In this document: positions 1-64,000 of the stretch, piece by piece
Numbering within the stretch: position 1 is the first letter of the stretch
Layout: each line of letters begins with the position of its first letter
Assembly (NCBI RefSeq): GCF_036321535.1
Contig: NC_087462.1
Span: 10,230,001-10,294,000, forward strand
DNA from: Camelus dromedarius
Lineage: Eukaryota
Reading direction: 5' to 3'
DNA: 64,000 bases
Position numbers and translations under genes: made by a program
Notes under the pieces: model-generated
The model's input: the letters and a program-made list of their open reading frames with translations, nothing else
Databases searched by the model: none
What the model was told of the DNA's origin: nothing

Positions 1-16
1 TGGGAGAGTGATTAGA

Positions 17-122
17 TTTGTTTGTTTGTTTGTTTGTTTGTTTTAATGGAGGTCCTGGGGGTTGAACCCAGGACCTCATGCTTGCTGAGCATGCACTCTA
101 CTGCTGAGCTATGCCCTCCCCC
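17..122 (-). mobile_element. tRNA-derived SINE (Vic-1-like, camelid)
   Basis: Reverse complement reads GGGGGAGGGCATAGCTCAGCAGTAGAGTGCATGCTCAGCAAGCATGAGGTCCTGGGTTCAACCCCCAGGACCTCCA followed by an (AAAC)n tail: tRNA-Ala-like A and B boxes plus a simple-repeat tail. Confidence 0.8.
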
Positions 123-405
123 CAGGAAATTTCTTTTTGCACAGTGGCATATACAGTTGGTGCTCAACAGCCACACCAGACGTACCCAGTAGGCGCACTG
201 AGATGTTTGCCAAATTTGTAATAACTGCCCAAGACCCACTGGTTCTTTCAGCAATGTGATCGTGCACAGGAAGTGCTTTTCAATCCAAGGAGGGGTCAGG
301 CCACCTCAGGTGGAACCAAGTTCTGGGAGTGGGGGCAGGGGGCGGCAGGAGCAGCCAGGCACCGCGGGCCCCCCAGCCCTGAACCCACCACCTGCCTACC
401 CACAG

Positions 406-9595
<9,190 letters not shown>

Positions 9596-10544
9596 CCCCT
9601 CCTATGTGGCCTCTCCCTGGCCTGGAAGTCAAGCATTTTTGCAGAATGTTTTTTCCATAAATTGACACCTGGATAGAGACTGAGCCAACAGCCTATGACA
9701 CCTGGAAGATGAGAAGCCATGGAGGTTCTTACCAGGTGTAGACAGTGCCTCCCTCGTGTTCTGGAGTCGATCAGTCAGGGAGCCATAGGGGCAGGAGTGG
9801 GAGACTAGGGTGGCATTGTAAATAGCAGCAAATCCCTGCAACTAATTTATTACTTTTTATAAGCGATAGCCAGAGTGAGCTGCCACTGTTGAGGCGGCTG
9901 CCCAGGCCCTGCCCCATGTACCTGGGACCCATTTGCAGACCCTGCCCCCTGGGCTGAGAAGGAAGCACTTTGAAAAATCACGTGTGTTCATGTTTTCTGG
10001 TTTTTCTGTACTTTTAAAGTCTTTTTGTGTTACTTGATCCCATCCCTGACTCCAGACCCACTGATTCAAAGGGACACAGCCAAGCTTACCTGTCCAGGCC
10101 CAGTTTGGATTGGAGGGTCCATAAACAATACCCTCCACCACAAAACGAAGTAATCCTGATGATGGACTGCATTCTGAAGGCTACTTTCCACATCATAGCC
10201 TCTATGTAGGCCAGCCTTGCTAGTGTCTGCCTCCAGTCCTATAGGCTTGGGGTGTGTGGGAACTGGGGCTTTGATGTATGAATAGAAGTTCACCAGATCT
10301 AGACAGAGGGGTTGCCCTCTTCACAGGCAGACATTGATGCCCTGGAGGCAGAGGCCTCAAAGGTGCCGCCAGGGTAAATTGCCACCCTGGACAAGATTTT
10401 TTGTGTGTTTGATACACACCCGGGTGAGCCCTTACCCATGATGTGTCTAAAAATACCCCCTGGGGATTCCCTCCATGTGCCAGAGCCTTGCTAGGATGAA
10501 ATTCGAGTGAGAAAAATCCAACTAGGGGGCCAAGTTTGAACCTT

Positions 10545-10790
10545 GGCTTCACTGTTTGGCTCTGGGAACATGGCTTCCCTACTCTGTGCCTCAGTTTCCT
10601 TGTGTTTACAAAACTAATACCAGTAACTATTTATTAAGCACCTGTATGCCAAGTGCTTTTACTTGTGGCTTCTCCCTCAGCCAGCTTTGAAAAGGCTAGA
10701 GGTGGTGTTGTCATCCCCATTTTACAGACAAATAACTAAGGCCTAGCAAAGGGTGGAGACTTGTCCTGTGATTGCCTGGTAAAAGTCACA
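10545..10790. mobile_element. MIR SINE remnant(s) in the MAST3 3'UTR
   Basis: MIR core words ctctgtgcctcagtttcct and ccccattttacagac...aaggcctagc. Boundaries approximate. Confidence 0.55.
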
Positions 10791-11101
10791 CAGCCAGGCC
10801 CTGTCCTGGGCATTGTTATCAAGGGAGCTTGAATGGAGAATCTGATGTCAGATACAGCAGACTCCAGCTCTAGCTCTCTCCCCTGTAACGCTGTGTGACC
10901 CACTGGGCATCTGTGAGCCTCCATTTCCCATTTGGAGGTGGCAAGCAAGATCAGCATGCCCCACATGGTGAGGGCACTTTCCAGGCACTGCAGACCGCTC
11001 TGCATTCCTTCTGAAGACACCTGCCCAGCACTGCCTGGTGTTGGAGCTAGACCAAGGCTGTGCATGACTTGCTCCCACCTCCTATCCTGGAGCTGACAGT
11101 G

Positions 11102-11107
11102 AATAAA
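11102..11107 (+). terminator. Candidate proximal MAST3 poly(A) signal
   Basis: AATAAA about 1.5 kb after the MAST3 stop codon. Confidence 0.45.
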
Positions 11108-11377
11108 AGCTCACATTTACAAAGAAGAGTTCCAATGTCTGGATTTGTGAGGGGCCAAGAAAAGGGGAAGGGATCAGTGAGTGAGGTGCGGGCAGGATGA
11201 AAACAGACCCTTGGCTCAAAGTCACCTGAGATGGGATTTGAAGGCTGCTGGAAGTACACTACTGAGATTTTTCCTGGTGCCTTCTCCGATCCTGGCTTCC
11301 ACCTGCCCTCTCTGGGAGTACCCATCACAGGCTAAAAGCTTCATCTAGACACCAATCTGGGGCCCTGAAGCTGTGTT

Positions 11378-11387
11378 AATAAATAAA
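11378..11387 (+). terminator. MAST3 distal poly(A) signal (overlapping AATAAA x2)
   Basis: gttAATAAATAAATAAgcc followed by a T-rich downstream element at ~11405-11455. Confidence 0.65.
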
Positions 11388-12019
11388 TAAGCCATCTTTC
11401 TGACCTTTTAAATTTTTTTAAACATTAGAAAGTATTTTTAATTTTTTTACTTTATGTACTTCTTACACTGGTCTTTTCTTGGCCTGTGCCCTAAAATTCC
11501 CCCCACCCCCTTCCGAACCCAGCGTAGCCTGAGCGCATTCGGTTACTTCCTGAGTGCTCCAAAGGGTCGGAACCCTTTGGCCACACCCCCTGTTTCCGAG
11601 TGTCTTCGGTCATTTCCGGAAACAGTCGTCTGCATCTGGGCCCCCGCTATTACTCCCTGCCAGCCCGAGTTCAGCTGTTTCCGGATGCTCTGGGCTAGCA
11701 TAGAAACCCCGGCTTTCAACCCCGGCTCCTTCTCGGCCTTCAGTTTGTTTCCTGAAAAGCTCATCTGTCTGTGGCGAGCCCATTCCCCACAACTCCGCCG
11801 CCTTCAATTCCTTGAGTTCGGGGCCGCTCACCCGCCCTCTGGAGCCGTCCGTGCTTCGGCAGTTTCCGGAAGTTGGTGGTCACCTCTGGATCTAAGTTCC
11901 CAGGGTCTCATTTGGGACCAACCACACTTGGTTCTATCACAAAGTCTCAGGGCCCAGCCTCTGTTCTGCTAGTCCGGCTGGAACGCGCTCGGCCATTTCC
12001 GGAACCTCTCGGACGTCTC

Positions 12020-12069
12020 AGCCCAGCCGAGTCTAGCCGAGCCCAGCCGAGCCTAGCCGAGCCCAGCCT
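12020..12069. repeat. Pentamer/decamer tandem repeat in the PIK3R2 promoter
   Basis: agccc agccg agtct agccg agccc agccg agcct agccg agccc agcct; CpG at 12028, 12038, 12048, 12058. Confidence 0.9.
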
Positions 12070-12279
12070 CGAGATCACTCATATGACCCGATTGCGCTCG
12101 GTTGTTTCCGGAAATGATCGATTATCTCGGGGCACCGTCCCCCTTTACCCTCCAGTCCCGCGGGAGTATACTCGGCTCTTTCCGGAAACACTCGGTTGTC
12201 CCCAGGCTCCGCCTCGGCCTCGCTTCACCCGCTCGGCCCGAGTACGCTCGGCAGTTTCCGCCGGGGGCGGGCCCGACCG

Positions 12280-12390
12280 TTCGGAACCGCGGCAGCGGCG
12301 GCGGAGGCGGGGATCCCGCGGCTGCGGCGACGGCGTCCGTGGTATAGCCACGGGTCGGGCTCCGCTCTGCGTGACGGTGGCCTCGACCAG
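12280..12390 (+). other. PIK3R2: PIK3R2 non-coding exon 1 (start approximate)
   Basis: Consensus donor CAG|GTAAGT at 12390/12391 at the end of the GC-rich leader; next acceptor cccctag| at 14200/14201. Confidence 0.75.
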
Positions 12391-14220
12391 GTAAGTCCGG
12401 GCTGGTCCGCGTGGCAGGTGGGGCTGGGGGTGCACTCAAATGCGGGGCGCCCAGGCAAAGTGTGGGGCCACGGTGGAAGCCAGAATGCGAGCCGGGCTGC
12501 ATCGGGCCCCGCGGGAAAGGGGGCCGCAGGGAGCAGGAGGCCTCGGGCTCGACCTGGCTGCAGTGCAATCTGCCCCGGACGATGGTGGCGGAACGGGGAC
12601 CCTAGGCAGAAATAAGGGGTTGGAGCCGCGGCCCTGAATTGAGGGAGGCCCTGCCGGGAGTGGGGCATCGAGCAGTAATGAGGGGCGCCCAGGCATTGTG
12701 TGGGGCATAGTGGGGTGCAAGACAGCAAAGGGTCGACTCTACTTCCGTCCCCTTGGATGGGCTAGGGATTCACGCAGGCCCGAGTGCGCGTCTGCACACG
12801 CGTGAGCGCACAGGCCCTGCGTCCAGCCACTGAGCCCCCAGCCAGGCCTGGCCCTTCCACGCAGCCTCTTGGATTCGGGGAGCGCTGGCTCCCCGGCGCG
12901 CACACCGGGGCGTGTGCAGACGTGTGCACGCCGGGATGCGGAGGCGGGCAGGCAAGCGGATTCAGGCGGTTTCCTGGACGTCCCCTCACTGGGCCTCAGT
13001 TTCCCCATCTGCGGAGTAAGGGTATGGGGGCCAAGGAGCGGGTGAGTTGCAGCGCCCTGGAATGTGGAGCTTCTGCTCTGGTTTGGACACCTCTAGTGGC
13101 TTCCCGTGGTCGGAGATAAAGCCTGAGCCTCTGCCTGGCACTCGAGGCCCAGCATGGGCTTCGGCTTTCTTAAAGCTACCTGGAACTCTTGGCAAGCATT
13201 TCTTGCTGTCAAGCCTTTGCATGTACTATTTTTCCTCTGGCCAGTGCCCACTCCCGTCCCCTGTGAGGACCCGCCCTCTAGAAAAGCACCATCCCCCCAC
13301 CCCAAAACCTCTCAGAAGAACTGAACCTACAGGGCTAAGATTGGGAGTGTGTCTGTGCTGGGCTGTGTCTCCCTGAGACTGGGGACTTCTAGGGGGTGAT
13401 CATTGCTCTGAATCTGGCAGCCTCCCCCTTAGCAGCTGCAATGACCTCCTCCCATCTACCCTTTCCTGGCTCCATGTCTACCCTGGGGCTAAGGTCTTCT
13501 TGGCCTCCTACCAACCCCCTTCATTTTTGAGTACCTACTCTTGGCCCCAAGCTGAGCCCTGGACACCACTCGCTGCCACCTATTGCTCCATTCCCTCCTT
13601 CCCTGCAGAGATCAGAGATCCATTTATTTGGACTCACCTCTAGGCCTTTGCTTGTGCTGGGGCCTCTGCCTGGACCTCCTCTCCCACACTGTTTGGCCCC
13701 TGCTGCCTCCTTCTGTGCTCACCTGGCCTGATGTCTCTCCAGGGCTCCCACAGCACCCTGAGCATCCCCCATCACGCACTACCTGCTCTGGGTATGACTA
13801 TCTGGCCACATGCCTGCTGCCTCCTCTCATCCGCCCTGGGCTTTGTAAAGTTGGGCAGATCTGAGTTTTTGAGTCCTGGCTTCCTAACAAGGAAGTGGTC
13901 CAACAAAGACCTCCCTGCTCAGAGCCTTAGTTTCCCGCAGGGGCAATGAAGAGCTTGTTTCCTGAGCATGCAGTATGCCTGAAGTAGGTTCTTGGGAGCT
14001 CTGCTCCCAACAGCCTCAAAGGAGTGCTGTTATTGCACCCATTTTACAGCTGGGGAAACTGGGGCCCAGAGAGGGACAGGAACTGGCCCAAGTTTACCTA
14101 GTGAGTCCAGGGATTTGAACCTGGGATTTGGCCAGGTTCTCTCAGGTGGAGGTGACAGGAGTCCAAACTAGCTAATGCTGCCCTGCCCCTCTCCCCCTAG
14201 GTCAGCATCCCGAGCCGAGC

Positions 14221-14313
14221 ATGGTGACAGCCTGTGCCCCCGGCCCCCTCGCCTGGCGCAGCTGGAAGAGCCGCCAGCCTCGGGAGCCGATGGGCCCCCA
14301 CGTGAGGGAGTGA
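14221..14313 (+). other. Upstream ORF (30 aa) in PIK3R2 5'UTR, strong Kozak context
   Basis: agcATGG (A at -3, G at +4); MVTACAPGPLAWRSWKSRQPREPMGPHVRE-TGA, within exon 2 upstream of the main ATG. Confidence 0.5.
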
Positions 14314-14514
14314 GCAGTCTGGCCCAACCCTACAGATTGAGGGGGGACGCAGCGGCTGAGCGACCCGAGATCACGCTGCCGACCCCCTCCCACCAGTTGA
14401 ATGGTGGACCAAGCAACGAGTGACCCTTGTCAGGGTCACGGAGTAATGGTGGGAAGCAAGGTGTAAGCATCCCCTGTGGTCACCTGTAACTTCTTGGTGG
14501 AAATAGAGGTCTGA

Positions 14515-23763
<9,249 letters not shown>

Positions 23764-24431
23764 CGGCTGAGCAAGAGCAAGAGACCTGTCCCGGAGCTGA
23801 GCTGCCCCCAAGCTGGAGGCTGGGCTAGCGACGGCATCCCAGGTCTCCATCTTTCTGAATCTGTCTCTTCTTTCTTGGGTTTTCTCTGTATCTCTTCCTG
23901 TCTGTTTTTCTCTCCATCTCTCTTTCTCAGAGCCTCTCTCCATTTCCCCTTGTCACCCTTTGTCACTTTCTAGCGCCATCTGTCTGTCTGTTCTTTCTCT
24001 CTTGGTCTCTGTCCCTCTGTGTATCTGTGCTGGGGGGTCCTGCCTCCCCTACTCCATACTCTCCTTCCCCTGCCTCCTTACAGAGGCACTGCCCTGCCTA
24101 CGGCTCTGGCCACCCACGACCCTGTGCCCTGCCCCCCACAGGCTCCTGGGGTCCCCAAAGCCCCACCTGGCTGCACCTGCCATGTTTACAGAGGCCCCCA
24201 GGCTGCGTGGCCCCAGCCTGGGTTCCCCGATTTTTAAGCCATAGACCTGGGGTCAGGGCAGGAAGGAACTTCGCTCAGCCACTTCCAAGAACCTCAGCCG
24301 TGACATCTGGGGCCAGGCGGGACCTGCCCCACAGACCCCAACTTCTCCTTCAAACCCTGAAGTGAAACCTGACACTGGGTTATCCCCACAATGGGGCTGC
24401 TGCCAAGAAGTGACCCCCAAAAAGGAAAATA

Positions 24432-24443
24432 ATTAAAAATAAA
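24432..24443 (+). terminator. PIK3R2 proximal poly(A) signal candidate (ATTAAA + AATAAA)
   Basis: aATTAAAAATAAActc about 670 nt after the stop codon. Confidence 0.45.
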
Positions 24444-24710
24444 CTCATGAGCTGACCCCAGGCTTCCCAGGAATCGAGGCCCCAGCACATCCGGGGCGGC
24501 CAACACGCAGCACTGCCCACAGCACCTCCACTTGACACAGACTCAAGGCTTCTCGATCATGTTGGGTTCTGATTTTATTTTTCCTTAATTGTATGTAAAG
24601 CCCTTTTTTCTCTCCTCTTTTGGGACAAGAGCCCTGGTTTTCTACGCTACCACGGAACACCCCCCCGCCACCTCCTGCCTGCCTGGCTAGGCTGGTAGGC
24701 AGGTTTTGTA

Positions 24711-24717
24711 TGGTACG
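24711..24717 (+). promoter_or_regulatory. miR-126-3p target site in PIK3R2 3'UTR (6mer seed match with G:U at position 8)
   Basis: ggttttgtaTGGTACGttg; GGTACG complements miR-126-3p nt 2-7; PIK3R2 is an established miR-126 target. Confidence 0.7.
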
Positions 24718-24733
24718 TTGATACTGATATGGA

Positions 24734-24739
24734 TATAAA
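24734..24739 (+). terminator. PIK3R2 distal poly(A) signal candidate (variant TATAAA)
   Basis: gaTATAAAacatt followed by GU/U-rich tctgtttttggtg at ~24761-24773. Confidence 0.5.
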
Positions 24740-27089
24740 ACATTGAACATGGTGGAGGCTTCTGTTTTTGGTGACAGGCTTCTCTTTGGCTCTGGGTTGC
24801 CAAGTGGGGACCTACAACTCGTGCCTCCTCCCCACCTCCACACCCCCACCATAGTTTAGATGCTCTTGACCAGAGAAGTTGAGAGACCTGCCCGAGGTCA
24901 CAGCAGAGAGGCTGAGACCCCAAGCCCTGCGCCCTACCCTGGCTTGCTCAGGGGACCTCAGACCCTGGACCAGCTAATCACTGGTCCCTGGGCTTGAGTT
25001 TTGGCACTCAGCCACCAGCCCTGCACTCCAAAAGACACTCCCCTCTGATGTGCAGCTTCCTTGTTGTCAGGCAGGGTCACTAGTCACAGCCCTTCCCATG
25101 CCACCCACATGGGTCACCCATATCCTTGATGCCCCCAGTGCCAGCCCCTCCCTGCTGACCTTCCACTGAGCCTCTCTCCATGCCTGCTCCTGACACTCAT
25201 TCTGCGATGTCCCAGGCGACAGAGCTGGGTCTTCAGGGTGTCTTTGACCTGGACTCAAGTTCACCCCCACCCCAAGGGCTGTCCCTCAGCCCTCCTCTCC
25301 CACACCCCCAGGGCTGGGAACCTTCTCTCCTTCCCCCTCCTTATTACAGCACCTGGCAGGACCCAACAACCCTGAAGCAGCCCCTGGGTGGATGAGAACC
25401 AGGCTGCCCCTGACCCATCTCCCACTGGGCTCTCAGAGGGACAGGAATTGCCTCCTTGGCCTCAGAGATCCCATCCTTACCCGCTGTGTGGCCAGTCAGG
25501 AGGCATCCCCTAAATAACTCCAGCCCAGACTCTACCCTCACTGTGGTCCGCACCCTCGACATGGGTGGACACGGGGTAAAGCTCACTCACCTCAGTCCCA
25601 TAAGCCCAGCAAGGCAGAACCTGGGAGCAGAAGAAAATAGCACACGCAGCCTCTAGCCAGTCCCCACACTCAACCGTGTTTCCTCGGAAACGTCACCTCC
25701 CCTCTCTGAGCCTCAGTTTCCTCTTACCAAGCTAGGTCAAGAGTTGCTACTCCTGCCCCGAGTGGATGTCTCAGGATTCTATGATAAAATGGGTAAGGTT
25801 GTTTTTGGATTTGTCCATTAGAGCTGGTGCTTAATAACTACTGGGAAAATTGTGGCAATGATATTTATTGTCATTTCTTCTGTACAGTCCAGCACAGGAT
25901 GGAGCACACACTAAACTAACAAAGCTGTGTGGCTTAGTCTCGCAGAGGCTTCATAAAGGACATGAGTTTTGCGAAGGGCTCAAAAGGCTGGGATGGGGGA
26001 TTGTCCAGCCATGGGGACTTCAGGGGAACCCCAGCTTCCCAACCTGTTACTATGAACGTGGCTACGCAGTCTAGAACTGGCGGGAGATACAAGCTGTGGA
26101 GCTGAGGACTGGGCTGTTTTCTGGGCCAGGAATGGGTGTTTCTTCCTGCCAGATCTGGTCATAAGTCACGCCTGGCATTTAAGGCCCTGCAAAGTCTGAT
26201 CAGCTCAGTTACTCCCTCAACACCTCCAGTCTCCAAGCCTTCATCCAGGCTATTCTCTCTGGGTGTAGTATCAACACCTTCCCAGGCTCACAAACCCAGC
26301 TGTCCCACCCCTGATCCCAATCTGGGGCAACCCTCCCTCTACCTCTGAGCCCTCCAGGCTTGCTTTATTCCCTCAGCCTCACTTCCCCTATTTTACAGAA
26401 GGGGAAGTTGAGGCTTCATCACTTGAGGTACCCAGCATTCCCGGGCAAACCTGGGTCTGGCTGATTCCTGTGGGTTTGAGTCCAACATGGCCAATCCGCA
26501 ACCCCCACCCCATATACAGGCTTCAGAGAGTGATAGCTCCAACCTGGATTCTCTCCTGCGAGGGAACTCACTGTGAGAGCAGCAATGCCCCCCTTCTCAA
26601 GCCTTGGATGGTGGAAAGAAGGAACAGCTAATTTCTTCTCCCTCCACCCACAGCCAGAGGTGGGGGTCCAAGTGAAGCGAGGCGCCGCTCCCTGAGCTGG
26701 CTTCTGCTTTCTGGTCCAGCTGCAGCCAAGTCTGAGTCAGCCCCACGGGACCTGGACTTTGCTGGTGGATCTAGAGTGTTGGGGCTGGGGAGCCTGAGGA
26801 GGGGAGGGGCTGAAAGTTGGGGATGAGGGAGGGCCTGGGCCACGCTCGGGGGAGGGGGCCTGGGCTGCACAGCCCCTGCCCACTCCTAGGCAAGTGATGG
26901 CCCCCCTCCACCCCACCCCATCCCAGCACTGGGTGGGGAGGTGGGGTCCCTGGGCTGGGCCAGGGGCCTGGATCACCCTGGCTACCCCTAGAGGGATCCG
27001 TGGGGCCATAGAGACCCTCCTATCTCCCAGTCTCTCTGTGACTCTGTCTCTAAGCCCCCACCTCATCTCTGTTCAAGGTGCCTGAGCCC

Positions 27090-27375
27090 CAGCCTCACGT
27101 GACTGGGCGGGGCTGATCGTGGGGAAGGGTTGGGGGGATCGAAGGGCAGCCCGTTGTCCAGGAGATCAGAGGCCCAGCACCTGGCAGGGGTGCGGGTGGG
27201 GGTCGGGTTGGAAAGAGACTCGGAGAAGAAGAGATACCCAGAGACGCGGCCCGGCCTCCGAGGGGCGTGGGCCCCAGGAGGCGGGTCCGGCCTGGGGGCT
27301 GGGCCATCGCCGGGTTAAAGGCGGCTCCTTCCCCGCGGCCGCTGCTCCCGGCGTCGCACGTTTGTCCCCGCTGTG
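27090..27375 (+). promoter_or_regulatory. IFI30 GC-rich promoter/5'UTR
   Basis: CpG-rich, GC box ggcggg at ~27281, TATA-like TTAAAG at ~27315 upstream of the ATG. Confidence 0.6.
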
Positions 27376-30300
27376 ATGGCCTCGTTGCCTCTCCTGCCCT
27401 TCCTGCGTCTGCTGCTGCTGCTGCGTCTGCTGCTGCTGCTGCTGGAGGGCCCCTCGGCGGCGCGGGCGTCCCTGCTGGGAACACTCCCAGAGGGGGCGGC
27501 CCCCTGCAAGGTAGGGACGGCGATGCGGCGGGCGGGCCAACGGGACCGGCGCCCAGGCGACAGGCCGGCGGCTCCTCCTCTCTCCCCGGGCTTCTCCAGG
27601 GAAGACCAGGGTCCAGAGGGGACGCTAACCTGGGTCGGTGCCGACCCCATCCACTTCAATCCTGACACTGTGGCCACACTCCTTTCCCTTTCGCTTCCCC
27701 ATCTGGAGTCTGAGTCGCTCGGCCGTAACCCGGATTTCCCCGCTGCCCCTCCACCCAGGGTGCATTGAGCACCTACTGTGTACATCTGGAGCGGAAATCA
27801 GTCTCTTCTTTCATGCCAGGGGAAGCCCAGACAAGCTAAGCCTGCCTATGGCTACCCGCTCTCACTAGGTGCTGCTTACTGGGTGCCTTTCGGCCCGGGA
27901 AGAGCTCGCGTGTTTCTGGTGCGGAGTAAGCAGATGCCCCGAAGGCTGAGCGACTTGCTCACAGACACCGCCGCCCGCCACCCCTCAGCTGTAGCCGGAA
28001 GTCAGCACCTATTAGGTGCCGCCTCTGCAGTAGCCTTGGGAGGAGTTCAGTGGGCCCGCTGAGGGGAAGACTAAATAAGGAGTCAGCGGGGGTGTAGGAC
28101 CTTGCTCAGCTCAGGGCCAAGTCTCTAGGGATGAAGTGGCAACAAGTGAGCGTGCATTGGCGGTATGCACCACAGAAGGCAGGATTGACAGCAGTGACCA
28201 GAAATGTGCATGACTTGAATTCTTACCTCCTGCTGTCCCCCTGGGTGAAAAGTTTCAGCTCACCCAGATGGAAGCAAGACTCGTGTACACATTAACTACC
28301 TACTGTTTGCAAATCTTGTCACATCCATTTTGCAGACAGGCTGAGATGTAGGAAGATTTAGAGACGTAGTAAATCCTCAGAGTCAGAATTCCACCTGGCA
28401 AGGTCTGGAAGGAGTGGGAGACGGAGCACCTACTGTTTGCAGCTCCCTTTCTGCAAGAGAACCAAGCAGGGCTGCCTTTGATTTATACCCCTTCCTCCCG
28501 CCCAGGCTGGTGAGCTATGCCTGAGAGCGCCCCTGGGGAAGTCAGACCCACCACCTGTCAATGTGAGCCTCTATTATGAGTCGCTGTGTCCCGGCTGCCG
28601 ATATTTTCTGGTCCGAGAGCTTTTCCCAACGTGGCTGTTGGTCCAGGAGATCCTCAATGTCACGTTGGTGCCCTATGGAAACGCTCAGGTACGTGGGCAC
28701 TGGGGAAACTGAGGCACGTGGCCAGGGGAGGAGGGCAGGGGAAGGAGGTGGGCTGCCAGCACTCATCCCACTGCCTTTCAGGAACGAAACATCAGTGGCA
28801 AGTGGGAGTTCACATGTCAACACGGGGAGCAGGAATGCAAGCTTAACAAGGTGGAGGTGAGCAGCCCCAGAGTTCCCGGGTGGGGAGCACTGAGGCTGGG
28901 AAAACTGTCCATGATAAGGAAGGTGAAAGCGAGGCTCAGAAGGGATTGGGACCAGCACTGTCCTCTGCCTGTCTGCCCTCATGTCATCATGTCTTCATTT
29001 TTCCACTTTGTTAGTGGACACCCGTGATTATTCCCAGAGTGGTCTCAGGGTGCTCTGGGCCCCCCTCACATCCTTGCCTGCCTGCCCCCACCCCTAGGCC
29101 TGCCTGTTGGACCAGCTAGAGAGGAACGTGGCCTTCCTAACCATTGTCTGCCTTGAGGAAATGGATGACATGGAGAAAAATCTGAAGCCGGTGAGCAGTG
29201 CCCCCTCACTCAGCTTGGGTTGCAGGGCCCTGACCTCCCTGCATCCAGACAGACCCAGGTTCAAGTCTTTACCTTGACGGTCACTCTCTGTGCAGCCCTG
29301 AGAAATTGGCTTCCCCTCTCATAGCCTCAATCTCTGAATCGAGAGAATGAAGATCTTCTGGGGACATGGGTAGATCAGGGAGGGCTTCCTGGACAAGGTG
29401 TCTCTGAGCTGGGCTTGGATGAACAGGAATGAGCAGGGACATAGATGATGATCCTTCTCTGTGGGAGTGACAGGACAGGACCTCTCTCCCTGGAGGATTA
29501 TGAAAAGGAACTCCCAGACGAATGACTCATCTGCCCCAATTGTTTATTCATTCATCAAACATCTGGGCCACCCAAGAGACCTGGGCCATCCTGAGACACC
29601 CCTAGCCCTGCACAGTCATAGTGGGGCTGGGGGAGTACAAAGGAGGAAGAAAGGTGTTTCTGGCAGAGAGAACAGCATGTATGGAAGCTCTGAGGAAAGT
29701 GAAACACTGTAGGGATCAGGGGCTGTGGGTCTGGTCTTATGGAAGACAGGAGCAACCTGAGCCCCTGCCCTGGGGGCTTCCACTTAGGCATGTATTAAGC
29801 ACCTACTACTTGTGGGCATTGCTGCATCCCTGTGAACCCAACTGTCCCCCGTTGCCAGTGAGGAAACAGAAGCTTGGCTTGGCCGGGTTGGGGGAGCAGT
29901 GCTGGTTGCGGGACCGTTGGGGAGATAACAGGGAGGAAGCTGAGGCAATGCCCCAGCTGACCAGGTCCCCCTCTGCCCTCAGTGCCTGCAGATCTATGCT
30001 CCAAAGGTGTCCCCGGACACCATCATGGAGTGCGCAATGGGGGACCGTGGCATGCAGCTCTTACACATCAACGCCCAGCTGACAGACGCTCTGCAACCAC
30101 CCCACGAATATGTGCCCTGGGTCGTCGTCAATGGGGTAAGAACTCTTGCAGCCCTCAGGTCAGCCCCCAGGCAGATGGGTGTGCCCACTGATGTGGGAGG
30201 ATGGACTGATGTGCCCACTGATCTGGGAGGCAAGAGGCAGGGGCCAGACTTGGGGCCATTTGCAGCCCCTTCTGGACCAAGCACGGATTGGTTGAGGCGG

Positions 30301-30535
30301 GTGGGACTTATGACCTCCTGTCTTGCTTGTGTAGAAACCCATGAAAAAGCAGGGTCAGCTTTTACGCCTCGTTTGTCAGTTGTACCAGGTAAGCTGTATG
30401 GGGACCAGAGGGATTCAGCCAGTGGGGGTAGGGTCTCCTATCAGGACCCCAATTCATGGCCATCTCCTCCAGGGCGAGAAGCCGGATGTCTGCCAAATCA
30501 TGACCAGTTCCCACAAGGAAGTCTGTTTCAAGTGA
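27376..30535 (+). CDS. IFI30: Gamma-interferon-inducible lysosomal thiol reductase (GILT), 251 aa
   Basis: Exons 27376-27510, 28506-28688, 28782-28856, 29098-29190, 29983-30135, 30335-30388, 30473-30535 (756 nt). Leu-rich signal peptide, active site YYESLCPGC (CXXC), GILT signature [28 protein letters not shown], sequons NVS/NVT/NIS, ends KEVCFK. Confidence 0.97.
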
Positions 30536-30732
30536 CGGCCAGTGCCCCGGGAGGGGGCTGATGTAGGAAGAGAAGGATCCCATCTGCCCTCGTTTTCTGA
30601 TCTCCAACTCTCAGCAACCACTACTCATCATCTGGATAACTTCTACACATTCCATTAATCCGGGACTCAAAATTCTGCCCCTAGATCAAGAATCTTGCCC
30701 TACTGAGAATGGTGCTACATTGAAACTTGTTC

Positions 30733-30738
30733 AATAAA
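30733..30738 (+). terminator. IFI30 poly(A) signal
   Basis: AATAAA ~200 nt after the stop, followed by gttgtgatt. Confidence 0.8.
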
Positions 30739-31515
30739 CACTTCTGGATGTTGTGATTCATTTGCTAAGGCAGCAGATCCCCTTCTTCTGGATTTGCACA
30801 ATGTTGGGACCCCTGAGAAGACCCCTGTCCAGGGGATGCAGAGCCAGATGGACATCCCTAGTCCCATGGCGGGCAGCAATGGGCCAGATGGAGAGGCACC
30901 AGGGCTAGAGAAGTCCAGAGGAAGAGTGAAGGTCCTGCATTGGGAAAATGGACATTGGGGCTGGGGTTTTGAAGAGTGACTAAAAGTTCATTAGGCAGAA
31001 AATGTATTCATTAATTCAAAAAACATCCCTAGCTACCCCTTTTTGCTGACCCTACTCTGGGTGTTATGGGTTAAGCTAAAGAATGGTAACTGGGGCCAGG
31101 CAAGACCAGAGGATGCGGCAGGAACCTTGTCCCGGGAATTTGAAAGAATGTGTTCACTAAGGGGGTATCATAGTGTTCCAGGAAAGGGCATAAGTGTGCA
31201 GAGATTCAGATGGCAGCAAAATTTGGACCTAGAATGCCAGGCTTAGGCGCCTGAGAACAACAGGGCATGTTACAGGATAATTTTCAAAGAAAGGAAAAAT
31301 CATGATTCTCATACTGATGTAAAATGAATACTTGTTAAAGATTTTATTGAATTCATGATTAATGAAAGAAACTGGTCAGATGTTCAAAGAAGATACAGGT
31401 TTATAGATCAGAAATATTGAAATGATTGTGCAAAACTGCCTTTTTCACAGGGGCAGGGGAAGAAAGAGTTCTTTTTTTTCCCACCCAGCTTGATAATGTT
31501 TTCCTAATTCTAATA

Positions 31516-31620
31516 CAGTTGACCCTTGAACAGCATAGGTTTGAACTGCGTGGGTCCACTTATACCTGGATTTTTTTTTCTCACTAAATACCTACCACAG
31601 TTCTATGTGATCAGCGGTTG
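31516..31620. mobile_element. Tigger1-like DNA transposon end fragment
   Basis: TA followed by cagttgacccttgaacagcataggtttgaactgcgtgggtccacttata, the Tigger terminal sequence. Confidence 0.75.
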
Positions 31621-31624
31621 ATGT

Positions 31625-31981
31625 GTGTAGCGAGAACACTGAAGATGTATTTGCTTAGCAACTTACAAGTATACAATAAAGAACTATTAACAAAAGTCAC
31701 TCTGCAGTATTCAGGTCATCCTCAGGACTTATTCTTCTTACAATGAAAGTTTGTACCCTTTGACCAATATCTCCCCATCCCCTACCCAAGCCCCTGGCAA
31801 TCACCGTTGTTCTGTTCCTATGAGTTTGACCATTTTAGGTTCCACATACAAGAGAAATCACACAGTATTTGTCTTTCTCTGTCTGGCTAATTTCACTTAG
31901 CATGACGCCCTCCACTTTCATCCACGTTGCCACAAGTAGCCAGATTTCCTTCTCTTTTTTTTTTTTATGGCTGAATAATAT
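31625..31981 (-). mobile_element. LINE-1 (L1MA/MB-like) 3' fragment
   Basis: gaaagtttgtaccctttgaccaatatctcccc...agtatttgtctttctctgtctggctaatttcacttagcat...tttatggctgaataata. Confidence 0.75.
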
Positions 31982-32602
31982 TTGAGTTGTCCCTTTCATT
32001 AAAAATAATCTCAAAGAAAGATCTTCCTTGGCTGGTCTCTTGGGATTTGCTCTGATTACACAGGTGCAGCAGGCGTTCAGTTTGCTTTACTAGAAGTTTC
32101 CATAAGGAATCTCAAACTTCAAATCTAAAAACCTCTATCATTTGCTAACTCGAGGTGAGAACTCGAGTTTCACTTGCAGTATCTCTGCCTTTTGGTGAAT
32201 TTTTCTCTTCTTTGATGTTCCCAAATTATTGCAAGGATCTTGATTGGCCAGATTTGACCTGTAAGGCTGACCCTGCAAGCCAGGGACAAGCCAGTTTTCC
32301 TGTGAGGGTTTTGTAAGCACTGGCTCCTAAAAGCCCAACTTGCTTTCTTGAAATTGGCTGATGAAATCTGTATAAGGAGATGGTCTCTCTTTCAGGAGGT
32401 GAAGTGTTAATTCCGCCACCTCAGCCCAATCCTGAGAGTGGACTGGATTTTGGAACTCAACTCCAAAGAGTAGGGAAAGTGAAAAATGCTAACTTGACAG
32501 TGGAGTAGAGACACATGGCAGACTTCCCCCTAACCACGTGAGCCAGGTGAGTCAGCGGGGTAAGTCATGTGCATATCACATGCCCACATATGATGCAGAA
32601 AT

Positions 32603-33043
32603 GGTAGCAGAAGTAAAACCTTCCTCCACCTTCTAGGATCCGCAGCTGAGACTGACACACAAGACAGATTCACAGGGAAAAAGCATACTAAATGTATTTA
32701 CATGTCCATGGGGGTCTTTGCAAGAAAAAGGAAGCCCCCAAGACTTGTTATTTATGAGGCTGTACAGTGTGTCAATTGCAGGAAAGCAACTAAAATACAT
32801 GGGGAGACTAAAAGAAGATGAGTTATTTCAACAAGACGTGTTTGTACAGATTTCTCTCAGCCTTGATTTCCTGTCTCTGGTGTTAAGAGCGTTTCTTCCT
32901 CCTAGTACTGGGAGGGCACCTTTCCCATGGGAATTTCATCTCCTGCTTTCAGGAAGAAAAAGGAAGATCCAAGAGCCTTTAACTCAAAGCAATCAATCTG
33001 CCAGAGCAGCATATTTCGGGGTGGTATGTTCTGAACTCCTTCA
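32603..33043 (-). mobile_element. ERV1 LTR (MER34-like)
   Basis: Minus strand starts TGAAGGAGTTCAGAACATACCACCCCGAAATATGCTGCTCTGGCAGATTGATTGCTTTGAGTTAAAGG, resembling MER34-group LTR 5' ends. Lower boundary approximate. Confidence 0.6.
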
Positions 33044-33858
33044 ATGGAAACAAACAAAATCACAGGTCTAGATAACAAAATCTGTTCCTCCTGGTGGGCA
33101 CAAAATTCTTAATGGATCCTCCATTGTTTTTCAGCCAGAAACCAGTAATCCATTGATAGATATTGCCAAATGGTCAGCCCATGAAGCTAAATACCCAGTC
33201 CCTGATGCCACCAAGCCAGTGACATTAGCCATCATAAAAGCACCAAAAACAAGGCATGCATTTATAGAAAAGAAAACAAAAATGAGAAAAATAGAGAACT
33301 AGCAAAATTCTCTCATCCCTTTGGAGGTGCCAGGGCTTCAGCCACCGTTAAGTGCACTTCTCTGTTGACAAAGTTTACCTGACTCTGTTCCATGAATCAT
33401 AATTTGACTCCCCACTCACCCACCTTTTTAACCATTTTGGAAGTTTTCAACCAAAATGCAGTAAAATCTAGAGCCTGGAATACCAGTGAGGTATTTGACA
33501 GCAATAGGAAATGTTGAAGGACAATTCTCCCAAAAAAAGGTAAAATCATGACTCTCATACAGATATAAAAATGATCATGTGTTAAAAATTATTGTTAACT
33601 TGTTATTAATAAAAGGAACTGGTCAGGTGTTAAAAACCACTTCAAAGGAGATCCAAACAACAGACAAAATAGGAACAGCAAAATGAATGTACAAATGAAG
33701 GCAAAAAAATTGGGGGGAGCGGCTCTCCACTTGGTAGAATTCATTTGCATGTCTATAGGCAAGAATTATTTTTCGCTGTTATCCGTTATTACCACTGAGT
33801 TTATAAAATATCTCCCATAGAGTCAAAATCAGAAAACCCTAAAGGGTGTCCTCTAACA

Positions 33859-34165
33859 CAGGGCAAAAAGAATTTTTAAAGGCCATATTGTTAATAGTTT
33901 CATTTTTGCAGACCAATCTTTGTTGCAACTACTCACTGTCGTGAGAGCAGAAAATAAATAAATGGGCATGGCTACGTTCTAGTATAGCTTTATTTATAGA
34001 CTAGGAAATTTGAATTTCACATAACTTTCACATGTCCCAGAGTATTATTTTGATTTTTTTTTCCTCGACCAATTGAAAAATGTAAGAAACATGCTTAGCT
34101 CTTGAGCCTCATCAATACAGGAGATGACAGGTTTTGGCCCCTAGGCTATAGTTTGCGACACCCTG
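33859..34165. mobile_element. MER58B-like hAT/Charlie MITE
   Basis: caggg...gttgcaactactca...gaaatttgaatttcacataactttcacatgtc...ggctatagtttgcgacaccctg with terminal caggg/ccctg. Confidence 0.75.
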
Positions 34166-34339
34166 TTCCTGTAGGTAGTGCATAGGTTTCCGTTGCAACT
34201 CACATTTTCCCCTACAGGAGATAAAATGGGGATATAATTGTTCCTGCAGCAGTACAAATTTGCTGTAAAATGTCTTAATGCACGTAATGTGCCCAGAACA
34301 GTGCCTAAAGTTTGAATTATTATTCCTCTGGAACTAAGG

Positions 34340-35042
34340 TCAGACGACCAGCTATAGTCAGGACCAAGGTCAACGTCTAGACAAGAATCCCGGTGGCCTG
34401 CGCTCGCAGCAGAACTGTAGCTCCGCCTCCACTTTCCTCAGTCTTTGAGGGATTGGACCTCCGCCCCGGTAGCTGTCATAGCCACAGGTCCGAACTCTTT
34501 CTCGGGAATTCCGGGAGAATCTGCATAACTGGAGGGCAACTAGACAGGCGAACTCGGTAACTAAGATTGGCCATCTCAACGTGAGAGGCAGGGCGACAGT
34601 CAGTGATTTGCCAGCTAGTCTGCGAGGGCCTCCGATTGGCCAGTGCACTACTGGGCTGAATATGGCGAAGGTTACCCATAGGCCAGAGCATAAAGGGGCG
34701 GGACAACGAGAGTCGAAGTCAGTAATTGGCATGCTCGCTGTGGCGCGAAGCCTATTTGTGATTGGTCCGTAAGGCGCAGAAGGCGGTGTAAGGCTTCGTT
34801 CAGCGATTGGCCTGGGAAGGGATACCGGCCTTTTATTGGCTAATGCCTCTCGGGGCGGGTATAGTGAAGCAGAGAGCGGTTAGCGATTGACTGGCGCTGC
34901 TTGGAGAGGGCGTGCAAATCGCGCAAACAGCGTGCGATTGGCTAACACGGCGCGGGATGGGCACCCCCGCTGCTGCGGTGACGCGCGATTGGTCGGCATG
35001 GGCGGGGCGGCCCGGTGCGCCGGTTCCTGGGTCCCGTTCGCG
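34340..35042 (+). promoter_or_regulatory. MPV17L2 CpG-island promoter with multiple inverted CCAAT boxes and GC boxes
   Basis: ATTGG at 34452, 34566, 34635, 34725, 34761, 34806, 34835, 34937, 34988; variants at 34606 and 34886; GGGGCGGG at ~34695 and ~34852. Confidence 0.8.
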
Positions 35043-37534
35043 ATGGCGTCCAGAGGCTGGCGCTGGGTGCGCGGCCTATGGGCCGCGGGACAGCCCCTGT
35101 TCCAAGGCCGTGCGCTGCTCGTGACAAATACGCTGGGCTGCGGCGCTCTCATGGCAACCGGAGATGGCGTGCGCCAGTCCTGGGAGATCCGCGCCCGGAC
35201 GGGCCAGAAGTTCGACCCGCGGCGCTCAGGTGAGGGGCTGGTGCTGCTGGCCTTTGACTCCACAGGATCTTTGGCCCCGACCTGTTTCGGAGACCCGTGA
35301 ACTGGACCCTCGCGCCCTGACCCTTGACCCATGGCCTCAGTCCCTGGCAAGACCCTTGACCTCCGCGTTCACCCTAGGTAGCCCATCTCCGGGTCTCCGT
35401 CCCCTCCCCACCGGGGTCTTCATTCCCTCCAAGATGTAAGGTTTCTGTCCACTCCTATCCTGGGGATCAGGTCCTTACCCACCACCTCGTCTGCTTCCCT
35501 CCTGCACTGAGAGACCTAGCCTTGAGCACGGGATGCTGCATCCGGGGCTGTTAAGGGCGCAGCATCTGGCCCCAGCCAGCCTGGAGTCGCGCCCTGGCCC
35601 CATACTTCCCTACCCGCTGTGCCTTTGTTTCCTATTCTGGAAAATGGGGCGATGGTAGAACCCTCTGACAGGGTGGTGAAGGAATGAGACAAGAAGATGC
35701 AAAAACAGCCCTTGGAACACTGTCTGGCGGTGGGACTAATAATGGAATATTACACGGTTGGGCTCTGGAAGCGAATGAAGCTAACCCGGTCTTAGCCAGG
35801 AAGGGAGCGGATTGGGGGATTTGCTGGCCTGACGAGCCCCCGGCCCCCGACTCTTGGATTGCCCACAGTGAGCATGTTTGCAGTGGGCTGCAGCATGGGC
35901 CCCTTCCTGCACTACTGGTACCTCTGGCTGGACCACCTGCTCCCTGCATCCGGCTTCCGTGGCCTCCCAAACGTCCTCAGGAAGGTTCTCATCGACCAAC
36001 TGGTGGCCTCTCCCACACTGGGTGTCTGGTACTTCTTGGGTAAGGAGCCACGTGAGCTTGTGCTTTGCCCCTTATAGGTCAGGAGGGGTAGAGCCAGCTT
36101 TGTATTAAGAAGGAATCAAAAATGCACCTCCTGTGTGGGTGGCCCTGGACAGGAGGCTGGGTTACAGTGGTAATAGGACAGACCCAGTGGAGGCAGGTGT
36201 GAATGGCAGACTCACAGACAATGGTGCTAAGTGTAGGAAGAGTGAAGACTGATGGGGCTGCCATGGACAGTGGTTGGGAGGGCTTCCCAAAGGAGAGGAC
36301 ACTCTGCTGAGACTTGAAGAAGGAACCAGCAGGCAGGTGGAACAGCACGTGCAAAGGCCCTAAGGCTGAAGGGAAAGGAGCTGAAACTGGGGTTGAAGGG
36401 GTACAGTCATTCCAGCCTTTGGCTCTGGAGACTCGCCCATTCCTTGCCCCCCAGAGTCAATTTCCTTATTTGTAAAGGACTGGTAATAAAACAGCCTCTG
36501 CCTTGGGAAAGGTGTGTTTCCATACCTCAGGGTACGTGTTTATTCATAACCCACCTCCCTCCCTCACTGGGACCTAGTTATTCTGCTGTTTACCCATACC
36601 AGCCACTCTCTGTGTGCCCTTCCCACTGCAGGGCTTTTAAATGTCCTAGTCCCTCTGCTTGGGACACCCTGTCCCTCAGGGGCCCCACCCTACCCTCTCT
36701 AGTACTCCCCATCCTCTGACACTCTCATTTCTTGGTTTCCTTCCTAGGCATTGGCTGCCTGGAGGGCCAGACCCTAGGTGAGAGCTGCCAGGAGCTGCGA
36801 GATAAGTTCTGGGAATTCTACAAGGTGGGCATGCCTGCCCAGGTCCCGCCTATTCCTTCATTCTCCACCCCCTTGCATCTGTCCCACCTCTCCCTTTCAC
36901 AGGCACCCCCTTTCAAGGCCCCACCCCTCACAGCCACCTGACCCCACCAGATCCCTCCTGACCCCGCCTCTCACTACATTTCACCCCTCCCCATAGGCTG
37001 ACTGGTGCGTGTGGCCTGCTGCGCAGCTGGTGAATTTCCTCTTCGTGCCCCCCCAGTTCCGAGTCACCTACATCAACGGCCTGACACTGGGCTGGGACAC
37101 GTACCTCTCCTATCTGAAATACCGGGTGAGCACAGTGGGCAGACCAAGCACCCAGGGGACTCCTGGGGGGCCACATGTGTGAGCCCCAAACAGCTGTACA
37201 GCTACCCTCCAGGATGAGGGCCTGTGACAACCTGCACCCTATGGTGGGTGGGCAGGGAGCTGATGACCAGTATGGTGAAAACCAAGCCCACCTCTGCTGT
37301 CTGATGTGACCTTAGCCAGGTCCCTGCTGCATCTGTCCAGCGAGGGTAACTCCAGCCCCAACGGGTGGAGGGTTCTGTGAGGAGGAGCCCTGAGGGATGA
37401 ACGGGGCTTGTAACCAGACCCTCTTGTGTGGACAGATCCCAGGCTCCCAGACACATCCAGGCTGCGTGGCCCTGGGTACCATGCAGACTGAGCTGCCTCG
37501 TGCTCCAGCAGGATGCCAGACAGGACAAGACTGA
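35043..37534 (+). CDS. MPV17L2: Mpv17-like protein 2 (mitochondrial inner membrane, MPV17/PMP22 family), 220 aa
   Basis: Exons 35043-35229, 35869-36039, 36748-36824, 36997-37125, 37436-37534. [34 protein letters not shown]; [11 protein letters not shown]; [43 protein letters not shown]. The last exon is the least certain. Confidence 0.93.
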
Positions 37535-37938
37535 TCCTCAGCTGACCAGCTGCCTTGGGCTGGAAGGGGAACATGCTCCTGGGCCAAGTTCTAGCCCCAC
37601 CCTGATACCTGGACATCTGGTTGGGCTGCCCCCTCCAAGCCCACTGCCAGGCTTCACTTTGGGGAAACGAACAAACAATGAAGATGGACAGTCATCCCTC
37701 AGCCCTTCTAGGGGAGCCTTAGTGACTGGCAACAGATGTTCCATCCTCAGCCCTGGACCCCAGCCAGCCAGCCAGTCCCAAGCCCTTAACACTACTGTGG
37801 GCTGGGCTCTGGGACCAAGGTGGAGACATTGCCCATACCCTAGGAGCACGGCCAGTAGTCGGCCCCCAAAATCTGGAGCCTCAGATAGGGCTGGGCAACC
37901 TCCTGTCCCATCCTCTGGTCATGGGCTGTGGAGATTCC

Positions 37939-37944
37939 ATTAAA
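37939..37944 (+). terminator. MPV17L2 poly(A) signal candidate (ATTAAA)
   Basis: ccATTAAAttctc ~400 nt after the stop codon. Confidence 0.55.
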
Positions 37945-38030
37945 TTCTCTCTGAAATTGACAGTCTTGTGGATGGCCAAAGCCCGCACTGGCATGCTGGC
38001 ACTCAGAGGGACACTGTGTCATCCATTCGC

Positions 38031-38036
38031 TTTATT
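38031..38036 (-). terminator. RAB3A poly(A) signal
   Basis: TTTATT on the plus strand = AATAAA on the minus strand, ~625 nt after the RAB3A stop. Confidence 0.7.
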
Positions 38037-38660
38037 GGGGGTATGTAGTGTTGTCATATCTCCCAGGGGAATGAGGGGCATGTCTGACACTCATGATGTC
38101 AGAATAGGTCTTGTAGGGGGTGTCCCAGGGTGGTGAGTACCCACAGCAGTCCCCTTTCCAAAAAAAGGTACAACCATGAGGCCAGTAGCCAGGCAGGCCA
38201 TTTCCCGGCTCTCACCCACCCCGTGGTTCACTCTGAGACTCCTGCAGCCACCTTGGCCCACTGTGTCACAACTAAGGGGCTGGCAGGCCTGGCTACCTCC
38301 CATTACTCGATCAGCCTGCCCTGGGGTGTCATCTGGCCCCTCTCCAAAACTGATACCTGTTGATGGGGGTGAATTTATAAAAAGGTGGGGTCTGGGGAGA
38401 AGAGTGAGCGGTGAGTTCACAGGGCCACAACACGCCACTGCAGAGCGGGAACAGGGCTGTATGTACAGGGTGGGGCGCAGAGTGGGTGGGGCGCCCGAGC
38501 CCCTGGGGGACATCTCCAATAAATAAATAAATAGCTACGATAATAAATAGGGTGATGGGCTAAATTGCGGCAGGGGACTCGCACCCATGGCGAGTAGGGG
38601 GCCTGGCTCAGGCCCAGGGGGGTGGATAGGGGGCGGGGCCAGGATGGGGCGGGGCAGTTC

Positions 38661-41928
<3,268 letters not shown>

Positions 41929-43089
41929 NNNNNNNNNNNNNNNNNNNNCCAATATGAGAAGTCTCCCTCCATCCCCAAACGCCCAAGCCCAGGCACAGGA
42001 TGGGGAGAATTTTAGAGTTCCCAGACAGGGACTAGTGTGCAGAGATTACACTTACCCATCAGGAGCCCCAGCACTAATGATGGGGCCCATGGCAGAGGGC
42101 GGGCCGTGACCTTGAAAAGCTAGAGGTTTCAGGGGAGGACCTCCAGAGGGAAGGGCATGGAGACACCCCTGCAGCCCCCTCCAGCAGGCCTGCTCCCGAG
42201 GTCTGGCTGTAACCTAAGCCCTACAGCTGTGCCAGGAGGGGTGACTGGCCGGCCCCACCCCCCATCATTCATGTTCCTCGGAACTCAGCCTCGCGGGCGC
42301 ACGTGCACACGCGGGTATGGTACTGCAGGGACGCGTGTCAGCAGTCCTCCTCCCAGACTCCCAGGCTGGGAGAGATCAGGCTGAAACAGGTTCATCACGT
42401 GATAAGAGCAGGGCGTGCACAAGCTCACGTGCACACAGCAGGGCACACACTCATCCATACACACTTGTGCATATATGAACATCGAACACAGTGCACAGGG
42501 TAGAGAGGCAGACAGCTGTCTGCACACCGATATGCATATACAAATGTGCAAACCCACTCATGAGCACTGAGTCCTCCACCCATGCAGCCGAGTACACGTC
42601 ACCTACACGAGCTCCCATCTCGGTGCATGTATGCACATGGCTGTGCACGCACACGCACAGTCCACGCTTCTCCCTCCACACGCATGCAGCACTTACAAAC
42701 TTGGGTAGGGACCCCTAAGGGGTCACACGAACATACCCTGGTACACAAGCAAGAGTACGCAGACTCGCCTGCACAGGCGGGCGCGCACACGCGTGTGCAC
42801 ACCACGCGCACGCGCACGCACGGAGCCTCCCGCGCGCACAGCTTCCCGCAAGGCATTTGCCTCCCCTCCCCCAACGCCGCAGAGCGAGGGGTTGGGGGTT
42901 GGGGTGGGGGTGAGGATCCAGCAGGCAGTGGGAGATAGGACCCTACCCTTCCCCAGGCCCGCGACCGCCGCTTCCTTTCCCCCATTTAAAGCCCGCTAAC
43001 CTCGTCCCCGATCCCAGCCAGACCATCAGTCAAATGAAGGTTATGTAGGTGCTCCGAGCAGAAACGCACCGGGCCGCCAGGGAGCTCAC

Positions 43090-43245
43090 CTTGCCCTGCA
43101 CTGGTGAGGTGACGACCCTAGCGACGGCGACTTTTTTGGCAGCGGTGGTTATCTGGCCCCCAGTGCGCCGATGTGGGGCTGCGCGGCAGCGGAGGCAGCG
43201 GCAGCAGCAGCTCAGGCCCCTGCAGTCCGCGGTGACGTCCTGCAA
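43090..43245 (-). other. RAB3A: RAB3A non-coding exon 1 (5' end approximate)
   Basis: Minus-strand donor GGGCAAG|GTGAG at 43090/43089; GC-rich, no ATG; CRE-like tgacgtc at 43233-43239. Confidence 0.75.
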
Positions 43246-43700
43246 AGATAGGGGCGGGGCCTCACATGCAGATACGACCGTGACGCAATTCTGGGGCGGG
43301 GCCACGCACGGAGCTAAGGCCCTGGTTGTCCGCGGAGCCTGAGGGGCGGGGCTCCCACGCAGATTGACGCGAGAATTGGGCGGGGCCCAGCGAGCGCATC
43401 CAGTAACAAGCGGAAGCGGTGCAGGGGGGGGTGGAATCGCCTGCCGGCTCCGCCTCTCTCCAGCGTTAGGGAGGCGGGGCTGCGCGGCGCCTTCTCACTG
43501 GCTTAAGCGCTCGAGCGATGGGCTGAGTAGCCAATCAAAGCTTGCCACTCCCTCCCCCTGTCCAATGGTGGTTCCCGAAAGATTGAAGGGCCGAGACCTT
43601 GGCAGAGCCTGGGTCTTCTGGGGGCGTTACCGTTCCCCGCCCCGCTCACCCCAGGTTAGAGACTCAAGAGTTTCCTGGCCCAGTCCAGGGTGTTGTGACT
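43230..43700 (-). promoter_or_regulatory. RAB3A CpG-island promoter
   Basis: Several GGGGCGGGG boxes (~43251, 43294, 43345, 43379), ccaat at ~43531, ETS-like cggaag. Confidence 0.7.
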
Positions 43701-46700
43701 TCTCGTTAAATACCCCCTATTCCCAGAAAATAGGAAGAGGTCCGAGAAGATGCTCCATGTCTCCTATTTATTGGGTTCAAAATAAATACCCTTACCCATC
43801 AATTTCCAGAAAAGAAGGGAGGGGCTGACGGACGCTCCGGGAACCCCTCTTCTTTCTGAGTCCCATTTTCCATATAAAAATTCGAAGAAATGGTGGAAGT
43901 AGGGCAGAGAAACGGCCTGTCCCCGAAATTCACAAAGCCTCCAGTAAAAAAAAAAAAAAAAAAAAACCAGGAAACAGAGAGGGTACGAGCGAGGCTCAAA
44001 GACTCAACAACAAAGACGCAGGATGGGAGATGCATTACTCCTCCCTGGTTACTGAGTTAAAAGACGGGAACGGAGAGCCCTCCCTCCTCCATCCTGGTGA
44101 AACAAGACTCAGAGATGGGGATTTTGGGGTCTAAGATGCTCCATCTTTCCCCCACCCAAATCTTGATATGAGAAAATCAGAATGGGGTGGGGGGCGGTGG
44201 AATAACGAGACCCTGTCCTCCATTCTAGGCCCCTGAGCCCCCAACTCCGGTCCTCACACCCGGCAAGTGGCGTATGGCCCCAGGAAAATTCTGATCTCCC
44301 TGATTGCTCCTCAGGAGACGAGGGGCGGGACTTGTCCTGTTTATAAAAAGCTCGCCAGCTGCAGAGGTGCCGAGAGACCAGAATAACTTCGCGCCCGGAG
44401 GCTGCCTCCCACCCCCGCCCCCAGCGCCCCGGAAGTGCGGAGACTTCCCTCCCGCTCTCCTTGCATTTGGGAAATCTATTTTTTTCTAAGGGTAACATTT
44501 TTTTTCCTCTCCCTCACTCGGACTATAAAAGCATCATAAACCCACTGCGGAGAACTGGGAAAACTCAGAAAATCATAATACATAAATATAAGTCCACCTC
44601 CAATCTCTTCCCCCATCCCCCCCGCCACGGGAAGACCAGCAGTCGAGTTCCCGCTTCGGGGTTGGGGTGGGGGGCCTCCAGGCGCGACCCGGGTGGAAGT
44701 GAGGGCGTGCGAGGCCGCTAGGCTCCAGGCTCCCCGACCTCCCAAATGCATGCTTTGGACTTTGTACATGGATGGATTTCCCGTAGGGTAAAAGACCACA
44801 ACAACATGCACCAGTTTCTGCACAAAGGAGTTTGTATTTTAAAATAAAAATAATGGAAGACCTTTATTGTTAAGAATCAGCATAAGGCTCTGGAATTAGG
44901 GGTGGTTGACTTGGGGGGAGGTCTCCTGTGTGGCAAGGGAAATAAAACCAAACACTCCCAGATCCCACCCCACTACCTCCCCATCTTTCTCTTCCAAGAT
45001 TCCAGATACAATCTTGCCTCAGGGCCTTTGCACCTGCTGTTTCCTCTGCCTGAGCTGTTCCCCAGCTCTCCCTGTGCCTGGCTCTTTCATCCCCTTCAGG
45101 TCTCCAATCAACACCACCTCCCTCCAGAAGTTCTGATTTCACCCTGTCACCTCCTATCGTGTCACCATATTTCTCCTTCCTAACACATCCCCCCATCAGA
45201 AATGATCATGCTGACTTACTTATCCAATAGCCAGCTGTGGGCTCTGAGGGGCAGGGATCAGCATCCCCAGCACCTGCATCTGTGGACACAGTAAGTGCCC
45301 TGTGATGGTATGACATGAGTGAATGAATAAGTGATTGGAGGGAGGGTGACTTTCGCCAAAGAGATTAGGGAAGACCTCTCTGAGGAACTGACATTTGAGC
45401 AGGAACCGGAAGGAGGAGAAGGAGCTGACCACCAGGAGAAGCGGGGAAACAGAGCTCCAGACAGAGGGAACAGCAAGTGCAAAGGCCCTGAGGCTGGAAC
45501 TCACTAAACAAGCTCTAGGGACAGCCCCTCTCCAACTCTGTAAGGAAGGGGGCCAGGCAACAGTTTCTCCCTCAACAGAAGGCAAACTGAGGCCCTAGGA
45601 GTCACCCTAGGTCACAAGGGCTGAAAGTTTCCAGGGACCCTGAAGACCCTCTCCTACCTTCCTCTTTGGGTCAAGGATGGGCCACAAAGGTAAGGACTAT
45701 GTCCCTCAGGAAGGACCCTAAACAAGAAAATGGGGCACTTGGAGAATGTGAGTGATTTCTTCTTACTCACCCCTTCTGTGGGCCTCAGTTTCTACATCTG
45801 TGAAATGGAAAGAAGAAAGAGTTGATACCTCAGAGCTCAGTGCCCAGCTCAGGACACAGTTTCCTCAAATGTGACCCATTGTTACAATTCTGTGATCCTC
45901 ACAAAGAGCCCATTTTACATTTTATCCATGAAATGACAAAAGCTCAGGGAGGTTAAGTCTACCTCTGAAGATCACAGCCTGGAGAGGATGGTAGACATGA
46001 AACAAAGAATCCCAAAGAACTTCCACAAGTGCCAGCCTGGGTTGGAAGGTGGAGGGTCAGGAAGGACTTCCTGGAGGAGGGGATGCTGAGGTGAGACCCA
46101 AAGGGTGAGGATGAGTGAAAGGATATGTATTCCAGGTGGTGGGTACAGCATGTGCAAAGGGCCTGAGGTGGGACTGTGCTTGGAGTGTTAAAAGCCAGCA
46201 TAGGGTAGAGTGCAGTCAGTAAAGGAGAGAGGCAAGAATGCCTGTGGCCCAAATCGAAGGAGAACAGAAGAACGTTTTTATGAATGGGTGGAGAAAAAAT
46301 GGTGAAAAGCTGAAAGATGATCAATGGTTGAAGTACAGCAGAATTTTGTTTTCTTCTGGTTCCATTATTATGTTTCCATTATTTCCAAATTCTCTGTGGG
46401 AAACATGTAGTACCTGCAAGTAAAGGGGGAAGGATAAAAAATTATAAATAAAAATTCCATAAATCTCTGCCTTGTGAAAGACTGGAAGGAAATGCACCAA
46501 GTTATAATCCAGATGACCTTTAATTCTCCCTCTGTGGAATCTGATCATTAATTGTAATGATGATGAATGATCAATGGAATGGAATTATTAATGGAATTAT
46601 TTAGGAATGAAGCCTGCTGTTCTTGAAGCCAGGGGTTGTGATGACTTGTGTCGTGTATAAATCCTCAGACATGCAGAGAGGGAGGCTGGGGGCGCGGGGA

Positions 46701-46875
46701 GGGAGGCTGGGGGTGGGGGATCCTGAGTCCTCCGGAAGTGGGAATTGAACCTGAGACTTGAGCACAGAGCCGCCTCATTTTCTTGGGATGAGCTGGGCCA
46801 AGCCGGCCGGAGAGGGACTTCCAGCAAGGCAAGGAGGACGTCCGAATTCGTCCCACGTCCCCTCTGCGCCTCCCG

Positions 46876-46889
46876 CCGCAAGGGGGCGC
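46876..46889 (+). promoter_or_regulatory. CTCF consensus site between the RAB3A promoter and the PDE4C stop
   Basis: CCGCAAGGGGGCGC in a small CpG patch. Confidence 0.55.
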
Positions 46890-47949
46890 CACTGGCTAAT
46901 GTCTGGGGCCCAGCTGCATGGCCTTGAGACCTCAGGCAACCGGACCTCTCTGCTCCTGTTTCCCCATCCGTGAAATGGCATAGTACTAATTTGGGGTAAT
47001 AGTTTATTTAACCTCAGAGAATCCCCCACATTTCTAAGATATTTCAGGGAGGTCACAGACACCACCCTCCAATCAAAGTTTACCCAAGTATTAGGATCTG
47101 GCCGTAGAGGGGAAAGAAGGGGCTTCCTTTTCCCTATGGGGAGATTGGGACAGCCTCAATCAGGAGATGGAGAGAACTTCCATGGGGGAGAATTCTGTGC
47201 TTCTGTTGCTGTTCTAGAAGAGGAAGAACGTGTGAAGGAATCAGCAGGGGGTCCTGGGGCCAGGGAGAACCAGGATCCTTAGACCTGAAGACAGAAACTA
47301 TGGCGACTTAAAGCAACAGTCAGTCAGTGCACAAGCAGTGACAAGCTGAGTCAGTCTTCAGAGACAATCCCTGACACAGAGCCCTCTCTTTCTTGGCCCC
47401 CTACCGCCCTCCACCAGAGTTCCAGAGCCCAAATTGGGTCTGGACAAAGATTTGGTGGTGGAAATTCCCCCATTCAAGTTCTTGTTCTCTTGCAATGAGC
47501 TGCCTGGCAGATGAAGGGGAGGCGTCTCGGGGAGGGGGCATCTCCTTGGGGCTGATTCCCCACCCTCTTTTGCAGGCACATAACAGGCACACAATGGGTA
47601 TCCAGAAAATATCTGTAAAGAATGAAACAATAAAGTGATGGAAGTGGCTCTAGTGACCACTGGAGAAGATGGACAAGGGGCCTGGCAGACAACCCTTTTC
47701 TATACCAGTGGTGGAAATCCAGGTGGGAGAACTCAAGGGCCCTGGAAGAGGCTGCCTCCAGTCCAGCTCCTTGGAGAGCTCTCTCAGCCAAGCCCAGGGT
47801 CAGAGTGGACCCCACTAGGTGCCTCCAATTCAGCCCTAAGAACTGCCTATTACTGAAAGCTTGGTTGTCTCCCTCAATGGGTGGGAAAGGCAAAGCGGGG
47901 GCCACCTGGGACTTATTCCTGGGAAAGTCCACCCACCCACCAGGAGCCA

Positions 47950-58330
<10,381 letters not shown>

Positions 58331-58480
58331 CGCCAAGACCGCGTGGAGGCTGGAGGCTGGACTCAGGGCGGACTGCGCGGGACCTTTTCTGGACAGCCAC
58401 GGGGGCGGGGCCCGGCGGGGAGAGGGCAGAAGGCGCACCAGTCCCGCCTCGCCGCCGTTGGACCGCTCAGGGACGCCCCC
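58331..58480 (-). promoter_or_regulatory. GC-rich 5'UTR/promoter of the MQGPP PDE4C first exon
   Basis: CpG-rich stretch with GC boxes directly upstream of the ATG at 58330-58328. Confidence 0.55.
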
Positions 58481-59879
58481 GCTAGGACAAATGGGGAAAC
58501 TGAGGCAATGGGCTAGCCTCGATTCTCTGCTCCCACTCTTTATGGGGCCCAGAAACCACTTCCCTCTGTCAGCATATCCCCTATTACTACGGCTTGCTCA
58601 TCTGATAACTGGGCTGAAAAGTGATATACGGAAGTTAGAAAAGGAAGTGCCCTCCGCTACAAGGGAGTCACCGTGGCACAGAGCTTGTGGAGGGGCTGCC
58701 CAGATCCTACACAGTTGCTTGCAATCCCCCTCTATCCATTTTCCAGATGGAGAAACTGAGGCCTGAGCCACCAAGGGGCTGCCTAGAAACTACAAAACCT
58801 TCATCCTTTACCAGATGGGGAAACTGAGGCTTGGAGAAAGGTGGTGGCAGATGCAAGTCTTCATGGCAGGGCAGCTCCCCCTCTCTCAGTCTCCCTCCAC
58901 AAGTCCCCACGTGGCCCCCGACCTGCTCTGACATTCCCCAGGTCCTGTCTCTGGATCCCTTCTCCTGTCCTGCTGTCTCCACCGGACAAACATCCGCACT
59001 CCACTCCCGCCAGGCCTTCCGTCCTGTGAAGCTTCACCTGCCACCCCACCCCCACCCCAGGAAGGACCCCTGGAAAGGGAAGTCTTGTTTCTGGTGTCTA
59101 GGGGTTCAGGGATCTGTACCAGGTGGCCTACAATTGGAATGCTGGTGTCAGGTGGTCCTGCCTCATTTTTCAAAAAGGGAAGCCAAGTCTTGAAGAACAT
59201 CACATTTGGAGGTAGGATCCAGGACACTCACATCTCAGGCAGAAGCAACCAAAGCCCAGGGTGGGTGGGCCTCCCATCTGAGACCACACAGAAGCTGTGG
59301 GCCCGAGTGTCCTGCTGTGGAATGACAACCCCCTGTTTGGGCCTTACCCCAGGGGACTGCACCAGTTTTGGGGTCCTCAGACAAATGCCACCCACATTTC
59401 TGGCAATCCTAAGGTGACATGAAATACCATTTTGGGGGATAGGGGCTTCAATGGGAGACCCTAAGGCACCGCAGGGAGGAGACTCTGACCCTCTGTGACA
59501 TCTCAAGCACACTATGGTCCTCGTTGTATAGATGAGAAAACAGAGGCCCAGAGAAGGGTCACACTGGGGCCCAGGAAGACAGAGAGTCTCAAGGGTCTGG
59601 CTGGGAACCCCCTTCTGTCCCCACAGCCCTGCAACCGGACACCTGGTGGGAATCAGACTGTCCCCAAGACAAAAATACCATCTGTAGCTGCTGTGGCTGG
59701 ACCTAATTATAGCTGGTCCCCAAGGGATAGAGGCCGCCAGGACGGGCCTGGTGGAGAGACTGGGGCTGGGTCCAAGGAACCTTGACACCACCCCAGCCCC
59801 ATGGGAGAGGCTCACAATGCTCTCATGTCCCCAAGGAGAAACTGAGGCACAGAGAGATTCAATCCCTCTCCTGAATTCA

Positions 59880-60890
59880 CAAACATAAAACAGAAGGTTA
59901 AGACTAAATATATGATATATGTATAACTGAATCGCTTTGCTGTACACCTGAAAATAACATTGTAAATTGGCTACACTTCGATAAAAAATTAGGATTAGAA
60001 AAAAAAGACTAGCAAAACAAAAAGACATCCTACAGAATGGGAGAAAATATTTGCAAATGATGCAATTGACAAGGGCTTAATTTCCAGGATATATAAACAG
60101 CTCATACAGCTTAATAACAAAAAAACCCCACAACCTAATCAAAAATGGACAGAGGACCTAAACAAGCAATTCTCCAATGAAGACATACAAATGGCCAGAA
60201 GGCACATAAAAAAATGTTCAATAGCACTAATTATGAGGAAAATACAAATGAAAATTACAATGAGGTGTTACTTCACACCAGTCAGAATGGTCATCATTAA
60301 AAAGTCCACAAATGATAAATGCTGGAGAGGATGTGGAGAAAAGGGGACTCTCTTACCCTGCTGACAGGAATGTAATTTGGTGCAGCCATTATGGAAAACA
60401 GTACGGAGATGCCTCAAAAAATTAAAAATAGACTTGCCATATGATCCAGCAATCCCACTCCTGGGCATATATCCAGAGGAAACTCTAACTTGAAANNNNN
60501 NNNNNNNNNNNNNNNNNNNNNNNNNNNNNNNNNNNNNNNNNNNNNNNNNNNNNNNNNNNNNNNNNNNNNNNNNNNNNNNNNNNNNNNNNNNNNNNNNNNN
60601 NNNNNNNNNNNNNNNNNNNNNNNNNNNNNNNNNNNNNNNNNNNNNNNNNNNNNNTTTGCAGCAGCATTGATGGACCTGGAGATCATCATTCTAAGTGAAG
60701 TAAGCCAGAAAGAAAGAAAAATACCATATGATATCACTCATATGTGGAATCTAAAAAAGAAAGAATGAAATGAACTTATTTACAAAAGAGAAACAGACTC
60801 ACAGACATAGAAGACAAACTTGTGGTTACCAGTGGGGAAAGTGAGTGAGAAGAGACAAACTGGGAGTTCAGAATTTGCAGATACTAACTA
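59880..60890 (+). mobile_element. LINE-1 fragments (ORF2 C-terminus and 3' end), antisense to PDE4C
   Basis: cagaatgggagaaaatatttgcaaa...gaagacatacaaatggcc...gatgtggagaaaaggggactc...gatccagcaatcccactcctgggcatatatcc...ctaagtgaagtaagccaga. Confidence 0.9.
60496..60654. other. Assembly gap (159 N) inside the L1
   Basis: Run of N. Confidence 1.
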
Positions 60891-60891
60891 C

Positions 60892-60895
60892 TATA

Positions 60896-60981
<86 letters not shown>
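60892..60981. repeat. (TA)n followed by (CA)n microsatellite
   Basis: Long TA run with one G interruption, then acacacacac. Confidence 0.95.
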
Positions 60982-61094
60982 GTATGTATATACAAACACA
61001 TGGATACAAACTGAGCCCTTCCTGCTCTCCTAGTGCTGAGCCAAAATCTGTGCATGTAAAAACCTTTTGATTTTTGGAACAACTCTATAAAGTG

Positions 61095-61215
61095 GGGACT
61101 GTCATTCCCATTTTTTGTATGGGGAAACTGAGGCACAGAGAGGTGTATTCATTGCCTGAGATCACACAGGCACTAGTGGGAGGGCTGGGGTCATTCAAGC
61201 CTAGGCTGCCAGGTT
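61095..61215. mobile_element. MIR SINE remnant
   Basis: cccattttttgtatggggaaactgaggcacagagagg...gcctgagatcacacag. Many other MIR/L2 remnants in the window were not delimited. Confidence 0.7.
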
Positions 61216-63654
61216 CCCCAGCCTGTGCCGTCTCCCACTTAATGCTTAGCTGGCTCCATCCCCTCTGCAGTCCCAGACACTACTCTGACATTAATGTTTT
61301 ATCAATAGTTTTAATATTAATGTTTCATTAAAAGATTCAACTTTAAATATTTTATAACCAGTTTTAACAGTAATGCATTGTTAATAATAGCTTTTTGGAT
61401 GGAGAAACTGAGCCACAGAGTCAAGACTCAGCATTCAAAGCCTGGCCTGCCTGACCCTGGGAGGCCTCAAGCTTCACCCAGAAAGGAGCAGAGGATAAAG
61501 AAGGGGTTGACATGATTTTGTCTCATCCTGACTTTGTCCCTGCATGCTGTGTGATCTGAGGAGGTGCCCAACAGTCTCTAGGGCCCTTAGCACATCAATA
61601 TCTCTCAATTCCCCCCTTTTCAGCCTCTCTTCCCCGGGCAAGCACCTGTCTCCTCCACTATCAGGTGGCCCCAGTGAGACAGGAGGTGTGTGCTATTATG
61701 CCCATTTTACAGACAAGTATACTGGGATCTGGAGAGGAGAGATGACTTGCCTAAGTCCTTGTGAAGAATCTTGATAGAGAGAGGAGGCTGGAGGCTGAGT
61801 CCCAGATGAAGATTCTCACATGTGCCAAATCTCACCCTTCTCTGCTCCAGGTCCTCCTTTGGCTCCCCATTGCCCTCACTTCTGAATCCACACCTCCCTG
61901 GAGGACCTGAGTGGCCTGACCCCTGCTTGCCTCCCCATCCCCCTCTTCTTGGCTCACTCTGCTCCAGCCTCATCACCCCCACCCAACTCCTTGTTTTTTT
62001 GAAGTAGCCAGGGTCATCCCACCCCATGCCCTTGCCTGAATGCTCTTCCCCTGCTGACTCTTTGTCTTTTGGTTCACAGCTGGAGTATAATCCCCTCCAG
62101 GAAGCCCTCCCTGACCAGCTGAGTAAATATCCTTAGAGCACCCTCCTTTCACTGGTACAATTTCACATTTACTGTCATGATTATTTGATCTATGTCTGCC
62201 TCACCCTACAGCCCCTTAAGGGCATGACCAGGTCTGCCTTGCTTCCAGCTGTGCCCTCAGTGCCCAGCACTCAGTAGATGCTCAATAAATGCTTTTGCAA
62301 TAAATATAGAGCCTCCCCCTCCACCTTTCAACTACATTGATCTGTGTTCAGCTCCTCATACACCCTGATCCTCTTGAGTCTGAGGCTTTCAACATTTTAT
62401 TCCTTCTGCTTGGCATACCCTTCCCTGCACTCCTCCCGGCTGACTTCATCCTTCAGGCTAAGCTTAAATATCATTTCTTCCAAGCAGTCCTTCCTCACCC
62501 TCTATCCCCAGATGCTGGCTCAGAACTTCCTCTGGGCTCCATGGCACACAGATCTCTCGCCATCACAGCACAGATCATTCTGTGTTGTCTCCAGCTGGTA
62601 TGAGTCTGTCTCCACCATTACCCTATGAGCACCTACTTGCCCTTGGGCTGTGTCCCCAGCACAGGGCCTGACACACAATAGGTGTTAAATAAATGCTTGC
62701 TGAACAAGATGCTCAGATCCTCCCAGACTCACGTGATCTGCCTAGGGTGGTGGGGAAGACAGCCATATCTGGTGACTATGCTCTGGCACAGAAAGTTCAC
62801 AACAAAATGCAGAAAGTATGAGTTTGTGTTTGCATCTCACTGATGACACTGAGGCTCAGGGAAGCACCACCACTTGCTTGGGAGTGTTTAGTACATTGGC
62901 TTCGAACCTAGTTTCCCCAAGAGCTGAGCCTCTCCCACCACATCTGCATATATATGCACAGGCAGGACACATACACACAGACATGCTCACAGGGACACAA
63001 TCCACCACTCCTGCCTTCCAGAGCCACTTGGCTCTCCCCCCAGATGGGCCCAAACCCAGTCTTTGTTTGTTCTTTCTTGAAGATGGAAAATCATGAGTCA
63101 CCAGGAGAGAGGGCAGGAGGAACTGAGGGGTGGGGGCAAGGGGCCTGCTGGGTCACCTGGGAAAACTCCAACCCTTCTGGGCTGTGGGGCCCATCTGTCC
63201 CGGACACCAACAGGGCTGCTGGAGGGCCAGGCTGGGGGCATTAAGCTAGGCTTGTTGATTAAGTAAGAAGCCAGTGGCCATGGTAGGTCCGTGGACCGGG
63301 GCAGGAAAAAAATACAGAGAGGAATGTGACTCACCCAAGTTCACCCAGCCTGCCCTCAAACCCTGGGTTCTAAGTCTGGTTTGATTTAGCTCCCCCTCCA
63401 ATCCAAGGAGGGCCTGGGACTCCTGGACTTGCTCCTCTGCCACACTGAGGACCCTCTGTTCCCTCAAATGCCCCTGTTTCTCTGTGTTTTTCTTCTGTCT
63501 TTGTCTTATTCTGCCCCACTCCCCCAGTTTATATGAAACAGGAGCAGCCCGTCTCCCATCACTACTCCCCTCTTTTCCATCCCATTCTTTCTTATGTGGA
63601 AGAAACATTCTGTGCTCAGGGTCCCCAAGAGGCTTTCCTTCTGGCAGCAGGAAA

Positions 63655-63657
<3 letters not shown>

Positions 63658-63690
<33 letters not shown>
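63658..63690. repeat. (GT)n microsatellite
   Basis: Uninterrupted GT run of about 16 units. Confidence 0.95.
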
Positions 63691-63691
<1 letters not shown>

Positions 63692-64000
63692 CAGGAGAGG
63701 CTACAGAGGAGGCTCCTCCCCACAGCAGAGCAGACAGCCGGCCCTGGCCTCCTCATTTACCCAACCCAAGCTCCCCTCAAATGCTCTCAGTGGTCACAAA
63801 CTCCACAAACATCCAAGGACACTCCAGGGTCTGGAGGACCCTTGGGCAACCAACTGGGACAGAGCATGGACAGTCACTTCCAGCCACCCACATGGGCACC
63901 ACAAGATGAAATATGCAAGCAGGTACATAACTGGTATACACACATCCCATCACCCACAGAGACACAGCTGTGGACTCATACAATAGATTAGAGCGCACAC

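Follow-up and report, generated by a model that had tools for sequence, protein, structure and literature searches.

The PIK3R2 proximal promoter in the window, which is the whole 64-kb stretch of DNA analyzed in this study, contains an array of ten co-oriented units that share a bipartite CpG motif, TCGG and YTTCCGG(AA) separated by three nucleotides. Judging from the alignment of seven taxa, both halves of the motif and the fixed spacing between them are shown to be under purifying selection, and the array is very probably a functional, conserved cis-regulatory array. The best-fitting candidate for its principal reader is the SAND-domain factor DEAF1, to which we assign a probability of about 0.5.

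The pattern scan of the 64-kb window found the exact 16-mer composite TCGGNNNTTTCCGGAA five times (U2, U5, U7, U8, and U9 in Table 1), always on the + strand. In 100 dinucleotide-preserving shuffles, the mean count was 0.00 and the largest count 0. The spacers of the five exact copies were TCA, CAG, CCA, TTG, and CTC, with no two alike, and the sequence TTTCCGGAA occurred in the window only within these five 16-mers. The five composites of the preliminary description were recovered with the same coordinates and spacers, and the partial copy that it placed at 12248 (TCGG cag TTTCCGccg) and its two variants at 11539 and 11671 were all present as described. Two decayed copies, U4 and U6, were absent from that description and were recognized via the cross-species alignment. 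Counted as in Jensik 2014 (PMC4274154), 8 nt lie between the CpGs of each copy. Both halves (TCGG and CCGG) are retained in 6 of the 10 window units, forward CCGGAA is found in 5 units, and TTCCGG, the core on the minus strand, is found in 6. The units are spaced by 65–76 bp, and the wider inter-unit gaps contain decayed units, extra sequence, or a simple repeat; the window version of this simple repeat is longer in the alignment than that at the other loci.

Table 1. Features of the PIK3R2 promoter array and of the neighboring gene elements, with positions counted from the first letter of the window.
Feature	Position	Strand	Sequence and remarks
AATAAATAAATAA (AATAAA run)	11378..11390	+	Likely poly(A) signal of the upstream MAST3-like kinase gene, as suggested by the sequence
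Whole array	11539..12270	+	Ten co-oriented YTCGG-N3-YTTCCGG(AA) units, ~65-76 bp spacing; closes with a GC box
U1, variant unit	11539..11554	+	TCGG tta CTTCCTGAG; right-half CpG lost; CTTCCGG in three other taxa
U2, exact 16-mer	11606..11621	+	TCGG tca TTTCCGGAA
U3, variant	11671..11686	+	TCAG ctg TTTCCGGAT
U4, decayed unit	11741..11756	+	CAGT ttg TTTCCTGAA
U5, exact 16-mer	11856..11871	+	TCGG cag TTTCCGGAA gt; TCGG invariant in 8/8 loci
U6, decayed in the window	11928..11943	+	TTGG ttc TATCACAAA
U7, exact 16-mer	11989..12004	+	TCGG cca TTTCCGGAA
Simple repeat (AGCCCAGCCGAGCCTAGCCG, period 10/20)	12020..12068	+	CCGAG every 10 bp; TRF score 91
U8, exact 16-mer	12098..12113	+	TCGG ttg TTTCCGGAA
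U9, exact 16-mer	12172..12187	+	TCGG ctc TTTCCGGAA, conserved TCCCGCGGGAG directly before; TCGG invariant in 8/8 loci
U10, proximal partial unit	12248..12270	+	TCGG cag TTTCCGCCG fused to GC box GGGGCGGG (12263-12270)
Inferred PIK3R2 non-coding exon 1	12283..12390	+	Donor after 12390 (cgaccag|gtaagt); transferred from L008 via the alignment
PIK3R2 coding start (p85-beta SH3), exon 2	14620..14943	+	SH3_1 and 3o5z match

The identity of the gene downstream of the array was established by an ORF at 14620-15024, which begins with an SH3 domain (Pfam SH3_1) and has as its best PDB match 3o5z, annotated as PI3-kinase regulatory subunit beta (E 6e-52); the same ORF matched p85-alpha with an E value of 1e-33. 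Further downstream, an exon at ~23.5 kb matched the C-terminal SH2 domain of p85-beta. By analogy with the RNA contig L022, the 5'UTR part of exon 2 probably starts ~425 nt upstream of the coding start. On the other side of the array, protein-kinase exons identified with Pfam (740-9600) belong to a MAST-type kinase gene. Since these exons and the AATAAA run lie upstream and the p85-beta exons lie downstream, the array is located between the end of the MAST-type kinase gene and PIK3R2. Large ORFs near a second TTCGG cluster had no Pfam match.

The position of the promoter was estimated from the spliced RNA contigs L022 and L023 on locus L008 of a related species, in which the first exon extends from 3716 or 3737 to 3839 and the second begins at 5487. 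The contigs thus start 8–29 nt downstream of the GC box at the end of the array. The start of exon 1 is a minimum estimate of the TSS, as it is taken from RNA contigs of another species whose ends are not exact starts, and relative to the putative exon 1 the array then lies at roughly -20 to -750. As the RNA contigs put exon 1 directly after the last copy, we regard the array as the PIK3R2 proximal promoter. The assignment of the motif cluster to the PIK3R2 promoter, made beforehand from the letters of the window, agrees with both the p85-beta SH3 match in the ATG exon and the location of the array upstream of exon 1.

The array makes up the 5' half of the CpG island at PIK3R2. The G+C content at 11535-12290 was 0.61 and the CpG observed/expected ratio was 0.9, compared with 0.09 in the preceding kilobase; CpG-island core promoters are defined by G+C above 0.5–0.55 and an observed/expected ratio above 0.6, and the region adjoins the putative TSS. 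The ratio of 0.9 versus 0.09 upstream suggests an island that is unmethylated in the germline. The CpGs lost from the array have mostly become TpG or CpA.

For the comparison among mammals, a search with the ATG-exon ORF yielded exon-sized ORFs from many mammals, and their contigs supplied the DNA upstream of PIK3R2. The comparison set beyond the window consisted of six taxa (L001/L002, L008/L009, L014/L015, L024, L011, and L020), and L007 and L028 were left out owing to too little upstream DNA, as were P0006 and P0008 for their human or primate appearance. Two of these loci, L011 and L020, are presumably rodent-like, given the likeness of their protein N-termini to the mouse sequence, an assignment that we use as a lead only. 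The array was located 2–3 kb upstream of the ATG exon at L001, L008/L009, L014/L015, L024, L011, and L020. In L027, a distant vertebrate with 63% protein identity, no array was found within 5.3 kb upstream of the ATG exon, a result that is uninformative since its promoter may lie farther upstream.

In the MAFFT alignment, the ten units paired one to one, with U4 missing from the rodent-like loci, and orthologous units were identifiable by unit-specific flanks, such as TCCCGCGGGAG in front of U9 or the GC box that follows U10. As the units align one to one across the loci, the array is older than the divergence of these lineages. Identity at non-motif columns was 0.50–0.62 when the rodent-like loci or L001 were compared with the rest.

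The mean pairwise identity per column across the seven taxa was 0.79 for the TCGG columns, 0.79 for TTT, 0.81 for CCGG, 0.71 for AA, and 0.64 for the spacer, compared with 0.515 for all remaining columns of the array. Each motif class exceeded the background columns (Mann-Whitney p 1e-7 to 3e-3), and TCGG exceeded the adjacent spacer (p 0.009). Between pairs of taxa, identity was 0.77–0.92 in the motif columns versus 0.50–0.79 elsewhere. The conservation profile shows a steep rise at the T of TCGG and fades ~16 nt past the start of TTTCC, often with a third TCGG at that point. No indel was found between the halves of any intact unit in any taxon, whereas the flanks are rich in indels. The commonest substitution within the motif was a change of the first T to C, with 12 cases. 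Each taxon has 4–6 units with both halves, 2–5 with forward CCGGAA, and 1–5 full 16-mers, the window being the richest in the last of these. Therefore, the conserved core is TCGG-N3-YTTCCGG, since both halves are kept and the forward GGAA is the least constant part.

These data support the earlier proposal that selection has acted on the motif, as both halves are conserved in seven taxa far above the flanking columns. The refuting outcome that had been set beforehand, namely the loss of TCGG with GGAA kept, did not occur (0.79 for TCGG versus 0.71 for AA). Of the 16-mer composite as originally proposed, the TCGG-N3-YTTCCGG core is conserved, whereas the GGAA end varies.

The individual units differ in which part has been kept. 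In U2, TTTCCGGAA is invariant in 8/8 loci and TCGG is retained in five loci, which include neither the rodent-like ones nor L001. U3 reads YTTCCGGAC or YTTCCGGAT at every locus and has the forward GGAA nowhere, and its TCGG is intact in the two rodent-like loci. U4 is without CpG in 5 of the 6 loci that have the unit, L001 retaining GTTCCGGAA. The forward strand of U5 reads CCGGAAGT, which is the best ETS-type site of the array, and U5 is the sole window unit with this optimal sequence. The window copy of U6 is decayed, and two other taxa have TCGG ttc TTTCCAGAA (or TTTCCAAAA) at this place. In U8, TCGG is invariant in 8/8 loci, and in several taxa the unit ends in GGAC or GGCC. TCGG-N3-TTTCCG together with the GC box is found for U10 in 8/8 loci, and the right half is TTTCCGCC or a close variant everywhere.

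Concerning the origin of the array, the preliminary description had taken the differing spacers to argue against tandem duplication. This view is contradicted by the regular spacing of the units, by their flank identity, and by an extended consensus of ~50 bp. The ungapped flank identity among the six window copies was 0.354, compared with 0.272 +/- 0.016 for random placements (z ~5), and the majority sequences of the ten units share the ~50-bp consensus ..CCGAG.GCGY TCGG CTA TTTCCGGAA.C..TCGG.TG.CTC.GG. Tandem Repeats Finder detected no array with a period of ~70 bp, only the 10/20-bp CCGAG repeat. The simplest history would be that the units were amplified in tandem long ago and then diverged almost completely wherever selection did not hold the sequence; the duplication must be old, as the units are orthologous across taxa.

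The CpGs of the array are also regularly placed. The CpG-CpG distances peak at exactly 10 bp (16 observed versus 4.5 expected, z 5.9), with a second peak at 20 bp (z 3.4), and 33 of the 58 array CpGs are found in a TCGG, CCGA, or CCGG context, compared with 12 of 59 in the neighboring stretch of the island.

Several findings in the literature link such a motif with DEAF1. The protein selects two TTCGGG-type CpG half-sites, with selected CpG spacings of 6, 8, or 9 nt and binding in EMSA at 6–11 nt; the flanking bases matter, with TT before and G(G) after each CpG and binding abolished by AACGCC, and methylation of one half-site abolishes binding (PMC4274154). The DEAF1 consensus has been quoted as TTCGGGNNNTTTCCGG with an NNN spacer (PMC4705554), in place of the NN of the version given in the preliminary description. 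In addition, EMSA binding by DEAF1 and reporter activation have been reported for the intron-2 site of RAI1, TCGG cgg CTTCCGGAT (PMC4705554). DEAF1 ChIP-seq in myocytes gave CTTCCG as the motif in the mTOR promoter, and its deletion abolished the activation by DEAF1 (PMC12685040).

In the present array, TCGG and CCGG are found in every intact unit, and their CpG spacing of 8 nt in all units and all taxa lies within the 6–11 nt range. The consensus match and the 8-nt spacing that had been claimed for DEAF1 thus agree with the published data (PMC4274154, PMC4705554). The first half of the unit is TTCGG or CTCGG (Y at -2), with CTCGG in 4 of the 7 window units that retain TCGG. The second half is TTTCCGG, in which TC precedes the CpG; it departs from the TT preference of PMC4274154 and matches both the older consensus TTCGGGNNNTTTCCGG (PMC4705554) and the CTTCCG ChIP motif (PMC12685040). 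None of the array units matched the scanning pattern TTCGKNNNNNTTCGK of PMC4274154.

DEAF1 alone, as a protein that oligomerizes, would account for the two halves as well as their 8-nt spacing and CpG dependence, and plausibly for the helical phasing. We keep the probability of this assignment at about one half because of the TCCGG second half, the frequent CTCGG, the mismatch to TTCGKNNNNNTTCGK, and the ETS-like nature of both the right half and the ChIP motif. As the DEAF1 motif CTTCCG itself is ETS-like, promoter ChIP signals may be confounded. Our literature search found no mechanistic link between DEAF1 and PIK3R2, and the literature on the PIK3R2 promoter concerns ARID4B, SNAI1, Sp factors, and a lncRNA.

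The array can be compared with known DEAF1 sites and response elements. Like DEAF1 sites, its units have two CpG half-sites 8 nt apart, a distance also seen at the EIF4G3 site and among the three selected in vitro (PMC4274154), and their layout is identical to that of the RAI1 intron 2 site (PMC4705554). Like the response elements in the EIF4G3 promoter and in the promoter/5'UTR of DEAF1 itself (N52-69), it lies in a CpG-island promoter, and known targets have several half-sites. The array, a putative DEAF1 target, differs from these elements in its number of sites (ten phased units within 730 bp, where the known elements have one or a few), in its second half TCCGG instead of TTCGG with a first half that is often CTCGG, and in its GGAA tail, which is in no DEAF1 consensus.

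The main alternative is that the array is essentially an ETS array, in which GABP, ELK, or ELF would read TTCCGG(AA) on one or both strands, TCGG would serve a separate partner or DNA shape, and DEAF1 would be minor; we consider this possible, with a clearly smaller chance than DEAF1. Among the elements of TATA-less CpG-island promoters, ETS sites are the most common, and GABP binds paired sites as an alpha2-beta2 tetramer. The PIK3R2 units share with the ETS/GABP sites of such promoters (CCGGAAGT) a CCGGAA core on one or both strands and proximity to the TSS (a few hundred bp upstream of it), and their multiplicity suits the GABP tetramer. CCGGAA or TTCCGG cores occur in 5–7 units per taxon, the forward strand of U5 is CCGGAAGT or CCGGAAGC in 6 of 8 loci, and the right half read on the minus strand is CCGGAA[A/G][T/C], a respectable ETS site. 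Moreover, the first-T to C substitutions correspond exactly to the A/G tolerated after GGAA.

However, the GGAA core in CCGGAA[G/A][T/C], which is present in the array, does not account for the conserved TCGG. A monomer site leaves TCGG uncovered, although TCGG is as conserved as the core (0.79 versus 0.81), and the unit reaches 7 nt past the ETS core to a TCGG at a fixed distance, with an invariant spacing between the halves. Of the motif, the forward GGAA is conserved least (0.71); at every locus it is missing from U3 and U10, and variably from U8, so that some conserved units are without it. The flank is mostly AAA/TTT, i.e., GGAAA, whereas the optimum is AGT/ACT, i.e., GGAAG, and no mechanistic link between GABPA and PIK3R2 was found in the literature search.

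Another single factor, such as an uncharacterized zinc-finger protein or CpG reader, might recognize a 13–16 bp composite or the phased YCGR, which would make the likeness to DEAF1 and ETS sites coincidental. The long conserved footprint from TCGG to ~+16, including the third TCGG, is in line with such a factor, as are the strict 10-bp phasing of the CpGs and the CTCGG/CCGAG inverted elements, which lie outside the published DEAF1 and ETS matrices examined. This explanation is rather improbable, because no candidate can be named for it and DEAF1 already covers both halves and their spacing. The known factors compared by eye at the invariant positions did not fit: for HSF, the TTCnnGAA that is present lacks a third pentamer and leaves the T-C-G of TCGG unexplained; STAT requires TTCN3GAA and E2F requires TTTSSCGC; the CENP-B box differs at its essential A and at CGGG; and the ZNF143 SBS has ~10/18 matches.

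Finally, it is hardly credible that the array is a leftover tandem repeat in a CpG island, evolving neutrally and serving no sequence-specific function: although the units descend from a duplication and a lineage-specific simple repeat lies in mid-array, the motif columns are 0.77–0.92 identical where neighboring columns are 0.50–0.62, conservation drops sharply at the motif edges, the array persists unit by unit in seven taxa, and the flank identity of 50–60% excludes a very close relatedness of the loci.

With DEAF1 as the preferred reader, the following sequence of events may be proposed. About ten co-oriented units of ~70 bp would have arisen by tandem duplication before the split between the rodent-like and other placental lineages, and would then have diverged almost wholly except for the bipartite YTCGG-N3-YTTCCGG(AA) core and the weaker flanking CCGAG and TCGG elements. 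The core and these flanking elements space the CpGs by one helical turn (10 bp), on a single face of the DNA. The composite is most likely read by DEAF1, an oligomerizing SAND-domain protein that uses unmethylated half-sites of the TTCGG/TTCCG type 6–11 nt apart. Given this paired half-site binding and the phased array, several DEAF1 molecules could load cooperatively, and such loading would set PIK3R2 transcription and would be blocked by CpG methylation. The TTCCGG(AA) half is probably shared with, or contested by, ETS factors of the GABP/ELK/ELF type.

Promoters with multiple DEAF1 sites and homotypic promoter clusters are already known. Like homotypic, repeat-derived promoter arrays, the PIK3R2 array has co-oriented, regularly spaced copies near the TSS and a likely origin in local duplication; unlike the known ones, its element is a bipartite CpG motif. 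It is notable for its size, regularity, phasing, depth of conservation, and pathway. As a repeat-derived promoter in which only the bipartite motif and the helical phasing outlasted a divergence of roughly placental age, it would lend itself to studies of cooperative loading on phased CpG half-sites and of the competition between DEAF1 and ETS factors. If ETS factors are the sole readers, it would be an unusually regular but ordinary CpG-island promoter.

The conserved ten-unit array of DEAF1-type composites provides a concrete hypothesis for how the dose of p85-beta is set. A more doubtful, tentative proposal is that DEAF1 oligomers bind with high avidity to the ten helically phased units, which would serve them as a dedicated platform, that PIK3R2 is among the strongest mammalian targets of DEAF1, and that the array closes a PI3K-AKT-FOXO-DEAF1 loop. 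If this is true, p85-beta/PI3K would act on AKT, AKT would inhibit FOXO, FOXO would repress DEAF1, and DEAF1 would act on PIK3R2. PIK3R2 gain-of-function variants lead to a brain-overgrowth syndrome. DEAF1 variants cause intellectual disability (PMC4274154), and DEAF1 has been placed downstream of FOXO and upstream of mTOR and Pik3c3 (PMC11587838, PMC12685040). The proposed loop, if true, would join these published targets, mTOR and Pik3c3, and would tie the DEAF1-associated neurodevelopmental disorder to the PI3K-AKT-mTOR brain-overgrowth pathway.

U4 is the fourth of the ten units of the PIK3R2 promoter array (window 11741-11770). Of the six loci with this unit, five have a CpG-less TTTCCTGAAAAGCTCA with high identity, and the remaining one, L001, retains GTTCCGGAAAAGCTTA; U4 is absent from both rodent-like loci (L011 and L020). 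U4 may have acquired a different reader.

The rodent-like loci also carry an insertion between U7 and U8, of approximately 45 bp in L011 (455-520) and 85 bp in L020 (540-640), each containing an extra TTTCCG/CTTCCG element, and in several of their units CTTCCGG, which offers the optimal ETS flank, stands in place of TTTCCGG. Between U7 and U8 of the window lies a 10/20-bp repeat with CCGAG at each helical turn (12020-12068, TRF score 91), which is longer there than in the other seven loci; here, a half-site-like element has expanded in a lineage-specific manner. In a 13.1-kb contig of a more distant vertebrate PIK3R2 locus (L027), the protein of which is 63% identical, no such promoter array was found within 5.3 kb upstream of the ATG exon.

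The PIK3R2 mRNA, represented by a spliced RNA contig of the L008 species (L022), has a long 5'UTR (L022:1-546) of approximately 546 nt, about 425 nt of which belong to exon 2, and upstream ATGs are present in it. Translational control of p85-beta may be a point of interest.

Positions of U4 in other loci and of further features in the window
Feature	Position	Strand	Remark
U4 in L008	3201		
U4 in L014	837		
U4 in L024	3183		
Predicted exon-2 part of PIK3R2 5'UTR	~14195-14619		
RAB3-type exon	near 39832		
PDE4-type catalytic exon	near 51642	minus	HDVDHPG
Second TTCGG-rich cluster	56349-56690, with 56751-56773		
Single TTCGG copies	56349, 56380, 56493		
TTCGG triplet	56523, 56533, 56543		exact 10-bp steps
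TTCCGGAAtgTTCGGG	56652		
CRE, TGACGTCA	56751-56758		3' of TTCCGGAAtgTTCGGG
GC box	within 56751-56773		after CRE

As the second TTCGG-rich cluster is accompanied by PDE4-type and RAB3-type exons, it may represent an upstream promoter region of PDE4C, and it looks like another phased half-site array of the DEAF1 style.
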